DNA from: Amoeboaphelidium protococcarum X5
Taxonomy: Eukaryota > Fungi > Aphelidiomycota
Assembly (NCBI GenBank): GCA_023515725.1
Contig: JALDTO010000156.1
Location: forward strand, 63,182 to 127,181
Direction of reading: 5' to 3'
DNA: 64,000 nucleotides
Below are positions 1 to 64,000 of the stretch, one piece after another (within the stretch, counting starts at the first letter, position 1; each line of letters opens with the position of its first letter). The notes beneath the pieces are model-generated. The model did not search any database and had not been told where the DNA came from. It was given only the letters and a program-made list of their open reading frames with translations. The position numbers and the translations under genes are program-made.

Positions 1-386
1 TTTAAGAGAAATGAAGTCTCTTGTTGAATATTTTCTATGGCAATAACAATGCTTAGTACTCTATTATGAAGAACACTTGTTCGCATGAGGTGGAACGGCA
101 TAAATCCCTCACTGAAGGAAAAGCTTACGAGTCACCTGCCAATCAAGTCAAGCCAAACTGATCACAGCGAAATTGACGCAGTGAGGGATTTTCGCCAGTG
201 ATACAACGCAGATTCACACGCGCGCTGTGCGGTATTTTTGCCAAATCAAACGATTTTCTAAAATCTGATAGTATTCTTCTTCTCTTCTCATCACAAGTTT
301 CAAGTTTTTGAATAAATACAATACTTTGAACTAATAACTATAGTCAGTAATAACAAGTCTATCTGATCAAGATCTAATTGAGCGAA

Positions 387-875
387 ATGTCTTCATCAAA
401 GTCTGATATTAAAGTGTGCAAGTGTGATGCTAGCTGTACCTGCCCTGGAAAGTCTGGTCAATCTTGTCCTTGTCCTGGTAAGGGGTAATCATCTTCATCG
501 TCGTCTAGCGGTCCTACCAAGGCTTGTAAGGCTGGATGTTAGGGAGGTGAGAAATGTATCTGTGAGTCTGGCTGCCCTTGTGCTACTGGTAGTAAGTCGT
601 AGTCTAAGAGTTGCTGCGGTGAAACATGCAAGTGTGGCGATAACTGCAAATGCGGCGATGCTTGTGAGTGCGGCGACAAGAAGTGTTGTGGCAGTAGTAA
701 ATGCAAATGTGGTGATAACTGCCAGTGTGATGATGGCTGTGAGTGCGGAGATAAGAAGTGTTGCGGTGGCAGTAAGAAGTGCGGTGATAAGTGCAAATGT
801 GGTGATAATTGCCAATGCGGAGATAGTTGCAAGTGCGGAGATGCTAAATGTGGTTCTGGCAAGTAATGCTGTTGA
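387..875 (+). CDS. Long modular metallothionein-like protein (162 aa, ~40 Cys)
   Basis: ATG387 to TGA873-875 in code 6. MSSSKSDIKVCKCDASCTC...CKCGDNCKCGDACECGDKKCC...GKQCC; CxC/CC repeats, no aromatic residues. Absent from the ORF track because of three in-frame TAR codons. Confidence 0.85.
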
Positions 876-1132
876 TTTTTTAGCTAAATTTATGACATTG
901 AAGTTGAATGAATATATTATATTACACGATATTTTGATTTTTTGCTGTTTATATACACATTTTATTACTAAGCTCTTCAGCATTGAATAATCAATCAGAC
1001 GGAATTCTCACGCTCCTCCACCCTTTGAAACGATTGATAGACTACTGAATAGACAAGAATTTTACAATCTCAAAATCACACACATAGACGCGGCTAATAG
1101 AATAAACTTGGTATATAGTATACAGAATATTT

Positions 1133-2425
1133 TCAAAGTGATTTCTCTAATTAAACTTTTATGATGAATGGCACATATAAGTGGAATTCTTATTCGCCTG
1201 AACCATCTTTTTGCATGACACATTTTATAGGGATCCAATGCGTTTAAAGATCACTAGCCGTGCAATTTACTTTAACTTTGCATTAGAATTTCACCAACTC
1301 CTCCACATCAGCATCCAAAGTGGGTTCCACAGTCAGTTAGGTGGTATTCAACTAGGTAATTTCAACGCACTGCAACAGCTAACTATTATCGGGATCATCT
1401 ACACCGTCAATGCGTATTTAAAAAGTATACGTCGAGTTATTGGTCCAATATCCGCTAACATCAATTTCCTACTCACCCAATTTACTAAGTAAGTAAAAAC
1501 CAGGATCAAGTTGCACGAATGGATAATATTCCGACACTGTGCTTCGTATAGAATACAGGGATGACTATTATTATGATTGATTAGCGCGTACCTGCATCAT
1601 TGAATTTGGCTTAAGAACCAACTTTTCGCATTGACAGCATCTTCTGCTTAATCTCAACTTCAATTACGCTGGCTGAGGATATAATTAATGATGCTTGTCA
1701 CCTACAGTGCTATACTACAACAATTAGTATGGGCCGATCTAACTATAAAGTGGCTGGCCCGAAGGATCATCTGTCTCACTCTTCAGTAAATCCTGATCAA
1801 AATACGAGTTTCCACTCGATATTGATGATAACAAGTCATATTGATCATAGTCTACACTATCTAACTACCGCGTAACTTCTTCTACGCTCATTGACTGCAT
1901 CTTAAACCAGTTGACTAATCGCTCAACTTCCACTTTACGATCACTATTATCTGCTTGTTTAATCAATGAAGAATTATTGATTTCCTTCAGCTATTCCGCA
2001 ATACTTTTGCAAGACTTAATCCATTGCGTACTATTTACGTATTCATTCATTATAGTATTAGTGAGCCCGGTGACACTCTCTTTCAAAGTCGCGTCGAATT
2101 CCAAGTTACAAGCAGGACATTAAATCTAAGAGCCACCAACAGCATCTTACACAGTGGGAATAACGTGAGCACCACATACGCAGCTAAAGCAAGATCTCGG
2201 ACACTTCATACTAACAGGCATCGCTGCATTACTGCTGGCATATGCAATGGAAGTCAGACTCGGTTCATACTGACACTGAGGACAGTAGAAAATGTGAGCG
2301 CTACTCTTATCAATCACCGTATCATCTTTATGCATAAGCAGATTGCAATCGCTGCAATAGAAAGCATCATATATAGATTCAATCTAACCGTTCGGTAGTT
2401 TCACAAAGTTCTCTAGCGTAATCAT
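1133..2425 (-). CDS. DCTN4: Dynactin subunit 4 (p62)-like
   Basis: Open 430-aa frame in code 6 with FYCSDC, FYCPQC, KCPRSCFSCVC and LYPQPAQLKLRLSRRCCQCEKLVLKP, matching the p62 Cys-motif pattern. Confidence 0.7.
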
Positions 2426-3068
2426 AATTATATTCAGACAGTTAACGCGCGTTCTGATAAAGAGCGGTCTCTGGCAATAACAATAGAGAAAAGTCACAAT
2501 CAACCTCTGACCAAATAAATAAAAAAAAAACACTCATTAAGTGTTAGTCTCAATATTGCTCACTGTACATGAGACTGAAATATTCTTTTGATAAAAGTAG
2601 GAAATAAGCCACAACATCGCAGTGCCAAAATAGTTGAATTTCGTCAGAGAACAGACAGTTATAGCTCTGTGTGAATCCGATTATTCTACAAAATTTTGTC
2701 TCTTTAACTGCAGCAAATATATACTTAGTCTTTTAAGGTAAAGGTTAGAGAGAGAGTCAAGTGAATATGAGATTTAACAGGTATACTGTACTTACAGTTG
2801 CTTCAGCTCTTGTCTGAGTGATAAGAAGAGCGAGTGAGAGAGTGAAACGCGTCAACGCGGTTTCCGCTCAGCATAAAATCCATTCATGATCAATTGTAGG
2901 ATGAGGGGGATGATTATACAAAAAATCTGCTGCAATAGGCGTTTATTATTCTCATCACGACGCTAAAGACAGCAGCGCCTAGTTCAAAGAATATGCTGCA
3001 ATGCTAACTTCAACTAATATTACTTGGAATACGACAACTTTATAATAAACATTCAATCTCTCTATAAC

Positions 3069-3470
3069 TCAACGGTCAACCTTTTCAATCGTCTTTTCAT
3101 CTAGCGATTCCATATTCATTGCGGCAGTAGTTAAGAGCTCCATGATTTCCTAGTGATTGTCTCTCATCAATTTTCTGATGCCATCTATTGTGTTCCCAAT
3201 TCCATCAAATTTGTTCTCAATTCCCACAAATTTGCCATCAAACTTGCTTTCCATTGCATCAAACCTGAAATCAAACTTGCTTTCCATTGCATCAAGCCTG
3301 GCATCAAATTTAGCGCTAAATCTATCAAAATTGGCGTCAAATTTATCAAATCGGGCACTAAAATGAGCGTCGAATTAGTCCAATCTCCGGCCGACTGTAT
3401 AACCGGTTAGAGCGCCCCAAATCCCAATTATGCCTATTATTGTGATGAAATCTGCGTTTCTATATATCAT
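3069..3470 (-). CDS. Small protein with N-terminal TM segment and (R/K)FD coiled-coil repeats
   Basis: MIYRNADFITIIGIIGIWGALTGYTVGRRLDQFDAHFSARFDKFD...RLDAMESKFDFRFDAMESKFD; 33-bp DNA repeat at 3238-3295. The start may lie further upstream. Confidence 0.55.
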
Positions 3471-4041
3471 CTACCTAAGACGAGAATTTTTGAGTAATCT
3501 ATCGCCATTAGTACCCGTAGAATAGCTGCACTATTTCAGTAATTTTGCACAGACATTGTGGCGCTTAATCATAATGTATCTTGCCCGAAAATGGAAATTT
3601 CGCTCAGGGAAGTAGAAAGATTTTGATAATTTTTCGATTTGAACACGCGTTGGAGCAATATGTTGCTGGAACGAAAATTTGACTTTTAAAATATATCAAA
3701 TCTCAAGTTACGCTAACCGGCACAGACTCTAAAGGGTAGTCGAAACAATGTCCATTTCCCTATGTTACATACGCCAAGAACAGGAAGATCAAATTCAAAA
3801 TTATGAGAGTTACGAGGGATTGATCACACGCTAATAAAGATATAGAGCGAGAACTGGTTGTTTGTAGCCGGTCCTATCATTGAGCTAAAAGCGAGGCGCG
3901 TTCCCACACGATCGATTTTATGAGTTCGATGCCCCCTCTCTCGGCTGCTTATAACTACGGCGATCACTTCACTCACCGCAGTCTCGTACAAAACTTTGTG
4001 AAGGAGAATAACAGTCGCTGAACTTTAGACATACATTTATT

Positions 4042-5124
4042 ATGGCTGTAATTACTGACGCGTTTGTTAATCTTGGATTCGCTACTGAAAAGGTGTTGGA
4101 CAGGCTGGTTGGAGGAGAGGTGGAAATGGCTCTGCAACAGTAACTAAAAGCTCTGTTTCCTTCTGCTTATGCTTCAGTGTCCCAGGTACTCGAGCAGAAC
4201 CGATCTATTCATGTTGACCATCTGCCTCTTATGAATCCTTTGCATGTTGGCATTCTCATTGCCACGTACTTGAGCATTGTGTTTGGCGGCAAGTGGTTGA
4301 CTCAACTATGGTTAAGTCCCGCTGACAAGCCTAATGTTGGTATTCTGGTTAAAGCTCATAATCTGTTTCTACTAGCATTGTCCATGTATATGGCACTCAA
4401 TGTCGGGTATGAAGCATTTGTTAATCGCGGCTATTCCCTCTTTAATAATCCTAGTGAGGAGGTGCATGCAGCTCGCGGTCTGTCCAAGGCATTGTGGCTG
4501 TTCTACTTCAGCAAGGTGTTTGAGTTTATGGACACGTTCATTATGGTTCTGAAGTAGAACTGGCGTCAAATATCCTTCTTGCATCTGTATCATCATGCTA
4601 GTATTTTCGCAGTGTGGTGGCTAACTATCTTTGTCGCTCCTACGGGAGAGGCGTACTTTAGTGCCATCCTCAACTCTCTGATTCATGTTGTCATGTACGG
4701 TTACTACTTCCTGTCTGCTTGTGGATATGGTAAGCCGGAGAAGAAGGATGTCATTAGTTAGATGGTGAAAACGGTGAAGCCATACATCACTTTAGGCCAG
4801 ATGACCCAGTTTTGTTGTATGATGTTCCAAGCTACCTATGACATTTCCATGGCCACCGTGTTCTAATCTCCGGGTGATGCACGTTCTCAGCTGCCACTAC
4901 ACTCCCAGAGACTGCAGGATGATGGCACCTACCGCACGGGAACGTTTGCCTACCCTCTCGGATTGACTGTGATGTTGTGGGTGTACATGTGGACAATGTT
5001 GGCTCTGTTTGGAAACTTTTACGTGAAGAATTACGGCTAGGAGAAGACCGCCAAGATTGTACAAAAGTCTTCAAAGTTGGCATCTTCTACCAATGAAGGT
5101 CGTAAAATCGAGAAGGAAGAATGA
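4042..5124 (+). CDS. ELO-family fatty acid elongase (PUFA/delta-6 elongase-like)
   Basis: 360 aa; SKVFEFMDT, LHLYHH, NSLIHVVMYGYY, TLGQMTQF motifs. LPLMNPLHV resembles the Mortierella-type PUFA elongase. Confidence 0.92.
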
Positions 5125-5249
5125 GCATCACAATTGAATTGAAATGTTCATTAGGATAGTGAAAGTGATACAGTTTTTGAGACATACAGTATCAAGCAAT
5201 ATATACTTTTTGTATCTTGACTATTACCAAGTTCTCCTATCAATATAGA

Positions 5250-6680
5250 TCAAATTTGCTTTGGTTTCCACCAAGGATGCGGTTTACCATCCCATCCGAC
5301 AGTCATCAATTTTCTGACTGTATTTTATTCATCCCTGGAGCCATCTGCCTCGGTAGGTTTTTAAGATGATGAAGGAAGCCAATCGGTGAGAGCACAACGG
5401 GATAGTTAAGCCATTACTGCATCCATTAAAACAAGGGCGGCCATTGATTCCACAATAGCAACTGCTCGTGGTACCACACACGGATCATGTCTACCCTTGT
5501 TCTCAAGTATTGACATTGAATCATCGCCACTATCATCAACACCTAGTGATGTCTTGTTGTACTACGCCGTCTGCTGGGGAAGTGCTATAGTCGCGGGCGG
5601 CTTAAATCCAACTTTGAAGTAGATAGTTTCGCCATTACTGATACCACCCTATACGCCACCGCTTTTGTTTGTAGAGGTGCCCAATCTAGTACCGTTCAAC
5701 TCTGGTCTACCACAGCGACCCGTATGATCATCCTAAAGTTCAAACATATCATTGTGTTGAGATCCAAAGCTTGCTGCACCAGCAAATCCACTACCAATCT
5801 CAAACGCCTTCGTAGATGGTATGGACAGCATAGCATGTGCCAACACTGCCTCCAATTTATCAAAAGCGGGCTCACCTAGACCACAAGGAGCATTTCTAAT
5901 TATGCAAGTGATTGTGCCACCGACAGAATCCTTGTTCTACTTCTGCTGCAAGATCAACTGACGCATCAGATCAGATGACTCCTAGTGTGGACACCTAGTA
6001 TCAAATTTGTCGACATCTTCCCGGGTCAATACTGCCTGTTGATTGCCATTGATGTACTTATCCACCTGCTCCTACGGTATGTGTATTTATCCAACAGATG
6101 ATACAAAGGCCACAATGTCTATTCCCAATTGCTTCAGGTACAACTCAGCGACGGCACCTGCAGCAACGCGTCCAATAGTCTCCCTCGCACTAGACCGTCC
6201 GCCGCCAGAACTTGCCTTGACACCATACTTTTCCAAATATGTGAGATCGGCATGACTTGGCCGTGGCATCTACTCCATTGCTGAAGTTAATTTTTACTTT
6301 TGCTGTTACGACTGTTACTATTGCACACTTGTCGAAGGAGTCTATGATGATGACGAACCATCAGCGGAAGAAGTAGTAGCAGCATCTTGCTTCTAACCGG
6401 AGTAGTCTTAGGGACGCTAATCTCGATTCCAAACCATCATGCAGAGAGGTGTACCAAGTGTCAATCCAGCCTCAGTTCCAGACATAATTTCCACCTGATC
6501 ATACTCATTACGCGGCGTACTCAGATCCGACTGGCCAGGACGTCTTCTAGACAACTGCTTCTACACATCGCTAGCACTCAACTCCATACCTGGTGGCGGG
6601 GAGTCTACAATAACACCCACAGCCTTACAGTGAGACTCTCCAAAGGTGGTGACGCGAAAGTATTTCCCAAATGTTGACAT
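5250..6680 (-). CDS. ARO2: Chorismate synthase
   Basis: [60 protein letters not shown]; 476 aa, no introns needed. Confidence 0.97.
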
Positions 6681-6866
6681 ATCCTTGTTATTATTAGCGT
6701 TGCGCTACGTGTTGAAATTTTGATTATTCAATGAAGAGACGCCTGAAGAATGGAGCGACAATGCAAGATCAAAGGCTCGAGAACTAGTTGGCTTACGATA
6801 TACAACAAGAGCAATAGAATATTAAACAGTGAAGATAAAAAATTAAATTTATACCAGAGATGACAG

Positions 6867-8375
6867 TCATTATTTAGTCAACACTGCTATCAAAGTTTCA
6901 AATGGAATCTATGAGAGGTAATCAGTCTTGGTGTCGAATTGAAACAACTCATCAGTTTCTTCAATCACCAGATAACTTTACTGCTTTTGAGACGGTTATA
7001 AATTCTTCTATCTAGATGCCACTTTCTTCTAATCAGATATAGACAATATATCATTATTATGGAAAGACTTGTCACTATCTTTATCTATAACTTGATTTAG
7101 CTCTTAAGTAGGTGGAACAACATCGGCGCTAGAGTTAGAACTGGACACCACAGGCTACTAAGTTGATAGTAGAGGATTCTATTACTAAATAGATGCCTAG
7201 TAATTGGTATTAGCACGTCCATCGACACCTAAATTCATACGCTTCTATTTCTAGACATCTACATCCACGGCATTCTAGTTTAAGTCATCTTCTCTAGATC
7301 TCTTTATAGAAGGGATCGATTTAATTTAGGATTCCGCAGTAGATACCGAGCCATTGACACTACTTTGGTCAAGTTGTCGCGGAGCCTAATTATTCATGAC
7401 ATGACTTTAGATCTGTTACTACTACAACTATTGTTATTATTATTGCATCTATGATAATGTATGAGAGGAGGACGCGGAAGATTAAGAGGTGGCTGTTGAT
7501 ACATTGGACGATTTACGCTACTACTGCTTCTTCAACAGCAAATCCTTGACGAAATTCTCCGCTTCGCCATACAGCAATTCGTAAGATTACACCAGCTTGT
7601 CCAGCAAGACTGCATTGACAATGTAAATGCTAGCAGGAATCAGTTCCAACTAATGTGCCATAACAACCCAAATCTTTTGCAATTTGTCAACATTAACAGC
7701 GCATCCATGTAGAAAAGATGGCTCAATCTACGATTTTTAATAGATCTTTTGCCATTTGAGGAGACTATCACGCAAAGGACGCAACTTGCTCTGTATTAGA
7801 GTCTATTCATTAGCCGGTAGTCCAATCTAGACTTTCAATTTGGACCCGTCTGATAAAGTGACAGATTATTATCCGCTTTGATTAAGCTCCAACTTGACCA
7901 AATTTAGATCAATCAGCGGCGTCTAGACTATTGGGGCTTAAGGTTGCGGCTATGAAGTTTACTGTTATTATTAGGATGACTAATTATTATTATATATCTG
8001 CGTCTAAGAAGGCATAAATTAAGACTTATTTTAAATGCTATTAGACATGGCGAGGTCAGGCGCCGCTGTTGTACCTACGCCACCACCGTTACTGCTACTA
8101 CCATGACTACTACCATTAACATTTGAAGGCTATTAAACCGACGACAATTTCTAAGTGGCTCGCTGAACAATACTAGTAATTTTATCAGTAATCTACTTGA
8201 GATACTATTACTTTACCAGACCGCACTGACTGAAAGCATCTTGTTCTATTTTCTGAGCAACTTTCATAATATTATCCAGCGGCAGAGTCTAGCCAAAATG
8301 CTACTACAACCTCTAAACCATCTACAAGAGAATAGATTTTCGATCGCTTTAAGAAACTGGTGGTACTGAAGACAT
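6867..8375 (-). CDS. Gln-rich protein with N-terminal KIX-like domain (MED15/Gal11-like)
   Basis: 502-aa code-6 ORF; VAQKIEQDAFSQCGLVKQQYLKQITDKI resembles the Med15 KIX-like domain; followed by Q-rich tracts. Confidence 0.5.
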
Positions 8376-8922
8376 CTTTGTGCTGATACAGGTCAAAATA
8401 TGATTAGATTATGATTGAATTACCTGTAGATGTTTGATCTTGGCAAGACTTTCGGTAGTAAAAAGGAAAAGAACGCGAACGATTAGATGAGCTTTCCTCT
8501 CACTTCAAACTAGTGGTAAAGTATAAATGTATGCACCATCTATTTGAGCCATTAAAAAATTACTTCAAACAATGGATAAGTGATAGATTAGTCAATAAGG
8601 GGATTTGAGAATATATTCATTGTTTCACCTTATCATCATTCACTCTCATCAATAACAGTAACAAGATGTGATGTGATGTGATAATGCGAGATGAATCAGT
8701 ACGCGCGTGAATCTCAAAGTTGTCGAAACAACAACGATGACTGGCGACGCGCGCTCTCTCTCAGTCTCTCTCTTTTCCATTGTCACTTTTACTGTCTATC
8801 TGTCATTAGTTTGGTTGTAACTAGTAATTTCCCGTATTATATAACTGTCTTTTTATAATTGACACTTCTTAGTCTTTAATTCAATTCGTAAAGGCAATAT
8901 ACATCATTTATCATCTGACAGT

Positions 8923-10518
8923 ATGTTATCTGCAAATAGACCGCATGAAAGTTATGCTGCTGCCGTCCACGATGCCCCTCCTCAGCCTATCCCTGGTACC
9001 AGTAAGCTGGCAGGCTAGAAGGATATGAGCTCATCCTCTTCATCCTCCTCTGATGGAAGTGCCACTCCATAGTAATTTCAGAAGGATGGCTTGAATCAAG
9101 ACCTTGATATGATGATCGAGAACAACACTCAGATTATTGAGATGAACACTGTTGAAGTGAGCTATCAGATTGGTTTGCCGTAACAGGATGAGAATCTGTC
9201 TCTGTGGTAGGATTTCTATGGTGAGACGATTAGCTATGCCAATTTCTTAATCTCCCTCACCACTGAATTGTATGAGATGGTTTCCGAATGGTGGTCTGGT
9301 TTGCTAGTGGACAATGTACCTGGTATGCGTGATGTTTTGGAATAGTCTACCAAGGATTTGAGTCTGTGGGAAGGTGCATGGAGATGGTCTTTTATTAATC
9401 TGTTTGGGCCTTTGCGTGTTATGTACTCTCTGCTGGCTCAATATGCTCGCAATAATCCTACAAGAGGTCCTATTCTTATTTGGACATTGGCTCTGGCTTC
9501 TACTCCAATTTTGATTGCTTCAGTTGCCGCATTGTCTGTTATTGGCTGGACTTTGGCTGTGTCTTCTGTCATTTTAGGCCTGTCTGTTGGTGGATGGCTG
9601 TTGTTTTCATCCACTGCTCTGTTCTGGTCTTTTATTGGAGCGGCTGGTTTGATGTCCTCGTACTGGATTACGATGTATGTTATGAAGTAGTCTAAGCGTC
9701 TGGTCGGTAATGTTCTCGGTTTTGCTTCTGAAGCTGAAGATAAGCTGTCTAGCCGTGTGTCTCAGGTTCGTGATCAGGTTAAAGGAAAGCTGTAAGAAGG
9801 TTATGAAGATGTGAAGGAGAGTTCTGCCCAGTTGGCTTCCAAGGTTAGAAATCAGTCTTCAGAATTAGCTAGTGAGTTTGCATCCAAAGTTTAGGAGTCC
9901 TTCCCACAAGCAACAGAAACTGTCCAGTCTGCTGCGTCTGATGTGAAAGACTATGCTCAAGATGTGGCTGGCAAAGTTTAGCGCGATGGATTAGTAGCTG
10001 GTGCATAGAAAGTTGCAGGTGACGCTGGATAGCAAGCTTAGGATCTATCCAAGTAAGCCCGCGATGCTGCTTCTGAGAAGGTGAATGAGCTAGGTGAAAA
10101 GGCTCGCGAGACTTTCCCAAAGACTGCAGATGCTTTGCAAACAGTCTCTGATGATGCAAAAGACATGAAGGATTCTGCAGTAGAGACTGTCAGTGATTTG
10201 GCGGGTAAAGCAGCTGATCTTGCTTCTGAGAAAAAGGATTATGCTTTGGACAAGGCTGAAGATTTTGTCAGTGTCGGTGCTCAGAAGGTTTCAGATGCTT
10301 CGTCCAACTTGAACAGTAAGTCTGCCCAATTCAAGGATAGTGCAATTGATCTGCTGGAGAAGAGCAAGTCTGATAGTTTGAGCAGCGGTGGTGAGGATTT
10401 GGATGAGAATGATTATCATGATGTCAAGCCGTTACAGGAAGAGAGTTTGGGCGAAGAGGCTCAGCACAAGGTTGAGGAGCTGCACAGTCACCATGCAAAA
10501 GTCATTCGTCTAGCTTGA
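8923..10518 (+). CDS. Putative lipid-droplet/membrane protein: long hydrophobic hairpin plus LEA-like amphipathic tail
   Basis: 531-aa ORF; ~70-aa uncharged stretch (ILIWTLALASTPILIAS...YWITMYVM) followed by A/K/D/E/S-rich repeats. Confidence 0.65.
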
Positions 10519-10750
10519 TCTTGTAATTGAATATTAATAATGAAGTCCTGAGGTAATATTATATCGGTATTGTAATTCACAATTATCTCTTTCTTACCAT
10601 CCACTTTTAGTTGTAGCAACAGATTTTTAGATCATCACGCGTTGTTTCACTCTTGTCGCGTCGAATGCTCTTTCTGTTACAGAGAAGGTCGCTCCATCAT
10701 TTCTCAACTTAAGTGCTAGAAGAAGAAGATAGAGTGTACTTTTGAGCAAA

Positions 10751-11772
10751 ATGGGGGAAAGTAGATAGGAACTTCTTGCTTGGTTGAACGACCTCTTGCA
10801 GCTCAATTATACTAAAATTGAACAAATTGGAACTGGAGCAGCCTTGGCTCAAATATTTGATTCTATTTTCGGTAGGTGACAGTTTGCTGATACAAAGTTC
10901 ATCAATGTTCGTAATTAAATCTTGTAGGTGATGTGTAAATGAGTAAATTAAAATTTAATGCTCTGCATGAATATGAATACGTCAACAATTTCAAAGTTTT
11001 ACAAAAGACATTTCTTGACCACAAGATTGAAAAGGTATGAAATTTACATTTACAGATTAATATTCATTTAAAAAAATATTACGTGTCAATGTAGGTAATC
11101 CCAGTGGAAAGACTTTTGAAATGCAAGTTTCAAGACAATTTGGAGTTTCTGCAATGGGTGAAACAGTATTGGGACAGCCATTTTCCTGGTGGATCGTACG
11201 ATGCCGTATCACGAAGAAGGTCAAAGTCAGCAGGCAGCGGTGGTGGAGGTGGGTCGCGTGCTGCAATGGCCAACTCAACGGCCAGCGGAAGTGCGAGAAA
11301 ACTTCCATCTGGTGCCGGTGCTGCGTCTAATTCATCGCGTTCGCTGAAACAAGCGTCCAACTCTCCTGCTCCGAATCGTGCGGCTGCTCAGAGAAATGCA
11401 GCTGCTGGTGCACCTGCTGTATCGCGTCCTTAGGTGTCTACTGCTCAAGTTGACGCGTTGAATGCGTAGATCACTCAACTTTAAGTGATTGTTGATGGAC
11501 TAGAGAAGGAGCGCGATTTCTATTTCAAAAAGTTGCGAGATGTTGAAATCTTGGTCCAGAATCGCCAAGGTATGCATTTTTTAACTTTAGATATCTTAAT
11601 AGTTATAAAATTGAGAACGAGCTTTGTAGATCAAGAAGGTTCATCTGATGTGGGGAAATTCTGTCAGGAGTTATCAAGTGTTTTGTATAGCACTGAAGAA
11701 GGATTTGAATTACCTCCTGATGATGACAACTTGGTTGAGCCTGAGGCTCAAATAATCGATGAAACATTCTGA
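10751..11772 (+). CDS. EB1: EB1/Bim1/Mal3 microtubule plus-end binding protein (4 exons)
   Basis: MGESRQELLAWLN CH domain, [28 protein letters not shown]-terminal DETF. GT-AG introns at ~10872-10927, ~11035-11094, ~11570-11629. Confidence 0.95.
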
Positions 11773-12163
11773 TAATAACAGTGCTGCAATGTGTTAAATC
11801 TGTGGAATTTAAATTTAAATCATTTGCATTTTTAATAAGCCATTACATTCTGAGTACGAGATGATTACTAATATTACACAGATACTGCACAGAGATGCAC
11901 AAAATGCCCAGACGCCAAGCTGAAGGTCACTTCGCAATTCAATCCAGTTTCAGCCAATCAGCATTCGGCATTTGATCAGGCGTACGACTTTCTGTTGCAC
12001 CGTTACTTGTGATTAGCCAATTAAAGGATTAACTTCTTACGATTAGATTACCTCTGTCTGCTCAGTTCAGTATCTGTCTTCCTTCGCTACATTTCCATTT
12101 AAAATTGATTAGCGCTTTATCAGCATCTAAGAGCAGAATAAGTGTTGATTTGAATAAGGAATT

Positions 12164-13330
12164 ATGTTTACAGGATTTTCATATTTGGACGCGGCATTCA
12201 CGTTAATTGCCTATGGAGTATTCATCTTATATAGAATCAAGACTAATGATGGAGTTAGAATACTCAGTGCAAAGGCATTGAAAAGGATTGAATTGAAAAG
12301 TGTCGCTATAATTTTACTGCTATTATCTCTACTCGTGCTCGTGGTTTACAACCTCATTGCAGCCGTAGTGAAGTATCGTCAAGGATATTATGTGGACCCA
12401 GTGACTGGAATAATCATCACGCGTCCTCTATCGGAGTACAATCGACAAGACTAGAACATCTTCCCGAGTATCTCTGTTTTGCTTAATCTCAGCTGGACTC
12501 TACAATGTGCATCTCTATTCTTATTGATGGCTCTGTGGAATCACATGTCTAAAGCTGAATTGAACAAGCAGTTCATGTCCTCCTTTGAGTTTAAGGCTTA
12601 CGCTATCTACTCTATGGTGAGTCTCAGTATCTATCCCTTCTTGTAGGTGTGGTATTTTATCTCGTAGAATGTGATTGTAAGTGGTGTTGTGCCGATCTTT
12701 GTTTACGTGTTTCAGTGTGTGCTGTTACTGGTGCTGTCTCAGGTGTCTCGATTCAGATTCAAGAAACTGGCTTTGCAGCTGCCTGTGTAGACTAAAGCAC
12801 ACTCTAGAATCAAGTATTATGGCCGCATGAACAATTTCCTGACCGTGTCAATGCTGTTGATTGCAGTCGGCCTGGGTGCCATTGCTGTAGATGCAATCTC
12901 TTCTGACATGTTCTTTTACAATCAGTTCATTTTGGATGTGTTTACAAAGCTGTACACGCTTGGTATTACTTCATCTTATGTGATTGCAATCCTGATCCTT
13001 CTACCTCCTGCTGTGTCTGATGGCAGCGATATGTCAAAGAATTATGGTGGTGTCAACAATAACGGTGGTGTGCACTTGATTGTAGAGCCTTTGAAAAAGT
13101 CTTCTCAATAGCACACCGTTAAAACCGGTCGTGACTCTAAGACTCTTACAAGTCCACTGTCCGCACACAGTAATAATAACGGTGGCCCAGTCTCTCCACT
13201 GAGTCCTAGTGGTCGTCAGCAGTATTTGGTTGATAGAGACACGCGCGGCTTTTTTAAAGTTTAGAAAACTCCTCCTCAGTCTCCTGGCTCTGATATGTCG
13301 ACCACTCTACGACAGTCATTCAGGAATTGA
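12164..13330 (+). CDS. Multi-pass (~7 TM) membrane protein of unknown function
   Basis: 388-aa code-6 ORF with about seven hydrophobic segments and an S/P-rich tail. Confidence 0.7.
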
Positions 13331-13467
13331 TTTTTGAGATTATAATGATAATGATGATGTGAAAATAGTATTTAGTGCAATTAAATTCTTTAATTTTCCT
13401 GATATTTAAACGTATTCAGACAATAATAACTTCCCACTTGAGCTGTTTACAAGCTATTAGGATGATC

Positions 13468-14045
13468 TCATTTAGACTATCGAAATACCATTTCAATCTC
13501 TTTACGGGCGCTCTCACTAGAATCTGAACCGTGAAATCAATTTCTAGTTTAACTTAACGCATACCTCGCGCGTAGACTCATAGGATCTTATAATTTAGCT
13601 CTACATTAAAAACACTTTATTAGATATATTTCAAATACAAAATCTATTTTCCCAGTTAAAACTTACTTTACTGGATCGCTGTGTCCGATAAGAGTTCGCC
13701 ACCGATTTACAGCATCAGGCGCAACCAGAATCATGGCAATAAATGGACCGCTACATTACCATATGACTCATGATGATGAATTGTTACAGTATAATTGATA
13801 TAATATATATGTACATACCTTGTCATGTATTCGATTAATCTAGGATAAAACTCTTTTCCTTAATGTTCCTTGTAAAACTATGATGCCTCACTATTGTTCC
13901 AAGTCATCGTTTACTGCCTTTCAATATCAAAAGCTCCCACTTTATTTAATTTCTTATCATTAGATTTGATAGTCTTAAATATATATTCAACTGCCTTTTT
14001 ATCAGCCACGACATGCGGCTTTATCAAGGCCAATGTCCTCTACAT
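13468..14045 (-). CDS. Nucleoside diphosphate kinase, NME6-like (3 exons), with an in-frame TGA
   Basis: MQRTLALIKPH, FYKEHQGKEFYPRLIEYMT|SGPFIAMIL, WRTLIG, SLRARYALSQTRN[TGA 13537-13539]FHGSDS. May be a pseudogene or recoded. Confidence 0.85.
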
Positions 14046-14193
14046 TACTATTGCAACAACTATATTTTTCGTTATAATGTTAGTGCGCACCGTACACAGA
14101 TTTAAGAGAGAGATCATCGCCCGATCAAACGAGTTTTTCGTTTCTGAAAACACGTCAAAATATTAAAATCTTCATTCTGAACCATAATATACA

Positions 14194-17100
14194 ATGAGTA
14201 CCATTAATTATAGGACAAAGTAGGTGGTGGAAGAGAATGGAAAAATTAAATTCAAGTATATCAAGTTTGCTGATAGACTGAAGCGGATTAATCCAGACGT
14301 TGTGCACAGGATAAGTCGCGTGGAAGAGCTGGAACCAGAGGAAGGGGATTCGTACTTTAACGCGTCACTGCAGGAGTGGAGAGACTTGAATTGCACATTG
14401 GACTTTTAGCGCTTCTGTTAGGAAGTTTAGTCGTTGGTGAATACATTTAACCAGGTGGTATTTTACAAGGATGATATTGTGTAAGTCTTGCTGAATCACT
14501 TGAATAAGGATCAATCTCTTGCTATGGATGCTTTGCTCAATCTGGTGACTATGCTGGCTAAAGACTTGAGAGATGATTTCTATCCATACTTTGCTCAGTT
14601 CATCCTCTGCTTTAGTAAATTACTTAAACAGTACAAGCAGGATGCCGATATGATTGAGAAGATCTTTGAGGCTATTGGGTACCTTTTCAAGTACCTTAAG
14701 CGATTATTGGCTGCCAATTTCATGTAGACATTCACTGATATTCTACCACTTCTTATGGATGATACCGAGTTTGTCAAGTGGTTTGCCGCGCCGTCGCTGG
14801 CTTTTGTATTGCGCAAAGTTCCTGATGGTGATGCGCTGCGTGATGTGATCAAGTAGATGCTTTAGATTGTGGACTCTTAGTAGAATATCAGTAGAAGTTG
14901 TCTTTTGGATTCTGTGGCAGCTCTGTTTGCAGAGTGCATGAAAGGTATTGGTAATCTATTTCATTTCAAGGCTTCGAGGATATTGGCACTCTTGTTGGAT
15001 AATATCTAACATTCCAAGTGTGGATTAGAATTGACTGAAAAGACGTTGATCTTGTTGCTAGTTCATGGTGACTCTGACTCTAATCAGGATATTGTGTCCA
15101 TGTTGCTATCTCATGCATAAAATGTTGATATGCAATAGCATTGGTACATTATCAAGTTGACAGTTCTTGTGCTGGCGGTCAGGAAGGGAACTCGCGTATA
15201 AAAGTCGATTTAGAGAATTGGAGAGTGGTGTACTACATCGCTGATATCCAGCATCGATTTGGTATAACTGAATGAATCCCAGATTGTTGATTTAGCTTCT
15301 CTAGTTGCCTTGCTTCTGAATGCTTCCTATGATAATGATAGACTTTTGTGTAGCTTGCGTTATATATTCAGTCGAATTAGCGCCGAATAAGTGCTGTAGT
15401 TTTGCTCTGTAATATTGAAAATTTGCACCATTGACTTTGCCTAATTGATATTGCCTGTCCTTACTGAATCTTTTTAGTTAAAGTCAACTGATGATCAATT
15501 AAAACTTGTATAGTGGATATTTTGTCATTAATGTGATGGTACTATCTGTCTGGATGGTGGACGGAAGTTGGACCTTGGGAATAGTGTTGATTAGGTGATT
15601 TCAGATGGTTCTTTAACTGAATTAACTGCTTAATTGTCAGATTAACATATTGCTTTATTGTCGCTGTTGCCATTTATTGTAATTTAGGATGAAGATGCTT
15701 TGAAGAAATTCCTGCTCGAGATCCTCAAATAGCGCCTGAAGGAGTGTGAGAGAAATGGTGATGATTCCATTATGTTTTCAGAGGCTCTCTTCTTGGCTAA
15801 GATTTTGCACTCTTTGGGTGTGCGCCTTAGTTGTGAGGATTTTGCTTCTATGGTCAAGTTGGCCATTTAGCTAAAGTATTGTGGCAATGTGGTGTTTTTA
15901 TCCGTGGTCTATGAGTAGGCGGAAAGGTTGTAGATGATCTCTGCTGATCTAAAAGAGTCAATTGGTGCTCTTTTGTTAGAAAATCTTGTATCTCCCGTGA
16001 GGAGTTGTCGCCTGTTGAGTTTGTAGATTCTGAGTTCAATTAGTGAATGCAGCAGTGTATAGCATTAGATTCTAAATCTACTAGTCTAACTTGAATAAGT
16101 AGAGTATGCGCCTGAAAATAGCCGCGAGATGGTACGCATAATCAATAAAATCAAGACTTTAGTTCCCAGAATTAGTAAATCTGATTTGTATATGTTGCCA
16201 AAGATTTGCGTTGGTATGTTGACTGCCAACTATAAACCTTTGTGGGCTCCTGTGCTCGATCTGATGTGGACTTTTGTCAGTTCTTACCCAAACGGTGCGG
16301 CTAAAAATCCTACATGGGAAGTGATTTGGAATTTCATCTCTCTGTTTGATTCGTTATTGTCTAGTGATTACTTGCCACGGATGTTCAATGTAAGCGCAGA
16401 GTAGCTGTGCTTGTGGTAAGAGTTGTAAAAGAAGACTCTCTAAGCTGATCTAAGTGGGGATGAGCAGTATAAGGGTAATTACCATGATATCACGCTTAAT
16501 CAAATCGCTTCTCTAACTTTTCCACTGTATAAAGCAAGTGCTGTTAATGTCTATGCTCAGAATCTGCTGTAAAACTTTGAATTGCTATCTAATATGCGCG
16601 TAGACTGGCTGAATGTGTATTCTCTGCTTTGTACATCTCTGAAAGATAACTCTTAGCGATTGAACAAGCTCTGGATAGCGCACATTGCTAAAGAATACCT
16701 CCGTCTGTATGATTAATGTTAATCTCATTACGAGCACTAGCTGTATCTTAGAAGCCGTCACTTATTTGAAGTCCTTGCTTATAATTCATCATTGTCAAGC
16801 ATATCAGAAGACATATTGCTTAATCTCAGAAAGAGATCCTTTGACATACTATGTCGCCCGGATGTTTAAATGCAGAAAAGTGCCCTCAAATTACTTAAAG
16901 TGTTTTCAGAGCTTAGATTGTCCAAGTATATTGATGATCTTTTGGCTCTAGTTGATGAAAAGACTTTTAGAGAGACTTTGGCTAGGTGTTCCATATCAGA
17001 AGAGTCCGACTGGTTGTAGTCAGAAGATCGTCAATTCATCCTGCCTATATTGTTGCGCATCTTGTTCTCTAAATCTTTCTCTGGATAAGGTGGTAAGAAT

Positions 17101-20100
17101 GTGCAGCAGTTGCGATCTAATCGTTAGGCATTGATGTCTTATTTGGTGGTTATGGACGAGAATGAACTGAATATATTTGTTGATCTTCTGCTTGGTGACT
17201 ATGAGGCTGAAGATGCAATTGCAGATAAAGAAGTGAAGAATATCATTGGTCTGATGTCAAGATTGCTAGATTTGGTAACTTTTATGAAAACTGCGATTGT
17301 TCCCGTTGTGTCGCGACTGTGGAATGTGATGTCTTTGGTCTAGAAGTCCGTTGATGTAAAGTTGTAGTAAGACTTGGATAGTCCTCTTGCTGACAAATGG
17401 AAGTAGGTGCGCACATTGATTTCCAAGACTGTGTTGCAGTTTTTCAAAATAAGAAGTAGTGATGCTCTGTCGTAGTAGCTGGCCCGATGCTTTGATGAAA
17501 TGTTTAATCTGGTTATTAGACCGAGATTGAGTAAGTTTGCTGATGAGAATTTACAGTAGGCATCTACTTTATTGTAATTGTTCCATCTATGGAGTTATAA
17601 TGAACAATATTTGCCATTTCTTAGTGGTGAGGCAGAATAGATATTCTATCCCTTGATTGATCTTCTCAGTGGTACTAATGTGAAAAGTGAAGTTGTTGAT
17701 ATGACTTTGAGCATATTTGAGAACCTGCTGAGTTTTGCTAAAGGAGACAATGTTAATGCCAGTGCAATACTGAAGATGGTTAGCGGTAGGTTCATGTTAT
17801 CTTTGAAGGCTGCATTTTGTAATTTGAAGAGTGATGATGGTATCAAGAGTAAAATTCTTAGGCGGCAAGTATCTCTTCTATCGAATCTGGTGGATTATAT
17901 TGGCAATGATACCACTGCTTTGACTGATTACGTCTCACTGCTGCTTCCTTATCTCACAATGGCCGATAGATAAGTTAGTCAAGAGTAGAAAGCTAATATT
18001 CTGAAAATAGTTGCAAGTGTATTACCTCAGCATCTTAACCTTCTGGATGATTCCAGTGATGTCAATACTTTGTAGCGCGCAGTCAGCTCATTCACTTTGT
18101 GCTTGAGATCTTTAACTTTGTAAGAGTCTAGATTATTGCTTTGTCAGTGTTTTTAGACTATTGCCATTAAAGAGTCGCGGTATGAAAGAGTGTGCCAGTT
18201 GCTGAATAACTTGAATGCTTTCAAACGTGGTCGAGTTGATGAAGCAGACTGGTCCGTCAGATTGAATTGCGTTTCTTAGATTAACGATACTCTGCTTGAT
18301 CAGCTGGATTGCGTAGAATGGGGGATCATACTTAATCAGTATCTATACTTTGTACAAGTGCTTGGTGATTAAAGCTTGCGATAGTCTGCATCTTATGGAA
18401 TGAGAAAGTTTATAAGCCTCGCCGCTAAACTTCAGGATGATTCGCCTTTGAAGAGTTTGTTGGACACTCACATCTTCAGCTTCATAAAGAATGGTGTCAA
18501 GTCACTGGATGAAGATGTCAGGACCGAGTTTGTTCTTCTCATGGATTGTCTTATTTTGGAGATGCCAGACTGGTCTAAAGTTGCTGGACTGGGCGAACTA
18601 AGAGCTGGTGGTGACGAAGAAGCTAATTTCTTCAATAATATTATTCATCTGTAGCTTCATAGAAGGGCCAAAGCTATCAGAAGGTTCACTGAGCATTTGA
18701 AGACTGATTCATCTCAGTAAATTCCAAGCTCCACTTTGGTCAACGTGTTTATGCCAATCTTTATGAACAATCTCCTATCTGCAGAGAAGAAAATACATGA
18801 TTAGATTGTGGTTGATTCTATTCATGCCATCGCTGCGATTTGCCGTCGGTTGACTTGGTCATAGTATTACAGTGTCTACTCTCAGCTGAAGAAGCTTTTC
18901 GATATGAAAGGGTAAAAGTCTATGTTAAGAGCACTTTTAGCTGTTTTGGAGCAATTTCATTGGAAGGCATAGGATGGCTGTGAGTAGGAATGTTCAGCGA
19001 TGGATGCTTTATCCTCTAAGATCTTACCTTACTTGTACAAGATTTTAAATATGCGTACGGAAGATGATTCGAAGCTGGCTATTAGAATTCCAGTTGCACT
19101 CACTTATGCGTAGTTGCTGTAGAATTTATCTGACAATGTTTTCGTGTACGAGATTAAGCGTCTATTTACTTGCTTGGTGTACATTTTGCGGTCTCGCAGC
19201 CAAGAAGTTAGAGATTAAGCGCGTAATACACTGGTAAAGATCGTTAAGCTCCTTGGTCACAACTGTCTTGAGTATTTGGTGAAGGAGCTCAGATCTGCTC
19301 TCACTAAAGGCTACTAATTACATGTTCTCGGGTACAGTTTATCTAGTATCATCATTGACAGTTTCGATGTGTTTACTATTGGTGCTTTTGATCGCTGCAT
19401 GGATGTCACTTTATCTATCTTGTTTACTGATATATTTGGGCTGGTGGGTGAATAGAAAGAGGTTGAAGAGCTGGCTCGTCAGTCCAAAGAGTATCGCGGT
19501 TGTCGTAGTATTGAGGCATTTGAGTGTTTATCCGCCGTGCTATCTCCATCTTCACTATAGAAAGTTATGGATCGTGTTGCCAGTCTATTAGATGCATCTC
19601 AGGGTAGATCATTTAGTGTAAAGATGGGTGACGTGTTGCGCAAGTTTTCCATTGGATTGTTGAGGAATAGTGGCCTAGATTCTGATGCTTTGATGTCTCT
19701 GATTTAATCATTGTTGTAGCCAGTTTAAAGTAGCTTTTACGCCAAGTAGAAGCATAGTACTACGTTGGTTGAGAGTATAGAGCAATCTAATGACATGGAT
19801 GTGGATGCTTCTCCTATTACCAAGACTGAATCTTCACAGGCTATTAAACATTACTTTGATTAGAATAAGCACTTGTTAATTGAGCTTGGTCTGAATCTAC
19901 TGAGAGGCCTACTGAAGAGAGACTAGGTGGATGACTCTGAACAATGGAATAGAATTCTTGAATAGCTTAGCGCCTTGCTAGAGATGAAAGAGACTGGTGT
20001 GTTGAATTCTTGCCTCAAGTGTGTGTGCTAAATGTTGAACAGAAAATTGTAGTTATCCTCTGATGTGCTGAGCAGGTGCTGTAATTTGTGTGTCAATATA

Positions 20101-21750
20101 GTACTTCGACACTTGAATCTGAATAATGCTCTGGTGCAAGAGTGTCTACGTCTGCTGGCCGTGACTCTAAAAAGTTGCCCAGACATTGAATTGTTGAATG
20201 AACACCAGTTGACTGCTATTCTGAAAATGATAAAGCCTGATATTCCAAAGTCAGATGAACATTCTGTGATATTCTCCTTCATCAGATCTGTGCTCGCCAA
20301 GCGTATGATGGCTCCAATCTTGTATGACATTATTGATGAGTGCTGCTAATGTGCTGTCACTCATCAGTCCGGCCACGTTTAGTCTGTCTGTAGAAGTATT
20401 GTTGTGCAGTTCTACCTTGATTATCCAGCGGGTGAGAATAAGATCAAGAAGCTGTTTCAGTTTGTTGCCAGCAATATGAGTTATGACATTGAATGTGGCA
20501 GATTATCTGTAATGTAAATGTTGGAGTTGATACTTATAAAGTTTCCCGCTGATGTGATTGATGCACAAGGAGAAGCCCTGTTTATGGCTCTAGTGATGTG
20601 TCTTGCTAATGATCAATCACCTCGCTGTAAAGAGAAAGCTGCTCAGGTTTTGGATAGTCTATTTCCTATGATGTCCTAGAAGAATTTGGCAAAAGTTGAG
20701 AATCTGATCACATTATGGTTTGATGGTGAGAACACTTTGAAGAGCCTTGGAGTGCAAGTTCTCCGTATTATAATTTTGAGCCAGTCTCGACAGAATGATG
20801 ACGATAATAGCTGTATAGTATCCTTAAAATCTCTGGACATGTTCATGTAGAAATGCTTTACAGTATTTGACCAGAGTCTGGGCGATGATTAAGATTGGCA
20901 GTTGCGTTATCAGTGTTTAGTATTCTTGAGTAAGTGCTTATAAGCCAATAATCTTGTTGTGGATGATCATTTATTAGAGTTAGTGATGAAGTGCATGTTG
21001 GACGTTCATGCTTGGGTGCGGCTGGCTTCTAGTCGTTTGGTGCTTTAGGTTGCACAGTCTTAGCCTCATTCATTAGCTTTACACACTAATAAACTGATGA
21101 GATTAAGTCTAAATTAGTTGAAAAGTTCTGTGCTGGATGAATAACAGTGTGCTTTGACTCTGGACAATCTCAAAGTTATTGGTGATTTTGAGTATAGTCA
21201 ATGTCTTCCATCTGGATTTACTCCTCGTGCTGCAGATGTTTAGGACAGTACAAGTGATGACCAAGATCAAGCATAGAATCTTCTATCTTTGTACAAAAGA
21301 GCAATCGTGATGGCTAAATTAGAGCAGAATTCACCTTCGGTTCTGGTGAGACGCGTGGTGATTGAATGGCTCACCCATATCGCCGATAGTGTAAGTAAAG
21401 AAGATTTATGCCGAATACTGCCAACTATTCTGCCATTCATTTACAGAACATCTTAGGATGAGACCACAGTTGTTACTGGATTTGAAGAGGTGAAAACACA
21501 GTGCCACCTAACAATGAGAGCTATTGAGAAGAAGATTGGCACATCAGAGTACTTCAGGATTCAGCAAGAGGTGTAGATGGAGATATAAAAGGTGAAGAAT
21601 GAGCGTCTTAGAGAAAAGTAATTGATGGCAGTGTCCGATCCGCAACGCTACGAGCAGCGAAAGGTTTAGAAGCGCTCGATGAAGTAGAATGCCAAGAAGC
21701 GTAAAGTTGAAGAGAACAATATCCGGTATGGGAAGAAGTTGAGACAATGA
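14194..21750 (+). CDS. UTP20: U3 snoRNP/SSU processome component UTP20 (HEAT repeats)
   Basis: ~2518-aa frame; SYFNASLQEWRDLNCTLDF, LAKDLRDDFYPYF, DEEANFFNNIIHLQLHRRAKA, LTKGYQLHVLGY. Confidence 0.93.
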
Positions 21751-21899
21751 TTAGAGTAGAATATATTTATATTGCTAACTTATACATCTTGATATTTTTA
21801 AATTTTTTTCAATGCCATCTCTTCATTAGGCTTTACACTACATAGAGCGCATAATAACTAAAAAAAGTTCCTCTGAAAATCAAGCTCTTTCTCAAACAC

Positions 21900-22450
21900 T
21901 CATCCTTGTACTGTACTTTAGAAAATATTACGCAACAGTTTGAGTCTGGCGTTCGACCACTGTTCATAACTCTGGATGATGAGCGCGTCCGCGGATAGTC
22001 TCCACTCGGTGGGGTTTTTACAAAGCATTTACCAAAGCGTTATCAAACTCAGTGCCATTATCCCTTTGAAGACCTTTTGGTGGACCAAACCCATTCAATC
22101 GCAGAGTGTTACAATGTTCTCAGCCAGAGAAACTTAGCCCTTTCCTGGGTATCGCAAACAACCAGGAAAGTTAACTGATACAGTCAATGATGGCACAAAT
22201 TTTGGCGTTCCCACCATGAACCACATTGTAATACCCATTAAAATCAATTTGCAGCCGTTCCATAGGATGACTGTATACTATAGCCTTGACCGGCATCTAA
22301 TTGGTGAATTTGGAGAACTAGATGCAAACTACGCATTGCCTGATAAAGTCCTCCACCCACTTCCTATTAAATCCAGCCTTACACTTCTTGCCAGTACAAT
22401 AAGTCTCCTAAATCTTCTGAAAACCCAGCTTTCCATATTCGCCAATTTAT
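21900..22450 (-). mobile_element. Decayed retroviral-like (rve, DDE) integrase, Ginger/Polinton/Ty3-like
   Basis: VEDFIRQCVVC (Zn C2), HPMERLQIDF (D), AIIDCIS, FGPPKGLQRDNGTEFDN (D), RGRAHHP...VVER (E); two in-frame TGA stops. Confidence 0.85.
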
Positions 22451-22949
22451 CGCGAGAGAATGTCTTAATCTTGAGGTACAATAAAAGACATGTATAATGG
22501 TATGTCTCCAACCAAAGGACTTCTCTACAGCCCCGCAACGGCCATTTATAAGAAGGAGCACAGAATTTATAGCAGACAGCATCGATAGCATCCTCCAACG
22601 TCACGCACTTCCGTTGAGTCACCTCAGTTCTTCTGATCTTCAACATGTCTATGACATTAAAAGATGTTGGATATTTTTAAAAAGAAGAATATAGCGCTGT
22701 TAAACTTTGCATTGGTTATATTGCGTACCGTCTCAACTTGGGGTCCAAGTGGGCTTTAGATCATCCCAACGAGTTTGTTGTTATTAACAGCAACTTACCC
22801 AATCATGGAAATGTAATATTTGTCCAGTGCATCTTTCTTCAGCTGGACCTGCTCATAACGCATCAATTTTGCCTTTTAAACAGAGTTAAGGTCAGTATAT
22901 TCATTGAGAATTTACTGGCAGTGTTCATCCAAGAGGGAGTCATATCCCT

Positions 22950-23425
22950 TGGTTAGCATTGCATTTTAAACACTGTCCAGCCAGGGCCAGTAATTGCTAC
23001 CAACAAAAGGAATTTTTACCAAACTATTGCTGCACCACACATCTTAATAGTACTTACAGTATTAAAACTTCTTCCAATGCTCGAAATGCAGCAACATACT
23101 TTAATACTGACCCCTTCTACTTTAACTCTCTCATCTTCTTCCTTACTTGTTCGTCATATTGCCCTAACTCTCTCATCTTCTTCCTTACTTGTTCGTCATA
23201 TTGCCCGATTTGGAACTTCTATCGCAACTCTCCAGCAAACTCCTCCCAATCTGCAAAGGGAAATATACCATTCTTTGTTCTCTTTCGCAACCATTCCCAT
23301 GCACCTGTACCACCACGTAAGACTTTCGCCATATATAGTATCGCCGTTTCCACGCTTACTGCTCCTGAAGAGACTTCTTCTATGAGTTTTCCACTACCGT
23401 TGTAATCTAACAATACAGTGACCAC
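22950..23425 (-). mobile_element. Retrotransposon gag (capsid) fragment
   Basis: AKVLRGGTGAWEW...FADWEEFAGELRQKF...ELKQKGSVLKYVAAFRAL, the Retrotrans_gag pattern. Confidence 0.75.
23123..23206. repeat. Perfect 42-bp tandem duplication inside gag
   Basis: taactctctcatcttcttccttacttgttcgtcatattgccc x2 (GQYDEQVRKKMREL x2, in frame). Confidence 0.95.
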
Positions 23426-24009
23426 AGAGCATATTGAATGATTCTTGCGATCATGAACAATGCATCATAAAGTTGAAAATATAGATGCAGTAACCGTTCA
23501 TAATAGTCAAGACTCAACCATAGCAATTTTCAGGGATACTACCAATACTGAAGCATTCTTTTGTTAGATTCATTTTCTAAATACAATATATGTTCAAATT
23601 ATAAATTTACCAGAGTTTTTTAAAGAGAACTCGATAAAGTCAAAAGACAACTATTTGAAAGCAGCATTTATAAAGTAGGCACCATCAACCTTCCCACTAG
23701 CAATATTTAGGTCGGCAAAAAGAAACGTTGACCAAAGAGCTCATAACTCAGAAATACAGCAAGTCTTTAATTAGTTCAGAATAATAATTTCCAATTATTT
23801 ACTTTTTAAGATTGCATAAAATAAAAATGTTATTTATTATTTTTGTTTACTTGAGTAAGATGAAGGAGAAGAAGAAAGTCTCGTCATTTCGTGAATGTAA
23901 ATCAATTGTCGATCGAAACTTAATTTCCATAATCCCCTTTAAATACTATACTCTCAAGGTATCATATATACGTGCACGCGCAGTTCAAGATTCATCTTCC
24001 AAGGTCATT

Positions 24010-25656
24010 ATGCTTATAGAGGAAAATGATGTTAATGTTGATGATGATACAGCTAGTTAGAATCAAAGTATTCATGATGAAGATTTAAAAGTGGGCAAAA
24101 TTAAAGCATTCACAGCAGTGTCCATGATTGTTGGTATGATGATAGGTGGAGGAATATTCTCTGCACCATCAGTAATAGTTAAAGATATCCAGAATTTGAC
24201 TGCGGTACTGTTCATTTGGTTATCCGCTGGTCTGGTGTCGACATTCGGCGCTCTAATCTATGCAGAACTGGGCACCATGATGACCAAGAGTGGTGGCGAG
24301 CAAACGTATCTGCAATAAACTTATGGTCCTATGCTCGCTGCCGTATTCTCGTGGATGTCTTGCTTTGTGGGGAAACCATCATCCTTTGCAATCATTGTTA
24401 TTGTATTTGCCAACTATGCCTATCCCAGTTCATAATCTTCGAACGGTTCGCAGCTGGACGCTACTAATTATAATGAACTCAGAGATATTTGGGTGCGCCG
24501 ATTGATTGCTGCTCTACTTGCCGTATTCCTCACTTTGATGAATATGAAATCCAACTTTGGTCTCCGCTTGCAGAATATATCGACAGCTTTCAAGGTGGTT
24601 TGTATTATAGTGTTATTGATATAGGCGCTGATATTTGGAGTTACAGGGAAGTTCCAGGTTCTATCTGATAATTTCAAATCTACAACCATCAGTAATGCAG
24701 CGGATTACTCTCTTACACCTTATGCGATTGTGATGGCGTTGTATTAGGCATTCTGGAGTTTTGATGGTTGGAATTCTGTGAATTTCGTCGCCTCTGAAGT
24801 TGATAATCCATCCAGGAATATACCGCTGGCTATTAGTGTAAGTGTGCCGACTGTCACCGTGATATATTTATGCTTGAATCTGGCGTATTTCACAGTGATC
24901 CCCGTAGAGTAGATCATTGGCACGTCCACCATTGGTCTGGAGTTTGGCTCTAGTTTTCCTTTTGGTAGAATTTTTGTAACTATTTGTGTTTGTGTATCCA
25001 CACTTAGTTCTGCTAATGCCTCCCTCTACACAGGGGCCAGATTGGCTGAAGCAGCTGCGGATGAACAACTCTTGCCGCGATACTTTGCATCTTTGAATAG
25101 ATCTCACGCTGAAGGAAATCCTATCCGTGCGCTATCTCTTCAATGTGCACTAAGTCTATTCTTCATTCTCTCTGGATCTTATGAATCTTTGGTCACTCTG
25201 TATGGACAGATGATGTGGGTGTTCTATGCCATGACTGCCACCTGTGTATTCATACTTCGTTTCCGGTCACCAGAGAAGTCGTGGACTCGACCATTCTCAG
25301 TATCTCTTCTGATTGCTGGTATATTCTGCGTGTTTGGTCTCTCTTTTGCCGTCTTACCTCTGTTCACTGATACCAAGTAGGCCTTGATTTCCTATTCTTG
25401 CCTGGTTGCATTTGCCTTGTTCTATTAGATGCGTGCCTTGTATAATCGCAGAGTTAAGCGGAAATCATCGCAAGATGCAGATTATACTCAGGTGGATGAT
25501 ATTAATGAAGTTAGTAATCTTCGAGATCAACGATATTATTCACTCACGAATAAACAGGGAGATTAATTTGAGAAATTGTAGCAAGATGATGAGGAGGCTG
25601 TTCAACTCTATGAGACTGCAGGTGAAAATATATAACTGACTGGTAAATCTACCTGA
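24010..25656 (+). CDS. APC/LAT-family amino acid permease (SLC7/Mup1-like)
   Basis: GMMIGGGIF, YAELGTMMTKSGGEQTY, FWSFDGWNSVNFVASEVDNPSRNIP, RPFSV; multiple TMs. Confidence 0.93.
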
Positions 25657-25847
25657 TTTATGTTCAATCATAAATTATACAACTGCTACATATCCTGGTG
25701 ATATCGCCGAGCCAATTGAGCAAGCTTTACATAATACATTTAGGCGCTATGTATCTCTAAAATTGAAACTTGTGAATATAGATAATTTAAAGCATATTTC
25801 ATCTAAAGCAGCTCATCATTCTAATAATTCATCAACAATCGTTAGAA

Positions 25848-26831
25848 TCATCGGCCTTGAGTCAATTTTCTAAATATAAATAACATTAGTTACCGCACGT
25901 AGCCAGTATATCCACCCACTTTGTTATGTAGACCATAGTAGACGAGAGTGTTCTTCATTTTACCCATAACTAGGGCAAGTATAATCAATCGAGCCAGTTG
26001 ACGTAAAAACTACCGCCGCACCTAATTCTGACGCACAAGCAGCCGTGTAGATACGGAAATGGGATACCGAAAGATGACAGAGTTGACCACGTACAGGCTG
26101 CATAGAAATACCAGACCATCAGTGACGATATCCTAATTGAATTTAGTAGAGTAAATCCGCCCAATAATCGAAGACTAATTCTATAACTGCTCCGCCTACC
26201 GCGCAATCTCCTGTCTATACTCTTGTATGGAATTACTGAGGAGTTATCGCGTGTCATTCAATGCAGCACTCAAGCGCTCTGTAGTCTTTTACTGCACAGC
26301 CAAACCAACACTCATATCACCCACCTCAGTCTCCAGTTCATTCACACGGTCCTTGTACAGTACAAGTTCATTACTTATTTTGGATACGTGTCTATTCAAT
26401 CGCCTGTTATTGAGAAAATTCACAATATTCACCATATAATTACTACTACTGAGCTGTAGAAGCTAATTGTTAACTTTATTTTAATTCTACAATACCATCT
26501 CGATCGACTTGACCAGCTATTGAGAATCTGCAGACAGTAGATTCTGCTAATCATCGCCGCCATTCAACAATTGAAGCGAGTCTTGATAATTCCTGAGCAG
26601 TGCATTATGATAATTAAGCTACTAATCTTTTGCAGAATTAATCATGGATACTTCATCTGCATCTGCATTGTCTATAAATTCCTGACTGAGAGTGGATAAT
26701 GACAGATTGCGACCTCCACTTTGCCGCTGACTTAGTAATGCACTACTTGAAGACCGCTATGGAAATCTAAATTTCTAATGACTATTATTATTATTATTAC
26801 TATTCTCCACCTACTACTAATCAATATTCAT
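25848..26831 (-). CDS. Hypothetical coiled-coil protein with C-terminal hydrophobic segments
   Basis: 327-aa open frame in code 6; coiled-coil middle, two hydrophobic C-terminal stretches. Confidence 0.65.
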
Positions 26832-27161
26832 AATTAAATAAATTCTTATTATTAAAAATTGTCAATAAAAGCTTTGAAATATTATTATCAATACAATTCT
26901 GAGTGTTTCAATCAAATCAAATTAACGAAAGGAAGAGATTCGATCAATGGAAGAGTGAGCGAGAGAGAGCGAGATTGAAGTAGATCAGATGATAGAGTAA
27001 GTGCATACAGACTGAACAGTGTATCCTATGTTGACCATAATTGATTCCTGGCAAAACGCATATAGTGTAGAAATCTATAAAATTACATAGTTGTCTAGAG
27101 TAAATATCATTATATAAAACGTAAATGCATTAGCTGTATATCCCTTAAGAGATGTGCAGTG

Positions 27162-28076
27162 TCAGAGGGCATTGATTGATATATTGGAGAGAGGAGGAAG
27201 TTCATCGTCGCTCATCATATGCGGCTATGACTTTACACTTTAATTATGAGGCCGCGATTGCGATCTTATGTGGATATGCCGCGAAGATGGTAGCTGCTGC
27301 TTCTGAGACAATCGCGTCGTCTCTGCAGTCAATAGTCCCAGGTCGCTCTTCATCATCACCATCTTGTACAGTATGGCAATCATGAATAAATTCAAAAGGG
27401 TGAAGAATATCACAGACACCAGTACCTGGGGTGCCGCTTCACATACAAGGCCACATGAGGCGCCAAATAAGGCCAGCACCACTGTCTTTGAGTTGGATCT
27501 TGCGATGATTGAATAGAATTGTTCATTCGGTGACTATATATCCTGTTTCAGGTTCCGTATATACATGGTCATGGTATATAGATACATCATATCCATCGTG
27601 ACTAGGCACACTCCACCGATAGTTGCAACCACGATGAACACGATCAGCACACTCAACTCAGACCGGTACAATGTCTACAAGACACCAAATATAGGCAATA
27701 TGGCGAATGAAATTCTAGCACCTTTTATCAAATGCAATACATACTACTCAAATACAGTAGCAGTGATAAACGGTTTCGATCTTATTTACATATAACTGGT
27801 GTAGCACTGTAAAGAGGCACAAAATGATACTAAATACACACCTCTCATTGGAACACTCGTGCGACAACCATACAGATATAATCCTTCCGACACGACAAAG
27901 ACTATGAGACTTAAATGGAGGTATAATAGGAGTCTATCGTGTAGATTATTAAAGATTGAGGACAGACTTTAATGAAGCCTGTAATGTATCACCAAGAAAA
28001 CAACCAGCAAGCATATCAGTGCCAATATCAACACTCCACACACCACCAAAATGTAGTTTTGACTAGGATTTAACAT
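27162..28076 (-). CDS. Multi-pass (GPCR-like 7TM) membrane protein
   Basis: 304-aa ORF, about seven hydrophobic segments, short polar tail. Confidence 0.65.
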
Positions 28077-28299
28077 GGCTGAAAAATGTCAATTGATATA
28101 TTGAGATTAAGATTATCTGATAATATTAAATAGGGAATGAAGCTGAATCTTGGACATTAAAGTATTGGATTGTTATTAGATATCAGTGAGTGTTAAAAAT
28201 AGACTTTTGACAATCACTTACATTACTCATCCAAGTCCACTCAAATGGAAATAAGGCTCAAGACATTAGAGAAGCAATCGATAACGAATAATCAAATTT

Positions 28300-29784
28300 T
28301 CATTTATTGTCAATGGCTAAAGTATCCATCACAGCAGACTTGACAGTTGACACAACAAAGTACACCAATTGATGAACGTTGTCGATCGAGATCTGTTCGT
28401 CGCGCGTGCCGTTTGCGCGGATCATGTAATGATTAATGCCAAGCGAGTTACTGAGGTACATGAAGCAGGGATTGTAATATCCTTGAGAGGCAATCTCCAC
28501 CAAGTATCGCTTCTTTGGCTTCATGAATATAATATTAGACAGTGCGGCCCCATGTGAACCAACAATCATATTAGCAGTCGAGACGTAGTGGACAGTTTCA
28601 GTCAAAGTTTCATTGCCGTAGAGGACGGTGAGGCGCGTCTGGCTTGAAACATTCCCAGCCTCGAGTTAATGCAGTAACTCATCTAAAAGTTACCGTTCTT
28701 GAATCAAGTGCCTCCGCTCCACATTCAATCGACTGAAATAAACTATGTTGAACGTGACTTCTACTGATGCATCAATAGATTGATCTTAATTTATGTCAAT
28801 ATGCTTCCATAAATGAGATTGATAATATTTCATCAAAGGCGATGGCGCATGGAGACATCTAGGAGCTAGAGGGATCACTTAAAACTTGTTTATATGGAAT
28901 AAATCATCGATAGACACGTAGATAATATTGAGAGCAGTATGATCGAGCCGGATTAGACGCAGCAAGTGCACAGGTGAACCGACGCGAAATAGCAGAGGCA
29001 ACTCTGGACTTTTCACAATGATATCGCGTACCATCAAGACTCTAGGTAATACTTCAATTAGGAAATGGTAGTAGTTTGCACCATACAAATGCACAAGATT
29101 TACAGCTTGCTTTAGACTTATTATACGCTATGAAGCATTATAGAGATGATAGCCACCGTGTGCATCGTCCACTAAGTCTTGACACCCTCCATGCAAATAT
29201 TGTACACTGCTAGTGAATGCATGGCCATTATAATTCACAAAAGATGAGTTATGAATGATTACCACAGCACCATCATACAGCAATTCAGCGCGTTCATACA
29301 CCAACGGAGGATCATATCGTAACTTGCCAGAGATCGACTTTGGTTCCCTGAACAATCTCTGACTTTGATCTTACACTTTATTCAGTTTACAGTACGATAC
29401 TTCCGGTAGATCACCTCCGCAGTTTGTAAATAATGGGCATTGCTTAGTACGATTGCCTGCTCGGCCTGGACACATATCTCCGCCCAGAATTTGGATGTCG
29501 ATCCATGACTTTAGCCTTTGCCTTTGCATAATTCTCATGTCAATGCCGCTTCCATTATTTACCATGCCGAGAGTGGGCGCTTATTGTTAAACGCGACCAA
29601 ATTACCGCTATCCATCATTTACTTATAATAGTTCATCAACTTGGAAGTGGCTCCGGTGCAGAATTTAATGTTCAGTCAAAAAGGACTTTCGGAACCGCTG
29701 ATGGAAACGCCATTTATTTAAATAGAGGATCGTCACCAAAGGAAGCAGTATAACCAAAAGGGCAATCCGAAGTCTCAATTTCAT
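28300..29784 (-). CDS. Glycosyltransferase family 61 (DUF563), type II membrane
   Basis: MKLRLRIALLVILLPLVTILYL anchor; NYYHFLIEVLPR; IVGSHGAALSNIIFM; 494 aa. Confidence 0.88.
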
Positions 29785-30240
29785 ACCGCAACCTAGTCAA
29801 TATGCAAATTGTAATGGCAAAAATATACGAGTATAAACTTGGAATAGATTAAAAGGGACAAAAACACAACCTGAAACATCATTCGGCCGTGTTCTAAATT
29901 TATCAAAAGGGAAATTCTCTTCGCGCGATATCGTCATCATACAAACGACAGGTTTCAACAAAACTCGCCGTGTGCGTCACTCTGTACAGTACTCTTTAAG
30001 TGCTTCAGCATACATACTGTAGGTTGATCAAATGATTTGGATCTTTCTAGAGATTAAAAATCTATTATAGACTCTCCGCTGTGACTTTTGGTGACGCGCT
30101 GAGATCTATCACACTTGAGGCTATTCTATGACAATTTAAAAAGACATGGAGCCAATATTAAAGCAGATTTAGAATATTCAGCATATCAAATAAGCTGAGA
30201 ACGTTATTTTATTAAACAAATCTTTGTGCAGTCAAGAAAA

Positions 30241-30710
30241 AAAGTCGAATGCATCAAAACTGCATTCGATCGAAAGGCGTTTGCAGTTTTTATGCATACG
30301 GAATATTATAGTCAGAGGAAAGCTTTTAAGATGCTGTTTCAAGTAATGTGGACTCAGCATAGTCTAAAAGGTTGATGGGAGAGCTTTTTTGAGTCTTTAT
30401 TGTTAGCGACTTTCAAATTCTAGAGTATACTGTCGCACATCGCTGTGCGCAGATGACGCGGTAAGTTCAGTCTTGTTTCAACCGACACCATAACATATCT
30501 ATTAGTATTGAAGACTTACTAGAGACAGATTTACAATATTCAGCGGATAAGAAATTTTAGAGGGAAATTTAATGGGACCAACTCATGTTTCCATAAAAAA
30601 TTAGTCGAATGCAGTTTTGATGCATACGCGCGAAAAGCGAATGTAGATTTTGTGCAAACGGAAAATCTTAACAGCGATAAGCGATAACTATATCGTTTCA
30701 AGTACTATGA
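30241..30710. repeat. Two diverged direct-repeat units (360-bp period), each with two 23-bp palindromic sites
   Basis: CGWWTGCA-N7-TGCAWWCG-like sites at 30246-30268, 30278-30300, 30606-30628, 30638-30660; shared gtttcaagta downstream. Confidence 0.8.
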
Positions 30711-30795
30711 GCACTGGAATATCTCAGTACTACAATGCTTAAAGCCATATACAATAACATACAGATTTCTATTACATCAAAAAGAAAAAAGCCAG

Positions 30796-32574
30796 TCACG
30801 TTCGTTCAGGAGCAATGAACACTTATACGTACTCAACACCTTTTCCTTCTCGGCTACTTATCGATGACTACCGGGAAGGAGATTTAAATGTTGCGGTACT
30901 GGATGAGTTCAATTTAATTTTGAACGTGACTATGTCCTTGTAAGCAGTCCTTGCACAGTCCTCTCTAATATCATTGAGCAGTCCCCACTCCTCAAGCAGG
31001 CTTGTCTAATGATAAAGCGTGATTTGCTTTCTATCGGAGTTCAGCTTTTTATACTCCAGTCTGAACCTTCGCCGACAATTTTGACCGCAGTAGTAGATAT
31101 TGTTTACATCATCATACTCTATGGGCGTGTCAATAGCTTTAATATTCCGTACTGATTACCTTAAATGAGGCAGAATGTTAGCGTTCTCTGCAAATTCAAG
31201 CTCATTCTGGCCGTCGACAGAGCTTATGATGGCTCTCAATTTCTCTGAAGTAACCAGTGAAGATAGTTCATATACCTGTTTCATAAAGCGAGTTTCATAA
31301 ATTTTTCCCAAATAGTTGCGGACATCAACTACGGTATTCTCTCGTGCTGTTGAACGGTCTTGTTACTGCTCCGCGGTATATCGTTGCAATTACGATGAGC
31401 CTGGGAAAAAACCTTCAAATTTCACAGGTTCTAAATTCAGTTTAACTGTAGCAACGTGTTATTCAAACCAGCCAACTCCACTAGATCCGACTTTACCAAA
31501 ATTCATAGTTCTTGATATCTCTGGCCGTATGCATCCGCGTTACTTATGCTGGTCAGAATGCCGGAGCCAGTCATCCCAGTAAGTTTATGGCCAGCTATCG
31601 CGCAACTCTGCTGTCCACAATTACTTTTTCAACATCCACCCAAGACCAGGGAAGAAATCTGAGCGATAGAATGAATATGGATCTTCAATCAAATTCGGTT
31701 TCCCATTGTCATTCCAGGCTGATATGCAGAACAATGAGTCATCAGCTTCCAAGACGGGCAAGAATGCCTGAAAGTAGTCATAAAAATCCGGCGCTATTTC
31801 CATATCATCTTCGACAACTATTGCCTATTGAAACTGCATAACGTCGAATACTTGCGACAGAGCCCACTTGTAATGCCTGGATATCTTATAAAATGCAACA
31901 TAATCTTCGTGTCCTTTCTTTGTAACAGGAGTAGATTGATCTGGTTACTACAAATCTTATGACATGTGATAAATCAAGGGAGAGAATTATAAAAGCTAAC
32001 CTTTATGTGCAGAACGCGATCCGAGTATTGTTTAATGACCTTAGAAGTTTCCTCGTGACCGCAATCCTGACTAACAATGATGGCAACATTCTCTCGCGGT
32101 TTATACTTGAGCAGACTGTCTAGAGCTCGTGAGACAGATGGCCTATTACACGCAATGACCAGAACTGCAATATGAGCCGGCAAAGGCTATACCTCAGGTA
32201 TCTGCAAATTAACAAGTTTCAACTAATCATCAGCCACCTTGTCTGGGTGCAATAAATCTTCTTGAGGCTTTATAGGCGGTATAAAACCTGCTGCCGATGG
32301 CGCTCGAAGTGCAGTATCAACATCTTGGTCCGACATTAGTCTCTACACTATTAAGTTACTTTGATAATGTATATAGAAATATAAAAATATTGGGATGGGT
32401 ATAGATAAATACCTTTTGTGTTCCATCGACTTCTGTGAGATAGTTCTTTTCATTAAGAGTGTCAGATTTATCATTGACAGGACTTGACCAAGTTAAAGTA
32501 AACATTCCATATAGGATGAGTGCAATACTTATAGCCATAACTAGCCTTACAACCTTCTTATTATTTATACTCAT
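30796..32574 (-). CDS. MGAT1: N-acetylglucosaminyltransferase I (GT13, GnT-I), copy 1, spliced
   Basis: TM anchor, LVIACNRP, IVSQDC, ISRHYKWAL, VEDDMEIAPDF, CISAWNDNG, RSDFFPGLGWM, CIRPEISRT. Confidence 0.92.
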
Positions 32575-32942
32575 AATGTTATCAGTGAAATATTAGTTTT
32601 TCAAACTATGATCTATTGACAATAAAGTACAGAGAATCAAAAGAGTTGAAACAACGAAGTGAAAGTGAAACGTTGTAATAGTTTGCCGAATTCAAAAAAT
32701 AGTCCTGACTATTCATGGTTGTACTAATCATTTATTTCTCTGAACAACTATACCTTACTTTTGTAGTGTAAATCAATGCATAAATTATAATTATTACGCA
32801 AAAGGGGTCCAATCAGAAGGCTTAATTTTCTGTGATACGTTGGTGTCCAATCTTGACTACCAAGTTGATTATAGGCTTTTTTCTCTTTGTTAACGAATAT
32901 TTTTTATCAATACAACCTTCAAACTAAATAAATAAATAATTC

Positions 32943-34612
32943 ATGGCATCTGTAATTAAATTGAAGCCTTCAAGAGTCTTAATAGTATGTATAGGAGTAT
33001 TTCTTCTTATTCTATTCGGATATAACCAGGATTGGGGCAATGGATCACTCAACGCTAAGCAAAAGGTAAAAATGTGAATTGTTTCGATCATTGCAACCAT
33101 CATCATTTCGTTATTACATGTAGAAAATGGCTCCGTATCTATCAGACAAGTTGGCTAATATTGACAGTAAGCTATTCATGATATTAACATGGCATTCATA
33201 TCATTTTTCGCTTTGTAGTAGATCTCCTAGAGCAATCATTATCTGAGACTGGCGTCAAATCCACAGTAATTGATCGCCTTCAATTTATCAAGGTGAAACA
33301 ATCAGGCCAATCAGAGCCACGAAGTCGCGATGGAAATTCAGCCACTGTAAAATCAAGCGAATTGGCGTCTCTTGATAATAGGAATAGTGGTAATACAGCT
33401 CTGCTTATTATTGCTTGTAACAGGCCTGAGATTGAACGTGCACTGAATGCAGTTTACAAGTACAAGCCAAAGGATAGAATCCCGGTTATTGTTAGTCAAG
33501 ACTGCAATCATGAGCCTACTTCTGAAGTTATCGATAAGTTTTCCGATCGTTTAATCCATTTAAAATATCCTGTAAGAGAACCACCTCAGGTCCGCCCAGG
33601 AGATGAACGCTGGCTTGGTTATTACAAATTGGCGCGTCATTATAAATGGGCTTTGGAGTAGACATTCAATGTTCTCATGTACGACAATGTTATAATCTTG
33701 GAAGACGATATCGAAGTTGCACCTGGATTTTTCAAGTATTTCGAGGCATTCACCCCTCTCCTTCGCGCGGATCCCTCGTTGATGTGCATCAGTGGATGGA
33801 ATGACAATGGCAAGGCGGAACTTGTGGGGGATGCTAATCAATTCCATCGATCAGATTTCTTTAGCGGTCTTGGATGGATGTTGACGCGTAAGTTTTGGGA
33901 TGAAATTCATCCTAAATGGCCGCTTGTATTCTGGGATGACTGGCTGCGTTAATCTTTCATTCGCAATGGTCGATCATGCATTCGACCTGAGATTACTCTT
34001 AGCAGAAACTTTGGTGACAATGGTGTAAGTAAGGGCCAATTTCATGAGTAGCACATTGCCACCATTAAAATGAATGAGGAAGAGTTGAACTTTGAAAGCA
34101 GAGACGGTGTGGACATTACGCGATTTGAAAAGAGTCGATATGATGCAGTATTTAAATTACAACTGACCAAGCTGTCTCGCGTTGCCACATCTGCTGAAAT
34201 TAAAGCGATGCTCAATTCTGATGATCCTGAGAATCATCCTCTCTATCTGAACAATCCTAATGTAGTGACTGCATCTGATGCGGATGTCGATGATCAGTTT
34301 AATTTAAATCGGCCCAACTTTTGCGGGCGTTAATGTCTGCGGCGTTATGTAATTTACTACGATTGGCTCGATCAGGATCAAGAATTTCATGGTTATCGCA
34401 ATTTCGTACCTCTGGCCAAGGAGTGGAATCTGATGGATGACATAAGAGAAGGGACAGCTCGGGTGGCTTATTAACGGACCGTCTGCTTTAAATCGCATTT
34501 TAAGAATAAGCTTCCACTAAAAGTGTACATGAGCGGTAAACAGAGGATAGCCAAGAATTAGTTTGAGCAGTACATTGCTATTTGTATATCGCCTAAGCCT
34601 AAAGATGTTTGA
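32943..34612 (+). CDS. MGAT1: N-acetylglucosaminyltransferase I (GT13, GnT-I), copy 2, spliced
   Basis: TM anchor, LIIACNRP, VSQDC, LARHYKWAL, LEDDIEVAP, CISGWNDNG, RSDFFSGLGWM, FWDDWLR, CIRPEI. Confidence 0.92.
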
Positions 34613-34816
34613 TAATTTAATAAATTAATTATAATTAAGTAGTATTTAAATCGATATTTTAGAAGCCTCTCCGCTATTCATCATTTTATTGAAAGAGGCT
34701 CAGCAAGCAACTAATAAGGCCCCTGAACGGCGTGTTATCATCTTATTCCCAGTGCTCGCGTTATCAACTAAATTTAATTCAATTTCCTATAAGAATCTCG
34801 CATAGGATTAGTATAT

Positions 34817-36250
34817 ATGTTTTAGTTAAGTGCATTTGTGTACGTTGCATTGGCGGCTATGGCAATAGCTGTGGAGTACGATCCCAAGATATATGTGCCT
34901 AATCAGAGTACAACGTGGACAATGGGAGTACAACAACTAATAGCTTGGAATTCATCATTTATACGCGATGATGGCCTTTATTACAACAATCTCACTAGAC
35001 TTAATATAAATCTTTATTAGATGGGAAATAGTACCTAGAGTGGTCGCGATGAATTGATTTAGATCATCATTTAGAATGTGCCAATGTCGCTAGGCAGTAT
35101 TTTTTATGCTTTGCCACATCGTCTACCCACTGATCAGGATAAGCAGGATATTGCGTAGGAGGATAGGAGATACTATCTCAAGCTGTATCCTTCATTCTTT
35201 GAGTGGCCTAGATCGTGTAAGAATTGTCTGTAATCTGCTCCTGGTAGTGCGCCGTTCGTCATTCTTCCATCTGATTGCAAATAAGAGCCTTGTCCACCTG
35301 TTATTGGGAATGGCGGCGGATTGGGCGGAAATGGCAGTGGCAAGAGCGATTACATCACTGCGGTCAAGGCTGTGGGTATTGCTGTTGGTGTCGTGGCTTT
35401 GATTGTCTTTGTCGTGTCAATGTTCGTGTATGGTCGACGTGGACTCAAGGTGGTGGGCACGCGAAAGAGTCGTCAGAGTGGCCTCAATTATCGATATAAG
35501 CCACCTATTGTGGACAAGAGATTGCGAGATTCAGAGGTTAATGATCCAATGTCTCCATCACCACTGAGAAGATTTTTCTCTGTAGAAACGCTGCGTGAGT
35601 CTGAATTTGATGATGATATTGCAGGCCAGTCTGTTATAGGTAGTGGAGCTTCCGTATCAGTGAGAGACGGTTAATCAATCAAGCGGTAATCCTCCCTGGC
35701 GCACTTGGGCGAGTAAATCATACGGGATGCTGAGTTGTCTGCTCCCAACTCACCTATTTTACGTCCGACAAGGTCAACTAATAAAGTGATTCTTGATCTG
35801 CCTCCGAGTCCACCTAAACTTTATGCAAGACCATCTAATAACACGTTGTCTGGTTATCAAACCGCATCGTAGCTCTTTTAGTCAAATCTGAATTCTGACA
35901 GTGATCATGATAATGATTTGACTATTGTTGGTAATAAGTCAGATACAAGCCCTCTGGTACGTGTCCTCAATTAAAGTGACGCGCTGATGCTTGGTGACAC
36001 GTTCAGAAATGCTCTCCGGACTGACACGTCATTGTCAGATTCATCTTGCACATTGATCACTGATAATAGTACTGGTGATGATAGAGTATAGCGCAATAAC
36101 TCGGACTCAGATCCAACTACATCAACATCATTTGAACGCGGTGCTCGGGCATTCAACGAGACTTAGGAACGCTTACTCTTCTCCGTTGGAAGTTCACCTG
36201 TGCTTGGTAGATTAGCCGCGTTGGACAGAGAAGATTAGACCTAGCAATGA
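34817..36250 (+). CDS. Type I single-pass membrane protein, unknown function
   Basis: Signal peptide, small ectodomain with Cys, TM (AVGIAVGVVALIVFVVSMFVY), long S/P/D-rich tail; 477 aa. Confidence 0.75.
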
Positions 36251-36311
36251 GAATTATGATATTTGAGGTGAATTATATTGGCTTACATATTAATATTCTG
36301 TTCTGATGAAT

Positions 36312-37442
36312 TCATTGACAGTTGCGCACCACTTTAACCACAATCACTTCATTGTCATCGTCGTCTCTCTATGATTTTGAGTCCTCGTTTTGTGATTTAT
36401 CTACAGTGTCGTTATCCTTCATAGTTTAAGCATTAGTGTTATTAGGGAGATTAGAACTTTATGATCCCAGTTATTCTTATTCTTCATCTGACTTTTGAAT
36501 GGCTTCTTCTTTATATGTAGTATCAACTTTAGACAACAGACAATTAACAATACGCTATCTAACATTAATGATATCCGCTTGAGAGAAATCAAAGTCTTAG
36601 CCAATAGTTCCATACAACATGACCAAAGAGGTAAATACTCCACAGCTGGAGCCATCAGATTAATGAGGGAACTATTTACCAAGTACAATTTCCCAATCCT
36701 CTGAACGGCCGGGGTGATTCTTGTCGATCCACTCGTCATGCAAGTAGCGTCGCAATATATGACCAACTTCTTCACATAAACCGTAGCTATGCATGGAATC
36801 ATAAACTGTGATTATACTTGAACGTACATTAATTATGGCGGACAGCCAATGGTAATTTTAATAATTAATAGGGACAATTACGCGATCCAATGCCGAAATA
36901 TCCACTTTACGCGTCCATTGCTTCACCTTGTCGTAACAGTAACCAGACTCGTGCTCGGTAAGAAGTTGGTAAAAGAAAGTGTTCATAATATGCACCTTCA
37001 TTCCATCTTCTACATGAGTAAACCGGATATACTCTATGAATCCATTAATTATTTCATCGTTCAGCCAGCCTCCACTCCAAGTTGTGAGAAGATCCTATTT
37101 GTATACAGGAACGCTCTTCCACAAAGTCACAGGTTTTTGATCTTATTAATCCTTAACATTATCCTGCTTATATTCCGCATGTAAGTATTTCTATAGTCGT
37201 ATTCTACGAGCATTGTCAAGAGGATTGGTAAATTTCGGACCGGTATGTTCAGCTGGGACAATCTTGAGATTTTTCAATCGTTCGAATACTTCATCAATAT
37301 CATCATCTACCAGTTAGTCCTTTATGCTGCAAGAGGCATTTTAACTTTAAGTCACTTTATTACTAATGTTCACCGCGGTCGAGCTAACATCGTTCTCTAA
37401 GGCATCGCCAGACAAGTTATCGCCGTTCACTTGGGAAGTCAT
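36312..37442 (-). CDS. Ulp1/SENP-family (C48) ubiquitin-like protease
   Basis: WLNDEIINGF, NYHWLSAII (His), VYDSM (Asp), PHQSDGSSCGVF (Gln encoded by TAA, catalytic Cys); 376 aa. Confidence 0.9.
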
Positions 37443-37531
37443 AGAGCCTGCTTATCAGCTATTTAAGTAGGGAGAAAATGTTACAACTAAAGCAAAAATA
37501 CTTTACAACATTCAGCATTTATTTCATCAAT

Positions 37532-40500
37532 TCAATTCAATTATTACAATCTCTTCTTCACTTCATCGCTCATATCAGCCGTATACGCGGTTATATTTAA
37601 TGGACCACCACCGCTACTCTACTTGTTACTCACAGAGAGGGAACGCACACGCGATTTAATGTTGGCAAAACTCCCGCGCGCTTGAGGTTCTGACACTTAT
37701 TGCTGCGACTGTATACTATCGGCAATTGACCTATTTGAACCTTATGTGACAGCTCCATCAGTGATCTTACTGCTTCTATCCATAGCTGGACTACTGGGAG
37801 TACTACTCATATTCTTACCACTTCCGATATTACGGCCGAGTGTAGAAGTGGATCCACTACTACCCGGGCTATTACTACCGCGGATTGACAGGCCGGCCAA
37901 GAGTGAGTTTGTCAAAGTTGGTTATGCACCACCACGTGTATCATCTTTCGGTTCGCTAATCTTACTCTCTGCGTACATTTGAGCCTCTGACAATATCTTC
38001 CATTGGGTAGCCAAGTATTGACGCACATCTTCATTCGACAGCAACTTGTAAGAAATACTTTGCATTGATCTGATTTGCTAAAATACATTGGCAAGCATTA
38101 TACAACGCGTGTAATTAACAATCTTCGCACCCTCTAGTTCAGCATTTAAATCGGATTCACTACTATAAACTGGATTACCATCTTCAACAAAAGTCAAATC
38201 TGACAAGTACATACCAAGATACGGCACCATCGGTACTCCAGAGTTTGTATACATTGCAATAGTGTTACGGTAAACCTTATAATTGCCTTCACTAGACACT
38301 AGGGCATTCAGTTAAAGCCAGGCATCAGAGTACTTTTTAGGTAAAGCTTTCCATGTATGCTTCATGCGACTCACAGAGCCCATATTCAGCCCGGCAACAA
38401 TCTCAAAGCACGAGTTGTAATTGCGCATCTTCACACACTCAAAAGCCACCTGAATGAATCGCTTAATAACTTCCACGCGATCACTTAGCTTTCTGGTTAG
38501 CACCACTTATGACGCCACGCCATACGCGATTCTATTAAACCAGCTTACGAAAAATAACAGATTAGGAGCAAGCAATTCCCTTAGATTTTTATCTTTCAAA
38601 CTCCAGCACTGGTGTAGAAGCTCGTGATGCTAGACTCTCTTCAAGCTATCGTGTTCGATCAACGAAAGCTCTGTGGCCAGCGCATTGATATCAACCTCCA
38701 GTATGGATACAAATTCGTCTTCATTAGGCCCTTGGATGCTATTGACATTGTTATTTACCAAAAGTTACCGAAATGGATTATCTCTGGCAACAGATTAGTC
38801 CTTCATACTTTAAAAAGTCCAATTTTACAACGTCAGTAGCACGTTATATGAGTCCTTGATGATTGCAAACTTATCAACTTCCTTCTCAACAACTTCGCCA
38901 ATAAACTGCGTGACCAACTTACACAGCATCCTATGCCTCTCAAAATCACTAGCCTAATTTTAAATCCAATACGACAGAGTTGCAATCACGTTCTACTATT
39001 ACTCAATACATTGCACAATAACTTGATTAAATCCAGTTTTCTAGACATTCTTTAGCATCGTCGCTTAAGTCAACCCTTTACTACTCACTTAAAATCCAGC
39101 TGCACTTAACTACTCCATGCACTCAAAATACTTGAGAATCAACAGCCTAGCAACATCAATCGCGTCAGAATGATACGCATAAGTCGCTATAAACTACTTC
39201 ACAGTAGCAATTGAAAAGGTGCTACTATCAACAATGTGGCTGATAATAGAGCTCAGAGTGGCAGCTCTCAGGACTTTACCTGATCCACTATTAGTAGTAT
39301 TAGGAGAAGACACGGTATCATTCTCATACTTAACATGTCCATCCTTTGGATAGAACTCAGCTTGATATGCAACATTGTCATTGCCGAACTAGATCTCAAG
39401 TGATTGAATCAATTGCTCGCCGACATTGGCAAAGCACTTGTATAGTCCCCTATGAGCCAAACAGAACGCACTTAAACGCTAAGCTTACTGCTTTGATCTG
39501 AAAGCTTATAAAGAGCTTTCAACAGTTTGCACCTGATCAGACGCCGCACTGGGAGCATGTAAAGCCAAGGACACTTCATTAGATTAGAGTTATACATTTA
39601 CCGTCTTCAATACATCAGAAGGAGCGTGCACTCTCTATCTAGCAATATCTTCAGAATTCTTCCTCACCTTTTCATCATCTTCAATTGACGTAAAGATGGC
39701 TAACTGTGCCACATCCATAGCGGACATCTCAGCAACTCTTTCTTGATTTACATCAGCAACAACATCACCCACAGACGAGTTGAACTGTCCTTGCCCAAAA
39801 TCTGTGGCAAATGTCGATGCCTTACGCGAAACTGCCGGACTGTGGACAGATGGAGTCGACGGGGCAGAGTTCAAGATGTTCTCATCAAACTAAGCCAAAC
39901 TTCCATTTATATCTGCAATCCTACTACCAACGTTGCGAGACCCATTCAAACTATCCTTGGATCCACGACGCGCATAAACAGAATCAGAAGATTATACCAC
40001 ACTACTGCTTTTGTTTAAATGATCGCTGGATCTAGAAGCTTTTACAACATTCTAGTTTAGATGCGACTACTATTACTTACCAGCTTGAAAGAATAATCCA
40101 GTAGCAGATGATTACGCAGTGGAGTGACTCAAATGTTAAGTCTACTACTACTACTGATAGGATTATGCAGTGTGGCCTTTTGCAGAGTCATCCTTTACCA
40201 TAGAGTGAACACCACCGTCACCACTACTAGAGGAAGACCCATGCTCCATCATTAACGCAGCAGGATCAGGTCTTCCTTTACTGCCCACAGAGCCAACTGT
40301 TTCAGCGCGCTTACGACGTTGCAGCACTTTCGGCTTTGTCTTCACAGGCGCCGCCATCGCTTGTTCTGCAGCAGCGTGATCTTGTCCATTCACTGACACT
40401 GGTGCATTATTATTGCTACCATCACTTATTGGCACTTGACCGTTGAGATCGCCACCTTCAGCATTGAATTATGATGGGTCTTCTTCAGCAACTGTTACCG

Positions 40501-40681
40501 TGTTAATAAGCGGACTTCTCAGTCTAGACACTCTTCTATGAGACAGAAGATTATTATTATCCGATTAAGCATTGTTTTCTATTTGACTCCCATTACTACT
40601 GTTACTGTTATCAGTCACGGCACTCTTATCCGCAGCGGCGGTTACTTGCAAACTAGTCACATTCTAGTCCTTGCTTCTCAT
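37532..40681 (-). CDS. Ras guanine nucleotide exchange factor (REM + CDC25 domain)
   Basis: WFNRIAYGVASQVV, MRNYNSCFEIVAGLN, GNYKVYR, VPYLGMYLSDLTFVEDGNP; 1049 aa. Confidence 0.92.
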
Positions 40682-40999
40682 TATCAATTAAATCTTACAG
40701 CAGTTTATAATCTTCCTATCTTATTTACACTTGACTTGGTTTATCACAGAAAAAGACTGTACATTGTAAGATGGGCTAGGCTGATTAAGTATTAAGAGTT
40801 GTTTTAAAAATAGACTCTCATCTGAATCTGATCCATACACTCGATTAAACGATCGAACATTACATGAGTATTTACATTGGATGTACTGCGTATACACAAA
40901 ACTATGACAAAATTACACGAAACGTTACTGAATGTATAAATTCATAGACATTTATTTTACACTATCTATTTAAAGTTATATAATAAAAGACTCCAAATA

Positions 41000-41518
41000 T
41001 CACGATAAATGCTTAATCAGAGACAGTTTTCGAGCGTTAAACTGAGCATTGTCAAACTCTGGGAGCTGATGAACAGCATTAGTTAAAAATTACCTAAACT
41101 TATCGCAAGTCTATGGATCTTTACAACCTAACATAGATTCGCCCATCTATTAAAGTGCATCACAGAGGGATGTATACTAATTCTACACTCTGATGTAAGT
41201 ATAATCATCACGAGACAGACCCTTCTTGTTATAGGGAAAAGCATTGCGCAACTGCAACTGTAAATCTCTAATTGCATTCTCTTATTATTCAAGTCTTTGA
41301 ATTAAATCTAGTTAATCTTAGCTCAATTTTATTTAATCATCCACCCCATATTGACCAGTTTCTTCTGAAGGGAATTGCTATTATAAAGATCGAATTTTGA
41401 GTCTCTTTAATTACTCTGCAGGATCGACAATATGCTGGGAAGATCGCTTCCTACTAGGAGAGAAATGGGATTAAGTCAAGTTCACCTCTGCACTCTCATC
41501 ATGCATAATTATAACCAT
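41000..41518 (-). CDS. Cut8/Sts1-like nuclear proteasome tether (short, 172 aa)
   Basis: RKR-type basic motif, FPY...DDYTYIRV and AVHQLPEFDNAQFNARK resemble the Cut8 domain. Confidence 0.55.
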
Positions 41519-41752
41519 GATATTCTTGTAATTAGTATTGTGAAGATGGAAAGCGTAATTTAATTACAGTAAATTTTCACCTATATAAATTTACGAATTC
41601 TACAAAAAGAGAGAACAGAGAGAGAGAGAAATTGAGGAACGCTAACTAAAAGCGATCAAGTATCGTTCCGCATTGAGTAAAGAAACGCACGTTACTAATG
41701 AGGCAGCTTTTAAGCGATAATCAACATATTAGCCTATAGTTTTGTACGCAAT

Positions 41753-42490
41753 ATGATTATTGATATATACGTGTTGGATAGGAGAAAAATTGAGTCTAGC
41801 GATAACGGATTGTAGAGCACGAAAGATTCTACAACATTGGGTCATAAGTTACTGGATTGGTGGATCACTGATGCTATGGGTATCAAATGCGAGTACGAGA
41901 TAAATAAGCGGTATGATGGAGGGAAGCCCTACATTAAATGCAAAGATGGAACTGAAGTCATCGCGTTTAATATCTCTCATTAAGATGATCTAGTGGTACT
42001 CGCTGCGGTTCAATGTAAATCTTTGCTATACACACTGCGACTAGGAGTTGATGTCGTACATTTGACTCTTTAATCATTTGGGCGTGATATTACTAGTGTA
42101 GAAGAGGCGTATTAGAGTATGCGCCCAGCTTTTTGCGAATCTGAGCAGAAAAGTATAGAGTAACTATTGCATTAGCATGAGGATGATAAGTAGGCGTTAA
42201 ATCTCATGTTACAACTATGGTCAATGAAGGAAGCTTATCTGAAGGCTATCGGTACTGGGATAGGATCCACGGAATTGTCATAGTATTGCATGTTATGTCC
42301 TATCAGCGACTAGCCTTTGCAAGAGTATGCCGGGTTTAATATTCTATCTACCAGATGCTCGCATGATTAAGATTATTTAATTACCGTCGCATATTAAGAC
42401 TCTGAATTCGCTCTATCTAATAAAGTACTGCAATAACATCAAGTATAATGCAATGATCATTAATTTTTTCATCTATTGAACAATAACTGA
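41753..42490 (+). CDS. Sfp/Lys5-type 4'-phosphopantetheinyl transferase
   Basis: GKPY, FNISHQ, LGVDVV, WSMKEAYLKAIGTG; 245 aa. Confidence 0.9.
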
Positions 42491-42524
42491 TCTAGATATA
42501 CATGTAATCATCATTAATAAGACT

Positions 42525-45358
42525 TCAAGACATCAGTAGTAGACTTGTGAAGAGGGAATCTGAGGATATTAAGTGATGGGCACTGTCATAATTGAGAATT
42601 TCAGTAGAGAGACGCTCCAGCTTTTCCAACTGCAGACGCTGCGATGAATTCATGCGCGACTTCTTCCGCCTTAATCCTTTATCATCAAGACATTTGAGGA
42701 TGAGATAATGAAGCCAATATATATTAGTTTTAGGATTAAACTCTTTCCAGCACTACTTATCGCCAGTATGCTGAGGATCCAACAAGTCCCGCATCATTCT
42801 ATATACTTCAAATTGATAATCACCCTGTCCTTGGAAGTATGCCTCTTCATCGTATGGTCGGCATATGACTTGTTACTAATTAATCGTGACTCTGGAGAAT
42901 GTGTAATCGATGATGGTGCATCTTACACCGCCTGATGGTACGTTATACTTCTATCCAGCGATACTATATTTATACTCCTGATCATCAGTAGCTTTAAGCA
43001 AAACGTTGCCCCAATGAAGATCTCGATGTTCAAATTGCACCGTCTTCTCTGCTTGTGCTATAGTGAGTGAACATTACACTATCAAAGAGACGGCTTGTTC
43101 TACCAAAGACAATTTATAATGCTCCAAATCACATCCACCATTCTGCAGGAGAAGTACACCATACTTTTAATCAGATTTAAATTCGTCCGGTCTATCGTTC
43201 TCTGACTGGTGCGTGAGAGCCCACGCGTCCCAACAGCTGAGCAACTTCTATGGGTACTTTCCAGTAGCGACATACAAACCGAGACACTGAACAAAATTGA
43301 GTCCGCCAAGGAGATTACAGTCCCCCAATAGCTTTGTTAAAATGAACTCTTGTGCTAATTCATCTACACTGGTTTAAGGATCACCATTAACCAGCACTTT
43401 GCGATTATCACCAAATGGTATAACTTTCATTGCAGCACTCTGTGTCTAAATAGCCTTCTGTTCAATCTACTTCTCTTAATACTGTCCACTATGAAGAGAC
43501 GATAAAAGCAAATCATAAACCTCTGAGAACGTAGCCTCACCCAACTTGCACAACTTTTTGATATCAAACTGCTTGAAGAGCTTAGTAAAACTTAAGGCCT
43601 GCTATTAGTTACAAATTCTAAATATATCTTTGAGTATATAAGTCTCTTAATCTTGATTAAAGGAGATCCACGATACATCCAAGCTCTAGTCACCTAAACT
43701 TAATCTCCTCACTCCTTCTACTGTCTATATAATCTAAACATCGATAGGACCATCTTGTTCATAATCTGAAGTTGACTTTTACTGCTATCCACTTTGCTCA
43801 ACTTGCTCCAGTTGCCCAGTCTCGGAAGTTATAATAGAAGATTTCTTATCATTACAAACCATGGAACTATGCACACGGGTATCAGAATCAATTAAAGCAT
43901 AATCAATTTTAACATCTGCCAAAGTTTTATCAAAACTTTAATAGATATCATCTCTACTTGGACTGTGGACGTCTTATGCGGACCCAATGACAGTAGAATG
44001 TTCTTAATTTTTGGAGCAGTTTACACTAGGCATTACCAATTCGGCACTGTGCATTGGGCCATTTTAAGCATCAGCATTAGATTCAATAGCTTAAATATCA
44101 ACATCCAAGTTGTCCTGTGATGTATCCTGACTAACCTCTGAATTTGAACGGCGGACCTATAATGGCTACTCAAACGATGACTATTATTCTATAGGACGCG
44201 GACATTATTATTATTATTAAGCACCAGAGGACTGATCAACAGCATCAGTTACAGTATCATCAATTAAAGACTTGACTAGTACGAGAACCGACTCCTTTCT
44301 TTCACATTCACCAACGTTATCTTCCTGAGACTGCGTAGATTGTTCACCACCGTGAGAGTTGATAGGAATCTGACTGACATTCTCCGGATCGGGTGACATG
44401 CCATTGACAGCTGGCGACATTACACGCCTCTCAGATGGACTATTATGAACATCGTAGACTGATATTTTGTCCTTACAAGATTATATCTCAGAATCCAGAG
44501 TTAGATCTGTGGAACAGCCATTGACCATAACAGAGTTTGCAATATCATGTACAGACAAATCAGAACCAACAGAGTTACGTGAAAGCTTGAATGGAGTTAA
44601 ATTCTAAAATTACATTGTCAACCTGGGCAATTTATGTTTACTAACGTTCATAGACCCGACGGGTGTGGAATGGTACATGAGAGGTGAATTCAAATCAGCA
44701 TTTTGTGGAGGAGAACATGGCACAAATAAGAACGACTATTACCTATCATCAATATCGCATTGTTCAACATCTATATGCTCCTCAGCAATTTCTTACTACT
44801 CTTCTAATGGAGCATTAATCACCTCTGGGTGTTGTATGTCGACTTTATCCTGTTGACCGCCCTGGCCCTCTTTATCACTGTTCTAAATCGTATCTTTAAT
44901 TTCAGCGCGATAATCAGACTCAATTTTAGATTCTGAACTCTCTTTAACAGTCTTAGGTACAGCGACATCCTACTTCTTCTTTCTATTGTTATTCAGGGCC
45001 TTCTTACGTGTGGATATCTTCTTCACTGCCACAGGGGATAAAAGTCTGAATCATTACTCTGAACTGATACATCAGCTAAACTCAAATCCTTCAAATTGGC
45101 CTTTTTCACCATGACAGTCCTCTTTTCAGGCTCTTGCTGAATATTATGATGACCTTCCATATTATATACATCATTCTCCTTATCTGCTGTGTCAATCTCA
45201 ATTTAGGCAGTGAGAACTGGTGCAGCAGAGGTCCCAAATACTGAAGTTCCCGGAAATCCTATTGAGCCAAATACTGCACCAGACAGTCCCATCTTTTACT
45301 AAATAGTTCTATTCTTCTTCTTTCCATAAGTCTTAATCTATGGTCGTGGCTACAACAT
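42525..45358 (-). CDS. Haspin-family kinase (apparent 1-nt frameshift near 45040)
   Basis: N-terminal KTYGKKK; KLGEATFSEV, SENDRP, FEHRDLHWGNVLL, IIDYT, DYQFEVYRMM, TNIYWLHYL. Confidence 0.9.
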
Positions 45359-45743
45359 GCTGTGTAATTTAAACTTGAACCTGTTAGTTGAGTGAAAGAG
45401 ATATAAACTGGTAGGAAGGAACGGGTAAAAACAGTTGAAACAAGAGAGTTGTTTATGGCGTCAAAATCGCAGTTTACCGGGACATTAACGCGAATTATTA
45501 GCGTCACTGTTGCTGCTCCTTGCGTGGAATAAAGTTTCCATATTATCAATAATAATGATACGCACTGTGACTTAAGGCTGGTTTTTTATGGATAGGTGTT
45601 GTTTAGACGCACAGTGGCTATTGGGCATACTGTAATCATTATCAGTACAGTACTGAAATGAAGGAACGCGCGCGCATTGTTGTTGTTATTGTTTCAGGCT
45701 CTGTAGTTCAAGAACAATCTACAGAATAGTCAGTCAGTCAGAT

Positions 45744-47311
45744 ATGGCTCCTGTGTAAAGTGAATCTAATGTCCAGAGTGCTGATAATTAGAAAGGCATT
45801 AGAATACTCACTTTAGATGGAGGTGGGATCAAAGGACTGGTAGAGCTGAAAGTATTGCTAGAGATCGAGAGGAGAACAGGGCGAAAGGTATAATATCTTA
45901 CTAATGTGCAGATTGATGTGCAATACTGTATCGCATGTAGATCAATGAGCTATTTGACTTGGTTTGCGGTACATCAACTGGTGGCACAATCGCTCTTATT
46001 ACTGGATTGAATTTGCAAGGATGTGCAAAGATTAAGAGTCCCAGTCCAGATCCAGCGCATTATAAGCAGCAGGTGGAGGAGGAGTTGAGTCGCCCTTTGC
46101 CCGAGCGTATCGCAGATTTGTACAAAGAGTTGGCGCATAATATCTTTCAACCTCTGATTGATAACAAATGGTATGTGTTCGCCACAACTCAAGCTAGATA
46201 CTGGATATCCTATTGCGCAAAGATTTATTTCTAATATGGGTATGGAGGTTCACTTTATGATACAGGTACTCTTGCAGATATGTCTGCCGAGTATTTGTAG
46301 CCAGAGTTTGGATTTGTGAGTAATGATCAGCTACTTGGCATCGCTGATAAGTATCCACAAAATAAAATGACTAATGTATGTGTTGTATCTGCTATAAAGG
46401 TTGGTGATTAGGCGTTTAAGCCATACATATTCAGATCTTACAAGTTGCCTAGACTGCCACCTCCACTCACCGGTATAGAGTCTGCATATCCACACGGGTT
46501 AGAAGATACCTGGGGAGTGTCTAGCTACAATAACGATTTTTATCTTGCCAGTGGCAGCGACGGTTAGATCAATTGTGCAGCCAAGATATGGGAGGCTGCT
46601 CGTGCCACTAGTGCTGCACCAGGAGTTTTTGCCCCTATTGTTCTCAAGCATCAAGGTGTATTTGTAGATGAATTATGCAACAGGCGCGAAGTTGACAAGA
46701 TTGCCTTCATTGATGGTGGCATAGTTGCTAATAATCCATCGGAGATTGCTTTGGATGAAGCATTTAAACTGTTTGATGGTAGACCTATCGACTGCTTGGT
46801 GTCATTAGGGACAGGTGCTAAAGGATGGTCCACTGAGTAGCGGGTATTTGCTCTTCGCAATGGCACAGACTCTGCGAAACTGGATTTGCCTTAGTGGATG
46901 TTCACACTCGATGAAATGGTGACCAACGCAGAATATGCGCATCATAGAGTGAGAAATAGAATTGCGTTAGCCAATGAGTAGTACCGGACTTATTAACATC
47001 GTTAGTAAAATGGTGCATAAGAAGTCGGTGATGAAGGCGTAGTGTAAAAAGATCCTCTAGCAGAAACAACTTACTTCAGGTTCAATCCTCAGTGTCTGAA
47101 AGAAGATTACGCGATGACTGAATGGCATCCTGAGAAGTTGAAGTAGATGGAACAATCGGCTGAGTACTATTTGAAGACTGACACCATCTAAAAGCAGATT
47201 GATGTTCTATGTGCCATTCTAACTGAGAAGAAAGGTTGGCAAGAGAAAGCTAGAGCATTTCGCAAACGTCCAGTGGACACTCTTCTACCTGCAGAATGCC
47301 ACATACAGTGA
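45744..47311 (+). CDS. Patatin-like phospholipase (iPLA2-gamma/PNPLA8-like), one intron
   Basis: LDGGGIKG, GTSTG, RATSAAP, FIDGGIVANNP, VSLGTG, YFRFNP; intron ~45888-45940. Confidence 0.92.
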
Positions 47312-47529
47312 TACTCAATGAGTTGACTTTTTGTTGGTTTCTTTAATGATGTAATACTGGAATAAAGGATAAGTAGGGTGTGTTGCAACGTTTTGATTCG
47401 ACGATTTTCTTCAGTTTTCGCCGGTGGTTTATCTTTACGAATTTCTGCTGAAGACGACACCCGTTCAACTCGGTAATTTAGTAAATAGGTAGAGTTTCGA
47501 TAAATTGATACTAAGCAATACGGTTAAAT

Positions 47530-49239
47530 ATGATTGTGAGGGGATTATCTCATAAGGGAATGGCTAGACTAATAACTAGAAGTAGCCGCGGATTTTGGAA
47601 ATATTCCATGGCTTCTAGGTAATCAAAATTATGGACTGGCGCGTCTCGACCAATGCCTGCCATCAATGTTGTAATCAACAAGGTATGATTAATATTTTGA
47701 TTGATTATTGCTTATATCGTTTATATAACATATATTTAATGAATGTAGTAATAATTTCATGGAAGCGCGTTATTGAAATAGAGCAAGCGGGATCCATATC
47801 AAGTGCTGGGAGTTAATAAATCATCGTCACCTGCAGAGATCAAGAAGGCATACTTTAAGTTGGCTAAGAAGTATCACCCAGATGCATTCTAAAGCGCGTC
47901 ATAGAAGGAGAAGGATGATGCCAAGCAAAATTTTATTGAGATTCAGGAAGCTTATGATATATTGAGTGATGAATAGAAGAAGGCTCAATTTGATCGGTTT
48001 GGGCACATTGATCCTAATCAGTATGCAGGAAATGGGTAGTAATAGTCCCCGTTCGGTCAAGGATCTCCTTTCGGCGCGGAAGATATATTTAAAGAGTTTT
48101 TTAGAGGTGCTAGTGGTGCTCGAGGTGGTGCTGGTGGACCGTTTGGCTCATCAGGTGGATTTAATTTTGGTGGGTTCTCGGCTTAAGACATATTTGGAGG
48201 TGCTGGATTTGGTTAGTAGTCTCCATTCAGTTCATCACAGTAGCAATCCAGTCCCGCTGATGATGGTGCGGATATAATGACGCGACTATCCATATCGTTC
48301 ATGGATGCAATCAAAGGTGTCAGAATGCCGATTTCATATGCAGCGTGGTCGAAATGTGGCACTTGCCATGGCTCTGGTCTTAAGTCTGGAGCTCGCCCGA
48401 GATAATGCACCAGCTGTGGTGGTAGCGGTGAATAGATGATGTCTCGTGGTGGATTTAGAATTCTGATGACGTGTAGTGCTTGTGGTGGTGCAGGTTAAAG
48501 TATATCCCAGTCTGATTATTGCGGAACGTGTCGCGGTGAAGGACGTGTCAAAGAGCGAGTGGAGACTGTGGTCAACATTCCGGCAGGTGTGGACTCTGGT
48601 GAAAGATTACGCGTATCAGGTCGTGGTCATGCGTCTGTTGGCGCCAGTGGACGTAAGGGTGATCTCTATGTTACTCTGCAAGTAAATGCACCCACCAGGG
48701 CTGAATCAGTATTTAAGCGAAATGGCTCAGACTTGAACGTCGAGGTGGAAATTCTATTCCAGGATGCAATTTTTGGTTCGCAAGTAACTGTGCCCACACT
48801 TGAAGGAAGTTATAGAATGAAATTTCCATCTGGTTCTCAGCCTGGCGATTTAAGGGTGCTTGGGAATAAAGGAGTGTAGAAGCTTAATCAGCCGGCTGGT
48901 GTCAGAGGAAATCTCAATGTTCGATTAAAGGTGAAGATACCACGCATTGACACTCTTAGTTCCAAGTAGAGAGATCTTTTGGAATAATTTAGGTAGACTT
49001 TTGTAAGCTCTGATAGTGCCAATTAAAGTAATACCAGTGACTCCAACTCGCAATCTCAGTCGAGTCAAAGCGATAGTGCTAATGATATAGATGATGAGCC
49101 AAAGAAGGGATTCATCAGGAAGACTATTGATAAGCTGAAAGACACTCTATGTGATGATGAAAAGAATGGGATATCACAATCACAACAATAACAATAACAA
49201 AGTGATTAAGAGAAGAAGAAATAAGGTGGGTCTTAATGA
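47530..49239 (+). CDS. Type I DnaJ chaperone, probably mitochondrial (Mdj1/DNAJA3-like)
   Basis: Basic presequence, intron ~47683-47748, J domain with HPD, G/F region, four CxxCxGxG zinc fingers, C-terminal domain. Confidence 0.92.
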
Positions 49240-49282
49240 GTTGAATAATGTCAAATTAGATCTATATAACTTTGGGTGATCA

Positions 49283-51676
49283 TCATTTAATCAGTGCCAA
49301 AATCTTGTCCTAAACTTCAATCTTAACTTACAAAAAGTGCCATTCATCTTCCTTTTCTTTCAGGAGGGCAGATTAAGTCTAATTTCTGCGCTCTTAAATC
49401 TCATTCTAATCTCCCCATGGAATATTCTGTTAAATGACATCAGGAGAAGGGACAGATGATGAAGAGTTTGACGATGAACAACTGAAAGCAGGTTGCAATT
49501 TAAACGGCAGCCAGTCCAAACTATCAGCAAGCAGAGGTCTTTTCTTCTACTTTTTTCTAGGATCTACAGCAGGAGCATCGAAGTTGATCAAATCGTCGGA
49601 TGCCTAAAGTTTAAGACTACCAGAGCTTGATCGTACCTCAGCCTCAATCACCTCATTCAACTTTTTAAGGATTCTAGTTGAGATCTGCGACTCTTACTTC
49701 TCGTACATGTAATTGTCAAAAAGTAATCGCCGTATCTACTCGTTAGAAAGCGGAACACCATCAACCACTAAATTCTACACTTTTGGTATATCTTTGGATT
49801 AGTTAATCTCAGAAAGCCCTTAAAGGAGATTATCTTCCTTCTCATTAGCCATGACTTCTTCATTGAAAGCAGCGGACGCGACTTGAAGTAATTTACAGGC
49901 GGTGATAGTGGGCAGGAATGGACTCAATAGCTGATCGATATTCCGTACGTTTATGAGCCGCAGCAAGCTATCTATAGTGGTTGAACTTTCACTCGTCTTT
50001 AACCCGTTAGAACTTGATGTCTGAGACTATTATTTCTGATCATTTACGATTACACGACTGCGGACCCACTCTTCTATAATATTCAGATTAAATCTAACTA
50101 GAACGGCCTATGATCGACTGCAGACAAATCTTCCATCTACAAACGCATTGATCAACTCAGCACCTAAAGCATAGATCAACTATAGTAACAGTTGCCTCTG
50201 GTACACTTGATGAATATGATATTATTACATAAGGAAGAGTACCGAAGCCAGATGGGTCAATAACGTCTTTGGAGATGTAGATACAGGCGGAGCAGGTTTA
50301 AATGAGCTGAATAACGCACCAAAAGTAGATTGACTCTTCTTGCCATCATCAGTTGATGACTACGATCTCTTTCTGCCAAATAGGCCACCCCGAGACTCAG
50401 AGCTTATACTTTCACTAGAGCCCTGCTTAGATCGACCTCCTTTCCGTCTCTCCAGAGGACCGGAGTAAACTTTCACGTTAGGATATGTCATGGCTTCCAC
50501 GGCAATGCTCATAATCTTACTTCTCGCCTCTGCTATTAATGTGGTGTAGAACAGCTCCAACACTTCTGCAATGCACGCCTGAAGATCAGCTGAATTTTAT
50601 ACCAGCTCCACATCTTTGCGCATATAATACAATAACTAGCTGATATTAGCCAACCAATAGGATAAGAAGCTAAGATCCTTTCTATTATTCCCTTGACCCA
50701 ATTGATACCGAAGTCTACTCACAAAACCATTAAGGAGCAACTCAAGCAAGTCATGAGACTAGTAATAATGTGCGTATCGTGCACACAAGAACATGATAAT
50801 CGCCGGTGTAAGCTTTGTTGATAATGAAGCTCTAGTTACGTGCGGCACAGGAAGTTGATCGAATATAATCTGCACTACAGTCTCGGCCTACTTCTAATCA
50901 ACAACAATCATCTGATCAGATTTACATTGCGTAAAATCAAATTTGGAGCCAGGACTACTGACAATTGAGCTATCACCATCATCGCTATCACGAGCATATT
51001 ATGATGTACCATCATCATGGGAATGTTAGTCATTCTAATGCACGGTTGATATCCGTAGATTATTGCCAAGTACTGCACTAAGGTCTTAATCTATAGCCTC
51101 CAAGTCGAATTAATTAGCTGCATGATAAAATCCATCTCCATTTTATTAAGTTTTACCGGATTTGCTCTAAGATGGATCATTATTATACGCAGAAGATTAC
51201 AAGACTGTTCGAGAAGTCATGTCTGTATCGGCGCCACATTGAGCCAGGTAGGCTGCTACACTATCATGTCCGTTATTGACAGCCCACATATACGGACTCC
51301 AGCCTTATTACTGATCAGCTTTATTGATATCTGCTCCATTATCTAATAATTGTCTGACAATATTCAGAAATCCAAGACTGGATGCCTGACATAGTGGTGT
51401 GAGGCCATTACTGTTATACTCATTCATGATATCCATCAGAAGATGGCTGAAATTGATGTTGATCTATTCAATGCATCGTGAGACCTCAATAGAATCATTA
51501 TTACGGACATAAGTATTTAATTACTTGATCATTCCCTCCTTAGAAGGTCTATCCAACAGTTGTGAAGTTAAATCTTCAGCAGATGCCTATTTCCCCTGCT
51601 GCAGCATGGATGGGGATGTTTCATTACTGACCAGCTATGAAGTTGTCTACTACCACGGATCTTCTATAGAATCCAT
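49283..51676 (-). CDS. Ankyrin-repeat + Dilute (DIL) domain protein
   Basis: NGLTPLCQASSLG ankyrin motif; AELINAF...CSRSQAVLVRFNLNIIEEWVR DIL-like motif; 797 aa. Confidence 0.75.
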
Positions 51677-52010
51677 TTTAATCAGATTCAGTACTGTAAA
51701 GAGTGATATTACTGTACTAACTAATTAATATACGGAGATGACTTCTTGATCCCCAAAAATTAATACTGCAGTCAGTTTCCAAGGAAGAGGTAATTCCAAA
51801 ATCTCTCGTTGAAACTCGAACGGAAAATTCTCTCAACAGAGTCCGTCATAAATCAACTACTGTACGATAATAATGATGAATTTGAATATACAAAACTGGT
51901 AATATTTCTCAAGTAAAAATGCAAAAATTATTTAATCATTAATTAATAAACATAAACCGGCAACTGCAACATCCATACGCATTATCAATACAAAGTAACA
52001 CGACCCGAAA

Positions 52011-52619
52011 TCAATGAAGTGATTCCTACTCAACAGCGTATTGAGGGTCAAGTAAAATACGTTCATTCTATTTGACAATCTTGATACGTCTATGTTTTAC
52101 CAAGATCCAAGTGTGAACATAGACACATACGGAGAGGAATGCCATATAGACGGACATCATTAAGCCGGCAGGAAGATCAACTTTGAAGAATTGACGCGTC
52201 GTTTCAGCCGATAATGCCCAAACGGCCAATTGCGTGATATAACTAGCTTTGAACCACGTTCTGGTGAAGAACAAATGCATCCACACGGCTCCCAGTAGCA
52301 ATTAACTTAGATACATATTCAGTGCTCTATTCGTTTTCACCATCTGTCTTAGGAACTACAGAGAGAAGATTGATTTACCGACAAATTTTATTGTCTTGTG
52401 TGCCACTCGATAGCTTGATACTCCCATGAGACAATACATCACGATCCAAGTGAAACGCATTTATAATGATGTCAGCATTAGCTTAGGCTTTTTCAACTGG
52501 CGATACCATCCAGTCATACCAGCTCGGTTCTAGCGTCCACTGTAATGAGAAGCAATTAGTGGAAACATAATGTATATTAAAGCTCTAGTAGCTTCAGATT
52601 TATTGACGTGAATGTTCAT
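52011..52619 (-). CDS. TSPO: TspO/MBR translocator protein
   Basis: GWYRQLKKP, WIVMYCLMGVSSYRV, WMHLFF, AGLMMSVYMAFL; five TMs, 202 aa. Confidence 0.85.
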
Positions 52620-52764
52620 TGTTCTAATTAATGTGTAGGTAGGTAGACTCGGTTATTATTATTATTGAGACCGAGTGTTGTGACGAATAATTGAAATTTC
52701 AATCACAATCAATTCCCGCGAAACTGGAGCCAAGCGTTTGATCGATCAAGTCAACAACACGTCA

Positions 52765-53457
52765 ATGTTTAAAATTCGTAGACTGTCCAACATGTCGGAG
52801 TTAGTAACTTTAAATGATCCAGTCAGAATATTTAACAGCTGGTTTGACACGCATAAGAAGGGGTTTCCTAAGGAGTCAAAATATGCCTACAATGCCGCTC
52901 AATTGGCAACGTGCGGCGCCGATATGATGCCATCAGTGAGAACGGTACTCATCAATTGGACCAAGGAGACTGAAGATCGCGGTCTAGTACTTACAACGTT
53001 TTCATATTATTGCAGCAACAAGGGAAAAGATATTGAAGAAAATAGTAACGTGGCTCTTTGTTTCTATTGGGGTGATAGACAAGTTAGAATACAGGGCACG
53101 GCTTAGAAGTGCTCAGATCAAGTAAATGACGATTACTTTTACTCACGCTCCTTGTCCAGTTAAATCAATGCTCATGCCAAAATGCAGTCTCTACCGCTAG
53201 AAGATCGCTCATAGTTTGAGGATAAAGTTTAAAGCTTGGAATAGAAGTTTGCTGGTGGATAGGTTCCACGTCCAGAGTATTGGGGAGGATATGATATCAC
53301 GGCAACGTCTTTTGACTTTTGGGAGAAGGCTGGAAGATTGGATGATAGATTTCAGTTCATTTTAACAAAGAATAATGAGTGGTGTAAATAAAGATTATAT
53401 CCATAAATAGAGATATTGATTCATTTCACAATACATTACAATAAAAGTGCATAGTGA
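52765..53457 (+). CDS. PDX3: Pyridoxamine 5'-phosphate oxidase
   Basis: LATC...PSVRTVL, SNKGKDI, RQVRIQG, YFYSR, PRPEYWGGY, DRFQF, RLYP. The canonical end is followed by TAA (53404-53406); first TGA at 53455-53457. Confidence 0.9.
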
Positions 53458-53458
53458 A

Positions 53459-53474
53459 GGTGTTTAAAAACACC
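53459..53474 (-). terminator. Histone mRNA 3' stem-loop (H3 copy 1)
   Basis: GGTGTT-TTTA-AACACC ~40 nt after the stop. Confidence 0.8.
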
Positions 53475-53514
53475 ATTTTACATTCAATAAATGAGATGAA
53501 AAGACTCAGAGAGT

Positions 53515-54640
<1,126 letters not shown>

Positions 54641-54675
54641 ATACTCTCACTGAGATGTTTCTATTATCGCACAAT

Positions 54676-54691
54676 GGTGTTTTTAAACACC
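54676..54691 (+). terminator. Histone mRNA 3' stem-loop (H4 copy 1)
   Basis: GGTGTT-TTTA-AACACC 35 nt after the stop. Confidence 0.8.
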
Positions 54692-54752
54692 TTCAAATGT
54701 TCAGCTCTATTAAGTGAGTTATTTTGAAAATTACATTTACTATTATATTATT

Positions 54753-55088
54753 TCAATTCTAGTTCATTCTCTCTACTACACCCCTGTTAATTAGATAGTC
54801 TTGGAATACAGCTATAAATTTAACAGTCTCCACCATGACATCCCTCTTTGAGACGCTTTCGCCGCGCTCCACTTTTACTTGCAGTGATGGAATCAGCAAC
54901 TTTAGCGTGTTCATGTGATGTTTCAACTCTTCTTCACGCTTGCTTTCCTACACAGAGTAAAGTCGCAAGTTACGCATTTTGATTAATATACGATTAAATT
55001 AATCGCTTACCTTTGAAGCTCCCCTTCCTTTTACTGATTAAAGTGGAGCTTGTATACGATTGACTTCAGTTAAACTTAGGCTGCGCAT
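54753..55088 (-). CDS. Small atypical HLH protein (90 aa, 2 exons)
   Basis: Exons 55088-55011 and 54947-54753 with a GTAAGC...TAG intron; ESKREEELKHHMNTLKLLIPSL...VSKRDVMVETVKFIAVFQDYL. Confidence 0.65.
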
Positions 55089-55180
55089 CTTAAGGATCTG
55101 CAAAGTGAAAGATAAGATGGATCACAGCCAAAAATAGCACAAAATCAAACGAAAGAAGTCACATTTCAGAATTTCCGTTG

Positions 55181-57254
55181 TCACTCACAATCCATGTGTT
55201 GGCAACCTTCTTCAGCCTCCATATCATCTTCGACTGGATTACGGTCATCCTGAGGCGCTACTAAGCTCGCGACAAAACTAGTAAGCTCTTCATACTATGA
55301 AGGTATCAGTGCTAATCGCGCATTCACACTTGATAATTATTCAGTACTCAGCTAAATAACTTTCCTGTCATTTAAATCTTTAAGCATCAATCCATCTTTT
55401 ATGGTTAAGCTTTTCATAATATCGTTAACAGTAGAGTTCAATTGAGTATCGTTGGATGTAATTTTTAAGAATTCCAAATATAGTGACTTGATTGCACTAT
55501 TTACCGAGAGACTTCCACACTACTCGAATACAGTTTACACATTGCTATCTAATAGATGGCTTTGATTATTAAGCAGCAGAACACGTAGAATCTGAGCCAT
55601 GGTGTCATCCTCGATATTCGTAACACCATTAATGATTAAGACCAAGACTTCTTCATTGAAGGTTTAACGTGTCTATTCTTGCTCAAGTAAAGCGATACAT
55701 ACTTCAACAGTCAATTCTCTAATTTAAGAGGCAACGTTCTCAAGATTAGACTTGATCATAGAGAGTAAATTGGACTTTAACTACTCAAAATCGATACACT
55801 GCTACACCTGCTTATCATTAAGAAGATCTTTAATCACTATTAACGACTTTATACACGCACTTTCATCAAGCTAACCAGAAGAAGCAGCTGAAATCAGTCT
55901 TTTAAATAGACTCATACTATGAACACCTTAAACCATTATAACTGATTAAGCAATATTGTAAAAGTTAATTGATGCTTCAGATTAACTAATACCGCCGCCA
56001 GCATCCCAAAAGCGGTCTAAAAAGTCACAGACAGGCTACTCTAGCTGTAATAGCAACTTTGGGATCTTTTAACAAATAGCCATTAACTGGGCTACTGAAT
56101 GACAGTTAGAGCCGTCCAAGGCGCGTTATACTAGAGCTGTAAGCAAATGCTACATCAGCAGGTAAAGTCCATTATGGTTTAAAAAAACCTACATAGCAAC
56201 TCCATCTGCGAACACACTCTACAGCACAGTTACAATATCCGCATCATTGCAAGAATCATCAGAGTTCTCAAATTACTCGAAATACTATAATAAAGTCTAT
56301 GTGTCATTGCAATGAGGCAATACAGCAGTCGCCAACCTAGTATTACGCCAATTACTAACAACATAATCGTGTGCCAAATCCCTCTAAAATCCACTCTAAT
56401 AAAGACGTTAGATCACTCTGCAAGCGGTCAGCCAAACCATTCGATCACGTTGATTACTTAACTGTAGTAAATAGTGATAACAGACAAGATCCATGCAAGA
56501 TTAAAGGACATCTGGAAGCACCAGGGAAAACACTTTGACGCAGTCTAGAAGCTAATTCCAGGGACTGGAAGGCTATAGCTTCAGTAGTCTATCAAAGTTG
56601 TCTCTAAACATCTTCAACAATAGATCTAGATAGAATGCAACATCATCATGTCCAGAATTGAAGAATTATGCTAACAAAATGATGCTCGTATGCGAGGCCT
56701 ACATATTTAATGGTCGAACTCAGCTTTATAATTAACGAATGATAAATATACCTAAAACTTGTCGCTGCAGCAGGTCAGAAATGCTCTATCTACCAATTTC
56801 ATGGTAATGTGTGCCATATCTTCTGTATAGAACGCGCAATCTGGCATCAAGTCTATAACAACTTCCTGATGAGTAACAGTGTATTCGTTAAATCCATCAT
56901 ACTCTACGCTCAGTTTGTCAACAAGTAATTGACCGACATCAATAGAACGCGTTTTGATATAAAGCTACTTGCATACTTGAACTCCGATGACATAAAATCG
57001 CTTGTCGGTACTTTGTAACAGAGTCTACAAGAAATTGTTAAGTATAACGGTATCATGGCTAGATAAACGTTTACTTTCAAATGATCTAACACGCGTTCCA
57101 TATCGGGATATGCTTCACGATCTATAGCCAATTGCATCCATTGTGAAATCTTGTCCTGAGCAGAATCTTCTAGAGCAGTTACAGTGTTGGCATTTAGAGC
57201 ACTCAGCTTCAGCAGAGCTTCTTCCAACGTTAACGTGTTTGACAAATCAGACAT
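55181..57254 (-). CDS. Hypothetical helical (ARM/HEAT-like) protein, probably two introns
   Basis: Long Leu-rich code-6 frames joined by GT-AG introns near 57020-57075 and 56700-56750; acidic C-terminus. Confidence 0.55.
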
Positions 57255-57336
57255 AGGAACTTTGAGATTAGTTGATGGATAAAGATTTCAATGAAGATAG
57301 AAAGGCGGCAAGCTTTAAAAATCATCAATTATATGT

Positions 57337-60183
57337 TCAAAATTCATACCACTTCTTTTCTGCCTATTATCGATTGTACTCCCTGGCTCTTGCAAGAAAA
57401 TCCTCAGAACTAGTGGCAAGATTGGCAAATTTACTTTCTAGATTCTATAATCTCTCTCCGCGTTCATTTAAAGCGTTCTAAGCGTTAGCAAATGCATTGT
57501 CTCCACGTACTTGCGTCTCCGATTCGGGATCGATTGGTGGTAGCTCCTTATCACGTGTTTATCTACTTATTACAGAATCGTTGGTAAAGTTTGGAGGAAA
57601 ATCTACAATGGCAAATTACAATAATATAGCAGTGCCGGATATTAAAACTTACAGTGATCTATTAGAAGCTTGACTTGATCTGACCATTGAGAGTCATTGA
57701 CCACATCATCTCCTTTGAAAGCTCTTTTCATAGTCTCCATTAAAGATGTCTTCTTATCCGGAACGACTCTATTAGGAAATGTAATCAAAGGATCGTGATA
57801 TTAAGCGACAGGCTGGCTTCTTGATGCGAATGACGGAATAACTTGTAGAGCATCATACAGCGCAAAAAATCGACCATCCTTGCACGCCGACAACAAGCCA
57901 TTAGATTGAAACTCAAATTCACATCCTCTACACATTGCTAGTATAATCACGCGATTTAAATCCCGTTAATCGAGTTGAATAATCTTACCTCAGCCGTTGA
58001 TCTAGTTAGGAAACTACGGCAGACTATTAAATTTAAAGCTCCCAGCAAATCAGTCGAAGTTTATCGGTCAATATCAACAATACATCAAGATTATTAATAT
58101 GATACACTCTAGCATGAGAGCATTACTCATTTTCGTGTAATTGAAGAGATTGTTCAAGGAGTAAATCGCCAGTTATAGAGTTACACAGTTAAAACTAGGT
58201 ACAACTGATCAGTGCTAGTACGGCAGTATTTTTATCCAGTGAACTTTTACTCTTCTTGCTCATAGACTTTTAATCAGGCTTGGAGTAATGCTGTAATATC
58301 TCACACGATTGCCATTAATGTCCAGCATCAGCACTAATGATTACTTCACAAGTATAGCAATTATCAAGATCGTCACCTCTGCTAATCTTAAGAACAGATC
58401 CGTCAGAGCATGTGCATATCACTATTATTGAACCAGTATCATTGGATTAACAACAGCTGGTTATGGACACGTTCTCAGACGGAAGTCTACCAACGTACAA
58501 AACTTCTAATGAAGTCAAATAAATTAAACTTATCACAGCGTCATCACTTTAAGAAAAGAAGTGACCATCAATTAACCAACAGCGAGTGAGATTTTACTAT
58601 CCTTCCATCTAGTGAACTTTTATAGCAATAACTGATTTGACTCCAAACGCATCAATTGTCGGTGATTCCACATTCACAATCTCAATCTGACTTTTAGATA
58701 AATTGACAGTCTGTAAAGCATTAAGATCAAAGCAGTTGATCAAGAATATAGTTCCATCCTCATGTACAGATATGATCCCAGACCCAAAAGGATACAATTG
58801 TGTAAGTCGCCCGCTATCAGACAGCGTACATTTTAGACTCTGATTGAGCAATAGAGACCCAGATGCAGTATTCTCATACAAATAGCAACTAAGTATTCCT
58901 GACGCAGTTCCCAGACATATTCGAACATTAAACACCTCAGAGGCATCAGCATCAATATCAACAGATGGTAAACTTGACGCGCTAATACATGAGCAAGTCA
59001 CGTCTTGCGTATTTAAAATCTATTGTAGACCAGATTAGTTCTGAAAGGACTCAAACTTAGCAGCATTAAAGTCAAATTGCAACAAATTCTCTGCTCGCGT
59101 AAGGGATATTAAAGCAGGCGGAGATTTTTCTAACGCGTAATTAGCACCGAGAGTAAAGAGGCCCACCGCACTTAAAGATTCAGTTAATTCAATGGTCTAC
59201 TCCTTTCTAACCATTTTGAAGTCTTTATCAAATGTCTTTACCTTCAAAATCTGATTCTAACTCTATTAACAGACAGACCACATGATTAAAGAGTATCGGT
59301 CATCTGAATCAACAGGCAACCACCATACGTTAGTCAGAATTTAATTTCCAGTACCATTAGAAGGAGCTACTACATCCGATTCCCATAATACAGAGTTGGC
59401 ATTCCGAGATGAGATGATTCGAATGAGAGAATTGGAATACACGCAACAAAGGTAACGTCCGTCATTTGTCAAAGCACAGTCTACCAAGCTACAGTTCTCT
59501 TACTTGCAGATAAAAGTGCAAAGAGCAGCCTTTGAGTTTAAGTCAAAGGACACAATACCACCGTGGGAGTAGGCGACGAATATTATACTCGCAAAATGAG
59601 GATGACATAGAATCTTCAAAACTGACTCCGGCGTTTCCACCAAGCATGGCACTTGATAAACAGAACTAATAGAACCATTATCGCCATTCATGACCACGAC
59701 ACTTCCGCTCACAGTACCCAAGAGCACCAGCGGAGACTTTGGCGCCAGTTCAATGCACGTAATCTTGTCTGTAACATCACATTGTTCATAATCAGGTATC
59801 TGCTTTATCAAGTTCCAACCAATCACTTCATTGTCAGTGTTGATGGATATGAGCAATCCTTGATTCTATTAGAATTTTAAAAACTTTATCGCAGATCCAG
59901 AAGATTGAGCATCGTTGGTGTATGCTGATAAGTAAGTGTAATCGCCATCCTTATTAATGAGTAGAATTTCACCTTTAAAAGTTCCTAAAGCCAGAACGTT
60001 CTAGCAGCAATCGTAATCAAAGCAGGTTATAGCTGATAGGAGACCCAATCTAAGCAGTTCCACAAGCTCAAATTGCCGAATGACGCTCAGATTCTCCTCT
60101 TAGATATTCACAGAGCCATTTGAAGTCTTATGCTTATCCACTACCCCTGCAGCCAACTTCTTTAATTTCTTAACGATGCCCAT
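57337..60183 (-). CDS. Tomosyn/Sro7/Lgl-family WD40 protein with C-terminal R-SNARE
   Basis: FDYDCCQNVLALGT N-terminal motif, WD-like repeats, ALNERGERLQNLESK...AEKKWYEF; 948 aa. Confidence 0.9.
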
Positions 60184-60318
60184 TGTTGCTCATGTATAAG
60201 GCAATGTTTAGAAATACTGAAACTAAAGAAAAGAATGTAAAGCTACAACCGTACAGTACTGTAAGATGAACAAGTAATATATTCAAATAAACTCACTTAA
60301 TAGAGCTGTACATTTGAA

Positions 60319-60334
60319 GGTGTTTAAAAACACC
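60319..60334 (-). terminator. Histone mRNA 3' stem-loop (H4 copy 2)
   Basis: Same 16-mer as in the other histone genes. Confidence 0.8.
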
Positions 60335-60368
60335 ATTGTGCGATAATGAAAAATCGTAGTGAGAGTTT

Positions 60369-60848
<480 letters not shown>

Positions 60849-61086
60849 TCAAGCCTCACGGAAAACACGACGGTGGCCGCGCTGTTTGAGGCTTCTGAAA
60901 CGAAAAGTGGAACTGGCACGGCTAAAACGCTCGCTTCGTCTGTTTGGAATGAACCACCACGGACGGAAAGTGTCTCAAGCGATAAAAGCCGCCCGTCGCC
61001 TCGTCCGTTTCTCTTCTCCTCTTTGCAGTTTTTGTTATTACAATAATCCTTTTACTTACTCGCACAAATCCTAAAGACATTTCAAG

Positions 61087-61494
<408 letters not shown>

Positions 61495-61534
61495 ACTCTT
61501 TGAGTCTTTTTATCTCATTTATTGAATGTAAAAT

Positions 61535-61550
61535 GGTGTTTTTAAACACC
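61535..61550 (+). terminator. Histone mRNA 3' stem-loop (H3 copy 2)
   Basis: GGTGTT-TTTA-AACACC 40 nt after the stop. Confidence 0.8.
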
Positions 61551-61672
61551 TTCACTATGCACTATTATTGTAATGTATTGTGAAATGAAATATTATGTGC
61601 TCATTTGGACACTGTTCTAGAGTTATAGAACATGTTGTTAAAGCTGGGCACTAGAGTAAATGTCTTTATCTA

Positions 61673-61726
61673 TGACTCAGTCCGATAGTCAGTTTGTATA
61701 TACAAACTGACTATCGGACTGAGTCA
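61673..61726. repeat. Perfect 54-bp palindrome
   Basis: tgactcagtccgatagtcagtttgtat|atacaaactgactatcggactgagtca; 27-bp arms, no spacer. Confidence 0.97.
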
Positions 61727-62192
61727 GTCTACAAAAAAAATAACATTTACTCAATTTTATTTTTTCAAAAGCTCAATTAAAAATAAAAATAATCGCGGGT
61801 TTTTAAAATGTTAAGAATCTCAAAACCACCCTCCACCAACCAAAATTTTCATTCTTTAAAAATATAAAAAAACAAGTTTATAAAAAAAAAAAAAGAAGTA
61901 ATAGTTTTGATTTTATACTATATAATATTTTGGTTGGTTTGGTTGGTTTAGTTGGTTGTTAAAATATTAAAGTATTAAAGGAGAAAAAAGTTCCTACTAC
62001 ACCTTTCACTTCCGGGGAAATGATTTTTAGTAGCCCCCAACCAAAAAAAAAACCTCCAAGTAAACCAACCAAACTTTTAAGGAGTAAAATACTACTACTA
62101 CACCTTTCATTCACAGTAATAAAAAAAGCCCCGCAGTAAATTTACTACGGGTTTGTCATTGTGTTGAGGTTGGTGTGGGTTGTGTTATTGTG

Positions 62193-64000
62193 TCATTGTG
62201 TTTACTAAAATTGTATTTCTATAAGCCTCACTCCATTTGTTGTTCGTGTTATTTTGGTATTAATACCTTTTACTTTGCTCATCTTTCTAAAAAACCAACC
62301 ACGTTCTTCAACTTTGTATTTCAAATTGTAAGTTTTGATATATGACTCGTAAAAATCGTAAAGTTGTGCCTTGGTCATTTTCAATGTCTGGTTTTAATTG
62401 TCCATTGAACTAATCAAATCTTATCTTTACTTCTCGTCAATTTAATCTCCATACATACAGCTATTCAACATCTCTACAAATTCCGTCTTGAGACTATGAA
62501 AAAACTTTGATACACTTGTGCTTTCAATCTAAACTTCTTCCTTTTCAGTAGTATTAAAACACTGTCTTGGATTAAAACTTGTTGTGTCATAATTGTATAG
62601 ATAACTAAACACTTTTTATTAGTAGTCTTCAGCTTGTATCTTTTCAATCCTTTCACTAAGTTATTCTTTTGTTAAAATTTGGTCAACCTTAAACACATTA
62701 AAACGTCTATCGCTTTGTTCGATTCTAACAGGCAAGTATTCGTTACTAGTAATTACAAAGTTATTCAGATTATTGGTTCTAAATATCTGTTTACCTTTAC
62801 TTTCAATACTCATACGTGGATTGGTAATAGCGTCCTTTAAAGTCTAATTGAATCCCTTATGACCGGCTGATATTTCTTCCAAGAGTATCAGTAGTTTCTA
62901 GTCCCTCGTATCATTAAACCGTGAAAAAACAGATTCCATATTACTTGTCTAGTAAAAGAATTGAGGTAGAAGTTTTTCTCCAATATATTGACTCACACAA
63001 GATTTACCAGTTCCTTGAGTATCGGAAAACAGTATGATACAAGTCTCATTTTTATTACCTTTACATACGTTGGCGTACCATTTCATTAAAAACTCAAATC
63101 TTTCTTAATCACCTTGAGCTTAGTTCATTACAAGGTCAATGAATTCTTGAATCTCACTTGAATTTACTTGTAAATTAGTAGGATGTGTAAATCCTGGAAA
63201 AGTATTGATTTCGTTATCTTTTAAAAGCTGTTGATTTGGTTGAAACACTCTATCCTTTTACTTTATAATCATCTTGTTTCTAAGTTGTTGGTAAAATTTA
63301 TCACAATTTACTAAATGTTCAAACACCTAAGAATCTTCATTCACTTCTTTGTAAAATTTGGATTTTGTCAAAAAAGAATTGAGATAACCTTATTCTGAGT
63401 CTTCAATCCAAAAGGCGTCATCGTTCTTGTAGAATAAGATACCTCCACTAATACAAAATCTATCGCCATAAAGTTCTATGAATTTGTCTGCCATTTTGAA
63501 AAAGTTATACTCTTTCTCTTCGTTCTACTCTTCTTCATTGTAGTCCCTGAAACTGTGTTCAAAAGGCTTTATCTTGAGTTCAAGATATTTCAAGTCGTAT
63601 ATTTCACTGATTTTCTTAACTACACTCTAAATGTCAGCTTACAACTACTCTTCCGTTTTCTTGTGTTTGTCTACTAAAAATCCGTCATGAATCAAGACGT
63701 CTACATTGTAGTGTAAGGCTGTAAACTCTTCTTGTAATTTCATCAACAATTTTCTTTCATAGTGATTTACTACGCTTGAAAACTTGGTCAAGTTTGATTC
63801 TTCTTTATATTTTCTAGTAATGAATTTGAATTGTTGGAAGTTTACAATGGAATTTCTAATATTGTCAACCTCACTTTTAAAGTCTTTCAAACAACTAAAA
63901 TCTCCCTCAATCTCCTCATTTCCCTTTAAACTCATACCGTTTAATACTCCAAGTATAGCAGCTTTACACTAGTACGGTTCCAAATGTTAATTGTCATCTT
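62193..64000 (-). CDS. TVpol-like (family-A-related) polymerase/primase fused to SF3 (D5/DUF5906-like) helicase, 5'-partial
   Basis: ~600 codons open in code 6. KAAILGVLNG...NHYERKLL...VLIHDGFLV...LKIKPF, then INTFPGF, FLMKWYA, Walker A SDTQGTGKS, SRFN, Walker B LILLEE, ITSN, SDRRF, and a wHTH-like tail. Confidence 0.85.

Follow-up and report, generated by a model that had tools for sequence, protein, structure and literature searches.

A TVpol-SF3 helicase gene in the TAR=Gln code at one end of a probable endogenous virophage or Polinton-like virus of Amoeboaphelidium protococcarum

The window (the whole stretch of 64,000 nt that was analysed here) comes from Amoeboaphelidium protococcarum, an alga-parasitising relative of fungi, and runs at its right-hand side into a long frame crowded with TAA and TAG codons. 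This locus raises the question of whether the frame belongs to the host or is the intact replication gene of a resident virus-like element, recoded to the code of the host as proposed in the first-pass annotation, and to which kind of element such a gene would belong.

Host genes, reading frame and genetic code

Translated with table 6, seven out of ten host ORFs of the window are identical to NCBI nr entries (e.g. KAI3649121.1 and KAI3641330.1), and the named members of the 90% clusters for those ORFs are all from Amoeboaphelidium protococcarum. This is in agreement with the fungus-related host suggested earlier. A. protococcarum reads TAA and TAG (TAR) as Gln, while the aphelid Paraphelidium keeps the standard code (PMC6299283). 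A histone gene close to the element illustrates this code, and the flanking H4 gene is likewise found exactly in NCBI nr with table 6.

61087..61494, plus strand: host histone H3 gene, outside the element; three in-frame TAG read as Gln; table-6 translation exact in NCBI nr

The four histone genes of the window (two H3, two H4) share an identical 23-nt 3' stem-loop at 60315-60337, 61532-61554, 53455-53477 and 54673-54695. Three of these four stem-loops gave weak matches to RF00032, the Rfam family of histone 3' UTR stem-loops (about 18 bits against a gathering score of 34), suggesting a putative divergent histone stem-loop in an aphelid. The genes are organised in two head-to-head H3/H4 cassettes, 53420-54731 and 60279-61589, which are mutually inverted and 96.7% identical over 1314 nt. 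Two host genes are enclosed between the cassettes, and the element is inserted about 85 nt past the second one. Over 58000-60300, run X2 contains a pair of host haplotypes that diverge by 8-13% and are equally deep. Together with the several A. protococcarum members in most clusters of host proteins, this fits a hybrid or duplicated host genome.

The frame under study is read on the opposite strand, towards the histone genes.

62193..63998, minus strand: TVpol(PolA-type)-SF3 helicase fusion gene, 3' 601 codons; TAR=Gln; TGA stop, 16 nt inside the boundary of the terminal inverted repeat described below

With table 6 the frame contains no TGA, 14 TAA and 10 TAG, and its 5' end is open at the window edge, so that the earlier description of some 600 codons with about two dozen TAA/TAG and no TGA was accurate. 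About 13 TGA would be expected from base composition (P of none about 2e-6), and the other five frames over the same stretch have 9-33. With table 11, the longest open stretch of the frame is 107 codons. The GC content of the gene is 31%, against 40% in the host part of the window (1-61672). TAR makes up 24 of the 47 Gln codons of the element and 433 of the 728 in 11 long host ORFs (9,171 codons, introns unchecked; Fisher p 0.29), and use of the host's code, as previously claimed, is borne out by this comparison. The homolog alignment is too variable at the TAR columns to establish Gln from the element alone; TAR is read as Gln in the element gene, a reading that rests on the host code.

In the alignment, K12 of the window protein pairs with K156 of the 718-aa homolog P0007, and therefore about 145 N-terminal codons, including the first catalytic Asp, lie beyond 64000. 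The word 'intact' used earlier for the gene holds for the 601 visible codons and does not extend to these further ones.

Near-identical proteins are also present in environmental data, namely P0006 (96% identity), P0047 (100%) and P0248 (89%), all of them short and predicted with table 11. All three fragments stop exactly before TAR codons (118, 446 and 460), and because the table-11 calls end there, the recoding appears to be common to wild relatives. Three environmental studies contain pieces of the ORF at about 90-99% identity, and the runs X5 and X6 among them also contain host DNA at similar low depth. Public contigs differ from the window at 104 positions, of which 40 were displayed, a tool-chosen subset that stems mainly from low-depth contigs of run X7. 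Within this subset, 33 differences are inside the ORF, 24 of them at third codon positions, and 21 out of 29 changed codons are synonymous, one being TAG>TAA at codon 490. This pattern points to probable purifying selection on the ORF. Judged from its codons, the gene would be expressed in TAR=Gln cells and could not be expressed in a standard-code cell. No RNA run was found among the 12 runs listed as matching the window, which has no bearing on expression.

Domains and family of the replication gene

The protein encoded by the visible 601 codons possesses polymerase-like motifs upstream of a helicase core.

63936..63968, minus strand: motif B-like fingers helix; K12 kept, Pro where Arg is usual
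63672..63704, minus strand: motif C-like palm strand VDVLIHDGFLV (D105, G106); conserved in 48 aligned rows; aligns with PolA QVHDE, not significantly
62703..63029, minus strand: SF3 helicase core (NrS-1-like, DUF5906) with Walker A, Walker B, motif C and Arg finger; supported by PF19263, PDB 6k9c and a fold match
63681-63695, minus strand: LIHDG
63000-63014, minus strand: GTGKS
62874-62885, minus strand: LLEE
62742-62753, minus strand: ITSN
62700-62711, minus strand: DRRF

The four helicase motifs of the first-pass annotation were all found, with GTGKS exactly where it had been placed; for LIHDG the motif and its start were right, and its end is 63695 instead of 63697. PF19263 matches residues 324-432 (E 3.3e-17), and the NrS-1 helicase PDB 6k9c matches residues 281-446 (E 2.9e-14). 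The predicted model aligns with 6k9c over 354 residues (Z 25.2, rmsd 9.9), extending to residue 597. This model was built from an alignment and has a pLDDT of 79.5, with residues 149-246 below 50; the single-sequence fold (pLDDT 35) was unusable.

In the polymerase-like part, G106 is invariant and D105 nearly invariant across the 48-row alignment. The full-library search revealed 10,903 relatives of the window protein at E <= 0.001. Many of the best 150 are 690-810 aa long and have GR, DxDxxNxHP, R..aK...yG and hDG in PolA order in their N-terminal half; the hairpin Arg, motif A Asp, R..aK and hDG likewise follow PolA order in the homologs, and the hairpin Arg, the thumb and the motif A Asp are present in the closest ones, P0007 and P0008. 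A profile made from homolog N-termini (25 of 30 rows, the query and four rows with a primase-type N-terminus being left out) matches query residues 9-144 with 72 bits and E 3.8e-22 against 174 proteins, a result that is partly circular because the homologs were collected using the window protein itself. When the family profile was compared with E. coli PolA and T7 gp5, four motifs were in register at an hhalign probability of 0.7% and E 0.085, which is not significant, and the PolA match in hmmsearch was no better than 400 shuffles. The search with polymerase profiles suggested beforehand was thus positive for the profile of homologs and not significant for the solved PolA enzymes. At the Arg position of motif B the window protein has Pro, as does P0017, and this Arg also varies in P0007 and P0037.

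Foldseek against BFVD placed the Qinghai Lake virophage helicase/primase/polymerase second, with a whole-length match (E 2.8e-21, 695 columns), and the Zamilon replication protein, also whole-length, at rank 36 (E 2.2e-11, 682 columns); many of the other top rows are unnamed or cover the helicase part only. PolA was absent from the PDB fold-match lists for the full model, which were filled by helicase matches, and Pfam, PHROGs and NCBIfam returned no polymerase family for the window protein (P0001). For P0007, DNA_pol_A is found in 21% of the members of the Atlas cluster that is the nearest named one (score 0.81), which serves as a lead only. The nearest relatives of the window protein are P0007 and P0008, two unnamed metagenomic proteins (SH-like support 100 in a FastTree of 53 rows, with long branches and skewed composition).

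TV-Pols are defined by PolA-type palm and fingers motifs, including hDG, RxxxK and motif A, by a hairpin Arg and a thumb, together with a helicase fusion (PMC2579912). The window protein possesses the hDG of motif C and the C-terminal fusion to a D5-like/SF3 helicase, and RxxxK is half matched, with K12 kept and Pro in place of Arg; the hairpin Arg, the thumb and motif A would fall beyond 64000. The PolA-order motifs of the homologs, the N-terminal profile, PF19263 and the virophage fold matches together support the identification of the gene as a TVpol-SF3 helicase fusion, as had been proposed.

We also searched for related loci in IMG/VR. The queries P0001, P0007, P0008 and P0072 revealed no locus extending the element, P0134 found two distant loci, and three DNA patterns had no match; P0001 and one pattern gave no match in metagenome contigs. 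These blank searches prove neither absence nor novelty. On the IMG/VR contig L001 (168-4654), a related polymerase-like domain is fused to a different, D5-type helicase, and an adjoining ORF has a packaging-ATPase-like P-loop (labels by eye). The L001 arrangement looks like helicase-domain swapping within the TVpol-SF3 family.

Element tip, insertion sites and copies

Behind the stop codon of the replication gene, the element ends in a palindrome and a putative terminal inverted repeat (TIR), which were not part of the first-pass annotation, nor was the evidence for a target-site duplication (TSD) given below.

61668..61672, plus strand: host target 5-mer ATCTA, just outside the element; predicted duplicate at the far end
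61673..61726, no strand: perfect palindrome at the element tip (TGACTCA...TGAGTCA); 54 bp, 27-nt arms, 100%, no loop; predicted fold-back primer
61720..61726, plus strand: end motif repeated on the inner side; junction of one flank, in place of 61673
61673..62176, no strand: TIR of about 504 bp, 30% GC; partner end outside the window

The boundary 61672/61673 was set by other host flanks joining there. The tip palindrome is the sole loop-less perfect palindrome with arms of at least 8 nt in the 64 kb, and the motif GACTGA[G/C]TCA occurs three times in the window, always at the element tip. Rfam returned only weak microRNA matches for the palindrome (E 0.06-0.7, far under the gathering score); a microRNA identity was rejected, these being generic hairpin matches.

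Contigs of runs X1 and X2 depart from the window sequence behind 62176 into one common other sequence of at least 255 nt, and contig depth is about 600-620 over 61673-62176 against 359 in the interior (about 1.7x). From this branching and rise in depth, we infer that 61673-62176 is a TIR whose far end lies outside the window; no partner was found within it. The interior of the TIR (61835-62151) contains a 34-nt direct repeat (61975 and 62076) and inverted repeats of the ACCAACCAAA type, and a small hairpin is present at 62130-62151, about 40 nt past the stop codon of the replication gene. These repeats and hairpins may be putative termination or origin signals. The 30 displayed letters of the loose end behind 62176 in X1 and X2 form an open frame with a TGA at the TIR boundary (by eye), and both terminal genes may point outward into the TIRs.

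Public contigs of eight of the 12 listed runs were aligned to the window, and flanks and differences were counted among the matches listed. Sample S1 (runs X1 and X2) has the best coverage and may be the window's own source, in which case it gives no independent support for the window. At least four distinct host flanks meet the element end in this sample.

Flank 1: the window's own, in the X1 contig 61534-61700, which matches without a difference at depth 117 (other host haplotype: 97)
Flank 2: before 61672, in an X2 contig
Flank 3: behind 61726, in an X1 contig; by the symmetry of the palindrome, the same tip
Flank 4: loose end before 61720, in one X2 contig

The contig of flank 1 contains 28 element letters, which is under the 31-letter bridging rule. 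The same 5-mer, CCCTG, adjoins both flank 3 and flank 4 in direct orientation, which would happen by chance in about 1/1000 of pairs, and this pair is likely a TSD, drawn from a single, presumed pairing of loose ends from two runs. Because the flanks are distinct, there are at least two insertions, and three if the flanks at 61726 and 61720 are the ends of a single copy. The 5-mers at the insertion sites (ATCTA, GAAGA and CCCTG) differ from each other. The inner junction at 61720, seen in one contig, could have arisen by deletion between 10-nt near-repeats at 61673 and 61720 or as an assembly effect of the palindrome.

In sample S7 (runs X10 and X11, same species label), two contigs per run leave the window sequence at 61669 and continue into other DNA, with ATCTA 7 nt later (by eye). 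This loose end is an empty site with a 9-nt indel beside the target. X10 and X11 do not cover the interior of the element, and the fraction of its words found in X10-X12 is 0.00, although contigs are no proof that it is absent. The 188 nt of TIR found at depth 3 in X8 (organism B) were not counted as evidence.

Two unitigs of the interior (1424 and 1534 nt) have 0 differences at 2.4-3.7x the depth of one host haplotype, against a divergence of 8-13% between the host haplotypes. These values hint at some three copies, young and identical, although depth is no measure of copy number. In X1, the 5' part of the gene also occurs in another, divergent form over 63850-64000 (depth 224 against 335), with five synonymous differences common to X7, and 17 differences were counted over 221 nt in a variant TIR contig of the same run. 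A mosaic copy, or a further family of related elements, is likely present in the same genome.

Residence in the genome together with mobility, as put forward earlier, agrees with the several host flanks and the site that is empty in S7. The copy and depth analysis recommended at the time gave the interior depth and empty site reported above, and a syntenic single-copy orthologue, considered then as an alternative, does not fit a site that is empty in another sample. The concern about misassembly at 61.6-61.8 kb is met in so far as a contig carries the junction and coincides with the joining point of the other flanks; this evidence comes from contigs.

Proposed mechanism, alternatives and known systems

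We consider it probable that the window contains one end of a mobile element that is present in several copies, is polymorphic in its insertion sites and has a TVpol-SF3 gene in the TAR=Gln code. The element is likely an endogenous virophage or Polinton-like virus (PLV), with capsid and integrase genes predicted further on, past the window edge. Membership in the virophages or PLVs would take a double-jelly-roll MCP, a minor capsid protein and an A32-like ATPase, and a virophage in the strict sense would also have a virophage-type MCP, a maturation protease and dependence on a giant virus. The element sequence in hand comprises 2.3 kb of one end, in which no capsid, ATPase or integrase gene was seen, and 'virus', 'intact' and priming by a hairpin are what we infer from it. 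An rve/DDE-type integrase, suggested by the TG...CA ends and by the unrelated 5-mer at each site, would join these ends to host DNA cut with a 5-bp stagger. A survey that associates PolA/AEP replicases with tyrosine recombinases, and DDE enzymes with pPolB, counts against this step (10.64898/2026.10.13.758929). After excision as a linear molecule, the 54-nt palindrome would fold back into a 3' primer, replacing the protein primer used by pPolB-type Polintons, because a PolA-type enzyme has no protein primer. The hexameric SF3 helicase would unwind ahead of the fused PolA-type domain. Each arm of the palindrome, outer and inner, carries the presumed integrase motif, so that an opened end could insert at 61673 and a closed hairpin end at 61720. 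For such palindromes in Halocafeteria, accidental annealing is given by the authors as an alternative origin (10.64898/2026.07.28.741278).

A bolder version is possible, if doubtful, namely that the element is a currently mobile rolling-hairpin DNA virus, or a capsid-less 'PolA Polinton', locked to TAR=Gln aphelids, with the junctions at 61673 and 61720 as snapshots of opened and closed hairpins. If so, the two junction types would document hairpin-primed replication in this group directly at the genome level. A capsid of virophage type would imply a still-unknown recoded giant virus of aphelids.

Less probable, and on balance unlikely, is a capsid-less self-synthesising transposon, or a PLV minus its structural genes, spreading within the recoded host lineage with TVpol-SF3, an integrase and palindromic TIRs. 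Every feature seen concerns replication or integration, TV-Pols were first described partly in replicative transposons (PMC2579912), and Halocafeteria has elements with TIRs and TSDs that lack structural genes (10.64898/2026.07.28.741278). Full equilibration with the host code fits long vertical residence, X5 and X6 contain host and element pieces at similar low depth, and IMG/VR gave no close relative. However, the named structural neighbours of the fusion include virophage proteins, the distant IMG/VR homolog L001 adjoins an ORF with a packaging-ATPase-like P-loop (by eye), and in TIR length and low GC the element is like complete PLVs, whose TIRs average 485 bp (10.64898/2026.07.28.741278).

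It is distinctly improbable that the element is a PLV integrating by a tyrosine recombinase or protelomerase-like enzyme, with the palindrome as a recombination or telomere-resolution site instead of a primer. Protelomerase targets also take the form of a loop-less palindrome of about 55 bp, which counts for this explanation. The correlation of PolA replicases with tyrosine recombinases (10.64898/2026.10.13.758929) does so too, and TSDs of 5-7 bp occur in elements with either enzyme (PMC7805220). Nevertheless, the targets differ per site, the ends are TG...CA, and the junctions are at the arms of the palindrome and not at its centre. It is very improbable that the locus is a host gene domesticated as a single copy, part of an inserted giant virus, or a contaminant joined on by misassembly: NrS-1-like SF3 helicases are found in giant viruses and phages, and the junction is known from contigs, but several flanks converge on one base, the site is empty in S7, the gene is written in the rare code of the host, and no difference was found in the junction contig, whose depth is that of one haplotype.

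An endogenous virophage or PLV at this locus would extend palindrome-tipped PolA-helicase endogenous viruses to an aphelid, and would be a case independent of Halocafeteria for hairpin priming by elements without a protein-primed polymerase. The host grows in culture with algae as its food, and with few near-identical copies and an empty site elsewhere, excision, end structure and capsid are directly testable. The code of the replication gene bears on host range and on the viruses of an algal-pond parasite. Since the code of Paraphelidium is the standard one (PMC6299283), adaptation of the element likely accompanied or followed the recoding of the host.

Among known systems, endogenous virophages (subtypes 1, 2, 5 and 6) and the PLV subtype 4 of Halocafeteria seosinensis have a palindrome at the TIR tip, where it borders on the TSD. 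Such palindromes occur together with non-pPolB replicases and RVE integrases, and hairpin priming has been put forward for them as a hypothesis (10.64898/2026.07.28.741278). Similar to these, the present element has a tip palindrome beside a likely TSD (54 nt here, 52 nt there), a TIR of about 0.5 kb, a GC content below that of the host and a visible non-pPolB replicase near one end, PolA-S3H being among theirs; a second gene, of pPolB type, may be present elsewhere in the element. It differs in its opisthokont host with TAR=Gln, in one junction at the inner arm of the palindrome, and in being known from 2.3 kb without the capsid and integrase region. By analogy, its workings would match those of the palindrome-tipped endogenous virophages and PLVs of Halocafeteria.

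The replication gene resembles those of Sputnik (V13), Zamilon and the Qinghai Lake virophage, which have PolA-type palm and fingers motifs and a C-terminal SF3 helicase in about 750 aa (PMC2579912). It differs from them in its 14-16% identity in fold alignments, its helicase of NrS-1/DUF5906 type and the replaced Arg of motif B. Mavericks/Polintons combine pPolB with an rve integrase, whereas the visible replicase here is of PolA type. In the mid-GC EMALEs of Cafeteria burkhardae, rve-INT is found together with a long primase/helicase, and these elements share with the present one the long primase/helicase gene at one end, TIRs, short TSDs (a likely one here) and strain-variable insertion sites (PMC8547959). 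Palindromes are not mentioned in that text, and the EMALE capsid is of Mavirus type, while the capsid region here is outside the window.

A survey of endogenous viral elements describes those of Streblomastix strix as using the host table with TAA/TAG as Gln, so that integrated virus-type genes in a host TAR=Gln code are a likeness to our locus; the host there is a metamonad, and the MCP group was seeded by Trichomonas (PMC10120064). This survey left out NCBI Fungi, where Amoeboaphelidium is filed, and its supplements do not contain the genus name. PLVs are also integrated in chytrid genomes such as Spizellomyces punctatus (PMC7805220, 10.64898/2026.06.19.733378), which like our locus are integrated PLV-type elements in early-diverging Holomycota. 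The difference lies in the aphelid host with its altered code. No report of an endogenous virus or Polinton in aphelids was found in the literature searched, most subscription journals being outside the search. Endogenous viruses recoded for a host with TAR=Gln are already in print, as are PLVs of early-diverging fungi, chytrids included, so that novelty was at first rated too high; what is new is the recoded aphelid host lineage.
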